Origin: Octopus vulgaris
Taxonomy: Eukaryota
Assembly (NCBI GenBank): GCA_951406725.2
Contig: OX597832.1
Location: 14,508,001-14,572,000, forward strand
Direction: 5' to 3'
Length of the DNA: 64,000 nucleotides
Numbering within the stretch: position 1 is the first letter of the stretch; each line of letters begins with the position of its first letter. Of the stretch, positions 1 through 64,000 are shown piece by piece. The translations under genes and the position numbers were made by a program. The notes below the pieces were generated by a model. The model made no database searches. It was not told the DNA's origin and was given only the letters and a program-made list of their open reading frames with translations.

Positions 1-1109
1 ACATGTTAGCCGGTTTGCTCGAGTTACAGAGACAAGAACAGCAATTGTACGATCAACAGCAGCAGAAGCATATTTAGCTGCAGAAAAACCAAGAACAACA
101 ACTGCAGAAACAACTGCAACAGGAAAAGGAGCAAGAACAAAATCAACAAAAATCACTACTGCAAGAAAAACAACAACAACAACTATTACATAATGTTGTA
201 ATTAATGCATAGGCGGTCATCCAAAAATGCTGATTATAGGTTCTCGCCAGGTTGTGATGCAAGTAAAAAAACTGCCCATCTAAGAAAGCGGAATGTTTCC
301 GTTGTGGAAAAATGAGATACGTAAAAGCGCACTGTAAAACCAAGAAGACAGTGACACTAAATCTAAACACACCAGCAGGTATGTCACCAGTGGAGCTGAT
401 GCTTGCGAGGAAAATAGATTAAGCCTTCAACGAATTAGTAATTGGCAATAAATGAAAGAAATTCAGTTGAAAATAAAATAAGACATTTCGAAAATTGGTG
501 AAATTATATTTATTAGGGCATATAAGAATGGAAAACGAATTTGGGAAGAACGGAGGAACGCTTTACGTTGTAAAAGTTATAAAAGGTATAAACAAGCAAC
601 ACATGTATCAACTAAAGAATAATAATCGTTAGGAGCGAACCCAAGAGAATGGAAAAACCAGTGGAATGTTTATATGATACTTTTCAAGTACCAACGCCAT
701 TAAAAATAATTGAAACCACATGCAGAATCGGAAAAAAATCCCAGAAAACTTACGGAGTTCTTGGGAGTAATGATAAAACGAAAAAAATTTTGAAGTGGAA
801 AGTGTTTGAAAACCCCCCCCTCAAAATGGGAAGTGGGGTGTTGTAAACAATTGTTAAAGGAGAGAAATGGCATTACACTCCCTAAGAAAAAGAAACACTT
901 AAAAGAGAGGATATGGGGATAATAATAATAATAATAATAATAATGGAACAATCATTCCCCGTGAGGAGTGGTACGTGCTAGTCGTTATATATACTGTAAC
1001 GTCGACAAGTTGACGTATTCAGTCATTGATAGTCGTGTCTTAGTTCTCTAACTACCTATAGTTCTATACCGCGTTGGACCTTATAATAGTCTGACGTCGG
1101 ATTACAACA
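1..1109 (+). mobile_element. Degenerate, internally deleted Ty3/Gypsy-like LTR retrotransposon (Gag remnant, integrase C-terminal remnant, PPT, 3' LTR)
   Basis: A Q-rich Gag-like N-terminus with stops (3-212) is followed by a knuckle-like CPSKKAECFRCGKMRYVKAHC that runs in frame into integrase-tail-like TPAGMSPVELMLARK. Further on, FRAYKNGKRIWEE-like sequence lies near 510-550, and a purine tract GGGAAGTGGGG immediately precedes the LTR. Confidence 0.75.
839..1109 (+). repeat. 3' LTR (~271 bp)
   Basis: Starts TGTTGTAA directly after the polypurine tract and ends TTACAACA: an 8-bp terminal inverted repeat with TG...CA ends. Confidence 0.75.
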
Positions 1110-1634
1110 TTCCTCATATCAGATACATCCACCTCGCTCTTCATAAGATATTTTGTCATATGAAAACTTTTTCCAAATTATGGAATGTCATTTAAATATT
1201 TCGATCGGCTCTGAAACGAGAGACAAAAACCATTCAAATGTCTAAATAAGAAGTTAAAAGCAGGAAGTACATTTTGCAAGTAACGAAATGCAGTAAATAG
1301 TATTGTGAATGATATATTCATGACAATTATTTAACAGTTAAGTATTTGACATTTGTGAATTAATTGATTTTCGGAATTATTTAATAATCAATATCAGCAC
1401 GAAATGCTGATAAGGAAAAGCCATGCCTTTCATGGAAAGAATCGCATATAGTCAATAATTTTCAGTAGCTCTATTTCACAGTCCACTGTTAGTTTCAGAT
1501 ATTCAATCATAGATTAGTAAACATGAAGTAACTGATATATATATATTGATTTTGATTTTGATTTTTTCAGTTTCAGCTAATGAGCTGTGGCCATGCTGGG
1601 GCACCGCTATTATATAAATATATATATATATATA

Positions 1635-1746
1635 TTGGCCTGCTCGCTTAGCCAGCGGGGTGGCGTCATTCGAAGGCTAAAACAATGCGAGCGCATTGTG
1701 ACCAGCGATGTGTAACAACATCTGATTGTCTGGTCGGTCACGTGAT

Positions 1747-1755
<9 letters not shown>
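1635..1755 (+). mobile_element. 5'-truncated 3' tail of tRNA-derived SINE type B, in a (TA)n tract
   Basis: Reverse complement of 21176-21300 (GCGCATTGTGACCAGCGATGTGTAACAACATCTGA). Confidence 0.75.
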
Positions 1756-1820
<65 letters not shown>

Positions 1821-1833
1821 GTATATGTATATA

Positions 1834-2006
1834 GGGACAGTTTACGAAAAAAACAAACGACAAAGACAGGTGTTGTAGAAAACAAACAGATATATTGCTA
1901 TAACGCTCAGGAATAGAAAAAAGTATTTTACGTTTCGAGCCTGCACTCTTCTACAGAAAGGGACACAGAAAAAACAAGGAGAGTAAAAAATGTCTGTAGT
2001 GGCTAG
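1834..2006 (-). mobile_element. Penelope-like terminal fragment with variant hammerhead motif
   Basis: Homologous to 38236-38406 and 51600-51750. Contains CTTT-CTGTAGA-AGAGTGCAGGCTC-GAAACGTA and its 3' end abuts (TA)n. The Penelope assignment is inferred from the hammerhead architecture. Confidence 0.55.
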
Positions 2007-2057
2007 GCCTGTGGAAGATCTCAGGTTAGTTTACCATTAATGATGAAACGGTATATC

Positions 2058-2114
<57 letters not shown>

Positions 2115-2154
2115 TATTTATATGCCTATTTATATGCATATATATGCAAATATC

Positions 2155-2322
2155 TGTGTGTGTCTTTGTGTCTGTGGTTTTACCTCCACCACCGCTAGAT
2201 AACCGGTGTTTGTGTGTTTATGACCTCAACATCCTGCGGTCGAGGTATTCGACTAAAACGTTCAAGTTGGTGCCACAGCATGGCAACATGAGATAGCTGA
2301 AACAAGTACAATATAAAAGATA
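2155..2322 (+). mobile_element. 3' half of CORE-like SINE
   Basis: Matches the tails of 59774-60156 and 19912-20386 (GGTGTT...GTTTA...GGTGCC.CAGCATGGC...CTGAAACAAGTA). Confidence 0.65.
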
Positions 2323-2708
2323 AATTAGCTTATATTTGGCCTAAAGTAAGTATGTATAGCTTTCCTAGTATTTTCAGTCCAGTGTACATCCAAAGCGTAC
2401 ATCCATGGGAAATTGATTATTATTTAATACAGATACACTCTGTTGATTTCATTTGCATTTTCTTGCAAGATATTTGGTATAATTATTTTGAGCAATTGCT
2501 TTTACTTCCATGCAAGGTCAAGGATCTCAGCACAAGCAGTTGGGACTTAATACTGGACCAATGTAAATCACTACTACATGTATTTGTATAACATGAGGTT
2601 TTTTAGACTAGGTGCTACATCTGCAAGAACACAGAAAATAGGCTATATGTGTCTGTTTATAACGCTATGCATATAATCATATATATCTATTTACATATGC
2701 ATGTACTG

Positions 2709-2752
<44 letters not shown>

Positions 2753-3055
2753 TCAGTGTACTACAATAAAAAAGGTTGTTTTTCAAATGTCATCTTTACA
2801 TGGTAAATTCAGAAAATTTATTTCTGCGATATAAGTGTAAATATTCCAAGACATGCTGCTTTATGGCTGAGAACCAAATTTCAGGTAGCCTTTCAACTTT
2901 CCCTGAAACTGGACCTCAAAACGCAGTTGCGTTGGATATCGTAGGTGGCAATCGCAAACAATTGTCATGAAAACCGAAATGTACGGGTATTACGTGGGGG
3001 TATAAAAATCAACTTGAACCGCGTTCCTGTCATTCGTAATTTGGACGCATCAAGT

Positions 3056-3612
3056 ATGATTTGATTGTCATCAGCTTAGAGAGGACAATCCATCGGCCAA
3101 TTGCAAGTAGGACAGCATGCTCTGGTTGTTGCGAAAGCTTACAATGTCCATGTAACAACAGCGATGCAACAACACCAACAGCACTACAGACCGTGCTCAT
3201 AGAGGGCACACCCAGGTAATCACGTTGAGGCAGGGCTGCTTTATTTACCTGCAACACCACCGTGATCGCTTCAGAGTGCCCAGTGTGACAGCTCGCGAGA
3301 CCATTAGCACTGGACAGCGATCCATAAACGACGTCCCGGTACGACGTCAACTTGCTACCAACAACCTGCGTTGCCGTCGTCCGGTTCGAGGGCCTATCTA
3401 CTCCGCCATCCACCGTCAGTCACGACTATACAGCACCGACATTGGTGACATCAATAGAGGTTGATAGTCTTCGGTGGTGAGAGCCATAACTGCGTTTCCA
3501 CCTCGGATGACTGAGTGAGGATGTGGCGTAGGAGAGGTGAACGCTACAAAGATGTATATGTCATGGAGAGAGACGCGTAGGGTAGTCAAAGCATCATGGT
3601 TTGGTGCGTTAC
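3056..3612 (+). pseudogene. Tc1-family transposase relic (HTH to first part of DDE domain)
   Basis: Frameshifted translation gives IGQLQVG..VAKAYNVH, RDRFRVPSVTARET..VRRQL....LRCRRPVRGP, VFGGES (for FSDES) and VRMWRRRGERY...VMER...SIMVW. Confidence 0.85.
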
Positions 3613-5184
3613 AGGCCTGAATCAGAGAATTGACTTTCAAAATAAATATTCCATTTGTGTATCTCAACCTATCGTTAATTGCTTATATCGTTATATGGAA
3701 TTTTATTATTAAAATGGAATTTTAACTGAGTTCTCGGTGCTTGTGAACGTGTGCGTGTGTCGTGTATATATTGCATTTAACTTATATAACGGACATCATA
3801 ATTTAAATCGCTCAGAAATTAACAGCTATGAATTTAAGCTTCGTTCAAAATGGGAAAAAGAACTTTGTGCAGGTATAAGTGCATAATAATCTTATTTGTG
3901 TTTAACTACAGCTTTATGCATATTTCGATGCGTAGTGAATAATTAGCCCCTTATAACTAACCGTGCGTACCAATCAATAATATAATGTATATGCAAAACA
4001 AGTCCTACACAATGAGGACCATAGTAAGCAAAGTTTGTCGTGTTTTATATTTAAAATAAATAATTATGATAATGTAACATTTATAATGATGTGGCCTGGT
4101 ATACACAAAACGGCTGAATCACGAACTGTAATTACATTGTAATTAAACTGTACATATATTAGTGAGTAATACACTTTTATATGTACAGTTCTCAAAATAT
4201 GAATGACATTTGAATTCATTATCACCATTATTAAGTCATTGTTAATTAAAATCTTTTAACTTGTACAACAAATGCAAAAAGACAGGAAGGGATCCAGAAA
4301 GACCTGTGAATTACCCAGGGAAATCTTGCATTGTACACTGCTGAAGACATCCAAATTAAATTAAATGGAATACCATATTTGTGCAATGCGTAGGTTGTGT
4401 GTTATCTCATAAATATTTCCATTACGAGATATGGAATATGAGATGGTTTTGAAGTACCAAACCACAACAACAGTTAGAAGCACAGTATAGCTAACGACTG
4501 ATCGAAAGTTTGCTCAGAACTCTATTATTTTAATATTTGATAACAGAATTGAATATTTCCTCGATTCAAATATGATAGTTTTGTTTATTTAAATGTGAAA
4601 GACTTGGTTCATAATGAATTCTCTGTTTAGAAATGAGATCATTTACGTCTAGATAGCTAAAAGCTTATTTCCATTGGAATTGTGTATAATGTGCGAAAAA
4701 CAGAAAAAGGCATTGTCTCTGCTCTCACTCACAACAATACTAGTTAGAGTTGCCTTCGAGATATTAATGTTTGATATCGCAAATAATTTTACAGGACAAT
4801 AAAACTGTAAACGAGTTCTCTTCGGGCAAATGTATATGAATGCATAAATGGATACGTAATCTTAGAAAACAAAATATGCTAATTCTGAAATAAATACGCT
4901 GAAATCAACGCACCGGAAAAAAAAAGGAGTTGAAAATCTCAAATGGTTGAAAAGCATAATTATTTGGATTTCAAAACATTGAAACATCAGCAAGAAATCA
5001 AATTAAGCTCGGTATTGTAGACCAATTGTCTTTTTTTTTTTTAAAGAATGCTGACGCTACAATGAGGACCTGTGAAGATATTAAGGACATTGCAACGAAT
5101 ATAAAAGCAAATCTTTACAAATTCACTGTCAATTATAAAGAAAAACTTGGAGAACAAAATTCTATTCGATAACACACACACACA

Positions 5185-5225
<41 letters not shown>

Positions 5226-5235
5226 ACACACACAT

Positions 5236-5282
<47 letters not shown>

Positions 5283-5565
5283 TGAGAGGTATTGAAATCC
5301 AGAAGACACAGGATGGTGGGTAAGGCTATGTAACTCTGGGTACGATAATAATACGAATGCGGTGACAAACGCGGGTCTTGTGTGAACATGTATATGTTAA
5401 ATTCCAAACAGCTGTGATTTTGCTGTCTCATCTTATCTGTGGTTCGCGTCAGACAAGCTTTGGTACGGAGTCCGAATCGCTCTTCTCGGAGGCATTCCAC
5501 TGAACTTGTCATCGGTAAGTGATGATCTGGTGTGCTGTTAGAAAACCTGCCGTCATTATATAACA
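5283..5565. repeat. Possible solo LTR or unclassified repeat
   Basis: GC-richer ~283-bp island bounded by TG...ATAACA between microsatellites. No TSD seen. Confidence 0.25.
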
Positions 5566-6000
5566 TTATATATACATATATTTATATATGTGTACCTGTG
5601 TGAGTGTGCATGTATATGTGTAGGTGCATTTATATGAGTGACAATACACGCACACATATTCATTCACACGCACGCACATACACGCGCGCACACTCACACT
5701 CCTTCGCACACGTATATTTATGAATGTAACGTATTGGTGTTTCGGTATTAGTACATGTTTCCGTAGCAAAAATTTATCAACACACTGCTCCATATTGTTT
5801 GCATATGAAAATATTCAAAATCATATAACATTATGTGAAATTGTGTTTACATAGAACTGAAATTCTTCATGTAATGTACCGTTCGATTATTGTAGCTGAT
5901 ATGCCACTGATTGGTACGTTTGGTGTGTATAATTCGTTTCACATTTTAGCAGATAGTTACCTGTTTCGGGGAAATGGTAGTTGTAATTACAGTAGCTATA

Positions 6001-6790
6001 AAGGCGGCGAGCTGGCACAAACATTGGCACGCCGGGCGAAATGCTTAGCGGTATTTCGTCTGCAGCTACCTTCGAGTTCAAATTCCGCCGGGGTCCACTT
6101 TGCTTTTCATCTTTTCGGGGTCGATTATATAAGTACCAATTATTCACTGGGATCGATATAATCGATGTAATCCGTTTGTCTGTCTTTGTCCTCTCTGTGT
6201 TTAGCCCCTTGTGGGTAGTAAAGAAATAGGTATTTCGCCTGCTGCTAAGTTCTGAGTTCAAATTCCGCCGACGTCGACTTTGCCTTTCGTATTTTCGGGG
6301 TCGATTAAATGAGTACCAGTTACGCACTGAGGTCGATATAATCAATTTAATCTGCGTGTCTGTCCTTGTTTGTCCTCTCTGTGTTTAGCCCCTTGTAGGT
6401 AGTAAAGAAATAGGTATTTCGTCTGCCGCTACGTTTCTGAGTTCAAATTCCGCCGAGGTCAACATTGTCTTTCATTCTTTCGGGTTCGACAAATAAAGTA
6501 CCAGTTACGTACTGGGGTCGATGTAATTGGCTTAACCTCATTGTCTGTCCTTGTTTGTCCCCTGAATGTTTAACCTTTTTGAGGGCAATAAAGAAATAAG
6601 AAACGTTAGCAACCCGGTCAAGATTGTCTACAGCAATTTTTTTTATCCTTTAAATTCTGTGTTCAAATTCAGCCTAGGTCTCACAGAGGATTCTATTTCT
6701 ACGAGATCGATAAATAAAAATACCTCTCAAGTGGTAGTGGTGATTCAATCAATCTAATCCCTCCTCTAAGATGTGTGGACTTGCATAAAA
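6001..6790 (+). mobile_element. Head-to-tail array of SINEs (one head, three young-tail bodies, one old degraded copy)
   Basis: Single head AAGGCGGCGAGCTGGC; B-box-like GAGTTCAAATTCC and the central block GCCTTTCATCCTTTCGGGGTCGAT..AAGTACCAG (recalling Deu/Nin/Meta SINE domains) repeated with ~184-bp period. Junctions at 6228|6229, 6412|6413 and 6598|6599. Confidence 0.9.
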
Positions 6791-7439
6791 ATAAAAATGA
6801 ATGCATGTACATTACGAGTATATGAGGACGTTGAAACTGCTAGGAATAGAAAAATCTTAGCTCAATTTTAATCTCAGGATATTAATATAGGGAGCTATAT
6901 GCTCATGCTGTATAGGATTAGATATGTTGTGTCTGAAATGAAATCTAGACAAACTACACACACGCTTATTCAATATGTGTACATTTGTGTGATAGAATGC
7001 AAAATCAATTTATGTAACTTTAATATAGCAATGGGAAATATTTCTGAAGTATATTTAATTATATCTCAAATGTAATTCTATGCCAAATACTTCTATTAAT
7101 TTATAATTGCAGAAAAGTTTCTAAAGACCAAAACAGTTTAATATAGATGCAATATACTTGAGAGTTCTTCAAAGTACTTGAAAAATTTCCTGTTTCCAAA
7201 ACTTTATATTCATGTGTACAGATTAACAGAGTATCAATGTAAAATAAATATCATATTATTATATAATTATATGTATATTATCGGAGATTTTCGTGTTAAA
7301 GTTTTACAGAGGCACTTATGCATAGACATACAGTAATTCAGACACACACAAACACACAGACATACACGAACACACGTACACGCACACATTCACGCACGTA
7401 GAATTAATTTTTTAAAATGGAGAGAAAAAGAGAACAACG

Positions 7440-8425
7440 AGAGGACATGTTACCTGCAAATATTAACGTGATGCGCAGAGAATGAAAGAAGGAGTGGTTG
7501 ATCTATATTGCGAGCATAGCTCTTCTGCAGAAACAGCAGACATAGAAATATCCCAAAGAAACTGGAGAAGGAGGAAAAAAGCCGACAGCAGTGCACGTGT
7601 AGTTATAATTTAGAAAATTATAAATATATATATATATATATATATAAATTAATCAAAATAAAAACATGATGCCAAGGATTCAGCGGTACATATGTTTCGG
7701 GCCTTTATTAGACGGATTTATAACAATGCATAATGTATGTCTGTGGCCTTCTTCAGCCGCGCACAACAACTTCCACAAGGACATGTGTTACATCAAAAAT
7801 TTTTGGTTGGGGATGCAAATCCTCTCATTCGCGTACGACATAATGCGGCAACAGCATAAAAATGAAGCGTCCATCTCGTTCTTCTCTCAATGTAGAATGA
7901 GGAAATTTGGATGTTGAAGTAATGTAAATAAATTAATAAATAAATATATACATACATAAATATTTAAATGCAGACAGACGTGAAGGAACCTGGTAATAAG
8001 AGTAAATAGAGATAAAGATGGAGGGGCGAGAATTCAGGACGAAGGATAAAAAATATATAAAAAGTGTAAGTATAGAAAAATATAAAAATGTAGAGTATAA
8101 AGATATAAAGAGATATAAAGAATATAAAAAAATATAAATGAATATAAAGGTATAAAGTTATAAAAAGTATATATATATATATATATCCGCGAAAAGCCCA
8201 AATTTTATTTAATTTGCTATGCGGGAAGGACTGTTTCCTTACTTTCGTACGCGGAGTAGATGAAACAGGGACAATTGAAGAAGGGGAATATTCCTTGTGT
8301 TGTATGTCTCGTTTCTCCCTTTTTTTTCGTTGTTTGACAAAAATGTTCGTTCCTATGTTTTTTTGTTTCGTTTCTCATTGTGTTCAACGTTTTTTTATGT
8401 CCTGTACCCATATGTGCTTGTATAT
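7440..8425. mobile_element. Cluster of putative Penelope-like terminal fragments in opposite orientations around (TA)n
   Basis: Contains the hammerhead at 7683-7760 and a degraded one at 7501-7534, both on (-). 8250-8425 (+) is homologous to 61100-61307 (-). Confidence 0.45.
7683..7760 (-). ncRNA. Type I hammerhead ribozyme (Penelope-type minimal stem III)
   Basis: Minus strand reads GCGG-CTGAAGA-AGGCC...GGCCC-GAAAC-ATAT-GTA-CCGC. Stem I GCGG/CCGC, conserved CUGANGA and GAAA, stem II GGCC/GGCC, palindromic stem III ACATATGT, GUA cleavage triplet. Confidence 0.75.
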
Positions 8426-8476
8426 ATACATATATATGTAGGTATGTACATATATGTACGTATATATGCATATATT

Positions 8477-8521
<45 letters not shown>

Positions 8522-9298
8522 GTCATGGACGTACCACCTAGGTAGGCAAGTGATCAACTGCCATACACATAAAGTTACATTAATAATCTCTTATTGAGGT
8601 ATATAAACAGGAGGCGATCTGTTGACTTAAAAATAACAGAAAAAACTTTACCAATGTTAGGTTGAGAGCTCTAACCAATTTGCTATAGAATGTTACATAT
8701 TTCTAGCTTCCGACTGTTCTGCTACTCAAAAAGAATTCAGTTGTAATTAAAGCTTGTAAATATAGCTACATGCTTTAGTTCATACATCGAAATATACGTG
8801 TAAGTCAACATTATATGCACCATACAATCACACTTCAACAAATATACTTCTCCCACTGTCTCTTTATATATGTCTGTTTTTGATTGCTTGTGTATGAATG
8901 CATATATGTGTGTACGTGTGTATGTCTCTGTAGACGTGTGAGTGCGTGTATCTGTATGTATCTATGTATACCTATGTTCATATACGTATACACACACACA
9001 CAAACACACATGCATATGTACATAGAATTAAGTGTATCCGCAAAAGTTCTCCCTTCTCCCTCTACATCCATAACGAAATTTAGATTAATGCATAGGTATT
9101 CAATTTTATAAGCCACTATTTTAAGCAGTATAATTTTTCTTCTTTCGCTACATCAATGGCATCAACTAATATTTATAGCTTATATTTTCAGCTAAAAAGA
9201 GTTTTCTAGATTCTAAATACTTTTTGATGTTACAATAAACTTACGTGTAATTTATTAAAATCTTTGACATATATGATTATGTATGTTTCCCTATGTTT

Positions 9299-9371
<73 letters not shown>

Positions 9372-9629
9372 ACATACAGACAGAGAAACGCATACTCACG
9401 CGTACTGACAACACCTGCATGGATGTATGTATGTATGAACGTATAAAAATATTCATTTATATGATATTGTAAATCTATATATGCATTCCTTATATATTTT
9501 TATGCACTGCAAATCTATACATACATACATACATACATTCATACATTCATACACACAGAGACACAGACACACACACACATATATATATACGTCTGTATAA
9601 ATACCTCCATATATATATGTGTGTGTATG

Positions 9630-9671
<42 letters not shown>

Positions 9672-10034
9672 GATATATATGTATATGTATGTATGTATGT
9701 ACGTACGTGTGTGAGAATGTGTGTGTATGTGTGTGTGTGTGTCCTTATTTACTGTACGCAAAAGTAAGAAGTATTCTAAAGGCCGTTGAACTAAACAGCA
9801 TCCTCATAATAAACATACACACGCGAACTTGCATATACACAAACTCTCTCTCACGCGCATATAGACGTACACAATTTTATGGACTAACATACGAGTCTAA
9901 ATCAACGCTGCGGCCATGAACTTCATTCTAGTTTTAGTGATGTTACGATAAGATACGATAAGAATTCTAACTAATGAAGTGATACTGGATTATATATGTT
10001 TTATTTTATGTAATTCAATCTGCTGAACTCATCT

Positions 10035-11245
10035 ATTGGGTTGGCACATAAAGTTCCCGCGGTTTTTTAAAAATTTTAATTTTCTAAAAGGTTTAATAAA
10101 AAAAAACAACAATAATGTATTCACACTTCTTGTTTACAACTTCTTCCCAACGTTCAACAATATTTTCAATACTTTGTTTGTAGAAATCACCCTATTTTGA
10201 CTCGAAAAATTGATCCAAACAAGTTCTCTATTCTGCATTAGTACTGAACGAAACTCTGCGCGTAGCATTTAAAAGAGATGGAAAGAGGTGGAAATCCATT
10301 GCTGAGAAACCAGGAGTGTACGGTGGGTGTGGTAGCACTTCCCAGCCATGCAGTTGAATGGCTTCCTTTTTCATATTGGCGATATGAGGGCGGGCGTTGT
10401 CGTGCAGTAGAAGAACTCCATGCTACTGATTAGGTATTTTCTCTTGAATAACCGTGTTGGGCCGTTCCATTTTTGAAAATTCCGTTTTTTTCCGTTCAAG
10501 CAATTCGTAATAGATGATCCCTTATCAGTTCCACCATACGCACAACATCGTTTTACGCGGATGAAGATCTTCTTTCACGCGCGCTGTCGCTTGCTTACAT
10601 GGGCTAATCCATTCCTTACGCTGCTTCATATTGATGTACAGGCACCTTTTTCCTTCGCCAGTAACGATTCGGTAAAGAAATCGTTGCTTGCCTGCATGAG
10701 GTGAGCGGTGATGAACAAGCAAACCAGGCGGGATTGTGGCTCGTTGATTTTCTTGTTAACTATTAAAGCATGCAGAACCCATGCTCCATACTTCTGAAAC
10801 TTTCCCATCTATAGCAGTGTGGGAGCATACCATTTTCTCTGCCACTTCCTTTGTCATTTGACGAGAATTTTCGTGCAATAGTTGGTTTAATCGCTCTTCA
10901 TCAGGTTCAACTAGATGAAGCCAGAATGATGTGCTTCTTTGAGTTCAAAATTTCCATTTCTCTACTTGGTATACCAATTACAAGCGGTTCTTTCAGCTTT
11001 TGCAGCTTTAGAATTTTGATTAAAACCAAAAAAAGGTGTCGGTTTTCTTTATTGACATTCTGTTTTAATGATCAGAAATTAAATAAATATTAACTAAAAT
11101 TAACTAGAAAGAACAAAACAAAATTGATTCCAAGATGATTCAAAAATAGAATTCTCGAAAATCATAGATTCCAAAGTAAAAAATTTGGCAATAAATTCCA
11201 AAATTTGAAAACATCGTTGAGAACTCAGTTGTCAAGCCTCCATAT
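10035..11245 (-). mobile_element. Mariner (DD34D) transposon relic with TIR
   Basis: TIR-like TATTGGGTTGGCACATAAAGTT at 10035. Minus-strand motifs KYGAWVLHAL, RIVTGEGKRCLY, LHPRKTMLCVWWN, LLLHDNARPH, WEVLPHPPYTP and RWEEVV, with stops and frameshifts. Confidence 0.9.
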
Positions 11246-11329
11246 ATATTTGAGTGTAGGCAAGTTTGCTGGTGTAACTGATCGCATTTGCGCTATTTTA
11301 ATCGAGCAATATTCAAATATTTATCATCT

Positions 11330-11915
11330 GTGTCAGAAAAAAGGTGTAGGAAAAATGGAAAGTCTATAATCAATGAACAGATGTCAGTAATATGGGACAA
11401 AATCAAAAGAGGGATGATGATCCCCCAGTGAAACATAGGACTTGCCTGCTGGGGCACTGCGTTGTTGAGACGGGACACTTTGAAAAGTTTCCTTGACATT
11501 TGGTGGCGAAAACCTTTCTTAAAGGACTGAAAAATTTGATATAGTACTCTCCATTGATGATGTGGCTCCTTGGAAGTTAATGAATGATCCCAATACCTTT
11601 TTGCATAACAAAAATCTAAGATCATCAACTTCCCTGCAGATGAAAGGAACTAGGTCTTCTTTGGAGCAGATGACGAGGTGTGGTTCCTCTGCATGAATTG
11701 TTCATTTGTGTGACAAAAAGGGATGAAGACAATACGCATCCTGGGTTACTAAACGTTCATGCGAACCGAATAGATCTTCCTCAAAATATGTCAGATTTTC
11801 AAGTGCTGAAGCTTGGTTAGTTGCACTTTTGATCAGGTATCAGATGATGCAACTCGCAGAGTAGAAACCTTCATCATTCCAATAATATTCTCAACTCTCT
11901 CCCGGGATAGCATTT
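11330..11915 (-). pseudogene. Second, older mariner transposase relic (irritans-like)
   Basis: Degenerate ERVENI..GMMKVS, RLVTQD, APKK...SAGKLM and a TINGEYY-like segment. Confidence 0.65.
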
Positions 11916-12850
11916 GTTAATTGATCTAGTCTTTACGTGTAAATCAGTAATTTGGATCTCTGCTTTATTCTTCTCTTATAAATAAACAATCATACATCAC
12001 CCCTGCATACATCCACACACTTGTATTTACAGTTTGAACCTTACCAAATAGAGCAATTGTAGTTAAGAGTAGTATAAAAGTACAAATGGAATACAAAAAC
12101 TCACCCATTTACACACACACGCACACACACACACACACACACACATTCATACATAAATATACTATGTAAATGCTTACGAAAAGAACCGCTTTCACTTCTT
12201 TGAATTTATACAAGCAACTGTTACAAAATTTCGACCTCCTCCCACACGATATTTATTATATGCCACTACATCGGTTTTTCTCTCTATTTCTTGGTCAACC
12301 GTTCCATTTATAGTATAAATCCATAGCTGCATAGACTCTCTCCCAAACTGCAACGAAGGCATCGTTTATGGCTCATAAAACTCACGTTTCTTACAGGATC
12401 ATTTTTCTCTAATAATTCATAATAAACTATAATTTTGAATTGAAAAGAAATTCGGATATAATTTACTATCTTGCATTCTATTATTGACGAAATAGAAAAT
12501 ATTACTTTGAATCGATGCAACTGACTTTGTTATTGCACGTTCTTGTGAGAATCTCATCGATTATTCGCAAACAGAAATTCACGTATACACAAATACTCGT
12601 ACACGCATTTAGGCATCCCAAAATAAAATCACGTTTAAAAATACTTTAGGTATAAATTAAACTTAAACACGATTCCCTATCTATTAATAACAGACTTATA
12701 AAGTCTAAGCACATCAGCACGTTGCTACCCTAGCATTCAATTCACAGTGACGTAACAACAATTAGGTATAATGTGTAAATAAAGAACTGCATGTATACAT
12801 GTATCCATACATACGTACACCCCCCGCACACGCACATAAACATATATATT

Positions 12851-12910
<60 letters not shown>

Positions 12911-13000
12911 TGTACTTGCATAGCGAGTGACTTGATCTGAGATTGTGTGCTGGAATGAAAAAAATATATATATGTTTACATGTATGTATATACATACATA

Positions 13001-13152
13001 TAAGAGGGATGACTATTTAGTAGTCATAACTTATGCCAGAAGAAAGGAATTTAGCTAAATTTTCTTAAGAAGATTGCTTTCTTAGAGGTAAGACCATAAA
13101 GGGGAGGGGATTTCTACCGTAAGGTAAGTCCACTTACTCGTCATCCCTCGTA
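13001..13152. mobile_element. Mariner-type MITE (~150 bp)
   Basis: Terminal inverted repeats TAAGAGGGATGAC / GTCATCCCTCGTA (1 mismatch), TA at both ends. Confidence 0.7.
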
Positions 13153-13269
13153 TATGTATGTAATATACTTTTTCTGATTCTTCAGATTTTTCCAAATGCT
13201 AGACCATTGGTTTTAAATTGATACTACTCAAATTAATATTCAATTTTTCACACTAATTACTTTAAATTT

Positions 13270-13352
<83 letters not shown>

Positions 13353-13528
13353 TATATTTATAAAGAACTTTGTACAGGAGTGCGGTCGAATGATATTCAT
13401 GCAGTGTATGTAGAAAATTACACCCTGCTGAGTAAATATATCTGCTCCTGAGCTGTTCAATATGTAATATTTAAGAAATGAATAAAATATAAATGAGTAA
13501 CAGTAGATGTACATGTGTCAACTCATTA

Positions 13529-13829
13529 GGGCCGTTTCTCACGATTCCTCTTATTGATTAATTTAAACATTTCATCATTATAAAGAAACCGTCCAATTGG
13601 CTTGAATTCATGATCTTCAAATTCAAGGAAATTTAAAATCCACAGAGGAAAATATTTTCAGTGATTCTGCTACTGCTTCCGTTTGTGGATTTTCAACCGA
13701 AATAGCAAGAGAATTACCGAAAATATTTTGCTCCATTGACTTTCAACTATGTTAAATCAGTTTGAACTTCCTTAATTTTGAAGTCCATGAATTCATCTGA
13801 CGTAGATCGTTTCTTCATGGAAACGGCCA
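13529..13829. mobile_element. Fold-back MITE, PIF/Harbinger-like
   Basis: TIR GGCCGTTTC/GAAACGGCC with TTA/TAA flanks. Internal arms at 13603-13670 and 13705-13795 are also inverted repeats. Confidence 0.7.
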
Positions 13830-13935
13830 TAAAGGATTGACACTTGTACCTCTATACTTACTCATTTACACACACACTCGAACACACATAAGCACATATA
13901 CACACACACTCACTTCCGCACACACCTTATCTCCC

Positions 13936-14019
<84 letters not shown>

Positions 14020-14039
14020 TATGCGTGTATGCGTTTGTG

Positions 14040-14222
14040 TGTCTGTGTACTGCCAACATCACTTCACAACCGACGCTGGTGTGTTTATGTCCGCGTAATT
14101 TAGCTCGATAGAATAAATACAAGGCTTACAAAGAATAAATCCTGGGGTCGATTTGCTCGACTAGAAGTGGTGCTCCAGCAAGACCAAAGTTACTTGACTG
14201 AAACAAGTAAAAGAATAAAGGG
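14040..14222 (+). mobile_element. 3' half of CORE-like SINE
   Basis: GGCTTACAAAGAATAAATCCTGGGGTCGATTTGCTCGACT...GGTGCTCCAGCA...GACTGAAACAAGTAAAAG, shared with the other copies. Confidence 0.75.
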
Positions 14223-14738
14223 TAAAGAGAGAGTATGAACCGAAGATCCAAATCCAGGCCTGCCCTAAGCATAAAGAACAAAAATAGAGTTTAAAATTTA
14301 CTGCAACTCTTTCGGTAGAATATTATTAATTCACTGATATATTACATAAAACCATAAACTATCAATCAAGTAACAATTTAAATGATGAGAAAAGGCAAGT
14401 CCCAACCTTGATGTGACTTAGCAACCAACATGATGAATAAGTATATATACATACTTATATGTGTGTGTATGTGATAACTTATGTAAATGTATGCATATAA
14501 ATATTTTTCTCTATATGTATATCGATATCTAACTATCTTTCATGTACTTTATCATATATATATATATATGTATGTATGGTTAGCTGAAGTAGTGGTTAAA
14601 ATCAGCGTGTAAGTTAATATAACAGAATAATACCTATGCTTAACCATGGGCATACACGTGGAGGCATATTATAACACATGTTATTGTTAAAGAAAATGTT
14701 AAACATAAGTTTAACTAGAATAAAAATTGTGTGCTTTC

Positions 14739-14790
<52 letters not shown>

Positions 14791-15623
14791 CATCGAAAAG
14801 TGAAAATGAATGCTCAACACGACAACGTGCACATATGTGTATGTGATCACATGTATTAGTAATTTTCTTGATCGCAAAACGCATAGTTTGAACTTATTTT
14901 GATTACTTTATTAATAAGGAAATAACTATTACTTTCATCTCATTAAATTTTCAAGCATTGTTTTCCGTGTATGCAAATTCATTCTTTGTTTACGCAATTA
15001 ACAATCTTGAGAAACAATTAAAACCGGATGCATTTCAGAGAAAGCAATAATATAATTATCGTAGAAGTACATGGAGAAAATTTTTGAATACATAAAAATA
15101 CTTTCGGGAAGTTCTTTAATTGTTTCGTTTGGAGAAACAAATTTGCTTAAAATATTTAATTCCTAATTGTTTGATTTCATTTTATGAATCTCTATATAAT
15201 ATTCCGTTCATTATGTGCATGTTTAAGATGCTGCAGCTTTGAAGAAACAAATGCTATTAAAATCCAAACTGACACTCAGGAGAAATGAAGACAGAGGTTA
15301 AGAAAGCAGAAAGAAAGGAAGGAAAGGAAAAATTCGAAGCAGTAATATTTTAGAAAATACATCCAGTTCAAATGGTAAAATCGCCCACATTAAATATAGA
15401 TAAACATGCTGTGTTTGTATCTGTAGATTACATAATTAAGCTTCAACCATTGAAACAATCACATTGGGCAACACACGATTTCCTGAATGACAAAAAGTTT
15501 CACGTTAGTTTACGTTGCATGAACACAGTAGACGTACAACATCGAGGAATAGTTGTTTTTGATTGTGAGTTAGTGCCGTCCCATGTCTTTCTGACATATA
15601 TACATTAGTCAGACATAAGCACA

Positions 15624-15677
<54 letters not shown>

Positions 15678-15699
15678 CACAAACACACACACGAGCAGG

Positions 15700-15944
15700 T
15701 ATCCCCAAAGTTTTGGCAAGATTTGATGCAGATTTGCTACACAACATTCTGAACCATGGTGAATGCGACGGTCACACGTTACACTCCTTCCTTTCAAGCG
15801 CTGCTGTAAATATCGGCAGTGAGCTAGGATGTAAAAACTAGCCCACATACACAACAGGGATCAAAGTCAATCTGCAAGCCTTACTTTGCGTGCTTTCCTA
15901 TTGTTACTGTGGCAACAGTCCAGATATTTATTGCTCAGACCACG

Positions 15945-15946
<2 letters not shown>
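15700..15946 (-). mobile_element. Mariner-like terminal fragment
   Basis: Minus strand begins TACGTGGTCTGAGCAATAAATATCTGGACTG, a TA-CG.GG-type mariner TIR; recognised by resemblance only. Confidence 0.5.
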
Positions 15947-15996
<50 letters not shown>

Positions 15997-15997
15997 A

Positions 15998-16031
<34 letters not shown>

Positions 16032-16097
16032 ATATCTATCTATCTATCTATCTATCTATCTAGCTAGCTATATATATATCTATCAATCTATCTATCT
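15945..16097. repeat. (TATC)n microsatellite
   Basis: Direct reading; another at 19565-19640. Confidence 0.95.
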
Positions 16098-16118
16098 ATA
16101 AACACACACACACACACA

Positions 16119-16157
<39 letters not shown>

Positions 16158-16289
16158 GTGACTATACATCCATGTCAGTGCATATAACAAACATAGAAAC
16201 ATATGTGTATGTATATATATAACATAAACATATTTATATATGTATATATTTATATTTATGTATCCATACATATATATAAATATGTATAC

Positions 16290-16357
<68 letters not shown>

Positions 16358-16892
16358 TGAAATAGTTCGTTATATGCATAAAGACAAATACACTTGCATA
16401 TACATTGATTTGTCTTACTTTTTCATCTCTCTTATTATAGTTTTCATTTTTACAACTTATATGTAAATATCCTGTTGAATATTCCCTGTTGCCCTATCTG
16501 TTTCACCTTATTGATTTTTACCAATATTTTTTTTTCTTTGATGTTCTTCCTTAAATTTTCCACCCTGATGAGAATGACAATGCATAACTTTAATTATAAT
16601 AATATATATTATTATTATTTTTTCTTAAATATTTCTATTGTCATTTGAAACTTTCGTATGTGTTAAATCCAATTTTGATTCTAACATCTTTTCTCCATTT
16701 TTATACTTCTGGTATCTTTATACCTATAAATGCTTCAATTGTTATTTTCATATTCTTCCTACTTGCTCTGTCTGATTTTCATGAATATGATGAATTTTTA
16801 TTGGAAATTATTTTCACTATTTTCGGATTCCTCAAAAAGTTTCAATTATTCTATTTGAACTTATTTTTATTATATGTATAAATATATACATG

Positions 16893-16957
<65 letters not shown>

Positions 16958-16961
16958 ATAT

Positions 16962-16994
<33 letters not shown>

Positions 16995-16997
<3 letters not shown>

Positions 16998-18725
16998 TTT
17001 AGCTGTTCCAGCTGAAACATTTGGCTATACTGGAGTACGTCTGTTTTGCTACGCTGCTATTATTGAGAGACCCCTCTGGTTTGTGCATTTAGTGCCTCAA
17101 CACCCAGTCATAGTGCTGTAGGCTCTGGATCAGGCAGCTCCCAGCTGGTCAAAAACCATTCTATGTATAACTCAGCAAGTCGTTTTCTTCAAGGAATGTG
17201 ATTAGTTTCCTTCTGAATTTTCGTTCCAAGACTTTGCTGATGTGTGGAGTCAGAGAAATAGGCCTATAATTTTTGGCATCTGCTCTGCTTCTTCCTTTAT
17301 TTCTTCCTTTCAGTTTGCCTGGTATCTTGCCAATTGCTAGACAACTCTGGAAGAGCATCTGTAGTGCTTTGGCCATGACACGTTTACACAATTTGAGGAG
17401 GATTGTTAGGAAACCATCAGGGCCCGCAGTTGAGTTTGTGTCCACGCTTTCTATGGCTAGTATAATATATTTTCCCCAAAATAAATGTAATCCATTTAAC
17501 TACATCGCGGGTTTTAGGTGACGTAGCAAAGAAATCCACTGGATCGTTCATTTGTTTTGGAGTGGTCACGGCACTTTTGAACTGGTCATATAGTATCACA
17601 CTGATCTTGGTTGGGTATCTGTGAGCGAGCCATCCTTCTGGAAGTGGGGTCATATTTTGCAGCGTACGGAAGCTTTTACTTTGTCGCAACGAAAGGAGTA
17701 CTTTGAATTTGACTTGATGTTTTCTATAACCCAAGCTTCTTTGTTTGATGTCTCCTTCACATAGGAATGCTGCAGGCTATTTTCAAACTCCATTAGTGTT
17801 GTTTTTAGGTGGGATCTTTCACAACGTTCGGCATATTGGTTGAAGCGATTTGCAATGATCATCCCTCGTCTCATGAGGATCTTGCTCTCCCTTGGAATCT
17901 TGTTCCGTTTTGTGTTGGCCTTGTGCCCTGGGACATATTTCATAACGGACATGGAATATTCAAGTTTCATGCCAATGCCTGGTGTGGAATGATATTTCGG
18001 TCAGTCCTGTCTGAGGATCTACTTTTTAAATCGATTTCCAGTTTGCTTTGTGTAAGTTCAGTTTGGAGAGATTTTAGTTGTTTCTTTTAGGCTGTATGTC
18101 TCTGGTTACTTTTGACCCATACATAGACAGTTCTATTATGCTGTCATCCGAAACTATTATCGGTGTGATTTTCACATTATGAACGATGTCAATATTGTTT
18201 GTGAAGCAGAGATCCAATGTTTTATACGCCTTGGTTAATAAGGGCAGAATTTGCTGCATGAACACGGCAATGGTGATGTTGAGCATGGACTCTACCTGTA
18301 CTTGCTTGCAGTGAGTCATGCCTGAGTGCATGAGTCCATCGGATCATTTGACACTGGGGAATTTGAATCACGTATAAGAAACACACACACGTGAAGTTCC
18401 ATTTTCATGAGGATTTCTTAATTTTTTTGTGAGGCAATCTTCAACCTTGTCTATGAACTTTGTAGCATCCAGTGGGCGATATGTATTGCATATTACTATA
18501 TTGCGTTGTATTATATATACAACTAGAGTGTGAAATACTGAATTTGAGTATGAAAGAAGAACTTTGGGTGTAAACTCATCATGGATGTATTTAGCGACAC
18601 CACCATGGCTCATTCCTCTTATGTCTGTTCACAGTATAGTATATTTTGGAACGTGTACTTCTGCATCCTCTATATCAGGCCTCAGATGAATTTCCACGAG
18701 TGCTATGCATCGTGCTTGATTGCAT
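16995..18725 (-). mobile_element. CR1/L2-group LINE relic (AP endonuclease, N-terminal RT, then 3' tail)
   Basis: APE motifs HGGVAKYI, YRPLD, TLDLCFTNN..SDDSII; RT motifs AGPDG, NYRPISLTPHISKVLER, GF*PAGSCL..LQHYD. Many stops and frameshifts. Confidence 0.9.
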
Positions 18726-19563
18726 GTAGCAAAATTTCGTGATCTCTACTTTACCATACGTAATAAATTTTCCTGAAATTTTCCAAGGGTAATGAATTGC
18801 CCTGTACTTTTCCAGGTTTATAATCTTATGATTATTATTTCTCTTGCTCGCATTTTCCCACGTAGTCCTTGTTTTACCCAGACTGTTATGCTGATTAATG
18901 CGTCAAATGTGTCAGTTAGCGGTGTCGTTGATTATTTTTTCCTTAGCCCAATGATGCCGATGACATATATCACATATCCCCTTATAGAACTATTTTTATA
19001 AAAAAAAGTATAGAACGATATTATCACCTTCAAATTTGAGAAACAATCACTCATAATTAATTCTTTTTCAAACTTCTTTGCGGGAGATTGATACCATGAA
19101 ATTCGTCGAATTGAGCTCTATCACATTAGATTAATTAAAATAGAGGTTATTTTTAAAATATAAATTTCATCATACTTACATCAAATGTATTTTGCATTTT
19201 TTCATGACATTTTACCTCACAATTTTTTTTATATAAATTCTTGTTGCATGGAAACAAAACTATGGAATTCCTCAGGCATTCGTCTATTATTGAAGCTAAG
19301 ATAAATATATTTTGCTTTTAATACAAAAAGGTTATTTAGATCTAAATTTGTCTGGAGGCGTTATTTACTCACCTATAACGTTGCTATAAATATTGATGTA
19401 CACTATTTTCTACTGACCTTATCCCAATTTTTTATGCAAAATGTGGCTAAGGACCAGTCATTTTCAAGAATGTTAACAGTTTTCAATTTGAAAGATGCTG
19501 TGTGTGAGTAACTTGCGGGATTATGGACATTATTCAACTACTAGCGCATTAGAATGACACATA

Positions 19564-19642
<79 letters not shown>

Positions 19643-19911
19643 ATATATATCATTTTTAACATAAATTTATAGTCAGAAAACTTTATCGCCTAAAGCTATA
19701 GTAGAAGACCTTTATCCAATGTTCCAAGCAGAGGACCGGACTCGGAGGAACGTTGTTCTCTCTGTGTGTGTAAACACATGCATACATACACACACGCACA
19801 CACAGACATATTTATATATTTAGATAATTAGATACATTGACGGATAGACATGTATATTCACATATATAAATACATATATATATATTTCACTATTTATTCA
19901 TATATATATAT

Positions 19912-20141
19912 TCTTTTCTTGTTTCATTTATTTAACTGCGGCCGTGCTCGAGCATCGTCTTTAGTCTAGCATATCGACACCAAAAGCCTTATTCTTTGTA
20001 AGCTTAGTACTTATTTTTTCGGTGTGTGTTGCCACAACGCTACGCTACGGGGACGTAAACAAACCACACTCAGTTGTCAAGCGATGTTATGGGGACAGAC
20101 GCAGACACACAAACACATACACACATTTACACACAAGCACA

Positions 20142-20233
<92 letters not shown>

Positions 20234-20386
20234 ATGCGTCTTTCAGTTTCCGTCTTCTAAATCCACTCACATGGCTTTGATTGGCCCGAGATTATAGTAG
20301 AAGACACTCGCACAAGTTGCCACGCAGTGGGATTGAGCCTTGAACCATGTGGTTGGTATGTAAGCTACTTAACACCCAGCCACACC
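19912..20386 (-). mobile_element. Near-full-length CORE-like tRNA SINE with internal (TA)n(TG)n
   Basis: Head GTTAAGTAGCTT..CCAACCACATGGTTCAAGGCTCAATCCCACTGCGTGGCAACTTGTGCGAGTGTCTTCTACTATA (CORE-like CTTGGGCAAGT), then the microsatellite and the shared tail. Confidence 0.85.
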
Positions 20387-21175
20387 AGGGTGGCTAGTTC
20401 GCAATTTACAACCAAAAGTCAGAAGTTTAGTCGTGACTAAAGTGATCAGCATTGCTAGAAATGCAAATGAAAACAACTCTTATCCACGAGAAAAAACTTA
20501 TTCTGCAGCTGACAAGGAAGGCTTACTCTCTAAAGCATCCGGTAGCTAGCCAGATCACCAGTGATTTCACATTTGGTTAATGCTTGTCAGTGGCTCTCAC
20601 CCGGTTGCCTAGGGTCATGCATAGGGTTTCCAGTTTATAATTTACTGTTGAAATTGTACGCTGATTTCATAAATATTAAAAGTGAAATGTGCAACAAAAT
20701 TATAATGACTGAAAGAATTCAACTTTTCGCATACTTTTAATTCATTCTCACATTACTAGGAAGTCTATGCGTAAAGTATTTGCAAACAGCAAATGAATAC
20801 GCTATGTTGAATTACTTTCTAAAGTCACTCTGAATAATGGTTACTTCAGTACCAAATATTCAACACGAAACCAAATTTGTCTAAAGGTGTTACGGATAAA
20901 TCTGAAGTAGAAATTCCTCTCGCCAACAGCAAATGATATCAAATGAACTAAATTATCAAACTGAACATAGAGGAAGCAAATGACATAAATACTCAGAACT
21001 GCTCGGAAAAGTATTCAACATAATTTCAATATAATAGACAAAGAAGTAAAAATATAATGTATGCGATCATATTTTCTCCCTTCAAAAGAAAAAGAAATCT
21101 AAGTATACTCGTGTAAAATAGGCATTTCGTTTACTTTATAATTTTTGTGGGGTTTTTTTTTGTTACTACATATAG

Positions 21176-21720
21176 TCACTGTGATCACCATGACCGACCA
21201 GACTATCAGATGTTGCTACAATTCGCTGGTCACAATGCGCTTCAGATTGTATTAGCCTTCAAATGACGCCAACCTGCAGGCTAAGCGAACAAGCCAACAG
21301 AAGAAAGATTGAAAGAAAGTTGTGGCGAAAGAGTACAGCAGGGATCGCCACCACTCCCTGCCGGAGCCTCGTTGAGCTTTAGGTGTTTTCGCTCAATAAA
21401 CACTCACAATGCCCGGTCTGGGAATCGAAACCTATTTCTTTATTACCCACAAGGGGCTAAACACAGAGGGAACAAACAAGGACAGACATAGGTATTAAGT
21501 CGATACTTAAATTATCGACCCCGAAATGATGAAAGGCAAAGTCGACCTCGGTGGAATTTGAACTCACAACGTAACGCAGACGAAATACCGCTAAGTATTT
21601 CGCCCGGCGTGCTAACGTTTCTGCCAGCTCGCCGCCTTTCGATTCCCGGTCTGGGAATCGAAACCGCGATCCTACGACCGCGAGTCCGCTGACCTAACCA
21701 CTGGACCTATTGCGCATCCA
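21176..21720 (-). mobile_element. tRNA-derived SINE type B, interrupted by a nested SINE
   Basis: tRNA-like head ..CCAGTGGTTAGG..GGTTTCGATTCCC identical in kind to 62855-63241 but with a different 3' half. Confidence 0.85.
21433..21638 (-). mobile_element. Young-tail SINE nested in the B-box of SINE type B, 21-bp TSD
   Basis: Full head and ..TAATAAAGAAATA tail; CCCGGTCTGGGAATCGAAACC duplicated at 21412-21432 and 21645-21665. Confidence 0.9.
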
Positions 21721-22260
21721 TACTACCTATAGTAGTAACAGAAAATATATGAGAAATTTCCACTCACATCATTCAAAGTGTGCTTTTATAAAGGCAGAGT
21801 ACACATTAATAAAATTAACAATAGTGTTTGAAAGAAAATTACAATGCTACGTACCAACGTAATTTTTTTCTGCATTCTGCAGTTGATATATTGTAGACCA
21901 ACGACGACTACTAAGTTTCTAAACGCGAATCCCAGAATGTAATAACATCCATTCAATCACGAAAGTCATAAGTATCGCAAAAACTGAAACATAATATCAT
22001 TATTAACAGAATCGTTAATTCCAAGTGATTTGATGATATAAGCATTCTGCGTCATAAGTACAAAACCAATATATTATCGAGATTTAACTACGAAGTACAA
22101 TCATGTGTGAAACTAGTAACTATCAATGTTATATCAGCTGTGATGTGCGAGCTCTTAAAATATGTATGAATAGTACATACATAGCACATATCAAGATACG
22201 ATATCCACTTAATATCATAGAGTATTATGAGTATTTAGTACACCAGGAGACATGCACAAC

Positions 22261-22595
22261 GGTATTCCGTCAGTATTTATGTTCTGGGTTCAAATTCTGG
22301 CGAGGACGACTTTGCCTTTCATCCTTTCGGGGTCGATTAAATAAATACCAGGTACGCACTGGAGTCGATATAATGGACTTAATCCGTTTATCTGTCCTTG
22401 TTTGTCCTCTCTGTGTTTAGCTCCTTGTGGGTAGTAACGAAATAGGTATTCCGTCAGTCTTTATGTTCTGGGTTCAAATTCTGGCGAGGTCGACTTTGAC
22501 TGTTATTTCTTTGGGGTCGATAAAAATAAGTACCAGTTGAGATTTGGAGTTGATGTAATAAACTTACACCTTAACATGTAATTACTAGCCTTGAA
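22261..22595 (+). mobile_element. SINE dimer (young-tail body followed by older body)
   Basis: Junction AAATA|GGTATT at 22444|22445; both units start with the same locus-specific ~47 bp. Confidence 0.85.
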
Positions 22596-22715
22596 ATCAA
22601 TGTTATAAAGTACTCCATATTTCAATGAAACGTTTGTGTTGTAGATTACGCAAATTCTTCACCAGCGGGAGTACTTTTACTACGGTAATAGTAATTTCTT
22701 CATGATTCAATTTTT

Positions 22716-22943
22716 TTATTCTTTTTACTGTTTTCAGTCATTTTGACTGTGGCAATGCTAGACCAGCGCATTTTAGTCGAAGAAATCGACCCCTGGGCAT
22801 ATTCTTTGTAAGTCTGGTACTTATTCTATCAGGTTCATTTGGGGTGATGCCGACGTAAACACATCAATATCGGTTGTCAAGCGATGGCGGAGGGAGAAAC
22901 ACCGGGTCAAACACAAACACATACACATACGCGCACACGCATA

Positions 22944-22976
<33 letters not shown>

Positions 22977-23141
22977 GACAGAGTTGTTTCAGTTTCCGTT
23001 TACCAAATATTAAATATACTGACAAGGTTTTGGTTTGCCCAAAGATATAGTAGAAGACACATGCCCAAGATGCCATTCCCAAGATGGAACTAAAACCGGA
23101 AACATGTGGTTGAGAAGCAAACTTCTTACCACACAGCTACG
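22716..23141 (-). mobile_element. CORE-like SINE
   Basis: TGTGTGGTAAGAAGTTTGCTTCTCAACCACATG...CATCTTGGGCATGTGTCTTCTACTATA, internal microsatellite and shared tail. Confidence 0.85.
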
Positions 23142-23744
23142 TAAGAATTTTGAAATTGAAATTAAAAGTTTAAGCTGTTAAATTATTACGATATTCTTAA
23201 TGTTGGCACACTAATAGTTTTGTATATTATTATTTCATTCCATTTACTAAATCATTAGCATGAAAAAAAGAATCATTTTACATAAACAGTTTATGAAGCG
23301 AAGCAATGTTTTATGGCCAGTAAATGATGTGCAGAAAAAATCACGGAATAATGTTTTTCTTGATTTTACCTTTCTTTATTACAGCTTTATTAGTGTAACA
23401 ATGGAAATAGTGTAGAATAGTTACTTAGAGTCTACATGCTGGGTATCAATGAAATTGTCTAATGTGTCTACTATTAATCACTATTTTAGTTTTACATATA
23501 AGCAAACTTCACACGCCATGTCTGATATATTTTCGTACTCTAAATTTTAGATATACGCTTTTGTTTCATACTCGTAATCCTGGTAGTGTAAGAAGCATCT
23601 TTCTATGGTGCCTTTACTTTTATGAGAAATGTTATCGGATCACTTAGAAATCACTGTCAATGTATACCAGGGAGTTGTCTTGTATGAAAACTAAATGCAT
23701 CGTATTTCCATTTTGATTCCGAATATTTAAACCTAACGCTACTA

Positions 23745-24345
23745 CCTCAGTACCTGCGCGATATTGTTCATATTTACTGCGATCATTCTTTTAAATCCAT
23801 GCGGAAAACTTGATCTTTGTAGGTGTTCTATCATTACATTTGCACCAATCATTTTCAGCCATGTTGCTTCTGGATTTCTCATAATTCCAAGCGTTCTAAT
23901 TACTATTGTTATCACGTCCACTTTTTTCATTGGCTACAACCAACCTATTTCCCACTTCAAATCGTCATAGTTGCACACTTTCTTTTCGTTTTCCTTTTGG
24001 ATCCTGCTGTCAGCGGGACATTCTATGTCGATTAAAATGCAACCGGTTTTCTTTTGCGTACACCAAAACAATGTCGGGTCTCCAGTGTCTGATCTGATGG
24101 TCAGACTGGAATATTGTATAACATTGTATTTTGCAGTCTTCATTCTCAGTAAATCCTGGGATTTTGTCGTATCCTATCTTTGCTCTTTGAAGGCCGTGAT
24201 TTCCACAGAGCTTCTAATGAATCATTCCTGCCCCGTTTGTCATGTCACGCATCGTGCCAATTGCGTGCGTTCATTAAGAATGTGCCACGCCGTTTTACGC
24301 CTGTCACCACACATTCTGCATTTGTCGCTCTCAGCTGTGTTATCA
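23745..24345 (-). pseudogene. R4/Dong-like non-LTR retrotransposon C-terminus (CCHC finger and restriction-like endonuclease)
   Basis: CRMCGDRRKTAWHIL, HRRPDIV, CILIDIECPAD...KKVCNYDDLKWEI and VDVITIVIRTLG, matching the PD-(D/E)xK RLE domain; frameshifted. Confidence 0.85.
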
Positions 24346-24841
<496 letters not shown>

Positions 24842-24857
24842 GTATTTTTTATCATTA

Positions 24858-25062
24858 TAAGGTTGCGTGCTTGCAGAAACGTTAGCTTGTCGGGTGAAAT
24901 GCTTAGTGGCATTTCGTTTGTCTTTACATTCACAGTTCAATTTCCACCGAGGTCGACTTTGCGTTTCATACTTTCCACATCGATAAATTAAGTATTGGGG
25001 TCATCAAATCAACTGGTCCCCTCAACCTAAATTTCGGGTCTTATGCCTAGATTAGAAAAGAC
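24858..25062 (+). mobile_element. Older-tail SINE of the AAGGCGGCGAG family
   Basis: GCAGAAACGTTAGC...GAGGTCGACTTTG...AAATTTCGGGTCTTATGCCTAGATTAGAAAAG. Confidence 0.75.
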
Positions 25063-25146
25063 TATCATTATTATTGCTATTGTTGTTGGTGTTGTTGTTA
25101 TTATTATTGTTATTATTGTTGTTGTTATTATTATATATTATTATTA

Positions 25147-25232
<86 letters not shown>

Positions 25233-25790
25233 GAGTGAGAGAGCAGTTCATGCCATCAAAGTGAAACTGGGGTAAAATATACGAAGCCCAATATACCCAT
25301 CATGACTACCCGTCTGATAGGGGTACACCAGGCACATGCATCACAACCATGTGTGCGCGACATGGTGATCTCATATCAAGGTAAACAGCGCATGACGTTG
25401 CAGGCGGGGCCCAGTTAGAATTTTCTTCAGGTCGAGTAGTACATCCCACTCGAAAGTTCCCTGAATAAGGGTATTTTAAGGATGTTGAACGAAACACACA
25501 TGTTTCCAGAGGTGAATTATTCAAACCCAAAAGAATCCCTCTCAACACACGGCTATGATGCTCCCCCACTACTTCTGCTCTTGATCAGAGATGCACATAT
25601 CGCCAGCCACTAAGGGACATGCTCAACTGGTTAAGGTCAAACAACTGACAAGCAAATCTGTGGTATTGGGCAGAATATTTGCTATAGCCCATCTTTTATA
25701 CCAAGACAAAACAATGTACATGATAACACTTCGAATCAGTTAAGATCAGAAGCCATGAGAGCCACTGCCTGGTACTGCATCAGGGCATTA
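25233..25790 (-). mobile_element. ~555-bp non-coding retroposed repeat with (AAT)n tail, lying between (ATT)n tracts
   Basis: GC-richer island ending ..TTTGATGGCATGAACTGCTCTCTCACTC(AAT)n on (-). A diverged copy of this 3' end lies at ~50338-50414 (+). Confidence 0.65.
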
Positions 25791-25815
25791 TCATTGTGGC
25801 CAATAAAAAGAATTG

Positions 25816-26290
<475 letters not shown>

Positions 26291-26557
26291 TGTTGTTGTT
26301 GTTGCCATTATCATTAGGATTATTTGATTCTCCTAAACAAAACTTGAATTATCAGATATCACTAAAGCAGAACCTATGAAGATAAAACAGTCCTTAAAAA
26401 AACATTCAGGCTTCGATGTATCCTGAAATATCATCGATCGGCATTTCATTCTCACATGTCTGATATATTTATCTTTATAGACTGAAGTATGTGCAAATAT
26501 ACTGATGCACGCGCTTGTGTATGTGCATATCTGTACACTTATACACAAGTGCACACA

Positions 26558-26595
<38 letters not shown>

Positions 26596-26789
26596 TCTGT
26601 AAATCTCTCTCTCTATCTCTATGTATATATGTGTGTATGTGTGTGAGTGTGTATATATAGAGAGAGTGAGAGTGAGAGAGATAATTATAAATATAAATAA
26701 ATAAATATATATATATATATTATATTCCATATATACATCTATATATATATATATATGTATATATATATGTATATATATATATGTATATA

Positions 26790-26880
<91 letters not shown>

Positions 26881-26881
26881 A

Positions 26882-26927
<46 letters not shown>

Positions 26928-27683
26928 CATATACATATACTTATACATATACATATACACATATAGTTTCTTATGATGTTTTGTATTATAGTGCTTTTTC
27001 ATTTCCAGATTAATTTTCTACAAGTGTTGTCGTAGATTAATAGTCACAATACATTAACTGTAATTATATTACGTATCCACCAGGGATATACCAATGTAGT
27101 ATTAATATAATTATCTTTGAGTTAACTTCCACATGTAATATGAATTATCCCACTAGAGTAACCGGAATGAATTCTGATGTTACATAATGTGCTAAAGCTA
27201 TAGGTAAATTCATCAGAAAGGGAATTCACGCATAAAGCTTTTAGAATGATATGTTTTAAAGGTATAAGGGTAGTGTTTATGTGAATAATGTGTAGATGAG
27301 CGAACAATAAAATGTATATATTTGATATAAACTTGTAACCGTTAACTGTGTAATATGAAATCGAAAAGATTCATATATACCGAGTTAATGATGATGAAAA
27401 AAATTGTGTTGTCATCTGAATATTATTCCGACTTTGAAACACAGAAACACATTCTGCATGCGCAACCTAATATTTGTGTGTGCGCGTATGTATGTGTATA
27501 TGTGTGTATGTTGATACATATAGGTATATATGTGTATATATAAATATACATATACACACGTATATATGTGTATTTGGAAGCCTCTTATTGTATTTCTATA
27601 CGAATAATATATAGTCTAATGACTAATTCGTTTTTTGTGCTAGGCCACTGATAAATAATAATTTATTGTTACCCTATTTTATT

Positions 27684-27715
<32 letters not shown>

Positions 27716-27761
27716 AGTGTGTGTGTCTATGTGTGCGTGTGTGCATACGGTTGTGGCATTG

Positions 27762-28102
27762 ACATTTACTGAAGCAAGAGGATGGAGCGCCACATCAACT
27801 TAGCAAATTTCCTAACATGGCCATCACGATACAGCTGTTGATACTGCAACACCTTGGATTTCAGGGAGCCACAGTTGTTCAATATACTCCCACAAAGACT
27901 GAGAGAGCTGCATATGGTAGATGAAAGTGTTTCCAATAGAGAACTAGGTCTCCTTTTGTCAAGAAATCCGGTAGAACGTAAATCTAGACAGGAAAAACAC
28001 CCGAGAGCCGTAAAATCAAACCTCCTCAAACATTCACCGAATACCACAAATAGGTGGAGGCTTAGTGAATTTGCAGCTAAGTGCTGATACTAAACGTAAA
28101 AA
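27762..28102 (+). mobile_element. CR1/L2-group LINE 3' fragment
   Basis: YCNTLDFREPQLFNILPQRLREL...ELGLLLSRNP...RAVKSNLL, typical of the post-RT C-terminus. Confidence 0.75.
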
Positions 28103-28110
28103 ATGCGTGA

Positions 28111-28158
<48 letters not shown>

Positions 28159-28227
28159 GTATATATAAGAGAAATGTGTACTTTTCATCTTACATATGTA
28201 TATATATAAATCTTATATATATATATG

Positions 28228-28273
<46 letters not shown>

Positions 28274-28330
28274 ACGTATATATAAGAGAAATGTGTACTT
28301 TTCATCTTACATATGTATATATATAAATCT

Positions 28331-28370
<40 letters not shown>

Positions 28371-28902
28371 CATACTTACATATATGTTTGTGTGTGTTTA
28401 TATGCATATTCTTATGCATGTTTATGTGAGGGTGCACCGTGTAGATGTCATGAACGCAGCAGGTTTATATCTAGATATTGTAAGAATATAGTTGCGTGTA
28501 TCTTTTATCTTTTTTTAAAAATATTTTTCTACCTATTGTGACAGGTAATTTTGGAGGGATATGTGAACTCACCGGGCAAATATCCCTTTTTTACCTGACA
28601 TAGAATTTCTTCATATTTATTGGAGTTAGATCACCCGTCCAATATTTCTAGAAGATATCAAAATCGTCCATTAAAAGTTTTCGCCCCCTTCCAATTCACT
28701 TGGACCAGCATCACAACGAACCTTCGGTTCCACGGTTAAATGTCTATGAAATGCTTTCCCGAGACGAAGAATGCGGTTTTCCGATTTTAGAATTTATTGA
28801 GAATGTCAAATAGTATTAATACTGCTTTCATCGCTAATAATGAAATTTACACAACTTTCTGGCTATATGCAGCAGCAAGAATTTGTTAATATTTGTTGCT
28901 TT

Positions 28903-29075
28903 AAGGCCGAAAGATGGCAGAAACATTAGCACGCCGGACATAGTGCTTAGCGGCATTTTGTTCGTCACTACGTTCAGCTTTCAAATTCCGCCGTGGTCAA
29001 CTTTGCCTTTCATCCTTTCGGTGTCGATAAATTAAGTACCATTTTCGTACTGTGTTCGATCAAATCGTCTAGACC
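28903..29075 (+). mobile_element. SINE of the AAGGCGGCGAG family
   Basis: GGCAGAAACATTAGCACGCCGG...TTTGCCTTTCATCCTTTCGGTGTCGATAAATTAAGTACC. Confidence 0.8.
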
Positions 29076-29480
29076 AAGTAGCAAAGAATATTTGTTGTTT
29101 TCTTTTCTTCTGTATTAGAAGATGTAAAATTAGTTACACTTCGTGGATACTAGTGGTTACTTGCTTCTGATAATACTAAAAGCCGTAGAAAACATTTGGC
29201 AATTTCAAAGCTATCGTGGACACTCTTCGTGTTTCTAGCATCACGCTTCTTTGCGAAATGCTTTTTCAATAGGAATACTGCGATATTTCTACAGTATCTT
29301 CACGATGTGTATTTGAACTAATACTGCTCCCGTCGCTTGTAACGAATATATTATAATGATAGATGTAATGTTAGATAGATCGATAGATATATTGACCGAT
29401 AGATTGATAAATAGATGTGCATAAAATATAAATACATATATATATGAATATATATATACATATATATATTTGTATATATA

Positions 29481-29511
<31 letters not shown>

Positions 29512-29552
29512 TTGTATATATATGTATATATATATATATACATATATATATT

Positions 29553-29586
<34 letters not shown>

Positions 29587-29697
29587 GGTCAAAACAGTCA
29601 TGGTGGACATAGGAGATTAACCTCGATGAAAGATATAATTCGATATCCAATTTAATATAACATTTCTTAACTTTCTCTTTTTACCCAAATCATACAA

Positions 29698-29747
<50 letters not shown>

Positions 29748-29794
29748 ACATACATACATCATAAATACAGAGACAGACACATACAGAAATATGC

Positions 29795-29835
<41 letters not shown>

Positions 29836-32064
29836 ATATATATATGTATGTATGTATGAATATATATACATATGTATCTATCAATACATAGATATATATG
29901 TATGTATGAATATATATACATATGTATCTATCAATACATAGATATATATGTATGTATGAATATATATATATACATATATGTATATCAATATATATATATC
30001 TATATATAGATTATGTTCAACGTAATCTACAACTTGTTTGGCTTAACGAAAATAATTGTTTTCATAACTTTAACAATATTAACGCACGAAGTCAAAGAAA
30101 TAACATAAACACAAAAGACTGAATACAGGATTATTTTACTTCAAATGAAAGAAATAGTTGAGAGAATAGTAGCTATGAATTATATAGAATGAATGATCGA
30201 TGGTGGGGAAGAGATACTTTCGGGCGAGAGCCGTTTTAGGATGAAATGTGTATTAAATGCATCATATACCGCAAGTTTGCTTGTCAGATGCTCTAAAACA
30301 CTTCACTGTCTATTTCATTTCGGCATTTGGTTTGCAAGATTCTTTATGCGAGTTCGTGTGTTGAAGCATATTCTATTTTATCCGAGGAGAGTCATTTTCT
30401 TTTTGTACATTATAATTTAACACACTCACACAGACGCAAAGATGTTGATATCCAGTTGACATCAGTTAGTAGATATGCATTAACTGTAGCTCTCAAGGAA
30501 GAATATGTATTTGAAAAACACATATATCAATATTATTTTGCATATAATCACAAGCTCCTGCACTGAAGTTGACACATTCACTTCTATGAAGGTATACACG
30601 AATACCTTATATGAATATATAATCGTTTTAGTCAAGTGGATGAAATTCCTGCTTTCCATACTGAGCGAGATAGTGGAATTTATCTTCAAAAAATGACTAG
30701 ACCTAATATTTGAATGAGCAAAGAAAGTCGAAAGGAACATGATTTTCAATTTTCTTTTGTGAAGGATAGAGATTGAGCGAGGCTTCCAGGGAAGAACACA
30801 GAAGGAAGATATACAAGGTAAAGTGTTGCATGACAAACGACGTAATTGAAACTCATAAAGAAATAGTGATTTCACTATTATCTGTTTAAGTCCTGTAATC
30901 TAACATTTGGCAGAAGAGATCGCTAGGGTAAGATCCAAACATTAAAAAGTGTACTGATGCCTATTCCCTGTAATGTAATTCGTCAAGGCAGTATCTCTGT
31001 ATGGTCGCAGACTGATTACTAAAACAATAAAAAGAAAACATACAGAATCAAGAAAGAAAACAAAATATGAACTGGATCATTAGCAAGAAAAGAGATTATT
31101 GAGAATTGTTGACCCTGCACCATGGGTATGTCCAGTCACCGCAATTGAGGCCAAGATACACGTATGTTCCTATATGTAAGAACATTATAGATCCACACTT
31201 ACAGAGATCCTTTCTATCTGTAAACTACAGATAATTTTCCCGAAAAAATGATGCTGTACTCTCGTTCTCGTTTTACGTATTGGGCGTGCGATCCTAATTG
31301 TCCAGTTACGACAGTAACCTACAATGTTATTTGAAAGACATAGTCCGAAGTCGTGTGTCAGAGACCCTATAATTAGGGAAATTTGTGGCACACCTCTTAT
31401 TCCGCAAGGTAAAATCCTTAGGTAGTGTGTATAGTTTGCATCTTCCGAGATTTAGTTTGTATTACGAAATTTGGGAACCATTTTTGTGTTCGTATGAAGG
31501 ACAGACAGTCTTTAAATGTTCATCACGAAATAGTTCTAGCTCGCTCTATGCATAATTTACTTTTAGGATCTAAGGCATTTGTGTGCATAACATCCATACT
31601 ATCTCAAATATACGTGAGGTAATCTTATGCAAACTACACGTAGAATTTTTAGCGATAATCCGTAGAGTATTACACAATTTTGCTTTTATTATCCCGGTTG
31701 CTACGTCAGAATATGCTACATTATACGGAAGAACATGTTATTTGACCTCCTCCTATATTCAATTTGTGGAGAAAGTGACTCTTATAATACTATTTTTCTT
31801 CTTTTTGTTTTGTTTCCCCACATCTCTTCCAAATTCTTCAATCCATGTCTTCATATTTGAAATCGGTTGGCATTTTGTCATGATGTATATTAGCATACGT
31901 AAGTTATTACGTGATCTTTAATGTTATTCAATCCCCTCACAGATATGGGAATTTTGTAATGTTAATGACAGGTGATGGTGTGCTAAATCTAATACAGCAT
32001 CAAGTGAATGATACTTTAAGAAAAAAATAAATTGCATTATAGGCAACGACGAAGTAAACTACAG

Positions 32065-32065
<1 letters not shown>

Positions 32066-32126
<61 letters not shown>

Positions 32127-32185
32127 GCTGCTGCTACTAATGATAATGATAATAATGATGATGATGATCATAATAATAATAATAA

Positions 32186-32229
<44 letters not shown>

Positions 32230-32293
32230 GTAATAATGATAATAACAACAAAAATACTACTACTGCTGCTGCTACTGCTACTGCGGCTGTACA

Positions 32294-32362
<69 letters not shown>
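32066..32362. repeat. Compound (CTA)n/(ATA)n microsatellite
   Basis: Direct reading. Confidence 0.95.
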
Positions 32363-32364
<2 letters not shown>

Positions 32365-33053
32365 ATCAACAGCAATTTAAATAGCAACAAAAGTTAAATA
32401 GCAACACCAGCAGCAACCGCACTCTAATTTAAAAGGGCGAAGTTGGTAAAACTGTCTTCTGTTTAAGCGGCAGCAGAGCTTTGGGATATTATTCCAGCAA
32501 TTCTTTTGTTTTAAGAAATTTCATATACAAAGTAATTTATTTGCGATTTCTTTCTGGTTTCCTCAAAATGTCGGTTTCAATATTTTAGTTTTAAATATCT
32601 AACAGATATTTCATGTCACAATCACTATTCGAAATCACGTATAACAGAAGCAATATGCGCCATGTCTCCGTTGTTCTAATTACTCAAGAATTTTCCCATC
32701 ACGTTAAAGCAGAAGTGCATACGCAGAGAGCCGGCGATAAAAAGTATTATACTGCAATGACTGCGGAGGACGGAGTGCTAAGGTGACATGACCAATAACC
32801 GAACACGCAACATTATAAAGTTCACTAGCATTGCCCAACTAGTACTTGATTCTCTAAACTTTCCGCCAATCCACTACATCAAATTACTAATATATTTAAT
32901 TGTCGTCGTATATATGAAAAGCGAATTTGATATTCGAATCATAAGAAATGTGTGTGTGTAAAGCAACATAAGAGATACCACAACGCAAATTGATTCAGCA
33001 TATTAATAATTCCCCGAATACATCACCTCGAACTATGAGCTGATAGTATAAAT

Positions 33054-33283
33054 AAGGCGGCGAACTGGCAGAAACGTTAGCACGCCGGGAGAAATGCGTA
33101 TCCGCATTTCGTCTGCCGTTACGTTCTGAGTTCAAATTCCGAGGTCGACTTTGCCTTTCATCCTTTCAGGGTCGATAGATAAGGTACCAGTTACGCACTG
33201 GGGTCGAAATAATCGACTTAATCCGTGTGTCTGTCCTTGTTTGTCCCCTCTGTGTTTAGCCCCTAGTGGGTAGTAAAGAAATA
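33054..33283 (+). mobile_element. Full-length young-tail SINE with TSD
   Basis: AAGGCGGCGAACTGGC...GTAGTAAAGAAATA, flanked by AGTATAAAT direct repeats. Confidence 0.9.
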
Positions 33284-34544
33284 AGTATAAATTCAGCTAT
33301 GGTATAAATACAGAAAATTTATCGCAATCAACTACTGATTCTAATATTTTCTAATGATAAATATTAATATTGTATGGAATATCAGAAAACATGCTGTAAC
33401 TGTTTTGCTGCTTCTTACTTTAGTGAAGATATCAATGTAAAAATATGCCTTTATATATTAGGAGAGCATGTGTACACTTTCTAGTTACCATAGCATTTCA
33501 CACTAACATGCTTTTAATCATACACCGGAGAAATGTCTATTTGAATGCTAATGTTATTCTCGTGATAATTTGCAAGTGTTTACCTTCAGAAATGCTCGTA
33601 CAAACAGAAACGTAATCTATAGGTGAAAACACATAACCGCTAGCAGAGACATAGATCCACGTGAATGTAGATCAATGGAAAGATGTCCTCAATTCACTAG
33701 AGAGGTAATTAGTAGAATATTAAAAAAAATGACATGCATATAGGTTTTCACAGTTGTTCGAACACGTTTGCAGACCTGAATGTGTACAAACATGTGTATG
33801 CACACGTGATGATGTATGGATGTTATGCAAATTAGCATTTAGGAAGGAATAAATAATACGCGACAAACCGTAGCATAATTCATGTCGGCATAAATGCAGA
33901 TTCAACATATGTAACAGCGAAAAAACTTATGAAACGGCATGTGATTACTTGTCTGCCTTCAGGTATTATTTGTTTATCTCTTACTTATATATTTTGATAT
34001 TTGTGCGTTAATTCAGTAAAGATATATGTCAGTACACAAGCTTACAACAGCCACAAATAAACTGACTTACACACGCGCGCAATCAGAAACATACGTATAA
34101 TAACTAATAAATGAGAAGCAAATAGGAATTGCATCTTTTTTCCTGCAATAAGAGTATTCTGCAACAGCGGTTTTTCCTTCGCAGTCATTTACAGTGTATG
34201 TATATGTATGTGTAGGTGAGGTGTAAGTGTGTGTCGGATGAATATGTATGTGTGTTTATATCAGTGTGAATATAAGAATTTTGTTTCGAAGTATGTTTAA
34301 TAATAAATGCGGAACACATACTAATGGGAAAGTGCATACTAAAATTAGTTACATTCCATATAAAGATCAGTACTTTCGATTACAAATTAATAAAGCCCAT
34401 ATATATATAGCGATTTCAAAGGCAGCTTATTACATAAACATGCATACAAAGGCCAACGCACACATCTATCAAACCATATATACATGCATACACGCATACA
34501 GACAGACAGAGAAAACATATATACATACATATATATGTTGTGGA

Positions 34545-34654
34545 CATGGGTGATTTTTTTAAGGATATCGGACTCATATTCATAAGATTACGGACAAGAT
34601 GGTACTGTTATTCCTGGATCTACGGCACATTGATTTCCTGAAAAAGCACCCTGT
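34545..34654. mobile_element. Possible tiny Tc1-type MITE
   Basis: ACATGGGTGATTTTTTTAAGGA vs the reverse complement of the right end, ACAGGGTGCTTTTTCAGGA (CAGGGTG-type TIR). Confidence 0.35.
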
Positions 34655-35815
34655 TTCACTTTATTCATGTCCTCTCAGCCGGTCAAAATTAGTGATCTCT
34701 TCACGTTTTTTCTCCCCCAATTTTCAGAACATTTATTAATGAGACAGCTTAATCTTCTAAGGGAAGAAAATTTCTTTGTTCACTGTAGTACCGATACTTT
34801 ACGCATTCGTCTTGTATCAGAGTCCAAAAAGAGAACTCGTAATTTTTTGTTAAATTCCAACCAAGAAATCATATTTAGAAGGAAAACAATTGTAATTTTC
34901 TGAATGGTAGAATTCGCTCTTGGACCGAAAATATAAATTGTAAACTTATGGAATTCTTGACACACTTCCTGCTGCATAACTACGGAGAATGTGTTTCTCA
35001 AGGAATGTTGTTGTAATAGATGCCTATATTGCTTGCATTTATACTTGATTTTGAAACTCTTATTATAGATCTTTTTCACTGCCAATTTATCCAAAAAAAT
35101 CTTCTAAATAAATAAGTCCGGAAATATAGTTTAGTTGTTTAGGGGTTTTACGGTTTAGCAAGGCGGATTGAGAAAATTATATCTTTGTGGCCAAATCTTT
35201 TCAGTATCGAACCAGATAAAATTTCCCGAGTTTTACACTTGTGCATATTGACAAAAAAACCTCCACAAACGTTTGTATTTTTGTGATAATCAGGCGTTTA
35301 TCGTCATTCTCTTTATTCTCTTGTGTCTTTAAGGAGCCAGCATTATCTCGAAGAATATGCGGAAACACCTTTACTTCTCTATATAAATTAACTCTTATAT
35401 ACCGTTTTGAAAACAACGTTTTACTAGTATTGATTCTTTTTTACTGTCTGTATAGGTCTGCTTTTATATAGAGGTTATCTGGTAATATTTTTAGTGTACG
35501 ATCTGACAATTTAATAAATTTTGTGCCTACTATAACTTTATCTTCTTACCGTTGTCGTATTCATAAAGGAGTGGTATGTTTTTGCTCTTTTCTTAATCAC
35601 ATATGTTTGGGCTTGAATATGGCTGCTCACCGTTTTTGGCTAGAAACAATTTATCCGTTATCACAAATAAGATAAAAAATTAGCATTGAGGCAAATATTT
35701 CAAAGCTAATAATGTATAATGAAATGAGGAGATTCACAATGACTCGAGCATCAATCGATTATGTGTGTGTGTGCGTTAGTGTGCTTGTGTGTGTGAGTGT
35801 GTGTGTGTGTGTGTT

Positions 35816-35847
<32 letters not shown>

Positions 35848-36340
35848 CGTGTGTGTATGTAAGATGCTTGGCCTCTTGTGACCGAGGAAGATGATCAATG
35901 ATCATGAAGAATATTGTACGTTCAGGCGAATTTATATTTTACACATTTTGCTTCGGAGGTGATTAATAATCTCAGCTGGAGATAAATATAAATTAACATA
36001 GATATTGCGGACCAAGTTTCCCCCCCACGTCATTTACAACATCATCTTGAATTAACTCTTCATTGGAAATGTGTCTTTTCAAACTTATCCCTTCACGTCT
36101 TTACTGATAGCCTTTACTGGTGGCGATGACAATTATCGGTCTCCCATTTGACCTGCCATGTTTCACATGCGGTCAACGAGGACTTTACTCAATCATTCAA
36201 TCGTTGCCTTAATTTTTATTGAGGGTCACTTTCCACAAATATATTCAGCTTATAATCACTTCGTAGGGGCCTCTGATCTTTCATCTGCACAATGTACCCA
36301 ATCTAATGTAAAGTGTGTTTGTGCATGTGTGGTTAATATT

Positions 36341-36677
36341 CTTTTTCTTCTCAAGGCACAATTCCCAAAACGTTTGGGGAGTGGGCCTGTCGATTATATA
36401 GAACCCAGTACGTAACTGAAACTTAATTTATCGACCTACGAAAGGATGGACGGCCAAGTCGAACTCAGTGGAATTTGAACTCAAAACTTAAAGCATTTTG
36501 CCCGGTGTTCTAAAGTTTCTGCCAACTCTCCGACTTGCATGTGTGTTTAACATTATGTCATAAATTGCCTATCATCCTTTCGGGTCAATAAATTAAATAA
36601 CAGTTGCATACTGGGGTCGATCTAATCGATTGGCCCATCCCACCAAAATTTGGGTCTTGTGCCTACCGTAGAAACAT
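36341..36677. mobile_element. Two older-tail SINEs in inverted orientation, each with its own TSD
   Basis: Minus copy 36341-36535 has TSD TGCATGTGTG.TTAA.ATT; plus truncated copy 36564-36677 has TSD ATTATGTCATAA. Confidence 0.75.
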
Positions 36678-37744
36678 ATTATGTCATAATATATTTTATA
36701 CCACTTTTATGATACAATTACACTCGGTATCCTCCATAGTTTGGTTGGCATCATATTAAAACGCAAGTGTTCGAACAGAAATGGGAAAAATAAAGGTAAA
36801 AAAATGAAAGAAAAAAATTCCAATAAAATTGCATTGCATCCTTTATATTATTAGCGATTACAACAGTCTTTCGCTTGTATTGAAATTAAAGTTGTTGCTT
36901 TGCTGGCTGATTTATGATCGAATCCAGGTTATAATTGCCATGTCAAATTCATTCTATGTGCAGTCATTACCCATCGGAAATATTATCTCCTAAATGATTT
37001 TGCATTATAAGTAGCGGCCAGATTCACTGCTACTTGAAAATAAACTGTCAGGGGAATTTAAGAGTCCAAATATATTGTTTTGATGGAAATTAAAATTTAA
37101 TTTAAATATGTGAACGACATTCACAAAAAAATACACTTTTCTAACATGTGAAAGAAATATAATGCCTCCTGCTGAATTTCTTGCTTTCCCAAATAGTGTT
37201 AATTAGTACAATTCTGGGTCCAAATTAAAGAAACTATTAGCAAAATAATAAGCAAATATGCCGAAATAAATCTTGATGGACGTTATTCATTAATTAAATC
37301 TTAGACGTTATTTGATGTTTTATGCTTATCAATATTGGTTTAAAACCGGTATGTCTGTCCCAGGCATGCATTGTCGTTAACACATTTACTTCTGGACAAT
37401 TATCATAATATTTAATCTATCAATTCTTAAATCACACACAGTAACACACAGACACACATAAAGATATATATTAGATATATAATACACAATAAATGTTTAA
37501 AAAATACAGAATGTATTATATATGTATCGTATAATTAAATTCTTGGGTTATATTTTATTAATCAGAGCAGAATGAGGAATAAATGGATGTATCTAAAATT
37601 ACAGGACTATTTCTTAAATGTATTTTATGGAAATATGGGCAAAATATATGCTCTTTCACTCATATCAAAATTATCATTCATGATAAGGACAAATAAAAGA
37701 TGAAACTTACATATAAGTACATATGATATTTATATATATATATG

Positions 37745-38197
37745 GGTACTATTTAAGAAGAGTGGTCCCGGTGCGCGCACTCAAGCATCCACGCTAGCTA
37801 GTCATGACTAGTCGATCCTACGACTACCTCGCGCGAGTGCTCGTATGCAAATGTGTTCAAATATTTTTTTAAACACAGTAAATAATCTTTTTCTAAACAA
37901 ACTAAATAAAAAAGTCTTCGTTTCTTAAAAATTCCAAAATACGACTAGGTATAATATCTTCTCACGTATTTATGGTCCCATAATACAGTCATAAATACAT
38001 CTTCTGAGATGACCGGTCTTTCACAAACTACTGTTGTTCAATGGTATCATTACATGAGGGATATTACAAGTGATTATCTTTTGCGTAACTCCCTACCAAA
38101 TTGGTGGACTTGGACACATCGTAGAAACAGATGAATCTATGATGTGCAAGCACAAGTAAAACAGAGGCAGAATGCCACAGGAAAGATGGGTTTTTAT
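37745..38197 (+). mobile_element. Merlin (IS1595/ISXO2-like) DNA transposon relic
   Basis: 37912-38195 translates, with frameshifts, to SSFLKNSKIRL..LLTYLWS..EMTGLSQTTVVQWYHYMRDIT..IGGLGHIVETDESMMCKHK*NRGRMPQERWVF, matching the Merlin IGG..VEIDES..KRKYNRGR..WVFG signature. Putative GG-initiated TIR GGTACTATTTAAG at 37745. Confidence 0.8.
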
Positions 38198-38235
38198 TCC
38201 GCTAGATAGTCATTGTAGGATATCATGATAGATTG

Positions 38236-38404
38236 TTAGCCACTTCACGCATTTTTTCTCTCTTTGTTATTTCTGTGTCCCTTTCTGTAGAAGAGCGTAG
38301 ACTCGAAACGTAAAAGACTTTTTCTATTCCTGAGCGTTATACTAATACATCTGTTTGTTTTGTACACCACCTGTCTTCGTCTTTTGTTTTTTTCGCAAAC
38401 TCGA

Positions 38405-38406
<2 letters not shown>
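38236..38406 (+). mobile_element. Penelope-like terminal fragment with variant hammerhead motif
   Basis: Homologous to 1834-2006. CTTT-CTGTAGA-AGAGCGTAGACTC-GAAACGTA-AAAG at 38281-38316; ends at (TA)n. Confidence 0.55.
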
Positions 38407-38465
<59 letters not shown>

Positions 38466-39905
38466 CTGTCTACACACATACACACACGCGCAAACACATA
38501 CACATACTCACCCACATACACATACTCACCCACATACAGCAGGTTAGAATATTCCACCAAATTGGAGAATTATAGATGTCATTAAATGTGACTAGAGTGT
38601 TAAGAAACATCTACATTGCTAGAAATAAGAGCTAAATTGCTCTAATGCTGTAAATAACGCACACAAATTAAAGCATACACTAACACGGATCTGAATCGTC
38701 CGAAAAATACCGATCCAGAATTTTTAATGATGATGTTAGTTTCGGCAATTTCCGTGGCCTCACAAGTTAAACCTGCTCGATATCGACTTCTTTCGGCTTG
38801 CTTCCCCATTGGTGTATATATCCTTTCGTCATCCAAATTAACAGATGATTAAGTGATTCGCTAATGTGCATACATAAAATTAGTATAAACAGCAAATTTT
38901 AATGTTTCATCAAATTGGCGAATTATAATTCACACTAAATTTGACCAGGGTGTTAAGAAACATATAGGATTTTTTATTTCGAGAAACAAAAATTATATGT
39001 GGTAAGCAAATTAAATACAGTTGATATCCGCAGTTTTATTAAAATAAAGAAAAATGGACCGTTTAATCTTTAGTGTATTCGACACGTTTAATTATTTCTT
39101 GAGTAGCTGCTTTTACAGCGAAGCCAATGATGATATATGAAATTTGTTAAAAACATTGGCCAACACGAAGGCTTCAATTTTTTTTACTGCATATTAACTT
39201 CCTTAAAGCGTTTATGTGACAAATGTATTCGATATTAGTCAAATATTACTTTACTGGATATTTAACCGTGAGCAATCAAAAAGGAAAGAAAAATTGAAGT
39301 AGATTAGTTCAACAAGCAGCTGCCATACAATTTTCATCTCTTTATCGAGTCATCACTCAAAATGGGTTTACTGATTGATTATTTTAAAGTTGTTTTGCTG
39401 GAGGATATACGATTAAATCCTGGCCGCGAATACGAAGCCAAATTCACAGAGAATCCTAATCTTAATCCATCGCTGATATTCTTTATACTCCATAGAAACT
39501 TGACACACATATATTAAGACATGCATTTATAGAAACAAAATTGTGATCAACAAGGATGTATTTCGTCGATGTATTATTATGGAAATTCGATGTAAATTTT
39601 CAGATTCTATCGCGAAAACTTAAGAAGAAATATATATATATACGTTTAAATCTTCGTTTGCTTTGCATCATAATACGTCATAGACATTGATGCCTTATGT
39701 TTGCGTTTCTTTGCCTCCTAAAGTTAGTTTTACTGTTAATTCTAGATCGGTATGCTTTCGGGGTATATAAATGTCAGTGAAGTACATGAATCCATGCTTG
39801 CAACTGACCGCTCGGAAACGAACCTGCTTATGTTATGAATAATGATACATGGGCAAAAATATACGTAATTTTCTGTTATCTAATGATGCCTACAATCATA
39901 TATAA

Positions 39906-39936
<31 letters not shown>

Positions 39937-39937
<1 letters not shown>

Positions 39938-40092
39938 TTGTAACGTTTTGACGATTTCCGCCGGTTGTGTTTTTTTACATTTGATATATATATACACACG
40001 CATACACATATATATGTATATACATATGTATATATATATATATATCAAATGTAAAAACATGCAGCCAGCGGAAATCGTCAAAACATTACAAA
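39937..40092. repeat. Inverted repeat (~50-bp unique arms) around a TA/CA spacer
   Basis: TTTGTAACGTTTTGACGATTTCCGCCGGTTG...TTTTTACATTTGA vs TCAAATGTAAAAA...CAGCCAGCGGAAATCGTCAAAACATTACAAA. Confidence 0.9.
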
Positions 40093-41624
40093 CACGAAAA
40101 AAACACAGCACAATATTGGCAAACAGGACAGAAGATACACAAATCATTCGCAACCAATTCCTCTTTCAATCGGAGTCTGGAATGTCTACGTAGCTTCGCC
40201 AAAGTCCTCTCCGATACTACTCGAAACTAGTTGGGCCAAGGGCTGAAGCTGAAACCATTAAGCTCTTGAACAAGGCAAACGAATGTACATATACAAACAC
40301 AAGGAAATAAGAAACAGAAATATTCTTTCGACTATCGGACGAACGTAACATAAGAAATAGAATATATAACAATATATAACATATATAGCATAAATTCAAT
40401 GATTTGTACCTACTGAAACGTACAATAAATCAATTAATAATCGATGCCTCATAAAACAAGTAACACGCAATCATAAGCTAGTATTAACAATATACTACAC
40501 GCATCATTACGATCAAAATATATGTATTACGAATATTTCAGGGGAATGCAGCGAAATTTTAACTTAAGTTTAAGCTGAAAGTTGCCTCTTTCACTTTCCT
40601 TAAAACGTCGAAAGCAATGTTGTGCTACATGTTCGCAGAGTAATCCTGAGACTTCTACCTCGTTAATTCCTCTTAAAAAGACGTAATCAAATGAATATAA
40701 CAATGCAGTGCGGGATTTACAAAGAAACGAAGTAAAAAGAACATCTGTAAATATCACACATAAATTCTATCATCTGTGCCTAGTAAATATGTTGTAATAT
40801 TTCTCATGTGTTGTTATTAAGCATGTAAATAAATAAAACACATGTGCCGCATTTCACCAAGCACAAGGCAACAAAGCACCACAATTATCATTAACGGGAG
40901 ATACTCTCATAATTCACAGGATTCTCTTGAACATGTAGGAATCTGATTATGGCAACAATTTGGATATATCCACCCGAGTAGAATAAATATATATCGTACG
41001 TCGAAAGTAGAAATTTTTGATGCGGACCACGAAAACTCTAATCGACAAAATTCTTTAAAATGATAGTGTAAAGTATAATTATCTTCTCAAATCATATCGA
41101 GTCACCAGGTCCAATTCTCCAGGTTTTATTACGCATATAATCACATTGGGACACTGATTCTTCGTAGTATTACTGATTTGTGCTAGCTAAGAAGAATGGA
41201 GCAACCTGAAATGATGTGTATTACGAAAAGCACAACTCATCGTTCTAGCAGCCGATCGAAACCACAATTTTACTATCATGAGACCAACAGCCTAACTATT
41301 AAGCCACGCGTCCCTACAAAATTATAAGATGAATTCTATGAATAAAAGGTACCCTAGAAGACTGAAAGCAATTCATAGTATGAAAACAGAAATGTAGTTG
41401 AAAATGTGATTAATCTAACCGTAATAAATTTACTGATTATCATATACTATTCTTCGTTAATAAAAGAATAAAATAGAAGGTACTTGGAAATAAATGAATA
41501 CATAAAAATATATATTTTTATTCCCTCATCATTTTCTCTGTATTACACACACACACGCGCACACACACACACATATATATATATACATATATATATATAC
41601 ATATATATATATACATATATATTC

Positions 41625-41660
<36 letters not shown>

Positions 41661-41870
41661 GTATGTACATATATATGTGTGTATGTGTGTGTGTGTGTTC
41701 ACAAACTGATACATTAATATTATTATGTAAATGTATGTATATACGTATGTATAATTTTAAAAAGAGAGAAATTCCAACGAAGAAAGAGAACAAACACAAC
41801 TTAATATATACCAGTATATACATGTCTCTCTTTTTCTGTCTCTCTCTGCATATATATATATATATACACG

Positions 41871-41959
<89 letters not shown>

Positions 41960-42873
41960 ATACGTATGTATATACATACATAAAGAAAGTGAGAGGTAGG
42001 TAAGAGAAGGAGAGAGAGATAACTAGACGGATAGATGGATAGATTGATAAATAGATAACTAGATAAGTAGGTAGTTTTATATATTCCTCACCTCACATAT
42101 ATTTGATATGTGTCTATACAAATAATAAAAATAAAATGGAAATTCGCTGATTGTCTAAATGGTTTGCCTATATTTTGTTGAAAGAAAATTATGAATATGG
42201 TGGGCGACAATCACCGATATCAGGATAAATTTAAGATACCGACATTTCTTGTTTACTTTGCAAATCGTTATTCACTAAAGTTCTTATAGCTACATTATAA
42301 AAATTGCAAACGGAGACAAGATAAGTTGCTCTGTAATACGCAAGAAATAATATCCCCGCAAAATCCGGTTACACTGATAAATGAAGTTTTCAGCGTGTGT
42401 AATTATACTGTATCATCACTTTCAAGATAAATATTCTGCTTATTTAAACGACTGGAAACTAGACTATAGTATACATAAAGTTCAAAAATGAAAGAAGTAA
42501 AATTATATGGAAAATACGAAAAAGTAAGGAAAAAACAACAACAATAATGATAAAATGCTACCAAGAAAAGCGTTCTATTTTATAATACTAATTATGAATT
42601 CAGGTTCGAAGAAGTATAAAGATGATAACACCCAGTCTTTAGATAATTGTCGGTAATGACCTCTTGCTCACTCTACTGTTAAATAGAAAGAAAATCGATT
42701 GTTTCTATTGCTTTTTTTTATAGATATACGAAAGCATCTTGATATGGTAAACGGCAGACATATTGATGTATTATCCATGCGAAAAGAAATAAACGTAAAA
42801 AAAAAAATATGAAATGAAATAATATAGATATAGTGAGGAAATAAAATTGTTCGATTTCTTAAATATATATATA

Positions 42874-42950
<77 letters not shown>

Positions 42951-45142
42951 GGATACACACGCACGCACGCACGCACACATACACATATTTATATACTTAT
43001 GAAACCTATGAATATAGTCTAATCGCTATTATTTAAATAAATCTATTTGTCACTGATATCTTAGCTACGAACGTAACTTGGGGACGGTGTAATACGATAT
43101 AGCAAAAAGTACAATTACGTTACAATAATATCATTTGCACCCCTTAAATCATACAGAACAGAATTTAAAATACGTTAGTTTATGAACTCGAAGCAATGCA
43201 GGCTACACATTTTCAGAGATGTAAATACTGATAAACTCATCACTTTTAAATACATATTGCCTATTGAATAAAATATTCTAGTCGTTTTCCATCGCTTTAA
43301 CAGTTCTACTGGTCCGTCTTTATGCATTTAATAATATCGCTGTTGAATATATATAGTTTTGCAGGTGAATTATATCATTGATGTGAATGCATTTCTGCAT
43401 TTGATTTCGAACATTTATGCTTGATTCAAGTCATGCTCATTTTTAATTGCTTTATTCCATTTAACGGTACATCGACATAAGATGTGTATACATGTGCTGG
43501 TTGAATTTTATATGCCAATACTCAACTTTGTTCATATTTAAATATTACCGTGAGCGAGTGATAGAGAGCATGCAATATAATATATATTACTACACTTTAT
43601 GAAAATAAGCAACGGAAGTGTAGATCCGGTCTTATCTCTGCTGATCTATGATGAAGTGTGTAATCGGAAGAACCATGTCGATTGACCTAGAAGAAATTGA
43701 AATCATAGCGGCCAACTAATTGGAAAAATGAAAAATGAGTTTCAGTAGAATGTAACGTAGTATATTTTGGATTGTATGCAAACATGGCAAAACATTGATA
43801 GATGGAGTTCTTGCTATTCAGACGAAGCTGTATAGGTACATCGTAATATTCTTACTGTCATGATTAACTAAGCCACAGCACTGTTAATTTTCTAAAGACG
43901 TACATAATCATACTAAATTATTTGCAGTAGTTACTCGTCTCTAAATACGCAAATTTCACCTATTTTCATTATCTCTGAGAGTATAAATTATCATCTCAGT
44001 TTACTTCATGGACTGGTATTGGTTCAAGCACTTGTAAGTACTTTCTGTTAATATAATTGAAGAACCAGCAGTATGGAATACTACAATGGAAAGTGAGAGA
44101 GTTTCTGAGCATAAATATAATACTATGTAATGACTTACACCATACACTTAGTTTCAAATGAAGTGAGAAATAATACCACTCATTTGATTTAAAGTTAATG
44201 ATTGAAGAATTTACAGCTGGATGTGAAGGATTTTAGGTTCAATCCGTATATAAGTTGATTGTGTAGGCGCTTATGTCTTGTTATCTTGCAAATTTTATAA
44301 GTAACAAGGTGTTGATTAACAACAAAGATTTTTATATTAAGGTATAAACCGAACTAAAGCCCTCTATTACAGCACATTGGTGGAGATGTAATGACGCCTT
44401 CTATTACAGCACAATGGAGGGGATTTGTAAAAATAAAAAACACCCTAATTCATTATCATTCCAGGCAAAATGCATAGTGGCATTTTCCCTGTTTTGGATT
44501 CTAATGCCTCCGAGGTCGACTTTGCGCATTAACTCTTTCGATGTGGATAAAATCGAGCACTGGTTCGGATCAATCGACTCCGACCACCGAAATGTCTAGC
44601 TTTGTGAGTTCAAGTGCACATTGCCCGAGTATACAACCGAAGCATAGAAGCCTGCTCAACGATCTTAAAATACTAGCCATATATACGTTAGTCATCTGTG
44701 CCAGCAAGATTTCTGGCATAGGTTATGGAATGATGATTTTCAGTTCTAAATATTTCTGTGCCAGCATAAAGGGAAGGGAAATGTCTTTCATGGTTTGCAG
44801 CGAGAGTGTCTCGAAAATTTGTCAAATTACCTGATTGGTGACTTACAGAAAACTAGCAATATACTACCGGCAGCAACAGAAAGGTTTCCAGATAATGTCT
44901 TACACTTCAGTTTCAGTGTGTGACTACAGAGCAATGTTTGATGCTAGTTTAGATAGTTTCTAGCAAAATAATTAGAGAGGGTCACAAAAATTTTGCAAAC
45001 TGCTCAGTCATTTCCCATTCCCTCACAGGTAGCGTCTAAATTTCTTCCAATGCACGAATGGTATCATAGTAAGAAGGGTCATCAATGTCATGCCTACATA
45101 CTGAATTATGTGGGCTAGTGGACAGTGAATCTAAATCGTAAA

Positions 45143-45480
45143 TAATAGGTTGTCTAGAAAGTATTTGGGATTTTTAACCTTTAAATTCAGATGCACATAC
45201 CTCGGTTCAAACAAAACTTTATTAATCGAAATAAACACCATCAGAATCAACAAAAAGTTGCTAGTAGCGTAAAGGCCCTACGTTCTGGTGGCGATGAAGT
45301 CGTTGAAGGCGTGTTCGATATTGTCTTGGTTTTTTAAGCATTTCTCCCACAAGACGTTGTCGAGATGCTTGAAAAAGTGGTAGTCGGTAGGTGAGAGGTC
45401 TGGTGAGTATGACAAATGAGGCAGAGTTTCGTAGCTCAATTCGTTTAACTTCTGCAGGATCAGAACATTGTTGCTGATGT
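45143..45480 (-). mobile_element. Mariner 3' fragment with TIR (cecropia/Hsmar1-like)
   Basis: LQKLNELSYETLPHLSYSPDLSPTDYHFFKHLDN (YSPDL motif), C-terminal VDSDG..YFD*, TIR-like TAATAGGTTG at 45143. Confidence 0.85.
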
Positions 45481-46577
45481 AATCGACGAATCCAAGCCTC
45501 ACAAAATTTCAGTCTTTTTTTCAATAGCAGAAAGTGGTAATATTTACTATTCATTGCTGCTTTGTGTAGAAATCTGGGCGGGCGGGGTCACAGCTACCAC
45601 TGTGACAATAAAGATGAGCAATAGATTAAACTTTGGAGTCATTCAGTTTCTAGTCATACGTTACGATGTGCACTTGTAACCCGTGTACGTACAAGTATAC
45701 GGCAAGTAAGAACTTACAAAAATAAGATATAAGACTTAAATACAAAATTACTTGAACAGGGTTTTCTTCTATCTGTTTTGTGATATCATGATATACTAAT
45801 AGTAATAAAATATTCTGGCATGTCTAAATATGACCGCCTTTTCTGATATTCACATACTACAAAACACAATGTAAATAAATTATCCGCCATTTTTATTCAG
45901 GGGTATTCTCATCCATTGTGTTCATCTGTCATTCTGTTATAGAATTTTCTGGTAAGAAATGTTTTAGTACAAAATAAATACATTTAACATGTTTATTATG
46001 ACAAGGAGGAAAACGTTGAATATATTGAAATTTAATAATAAATTGCTATAGGCAATTAACAAAGTATTAGGTTGAATAAACTGAAGCACTTTCACACATG
46101 GATATACAATTATCTACGCATTATTATAAGTATATATCACAGGTTAACATAAGAAAATAACTAAATATATTTAAATTAATTTACGAAAACTTTGTCAATT
46201 TCTCATTACAGAAGCAGCAAAAAATTGGTCACACTCATACAAAATCAGGTTCACAGTGCATTCGAGGAGGACAGCAGTTTTGCGAGATATAGTCGGACGC
46301 AAAAAGACACAATCGACCCGTCAGAAGACAAAACAACATGGATCTCAGATACAAGCTCTAAGTGACCCACTTCCGATAAGTCCTAAAAACTAAGACTAAA
46401 TAATAATGTAACAATGAATTTATCAGTGAAGATAACACTTTTATTTTTTAACTAGATCGAAGTATTAATCACGTAATGATTTTCTTATTGCATGAAATTT
46501 CGTTATACTTGTGATGAAATAGGAATATTTCTGGAATGTAGACATATTCAAAAACTCTTCCTAGAATACATCATATA

Positions 46578-46614
46578 TTCTCGAACATTCTGCAATGTAT
46601 ATTCTCGAACTTTC
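46578..46614. promoter_or_regulatory. Two tandem heat-shock-element consensus matches
   Basis: TTCtcGAAcaTTC (46578-46590) and TTCtcGAActTTC (46602-46614); function unverified. Confidence 0.35.
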
Positions 46615-47635
46615 TGAAAAGTAGTTTGAAAATACAATTTGGCGATTTTTATGTCAACTTTATTGAGAAAGTGTATAATGTATTAGTGAAGAGTGAACCG
46701 TTTTTGAAGTTTATAAATATTCAAACATTAGTTGAGAAAACATTAGATAAAATTTAGGCCTGGAAGTGATTGAATATTGAAAAAAGAATTATCGGTGCCA
46801 TGATGATTTTCACCGGGTATGAAAATGTTATTATGACTAAGAGCAATGTAAAAGCTGTATTCTGTGACACGGATAGCTGCAACAGAGACTTCGAATCCTT
46901 GGCAACAAGGAAGTAATACAGCATGTGTTGCGACTCGGTAGGCTCAGCGGGATTCAGTCTTTTATCTTTGAACAGGCCCTTATGCTCATTTCAGACGGTT
47001 ATGTGAAACTGCTGGACACGGTGCTCAAACTCTAGCATGAGAGAATCGCCCCTGGGGGGCCATATGTGTGGCCTGCACTTCCTTGCTGATTATTCTCCGT
47101 GAAAGACTTCTATTTCTCTAGTGAGAAATGGTTGTCTACCTCATCCTAATGAGATAGACTCAAAACTGTTCTCTCTGAAGGAGAAAGGCTTAACTGGTGG
47201 CCAAGATCGAACACGTGTCCGTAGTTTTTCCTTGCAGGTACAGAGGGGAATGCATGCGACGAGTTCTGGAATCGATCTGAGGCCATGATGGAAGCTGAGT
47301 GGGCAAAATTGAGTAAACTGGTATCGGGTTGGTAGTTTATGATTTGTTAAAATACAATTATTTATAGTCAGGTTTTTGTGTTTTCTCTTACTTGTGGGGA
47401 AATTCAAATTTAGCCCGAACACCTTGTTTATGCCTCAATACTATGATACACTTCATGTAATGAGAAATAAAAAAATATTGACTGCAGTGTGTAATTTAAT
47501 TAACTACTAACATATTAGTGTTAAATGCGCAAGCAAGTAGTATTCACATTTTTATCAGTTCAATTTGGTCCCACTTCCGAAAGTTACAAACTATAACATT
47601 TGTAAAATGCACAGTTTTGCAAAGGAAGCAATGCA

Positions 47636-47893
47636 GCATATCGTTGAAGAACAAGTGAGATATAATAAACAAATAAATACATCTGTGGATCCTAAACATT
47701 TTCATGTGTGACTTCACTGGATTGTAATTTGTGGCAACATCTGCTGGCTGTTTGCTAAGGAAGTGATTTAGCATATCATTGAAGAACCATCGAGATATAA
47801 TAACCGAGTAAACGCTTCTAAGAATCCTAAAAATTTCCATGTGTGACGATTTAACTGGATTGCAATATGCGGCAACATCTGTTGCTGTTTGCT
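47636..47893. repeat. Diverged tandem duplication, ~135-bp unit
   Basis: GCATATC.TTGAAGAAC...GAGATATAATAA...ATCCTAAA...CATGTGTGAC...CTGGATTG...GGCAACATCTG...GCTGTTTGCT occurs twice. Confidence 0.85.
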
Positions 47894-49371
47894 GTTCTTT
47901 CTTCTTCGTCGGTATTTCTTATTATGGATTCATGGTGGAAATACTGCTGTATAATTATATATTACCAATGGATATTTACTCCATTCCACACACCATTTCA
48001 ACTATCAGTCTCGGTTGCCTTTCACTCTTTATACTCTCCATTTTCCCTCTCCTCTCTGCCTTTATGCTAAGTTATTTTTTCCATTTTCGCTTTCTTTTTT
48101 CTTCCTTCAGGCATTCAGTACTTCTTACTTTCTGTGTTTCTCTTTTGCTACTTTCTTTCTATCTGTCTGTCTTTCAATCCTTTTTTTTTGTATATATCAA
48201 TTTTATATCATTTTATTTTTAGTGAGAAACATAACTTAAAAGTCATTCAACGACAAAGGTTGACGTTAAATGGTAATAAGGCCTTTGATCTAAGAACGTA
48301 ATATTTAATTAATTAATATCCGTTATTTTAAAGGTTCTCTTTTATTTGAAATATATCAGAGCCTTTTTATTTGTTCAAATTAACGACCTATCATCTGCTT
48401 TCATTTTGAATTTACTACACAATTTAATATCGGAACAAGTAATATTTGTTTTCCACATAGAATTACAAACGTTAGACCGCATGCTAAAAAAGTAAATAAA
48501 ATATTCAGCATGAAAAGATAGTTACATTTAATAAATACAATATTTGTTAATTTTCAGATCAAACAATTTCCCCTTAAATGTTATCATAAAATCCTGTGTA
48601 TATATTAAATTTTAGGAAAATTATTGATAATTTCTTTGCCATCTTCCGTTACAGTTTATAGCTTATATCGAGTGGTTATTTTCTTTCTTTTTTCTCGTAA
48701 TTTAATATCATACATTATATATCGTTCCTAAGCATCTAATACACAAACAACACGCCACACATTCTCATTCACAAAGGCAGATATTTGTGAGCGTTTGAAT
48801 GTTTCTGTATACACAGGAGTGCTCGCGCACACACATTCACACGCACATAGATAAAAGCATATATGAACACGCACTCATACATTAAACACACACACAAACA
48901 CACTCATAGACATATAACATCAAAGCTATTGTTAGGAATTGTATCTTTTTAGTCGTTACACAATTACATAATTAATAAATTATCATTAGAAGTTGCGTTA
49001 AGCCATATATAATTATAAACATTACTGTAATTACGTCAGATTAAGAGAGTAAATGATATATGAAGAGTAACATTTTTCATCTTAAATGTTTCTGATGCTA
49101 TTGTTAGCTTAGAAAACATCATTTTAACTGTGAAAATGCATCAACTAATAAGCTATTTGATGTTCGCCACGAAAACCAACATCGAAACACTTCACGTTCT
49201 GTCTCGAGTTCTGTATGCAAATGCAAGCGTTGAAAGCTATCGGTGAACTTAAAAATGTAGCAAGTGAATTCGAAGTGGCAAGTCAATTGTATAACATATT
49301 TTGCATGGAGTTAGTGATGGCCATTACAGCACAGGATATGAGATATTTAACGATGGTGAATTAGTTTACAA

Positions 49372-49580
49372 ACGAGCTGAAAATCGTTAGAACGTCGGGA
49401 AAATTGCCGTGATAAGCTTAGTTATGTCCGAGTTTACATTCTGAAATCAAATTCCTCTGAGATCGACTTAGCCTTTCATTATTTCGAGATCGATAAAATA
49501 AGTACCATGTTAATGTTGTACTCCATGTTTTCGACTTAACCACCCACCTCCAAAATTGCAGGCATTGTACCAAAATTCGA
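49372..49580 (+). mobile_element. Degraded older-tail SINE
   Basis: CGAGCTGAAAATCGTTAG...GATCGACTTAGCCTTTCAT...GATCGATAAAATAAGTACCA. A similar relic lies at ~44460-44600. Confidence 0.65.
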
Positions 49581-50593
49581 CACCCATATATATTTAGACT
49601 GGAACAATCCTTCTTCAGCATATATCAAGTGCTAGCTGAAATGACATCATCTTAATGCTACAACACATTTTAAAATATTTAGTTAACCAATGGTGAATAC
49701 TACTCATTTATAAATCTTTGGTAAATATTAGTCTTTTGTAAATTATGTTCTATGATATTGTAGTACATATTTCTATCTGCTGCTTGGAGTGAGAAAATTG
49801 TTAATATGCCCCTTTTTAATATAGAGTGTTAAATCCAAGTTTCGTATATATTACAGAACTTGAAAGCAGAGCCATAGAATCTATGAACCTGTAATTTCAG
49901 CATATTAGAAGGTATCTCATATTGAAGATTGTAACACTTGTAAGAATGAATAATATTTTGCACCGTGAATATATTCAATAAGTCAGTTACTGACACCTAA
50001 AGCTACAGTACAATCTAGTAATGCTATTATGTAAAACATTATTTTCTTCCATTGATATGAGACAAATATGAATATGATTTTAGGGCTTTCATGTAGTGGA
50101 CTGTAGTTCACAGTAAATTTTCAAAAATTAGAAGTGAAATCCATAATGTCTGTAATTAATTCAGAATGTACATTGTGTAGTCAAATTAAAGCGGATTGTA
50201 GAACAAATTTTTTATCACACCATCCAGAGAGAATATTTCAAAGTTTTCCTTCTATATTTTACACAACAGACCATTATCTATGCAGGAACCGAGTTCTAGC
50301 TCGCAATATTTTTCTACTTCTTTCGGTCATTATAGTACAGTCATGTTTGGGTTTGAAAATACTCAGTACCTCAGTATCATTTTGATGGCAGCGATTTCTC
50401 TCTCACTCAATAATTCTAATTATTCTAAAAAGCATGGGGTATCATTTTGGAATACCAATATATCAATCTAAGGGAGTACAAGCTTCAAACATTATTAATA
50501 TCAAACTGTGGCACTATGAAAAGTGACTAACCTTCTCCTCTAAGTTTTTGCATAGATACAATACCCCTTAAAAGAGAACTTAACAAATAATAG

Positions 50594-50747
50594 GAAGAAG
50601 ATGAAGAAGAAGAAAAGAAAAAGAAGAAGAAGAAGAAGGAGCAGAAGGAGCAGAAGAGGAAGAGATGAAGAAGAAGAAGAAGAAGAAGAAGAAGAAGAAG
50701 AAGAAGAAGAAGAAGAAGAAGAAGAAGAAGAAGAAGAAGAAGAAGAA
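50594..50747. repeat. (GAA)n microsatellite
   Basis: Direct reading. Confidence 0.95.
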
Positions 50748-50946
50748 TGATGACGACGACAGCGAAAACGAAGAATAAGATGGTATTGTAGGACATGTGT
50801 ATCCACCTAGATATTTAAGTCTGCAGGAGGAAGTCCAATAAGAGCCACCTAACCAAATGTTTCTTTCTTTGCAAATTTAAGCTTGTCTGGTATTAAGAGG
50901 GAAACGCAAATCATCTCTCGTGATACTTTTTCAGCAAACCTCAGCT

Positions 50947-50998
50947 AACGCTGATGAAACACATCTTGTGTGGCCACATGTAATTCGAAACGTACGTT
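50947..50998 (+). ncRNA. Candidate minimal hammerhead ribozyme (stem II degenerate)
   Basis: AACG-CTGATGA-[..TGTGGCCACA..]-GAAAC-GTA-CGTT. Confidence 0.45.
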
Positions 50999-51226
50999 GT
51001 TTTCATTGTATGCAGATTGTAATGATAGACCAATGTATATTTACACATAGAGACATACACAGACGCATACAAAAATATGTACATGTCTATACGTCTCGTA
51101 TGCATGTATTAATACATACAGTACGTACGTACGTATCTATCTATCTATCTATTTACACACACACACACACACACAAACATACATACATGCTCTGATGTAT
51201 ATATATATATATATATATATACATAT

Positions 51227-51335
<109 letters not shown>

Positions 51336-51599
51336 TATATATATAGAGAGAGAAAAGTATATATATATATATATATATATATATGACGGTGTTGTGTCAC
51401 AAGGCTTTGGCCGGCCCATGGATATAGAAGTAGAAATTTGTCTATATTGCCAGTCGACTGAACTTCGAAAGAGGTTGTTCAGAAGCAAACTGTTTGTTTA
51501 ACACACACCGACTCCTGCGCCTACGTACACACACACACACACACGCACGCACACACACACACCTACACAAAATCACACACACATGCACACACAGAGATG

Positions 51600-51750
51600 T
51601 TTTTCTATTTGTTCTATTTTCCCTTATTCGTTTCTGTTGAAGCACGTAGGCTCGTAACGTGAAATACATTTTAATGTTCCCTAGCATCAAACTAATACAC
51701 ATGCTCGTTGTTCATATACCTGTCTCCATCTTTTTTTCCTCAGAATTTCC
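51600..51750 (+). mobile_element. Degraded Penelope-like terminal fragment
   Basis: TTTCTGTTGAAGCACGTAGGCTCGTAACGTGAAA...CTAATACA...ACCTGTCT, homologous to 38236-38406. Confidence 0.5.
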
Positions 51751-54520
51751 ACTATGTATGGGTGTGTGCGTGTGTGTATGTTTGTGTGTGTGCGTGGTTG
51801 TGTGTGTCTGTGTAAAATCATAGTAAAATATCCATTTTGATATATTGGTACTTCTCAATTATTCAAAATTTCCAATTCACTAATCAATGATATTATTTTT
51901 CTTTGTTTCCCAGGCTGAAAGACAAAGGAAGCAATTACAGCCGATAGTGGTTTTGAGATATAACATCGATGTAAATGGACCGGCTTTTGGGGCTTTCGAT
52001 TAGAAGATAGAATGGTACGAAAGATTAGTTAAGTGCTTTCACTTGTTAAGTTGAAATTTACAATAGAATTGAATTCACTTTTCAGTAGGAGAATCTCCAG
52101 TGAATGTATTTACTTTTTCTTAGACACAGCTACACAAAATCCCTCACATACACAATGGATACATCTATGAGTGAATTATTTCCTTTATTACCCTCAAATT
52201 AATATATTATAATAATGATACAGACTGATTTCTATTGTTCTGACAAGTTAATATACAATTATATAATAGTATTTCAAATTCGATGAAGTTGTTACCACAT
52301 ATTATATCTCTATCCCACCCAACCAAATGAATCAACATTCTCACCATACAAAGTCTCTTGAAAAACAAATCATGTTTTCACCCATAACGTAGGATCTAAA
52401 CCAGGTCGCTTCATGACTATATAATATATCGTGCAATCAAAGGTTCATACAAAATTTTATTTATAAAAACTTCGAGAATGAAATATTTTTCTCCACACCT
52501 TATTATGTATTTATTAGATTTTACATTAAATATTCATTTAATGTCAATGCAATTCTGCCAATGAAATGTCTGGTGGTTCACAGATTTGAAAATAATTACT
52601 CTCTAGTGAACAGTGAAAGGAAATGTTTGAAGTATATATGAAATACCATTAAAAACAAATGACGTGTATTTCCAAATAAAAGAGATGAATAAACAGCAAA
52701 ATAAATATATTTAAAATTCATTTTTCAAAGCATGAAAACAGTATTGAATACTTATGTATTTGTATATACAGCAATATATAGACACAGACATGCATAGATA
52801 CGTTCATGGAGAAAGACGGCAGAGAGAGAGAGAGCGGAAGAGCAAAAGAGCGAGAGAGGGAGGGAGAGAGAGGAAAGGGAGAGAGCAAGAGAGCGACAGA
52901 CAGCGTGAGAGATCTATACCTGTGGATGAATAACAAAAATTATTACAACACGTCAGCCAAAGGTACTTCATTTCTTTTATAGATTCCATCCATATTGTAA
53001 GGATTCGAAGAACGTCATTCCTACGGAATACTGTGATTGAAATTGTGGTACAATGTTGAAAACAATTTACAAACATACATCTTCATGTCACCAGTCGAGA
53101 GAAGAGAACAGTGGTAGGTATTCATAACAGGAATTCAAGACAGGAAGGAGAAATGTTGGAAGCAGAGATGCAGAAAGAAATAATACAGGAAGCAGAGATG
53201 CAAGAACGCATATATGCGCAGAGCAGTGCTTCAGGAATTTCTTTAGAGTACCGTGCGTCGCCTAATAAATAAGAACGAACCTCTTCAGGAGTTAAACCAG
53301 CAAGTAGACGAAAAATACGCTTTCATGCGTAGAATACTGTATATCAATGAGAGTATATTAAAGATTATTTTTATCACTATATTATGAGGGCTCTTAAGAA
53401 GATTAGTTACTTATTGCCTAATTATTTACGCCTCGACTTATTCCTTTATATGCTCATTAGTTATGGGTTTTGATTGTTTACGTTGGTCTATCATTGCTAT
53501 ATTTCTTAGTATCTGTTGCATCTACTACGCGACTTCGTTGAGACAGACGTTCCCGCAAAGCAAATTAAATAAAATTTGACATATTTTGCGGAGAGTTAAA
53601 GTGGTAACAAGAACAGGACAGTAAAAACACACGGAGGGGACTGTTCAGCCAAGACGATATATATACATGTTTGTGTGTGTGTGTGCGTTTGTGTATAAAT
53701 TTCCCAAAAATTATAGGAACAGAAACGAAAGTGTGCAATTAATTACTGCTTAAATATCTAATTAAAGATTATGACATATCAGCAAATAGCAAAATCTGTG
53801 CTATTTATGGGCAATTATATGATACTCATTTTGACAATTAATAAACATCAATCACGATATACAATTCTCCATAATTGAGCGCCTTCAAATTCTCGGTGAT
53901 TTTATTGTAACTCTGATTAAACTTAAAGTGACAAGTAAGTATCTGTTTAATAATGTATGTCTCGCTCTCTCCCTCCCCCCTCTCTCTTTCAGTCTATGTA
54001 TGTATATATAATATAACGAGGGAAACCGAAAATGGAGCTCACGTTAAACTATTCATCATACGATCGATTCAACCCATTATGTGACTGTCTCTTGCCCGTG
54101 GGATATTGTATAACCAATATAGTATAACTGAATTGCCTCTCGTCAGTTGTCTCCCTTTAAAGATCTTACCTAACTAAATACCCCCTGTTGCTAGTAGGTT
54201 GTTGGATATACTTACAGAGTATGGATAAGATTTCCGGGTTATAACTGGTTAATGTGTCTGGCTATATTGCATATGGAATACATGACATAATGTTAAGTAA
54301 CAACAGATAAAACAAGACAATGGATACGAAATGAAAGATAAAATGGAAAAAAAGATTAGTATACACATGAGAAAGACACTTTTACAAATGAGCATAGACA
54401 GAAACTCGAGTGCTCTCACGGACATACATACACAAGATCATGCTGTTAAGATGTCATAAAGAACTAAGATGGTATTATTAAATGCAAACAAAGGGGATAT
54501 ATATATATATATATATATAT

Positions 54521-54911
54521 ATGGAACATGGAAGCACTCCGTCGGTTACGACGACGAGGGTTCCGGTTGATCCGATCAACGGAACAGCCTGCTCGTGAAA
54601 TTAACGTGTAAGTGGCTGAGCACTCCACAGACACGTGTACCCTTAACGTAGTTCTCGGGGATATTCAGCGTGACACAGAGAGTGACAAGGCCGGCCCTTT
54701 GAAATACAGGTACAACAGAAACAGGAAGTAAGAGTGAGAGAAAGTTGTGGTGAAAGAGTACAGCAGGTATCACCACCACCCCTGCCGGAGCCTCGTGGAG
54801 CTTTAGGTATTTTCGCTCAATAAACACTCACAACACCCGGTCTGGGAATCGAAACCGCGATCCTACGACCGCGAGTTCGCTGCCCTAACCACTGGGCCAT
54901 TGCGCCTCCAC
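54521..54911 (-). mobile_element. Full-length tRNA-derived SINE type A
   Basis: Near-identical reverse complement of 62855-63241, with A-box TGGCCCAGTGG and B-box-like GGTTTCGATTCCC. Confidence 0.92.
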
Positions 54912-54918
54912 TTATATA

Positions 54919-55022
<104 letters not shown>

Positions 55023-55359
55023 GAAAAAAAGAAAACAAAATTCCGAGAACATATTACAAAAACAAACATACACACAGAGCTGGCCAAAATATGAATAAGG
55101 AGTTTCCCATTCAATTTAAAATACGTCTTTTCACTGCTATTACTGGACCTTGATTTTTGAAGATCACCTGAAAACCACATACTGACAACATATATATATG
55201 AAAATGACTTAAAAGCAACTTTTCTCAATTCCCAAAGTAGTATTTGATAAAATGGATACATCGAAATCGGTAATGTTTTAAATCGTCGTCCTCAAAATGT
55301 CAAACCTCCCCTATAATATGCTTCTGTGCCATTTCCAACTTTATATTTTAAATAAATAA

Positions 55360-55431
<72 letters not shown>

Positions 55432-55432
55432 A

Positions 55433-55476
<44 letters not shown>

Positions 55477-56346
55477 GATATATAGATACAGAGATGGCTA
55501 AACAGATCCGTAAACAATGTGGTGCGAACATTTCTGCATATGTGTACTAAGAATCCAGGGATATTTGGTTGCAATTATTGTGTTGGAGATATCCACATCT
55601 ATATCAATAAGCTTTAGTTTTTCCCTTGAATCTTCAACTATCCTTTCTCTATTCATCAGCTTGATATTTGAATGTATAAGAAAGTGCAGTTATTTTGTGA
55701 AGGAAAAAAAATCAAATAAAGAAAAATATTATATAGGGAACCTTGTGCAGAAACTCTACTGTTGGAATTTTTTTCTCGTCAATTCCTCTTCATTCAAATA
55801 TCGCCCTATCAAAGCAGATAAAGAGTACACCTTTTATGATTACGAATGTCATATAAGACTTGCAATGGACATTACATACTTCATATTGCTTAATCATAGT
55901 TCTGGAATGAATATGATGTGAGAATGACATCGAATGCGATGACTTTCATATGCAAATAATTTTATATATGTCACTTATATCGAAAATACATCACATCTTG
56001 CTCGAACACAACTTTATAGGCTTAATGCTTTTTAGAATAAAACACTCCTTCCATCTATACAAATTTATTGCTTTTAGGTTTCAAAAAAATCCCCTGCAGT
56101 TTTTCCAACATAGTTTTATAATAAAAATTCCTAATATCATCAGGAAGGTTCCCTCTTCTAAATGCAATGTGAATAAGATGTTAATATTTTCCGTAATAAA
56201 GGTGCGGTTATGAAAATACAGTTCTCATTCGAGTTTCTATACTTTGGAGTCTTATTATTCTTGGAAATTAATATTTCCATTCTCTCATTCTGTCTCTCTC
56301 TCCATTTTGTAGGTATGTATTTGTGTGTATGTGTGTGCGTGTATAA

Positions 56347-56419
<73 letters not shown>

Positions 56420-56489
56420 CCGACACAACACATGAACACACACACCCATACGTGCCCACACAGAGTTGATGATGATGATGATGATGATA

Positions 56490-56895
56490 ATAATCCTTTC
56501 TCTTATAGGCATAAGGCCTAAAATTTGTTTTGGTCGGTGGGTAAAGTCGATAACATCGACTCTAGTATTCAAATATTACCTATTTAATGGACCCCGATAG
56601 GACAAAAGGTCTTGTCGACCTCGACGTCATTTGAATGCTAGAAGGTTGCGAAATGCCCCTAAGCATTTCGTCCATTGCTCTAATGGCTCTGCCATCTCAC
56701 CGTCTTAGTAATCCTTTCTACTAAAGGCACAAAGCCTATAATTTGGGGGAGAGGTATAGTCGATTACATTGACTCCAGTGTTTTACTGGTACTTGAGTTA
56801 TGGACGCCGAAAGGATGAAAAGCTGATCGACCTCGGTATAATTTGAACTCAGAATGTAGCGACGGGCGAAATACTGCTAAGCATTTCGTTCAGCT
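56490..56895 (-). mobile_element. Two tandem older-tail SINEs
   Basis: Two TAATCCTTTCT..AGGCA.AA.GCCT..AATTTG tails (~56490 and ~56710), each with GTCGACCTCG/ATTTGAA and CTAAGCATTTCG segments. Confidence 0.7.
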
Positions 56896-57394
56896 GGAGG
56901 CGTTCATGATAATAATAATGATGACGGCAGCAACAACAACAACAAAAACAATAACAACAACAACAACAACAACAATAATAATAATATAGATAATGATACT
57001 AATAATAATGATAATAATAATAATGATGACAGTACTGTATGAGCTGTAATTTTAATTTATATATTAGAAAAGGGGAAATAACTCAGCTGATAAGTGAGTT
57101 TTCAGGTGGAATTAGTACCAAACAGCAAAGTAATAGGCATTTTAGAATATCCCCTAGTAATATTATTGATAACAACACTATGAATAAACTTAACACGATT
57201 TAGGTTGACGGTATGCACCTTAACGCCAGTACCTTCGTAGGTAATTGTAAACGGCTTTAAAGTAGAAAGAGCCTTAAGTATCCTGAAAGAAATCAATATT
57301 GAACAAAGATTTTGATGATGTCTCATAGCGATTGACGTATAACATTAAATTCCATAGCAATTAGAAGCAGCGTTATTAACTGAAATATTATAGA

Positions 57395-57788
57395 CTAGCA
57401 GTATCGCCCGGCGTTGCTCGGGTTTGTAAGGGAAATAACTATATAAGCATTTTTAGAGAGTTATAACCCAAAAATAGCAAAAGAAAGCATTGAAAATGGA
57501 AAAAAATGATGGTAAATTTTTTAAAAATCGTTGACTCATCGTAGACATTTTAGAGAGTTACTTCCCTTATATAATAGCGAATAAATGCATTAAAATGGAA
57601 AAAAATGATGGTAAATGTTTTTTAAAATCGTAGACTCATCGTAACGCGCGCTAATACCCAGAAGGGCTCGATATCAATCACGACTATAAGATACCCGGTT
57701 TTGGTTAAACTGCACCGCAAAATGTGGGAGTAGTTAGGAATCTAAATCGTAGGAGACAGACACACAACCTCTCTTTTATATATAAAGA
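57395..57788 (-). mobile_element. Non-autonomous Helitron
   Basis: Minus strand reads A|TCTTTATATATAAAA ... CCCGAGCAACGCCGGG hairpin ... CTAG|T: canonical 5'-TC, 3'-CTAG and A|T target, no TSD. Internal ~98-bp tandem repeat. Confidence 0.88.
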
Positions 57789-58085
57789 TTGCGTATTCTC
57801 AATGTATGTGGTTTGTCTCTTCGCCGAATTAACTGTTATTGTTCTATTTACATATAATCACTGACGTCCAGTTCAATTCGTCCAGGGTTCATTTCAGGTA
57901 CCTGATGTTGGTAAGCTACGAAAATGTCGAAATAACGGTACTCATCGTTCCTGAATTCGATCCTGGTAGAGTTGTCTCGCCTGCCTATGTCATTCAGGTT
58001 TAAGAGAGAGATCCTCAAACAGTATACCGGAACGAATCTGGTGAACGAAGCACATATACTGCGTGAGATCGTGAGATAGTGAAAT

Positions 58086-58217
<132 letters not shown>

Positions 58218-59199
58218 ACGTATGTATGTATGTATATACATACATAGGCACTAACATATATGTGTGTGTGTGTCTCTCTGTCTGTCTGTGTCAGTGTGCG
58301 TGCGCGCATTTACTGATGCACAAACAATTATTCGTTATATCACCTTGAAGAATGCTCGCGTAGCACTACCTGCCCATAATACGTTACAGCACAATGCTAA
58401 CATAATAACGGTATTCCTTTGTATGAAGAGAAATTGGTATATATGGAATCTACAATGAATATGCTGGCAATAATTGATGTATTAGAAAGTTTGAGTAATG
58501 ATGTCGACAGAGATTGAGAAACATTCGAAAGAAACGTCCACGGGACGTTTGCCTCTTAGGAAGAGGAAACATTGTAAAATATGTATTTTTGAGCATTTGA
58601 AAGATTATTGAAATAATACGGATGTATAAGTTTACAGGAAGTTTTTTCACGTATCTAATTTCACTATATTATAGCTTATCATACCCGGTCATACCCAGAG
58701 AGAGGATCCTTCGACTATAGAATAAATTTGGCTAAAGTTCTAGATCTCCGTGTGAGATCTCTGAACAATTCGAGAATAACGTATCGCAATGTTGCAACAA
58801 TAAAACTTTTTATTAAGAGAAATATATTTTAAAAAACCAAACAAACAAACACAAAAAAAACATGCACTATCTCGGCCAGTGAGACGCAGTATTATAGTAC
58901 ATAATGAATAATTATAATATATAAACTTCAATGAATTGTAAAAACAATTTAAAAGAACAAAGGAGAAAAAAAAAGAAATTAAACAGGGCAATACATCGAA
59001 TAAACTTGCCCGTTGCTATAGCAAGCTGCAAGGTGTTAATCCTTGCCACTACACTGTATCATCTCGGGTTGAAGAAATTGTTTACTAATCTATGTTCTGG
59101 TAATAAACAATTAGATTATAAATCAAAACTGAAGTGGAGCCTTTCTCTCGATACTTATATATCGGTACAACTTATGTCTCTTAATATCTCCTTATCTCA

Positions 59200-59597
59200 A
59201 AGGCGGTGATCTGGTAGAAACGTTTACACGCAGGGCAAAATGCTTAGCAGTATTCCGTCTGCCGTTACGTTCTGAGTTCAAATTCCGGCGAGGTCGACTT
59301 TGCCTTTCATAATTTCGGGGTCGATTAAATAAGTACCAGTTCCGCACTGGATTCGATGTAATCGACTTAATCTGTTTGTCTGTCCTTGTTTGTCCCCTCT
59401 GTGTTTAGCCCCTTGTGGGTAGTAAAGAAATAGGTATTTAGTCTGTCTTTACGATCTGAGTTCAAATTCCGCCGCAATCCAGTTTGCCTTTCTTCATTTC
59501 TGGATTGATAAATTAAGTACCATTTACGTACTGGGCCCTATCTTATCAAGTGGCCCCCTCCGCCAAAATGTCGGGCCTTGTGTCTAAAGTAGACGAG
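59200..59597 (+). mobile_element. SINE dimer (young-tail unit followed by headless older-tail unit)
   Basis: Junction AAGAAATA|GGTATTT at 59432|59433; the second unit ends with the older ..AAAATGTCGGGCCTTGTGTCTAAAGTAGA tail. Confidence 0.88.
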
Positions 59598-59773
59598 TGT
59601 ATCTTCTTATCTCTCTTATTCGTCTTCACATATTCTATGACCAATTGCATTTCATTTGTGACATTTCGACTATCTGCTAATATGCACATACAAACACAAA
59701 CAAACTCACACACAAGCACACGCACACATGTATAAATAAGTATTATGTACATATACACACACACATACATATT

Positions 59774-60156
59774 CATGAGGCTGCGTGGTAAGAAGCTTGT
59801 TTCATAACAACATGGTTCCAAGTTCAGTCCCTCTGCGTTGCCCATTCGGCAAGTGTCTTATACTATACACTCGGGCCGACTAAATCCTGTTGAGTGGATT
59901 TAGTAGACAGAAACTCAAAGAAAAAAATTTTAAAAAGGGGTTTGTTTGAGTGCGTTTGTCAGTCTCTTTTTGTCCCACCATTGCTTGATAAAAGATGGTG
60001 GTGTGTTTATCTCATTGTAATTTAGTGTTTCGGTAACAGAGACCGACAGAACAAGTACTATGCGCATAAATAATAAGTCATGGGGTCGACTCGTTCGCTT
60101 AAAAGTGATGCTTCAGCATGGCCGGTGTCAAATAACTGATACAAGAAAAGGAATAC
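59774..60156 (+). mobile_element. CORE-like SINE
   Basis: TGCGTGGTAAGAAGCTTG...GTTCAGTCCC...GGCAAGTGTCTT...GGGGTCGAC...CAGCATGGCC...ACTGATACAAG. Confidence 0.8.
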
Positions 60157-60189
60157 AATAATATATATGTATACACACACAAACACGCA

Positions 60190-60274
<85 letters not shown>

Positions 60275-60295
60275 TACATGTCTGTGTGTGTGTGT

Positions 60296-60326
<31 letters not shown>

Positions 60327-60356
60327 CATGTGTTTGTGTATATATACATATTTATA

Positions 60357-60391
<35 letters not shown>

Positions 60392-60409
60392 GTCTCTATC
60401 TCTCTCTCC

Positions 60410-60465
<56 letters not shown>

Positions 60466-60477
60466 GTATTTATATGG

Positions 60478-61053
60478 TTTCTGATTATAAATATCTTGGG
60501 TCATACATATCATCATCTGGAAAAGACTTTCTAACTAGAAAGGGTAAGGCCTGGTCAGCCTGTTATGACATGCATAAGATCTGGTCATCAAATCTAAGTA
60601 GAGACTTCAAACTTGAAATCTTCAAAGCCACAGTCGAACCAATTCTACTATATTGCCCAGAAACCTGGACGTTATGAAAAAAGCTTGAGAGGCGGCTGGA
60701 TGGAACCTACACTCGCCTCCTTATGAGAGCTCAAAATCTCTCGTGGAAGCGCCATCCAACCTAAATGCGAATATATGGGAAACTACCACCTGTGTCATTG
60801 CTTGTGAAAGGTAGGAGAGTCCAGTTTGCTGGACATTGTTGTAGAGCTGAAAAAGAAGTAATTTCTACTCTTCTCCTCTGGAAGCCATCTACTCGCAATA
60901 CCAGATGGCGCACACTCTCCTACCCTGAAGTAATCTCCAGGGATACAGGCATCCAGCAACAGGACCTCCATAATGCCATGATGGATCGTGAAGTCTGGCG
61001 TAGACATGGTAAATTCCATTGTCTCGACCACGGTCGAACAATGATGATGATGA
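60478..61053 (+). mobile_element. RTE-like LINE 3' fragment with (ATG)n tail in (TA)n
   Basis: [36 protein letters not shown] and AMMDREVWR; two in-frame stops; ends CAATGATGATGATGAT. Confidence 0.9.
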
Positions 61054-61099
61054 TATATATAAATAAATAAAACATTGCATATATACATACATATATGTA

Positions 61100-61307
61100 C
61101 TACCTACCTCTACATGTATATATACATGCATATATGGGTACAGGACACCAAAAAAAACGTCGAACACAATGAGAAACGAAAACATAAACACAAAACTGAG
61201 GAAATGGACATATTTTTTTAAACAACGAAAAATTAGAGTACAGGATATACAAACAAGGACAATTCCCCTTCTTCAGTCGCCTTAATTTCATCAACTCCAC
61301 GTTTCGA
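61100..61307 (-). mobile_element. Dispersed repeat (putative Penelope-like terminal fragment)
   Basis: Homologous to 8250-8425 (GGAGT.GATGAAA...TGAAGAAGGGGAAT...TTCGTTTCTCATTGTGTTC.ACGTTTTTTT..TGTCCTGTACCCATAT). Confidence 0.6.
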
Positions 61308-62854
61308 AGAGAGAAATCGTAGGTGGAGGAAATTCTGCGTCATTCGGTTTTTGGAATCTAAGTTAAATTTGTGTTTGGCCTAGACATATTAGTTACGTTA
61401 ACGGCATATTCAGATTTATCTGTTTCGCATATGCAATACAAGCGCTGCTTTATCCAGAAAACTTTTTTTCCGACGAGCTATTACAGAGATTTAGATATTT
61501 GATTTGAATTGATTTTTTTAACTTCAGTGAAATTTGGATTTCCTGTAACTTCATATTGACTATGTCAGTTATGGAAGAGCGAATTTATGTAGACTTGTAT
61601 TTCCAGTATATTAGTGATAGGAAACTAAATGCGACCGTTCGTGTTCCTGTAACATACCTCTGTTTACAACATACAAGTCTTACAAAAATTCTTTGAAAAG
61701 TTAATTTAAATCATGTCTTCAAATATTAAAACTCAACAAAAATTCTTTCTCCGAAATTTCCATAGTAGTACTTTTACTTTCTTAAAAGCAACTTTGTCGA
61801 ACTTTGTTTTGAATTTACATCACTATATGGAGTCACACGCAAAACTTATTGTTCGTATACTATTGTTTTGTTATGCTTTTCCTCTTTTAATTAACTACAA
61901 GTAAGATCGTGTCGAATTCTAAAATACATTTTAATGGAAAGTTCAAAAAACGACTCATTTGTAAAGAATGAAAATCCAATCTCATCTTCAATAGGTAATT
62001 GAATGTCTTCATATATGAATATAAAAATTCCATTTTTATTTCTTTATTTATCTTAATGAAAATTTGCTTTGAAGAAATGAGTTCGAGGAATTGTACTGAA
62101 TGTAATTTGGGTTTTACTTTACACAGAATCATTCCCACGATTCTTTGAAGAATATATTATAAAGCGAGAATGTTTCCCAGTGATACTTTCTAAAAGAGCT
62201 GCTATTATGCTTTATTTACACTTGTTCCGTGACCAATTATGATAAAACACCTCCAATATTTTAAGTTGTGTATTAAAAAAATAACACACTCTATTCAGTT
62301 ATGCAATTAAAATATCTACTTCAAACATTCAAATTCTATAACAATACATTCTGCATAATTAGCGAAAATAATACAGATATTTGATAGGATTCTCCGTGTA
62401 TGTTTCGCCCTTCAATAAAATATTGCTTAGATGATTATCTATTGTTCTTTTATTACCTCTTCTAATTTGGAATAAAGGGTTGCATATTTTGTTGAGATTG
62501 TCGGTATATTTGATATGCACTATTTTAGCTACTTTCAGTATTATCGGAAACCGTTCTCTACCAGTATAATATTATTCCATGTTTTAGTGGCATACCTCTG
62601 TATAAAATACTGTCATAAGAAGGAGAAGCAAAAGAAAAGGTAATGATGGCTAATGCAAAATTCAATTCTTAGCTAACTGATATTCAATAATGAAATGCGA
62701 AACCATATAAGTATAAATTGTCACCGTATTTCTTATTCTTTATGGTTACTCCCCAGTAGCACTTTAATATATGCAGAATATTGAATACAGTCATATTTCA
62801 AAAGCTTCCGAAGGTTGAAGATTTACGGTTCTGGTATTCGTTATGTCTAAATCG

Positions 62855-63241
62855 TGTGGAGGCGCAATGGCCCAGTGGTTAGGGCAGCGGACTCGCGGTC
62901 ATAGGATCGCGGTTTCGATTCCCAGGCCGGGCGTTGTGAGTCTTTATTGAGCGAAAACACCTAAAAGCTCCACGAGGCTCCGGCAGGGGAAGGTGGTGAT
63001 CCCTGCTGTACTCTTTCATCACAACTTTCTCTCACTCTTAATTCCTGCTTTCTGTTGTACCTGTATTTCAAAGGACCGGCCTTGTCACTCTCTGTGTCAC
63101 GCTGAATATCCCCGAGAACTACGTTAAGGGTACACGTGTCTGTGGAGTGCTCAGCCACTTACACGTTAATTTCACGAGCAGGCTGTTCCGTTGATTCGGA
63201 TCAACCGGAACCCTCGTCGTCGTAACCGACGGAGTGCTTCC
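62855..63241 (+). mobile_element. Full-length tRNA-derived SINE type A with 12-bp TSD
   Basis: TSD ATGTCTAAATCG at 62843-62854 and 63242-63253; tRNA-like head GGAGGCGCAATGGCCCAGTGGTTAGGGCAGCGGACTCGCGGTC...GGTTTCGATTCCC. Confidence 0.93.
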
Positions 63242-64000
63242 ATGTCTAAATCGCGAATCATGCTTGAAACATAATACGTTCGCCGTTTGCTCAACCGTAT
63301 ATGCTTAACTCTACTTCGGCATAACACAGCGTGATTTACTAATCTGAAAAAGGAATGCTGCCATCTAAGTGGGAGTAGAGCAAACGGAGAATCTATATAA
63401 TTTTTTAAGATGCTAAAGTGACGATAATATTAATACGATGCTACATCAAATTTAAGAGACAGAAAACAATACAATATTTAAAAAACTTTTAAATTTTGAT
63501 CATAAAATCAAATAAAACTGAAAATCCAAATTATACTGCTACAAGAATGACATTTACCATTTATTAATCCCCAAATATATGCTTCTTCCAAAAGCAATAA
63601 AATGTGACGTTTGGGGAATAGATTGCTGGTCCGAATCCACACGCTTGGATGATATGCACAGTTGAAATAATCATAGAACAATTTGGAGTCTTTTGTAAGT
63701 ATTCAGATTTTGATTCACATGTTTGATTTAGTCAGACGAGCAATGAAAATTTACAAGATATTAGAGACATTATAAGTTTGGAAGTCATATTCTTTGTCAC
63801 TCCAGAACAAGTTCTAATAAAAAATCACATGAATGTACTTCAATATATGTATCCAAGGTGAACGGGGAAATATGGAATAGAGCAACTTGTAAACCTACGA
63901 CACGACAGCAACGAGATTCACTGAGAGTTTCTCTGCCTCATGATACACTGCATCATTCTAAATATGAATATGTAAATCTGTAGCAGAAGAGAATTGCTAT

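Follow-up and report, generated by a model that had tools for sequence, protein, structure and literature searches.

Throughout the octopus genome, a SINE is found joined by its 3' end to one exact internal position of other copies of its own family, and this self-junction feature is real and far above chance. In the explanation that accounts best for it, and which is held here with somewhat better than even confidence, a SINE of about 233 nt with a tail of presumed L1/Tx1-type inserts into itself at a +50/+17 motif (GGTAT/TATAT/AGAAA), while the composites formed in this way spread as read-through RNAs.

The window, i.e. the whole 64-kb stretch of Octopus vulgaris DNA that was analysed, has a GC content of 33.5% and is rich in microsatellites. 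Exact matches to TAA(A/C)GAAATA occur nine times therein, seven of them being SINE tails and two (30865, 62037) unrelated. An earlier note on this DNA had described seven young tails, four of which join GGTATT at one internal site, and all four junctions (6228/6229, 6412/6413, 22444/22445 and 59432/59433) were recovered at consensus position +50. Likewise, the tail at 6598 abuts an old copy, at +17, and the remaining two tails described were found in another tRNA-like SINE and in unique DNA, respectively. The corresponding features are:

6001..6228, + strand: first unit of an array, with full head (consensus 1-49), body and young tail; 91% identity to the young consensus
6229..6412, + strand: second unit, headless, consensus 50-233; 89% identity
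6413..6598, + strand: third unit, headless, consensus 50-233, with a CAA-type tail; 87% identity
6599..6790, + strand: old copy with strong divergence, joined at its +17 site (AGAAACG)
21433..21638, - strand: solo young copy within another tRNA-like SINE, joined to GGTTTCG
22238..22444, + strand: first unit, with an old truncated head
22445..22600, + strand: old headless unit starting at +50; 79% identity
33054..33283, + strand: solo young copy in unique DNA, with the 9-bp TSD AGTATAAAT
59200..59432, + strand: young headed first unit; 92% identity
59433..59599, + strand: old-tail (O1-type) unit from +50

The copy at 21433..21638 is bounded by a 21-bp TSD (21645-21665 and 21412-21432), and the dimer at 59200-59599 is flanked as a whole by a 14-bp TSD with one mismatch (59185-59198 / 59600-59613). 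A search for TSDs flanking the array at 6001-6790 found none. At the 5' junction of the 21433 copy, six extra bases (21639-21644, - strand) repeat a stretch of the target in reverse-complemented form, as though the cDNA had at its end taken a folded-back target strand as template. Further copies of this family, with older tails or in fragments, lie at 24859, 28903, 36390-36630, 49434-49507 and 56577-56888, and their old tails are located at ATTAT/AATAT sites, often right behind other old tails. The window further contains a LINE 3' fragment ending in (GAT)n (60477-61055, + strand), which we take to be RTE-like, and a tandem duplication of 117 bp with 96-99% identity within an AT microsatellite (28112-28387).

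The consensus of the family, built from 110 full-length copies, comprises 233 nt and places GGTATT at +50 and AGAAACG at +17. The element is short, non-coding, interspersed and abundant (101,678 exact tails on both strands), its TSDs vary in length between 11 and 30 bp with a mode of 16, and its 3' tail of about 42 nt is shared with LINEs at 81-84% identity, all of which is in keeping with a SINE. These variable TSDs speak against a rolling-circle (Helitron-like) origin, which was therefore discarded. The head shows a B-box-like GAGTTCAAATTCC. An Rfam search yielded no tRNA match and nothing useful, the consensus is devoid of TTTT (the T4 terminator), and the SINE unit folds no better as RNA than shuffled sequences (z 0.67). 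At L145 (about 3270-3700, - strand), the tail alone is present as four tandem 55-bp repeats ahead of a full copy.

For genome-wide counts, 2.8 Gb were searched for tails and junctions, and the young tail was scored as an exact 24-mer on both strands. GGTATT directly follows 40,013 of the 101,678 exact tails compared with a background of 0.00025 per position, which bears out the flank enrichment expected in the earlier note, and the exact self-junction at +50 was found behind 26,005 of these tails. Of 225 tails sampled, 21 had been picked by their flank and were left out; the 204 flank-unbiased tails comprise 90 at +50, 12 at +17, 7 at other self positions and 95 at non-self sites. The corresponding figures for the 54 tails among them that come from random blocks and the window are 23, 3, 5 and 23. 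The idea that landing occurs almost always in SINEs hence describes the window only, given the 95 non-self ends among 204; with respect to the putative safe harbour of the earlier note, about half of the tails lie in non-self DNA. Approximately 44% of the sampled tails (90/204) end on one exact base of another copy of the same family, a share above the 20% of flanks in one target that marks SINEU-type elements, although the majority of these junctions may have been inherited rather than formed by separate insertions. If each junction is counted as an insertion of its own, both copy number and age of the family are misread.

The sequence preference at the insertion site is a property of the target. 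TSDs are present at 78 of 169 non-self ends, as opposed to 1.2% of shuffled pairs, and their upstream copy, which records the site before insertion, also begins with GGT, TAT or AGA. GGT opens 12 of the 31 upstream copies belonging to TAG/TAA/CAG-type insertions, and TAT opens 13 of the 30 belonging to CAA-type ones. Altogether, 34 of 61 upstream copies have TAT at base 1 or 3, compared with a TAT background of 4.8%. The motif is usually carried by both TSD copies, in line with the site preference that had been proposed. The alternative reading of GGTA as part of the tail was discarded, since upstream TSD copies have the motif and the five bases preceding these copies are unlike the tail. The element sometimes inserts into itself because its preferred short target occurs in its own sequence. 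An antisense site in the same SINE was used 631 times genome-wide, and among 25 such insertions inspected the upstream TSD copy was kept in 20 and the full head in 21. The sense self-site is 41-fold commoner than the antisense one, and therefore a sense-only amplifier must act beyond the visible primary insertions. A recurrent landing site starting with GGTAC lies inside a different abundant repeat (L071, L072, L073, L085). At L081, L146, L261 and L275, the last six tail bases are present twice at the junction, which points to slippage when reverse transcription began.

Primary sense insertions at +50 with TSDs do exist, as the earlier note had anticipated. Host sequence up to +50 followed by a new head gave 129 exact matches genome-wide versus 3 at a control site, the 129 including some tandem head repeats, and the target was repeated after the inserted tail in 23 of 29 distinct two-headed loci inspected, several of which carry host-private alleles. 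The claim that no array has more than one head thus held for the window and failed for the genome. On the other hand, most arrays are not intact primary insertions: a host head ahead of the parsed head was found in only 3 of 264 cases, with L155 and L087 as additional ones seen separately. A head segment of 64-65 bp (1-65) also occurs in tandem with up to eight copies (C10:17996022-17996498; C1:194001251; C11:19231498), and in such head-segment tandems the duplication arising from a primary +50 insertion can itself expand.

Among the 86 parsed arrays, 59 are dimers and three consist of five units. The last unit, which is always older in the window, carries a young tail in 37 of the 86, so that this rule does not extend to the genome. 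A full head starts 78 of 101 first units. Where a single-headed array ends in an old unit (33 arrays), its head resembles those of solo young copies (p=0.11) and differs from those of solo old copies (p=2e-11), while divergence amounts to 0.055 in the first compared with 0.096 in the last unit (23/33); upstream units are accordingly younger, which answers the comparison of unit divergence that had been suggested. Last units fall into four tail classes, O1, O2, O3 and young. Young heads combined with last units of several classes imply that the head is not the host's and that there is no single dimer master. At one threshold, a TSD encloses the whole array in 11 of the 25 arrays that end in an old unit and in 16 of the 34 that end in a young one. 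The earlier note had regarded TSDs round the whole dimer together with equal unit ages as the mark of a dimeric master or unequal crossing-over; TSDs do often enclose the array, but the ages are unequal. Contigs of four related runs at L060 and L155 end inside the repeat, and the lack of cover over the upstream flank of L060 in three runs was left out of account.

The proposed mechanism begins with insertions that, as observed, give TSDs of about 16 bp starting with the motif and include two-headed primary insertions at +50, and these rare events would serve as sources of composite RNAs. The young inner head would drive Pol III through the downstream host body, which offers no T4 stop, and the composite RNA would be reverse-transcribed from the distal tail, so that the resulting array would have a single young head, end in an older unit and be flanked as a whole by a TSD. 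In addition, local duplication of adjacent units is seen in roughly one in five young-young pairs. Spread of the arrays as composite RNA is likely on these grounds, and the multimeric RNA that the earlier note had named as its alternative probably fits most arrays better than its main proposal, with the amendment that composite sources would be numerous, in place of a single dimer master. For L046, where a 22-bp TSD encloses a young unit and 29 nt of the next unit, a read-through RNA template is the best explanation; no second clear read-through copy turned up in the 15 arrays whose end is unclassified. This scarcity speaks against the proposed mechanism, as do the existence of arrays with old heads (22444, L288), the 2%-diverged head of L060 inside a doubtful TSD with 28% mismatch, the threshold-dependent TSD mismatch of old-ended arrays, and the fact that the observed copies of tail-sharing LINEs mostly have (TATC)n and not the +50 site as their target.

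Alternatively, arrays might be remodelled in place, i.e. when a SINE inserts into a resident copy at +50, its full-length cDNA pairs with the host head and takes its place, or else the duplicated 65-bp head is reduced to the young one, which would imply homing-like self-targeting 25-100 times above the prediction from the short motif. This is rather unlikely, even though several features agree with it: O1 last units are nearly as diverged as solo O1 copies (0.098 vs 0.125), age increases from 5' to 3' in 34 arrays vs 18, TSD mismatch in old-ended arrays appears old-like (0.116-0.14) at two settings and young-like (0.068) at another, and the old last unit of L060 has a young-looking start. The new strand would, however, have to win over 49 nt at 15-20% mismatch nearly every time; L155 displays a young head that is 5'-truncated against a perfect 12-bp TSD without any host-head remnant, L046 could not originate in this way, and the frequency of visible two-headed insertions is close to what the motif by itself would lead one to expect, SINE +50 accounting for 48 of the 338 GGTATT sites sampled. 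The route favoured in the earlier note, in which an endonuclease inserts the SINE at +50 and its 5' end is joined through homology so that the host head survives, appears improbable as a general explanation. It agrees with the 22444 array, whose first unit has four rare alleles (consensus 56-89) in common with the old downstream unit and which reads as an in-place join retaining the host head, with L288, where a head diverged by 26% sits on a body diverged by 0%, and with rare-allele sharing with old last units that drops from 7/66 at positions 50-66 to 1/87 at 152+. As the main route it is nevertheless contradicted by the sequences, given the young heads of the 33 old-ended arrays and the diagnostic head bases at positions 38 and 52, which are young-type in 7 of 7 O2/O3-ended arrays; it stands as a minority route, and host-head retention (22444, L288) and local duplication are both shown to occur as minor routes. 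A DNA-level tandem duplication by unequal crossing-over or slippage, or one fixed dimeric master, is very improbable as an overall account. At least two rare alleles are shared by 18 of 85 young-young neighbour pairs (null 0.7) and runs reach 10 units, yet no rare allele is common to 45 of 85 young-young and 24 of 37 young-old pairs, last units are older and belong to four different tail classes, and non-self sites carry the motif too, so that this is excluded as the sole cause. Arrays of about 10 and about 6 units with a period of about 185 bp (C1:4676262-4677965 and C1:4607428-4608382) form the satellite-like ends of the distribution.

The LINE sharing the tail, which the earlier note had proposed to look for, was found: over 41-43 nt the SINE tail is 81-84% identical to LINE 3' UTRs behind ORF2-like frames (L039/L319, L299). 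Homologs of the tail-sharing LINEs possess RVT_1 and zf-RVT, and likeness to L1 ORF2 is weak (E 0.4-0.7); the partner is presumably of L1/Tx1-type. One of seven relatives of a LINE fragment is from Argonauta. TAT occurs three bases after AAAGAA in 8 of 8 LINE tails among those listed, mostly as (TATC)n, which supports an endonuclease with a TAT core. Among 28 LINE-like tail matches at +50 none is a LINE, all being SINE variants; an RVT_1 search returned 30 loci in four LINE families, none with the SINE tail, and R4/Dong-type 3' ends (L140, L122) compared by eye do not share it. A 731-aa ORF at L140:4912-7104, which we take to be R4/Dong-like, has RVT_1 and zf-RVT matches and ends in (TAA)n. 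Tx1-like LINE 3' ends run into the SINE at L122 (about 3500-4050, - strand) and L133 (about 1780-2200), entering at roughly +34 in sense orientation and close to the antisense GGTAC site.

Regarding the choice of target in the proposed mechanism, the LINE endonuclease would supply the TAT preference, while RNA extending past ...AAAUA into the flank would pair with the nicked strand and fix the first bases, with the result that each subfamily would inherit its target. The CAA subfamily, which differs from the others by two tail bases and is of equal age (0.064 vs 0.062), is followed by AG at 7,431 of 14,132 tails (52.6%), as opposed to 6,759 of 87,546 (7.7%) for other tails. The ratio of +50 to +17 self-junctions is 8:13 for CAA and 111:1 for the others, and that of GG to AG at non-self ends is 10:17 and 36:3, respectively; non-self ends of CAA (n=75) comprise 31 TA, 17 AG and 10 GG, and those of TAG (n=52) 26 GG. 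GG in the upstream TSD copy was found in 3 of 30 CAA and 14 of 31 other cases (p=0.004). Where TSD bases 1-5 mismatch, the motif is favoured in the 3' copy (12 vs 2), an asymmetry that shrinks to 7 vs 2 (p=0.18) when the strictest threshold is applied, in a set that includes mis-registered TSDs. This lean and the subfamily differences suggest that an RNA extension pairs with the primer strand. RNA-target pairing has been proposed for RTE SINEs, R1Bm and the I factor, according to the accessible part of PMC6007223, and guidance of target choice by RNA is likely here. In a rival account of this step, which we consider possible though somewhat doubtful, endonucleases alone would suffice, several Tx1-type LINE families each mobilising one SINE subfamily without RNA pairing. 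The motif usually present in both TSD copies, the TAT target of the tail-sharing LINEs and the target specificity established for Tx1 (PMC4494074, in its accessible part) are all compatible with such an account; against it stand the 3' lean itself and the fact that subfamilies of the same age and only two tail bases apart have non-self targets that mirror their own self-junction. Tentatively, target choice could even be heritable and self-reinforcing: read-through RNA with the landing flank would guide daughters to similar sites, and one self-insertion would have made the element's own +50 the dominant guide, giving an RNA-guided, self-homing retroelement with about 100,000 self-junctions and an unchanged enzyme. 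If true, this would be a natural example of such an element. In any case, tens of thousands of natural events bear on the long-open question of endonuclease versus RNA-DNA pairing in the target choice of non-LTR elements, and subfamilies of the same age with different targets render it directly testable.

The literature covered contains no account of this octopus system or of a SINE targeting its own interior at such a scale, Repbase/Dfam, supplements and the 1994 octopus SINE paper, which may describe the family, being beyond its scope; the accessible parts of PMC13282606, PMC4824008 and PMC4758252 do not describe the system. The closest case, as far as the accessible text of PMC4494074 goes, is crocodilian SINEU-3 with Tx1-Mar LINEs, along with Xenopus Tx1 in Tx1D. 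In both the SINEU-3/Tx1-Mar and the octopus case, a SINE whose partner is a LINE of Tx1-type, presumably so in octopus, favours a site within a transposon, makes TSDs of around 16 bp and builds up tandems as one insertion follows another. In SINEU-3/Tx1-Mar, however, the site belongs to a different transposon and the units of a tandem stay complete, with a TSD between them, whereas the octopus SINE contains its own +50/+17 target, builds mostly one-headed arrays and makes half of its insertions at non-self motif sites. For RTE-type SINEs such as AfroSINE, the 3' repeat predicts the first TSD base (PMC6007223, accessible part). As in the octopus, near-identical variants with different 3' ends differ in their targets, and RNA-target pairing was proposed there; the guide in RTE-type SINEs is a microsatellite tail, in contrast to what is apparently read-through into the octopus element's own internal sequence, and the partner tail in octopus is presumably of L1/Tx1-type. 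A headed unit followed by head-truncated tandem units is likewise known from squamate SINE-derived satellites (PMC10702118) and the TSD-(SINE)n-TSD arrays of the clam Scapharca (PMC11481361), which the accessible parts of both sources ascribe to recombination and which involve about 3% of copies in the clam. The octopus SINE, unlike these, involves about 44% of tails, mostly in dimers of unlike age, and has two-headed, TSD-flanked intermediates; at least four middle units in long homogenised arrays, as in sSat, are not its pattern, as most arrays are dimers and neighbours mostly lack shared rare alleles. Its visible intermediates show one way in which an interspersed repeat can turn into a tandem array. 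Alu and other dimeric SINEs retrotranspose as composite RNAs, and Alu elements cluster in A-tails, with the element supplying its own target. The octopus SINE differs in that it is no fixed dimer with halves of equal age, its last units being older and of four tail classes, and in that its target is an internal site of mixed bases rather than the tail.
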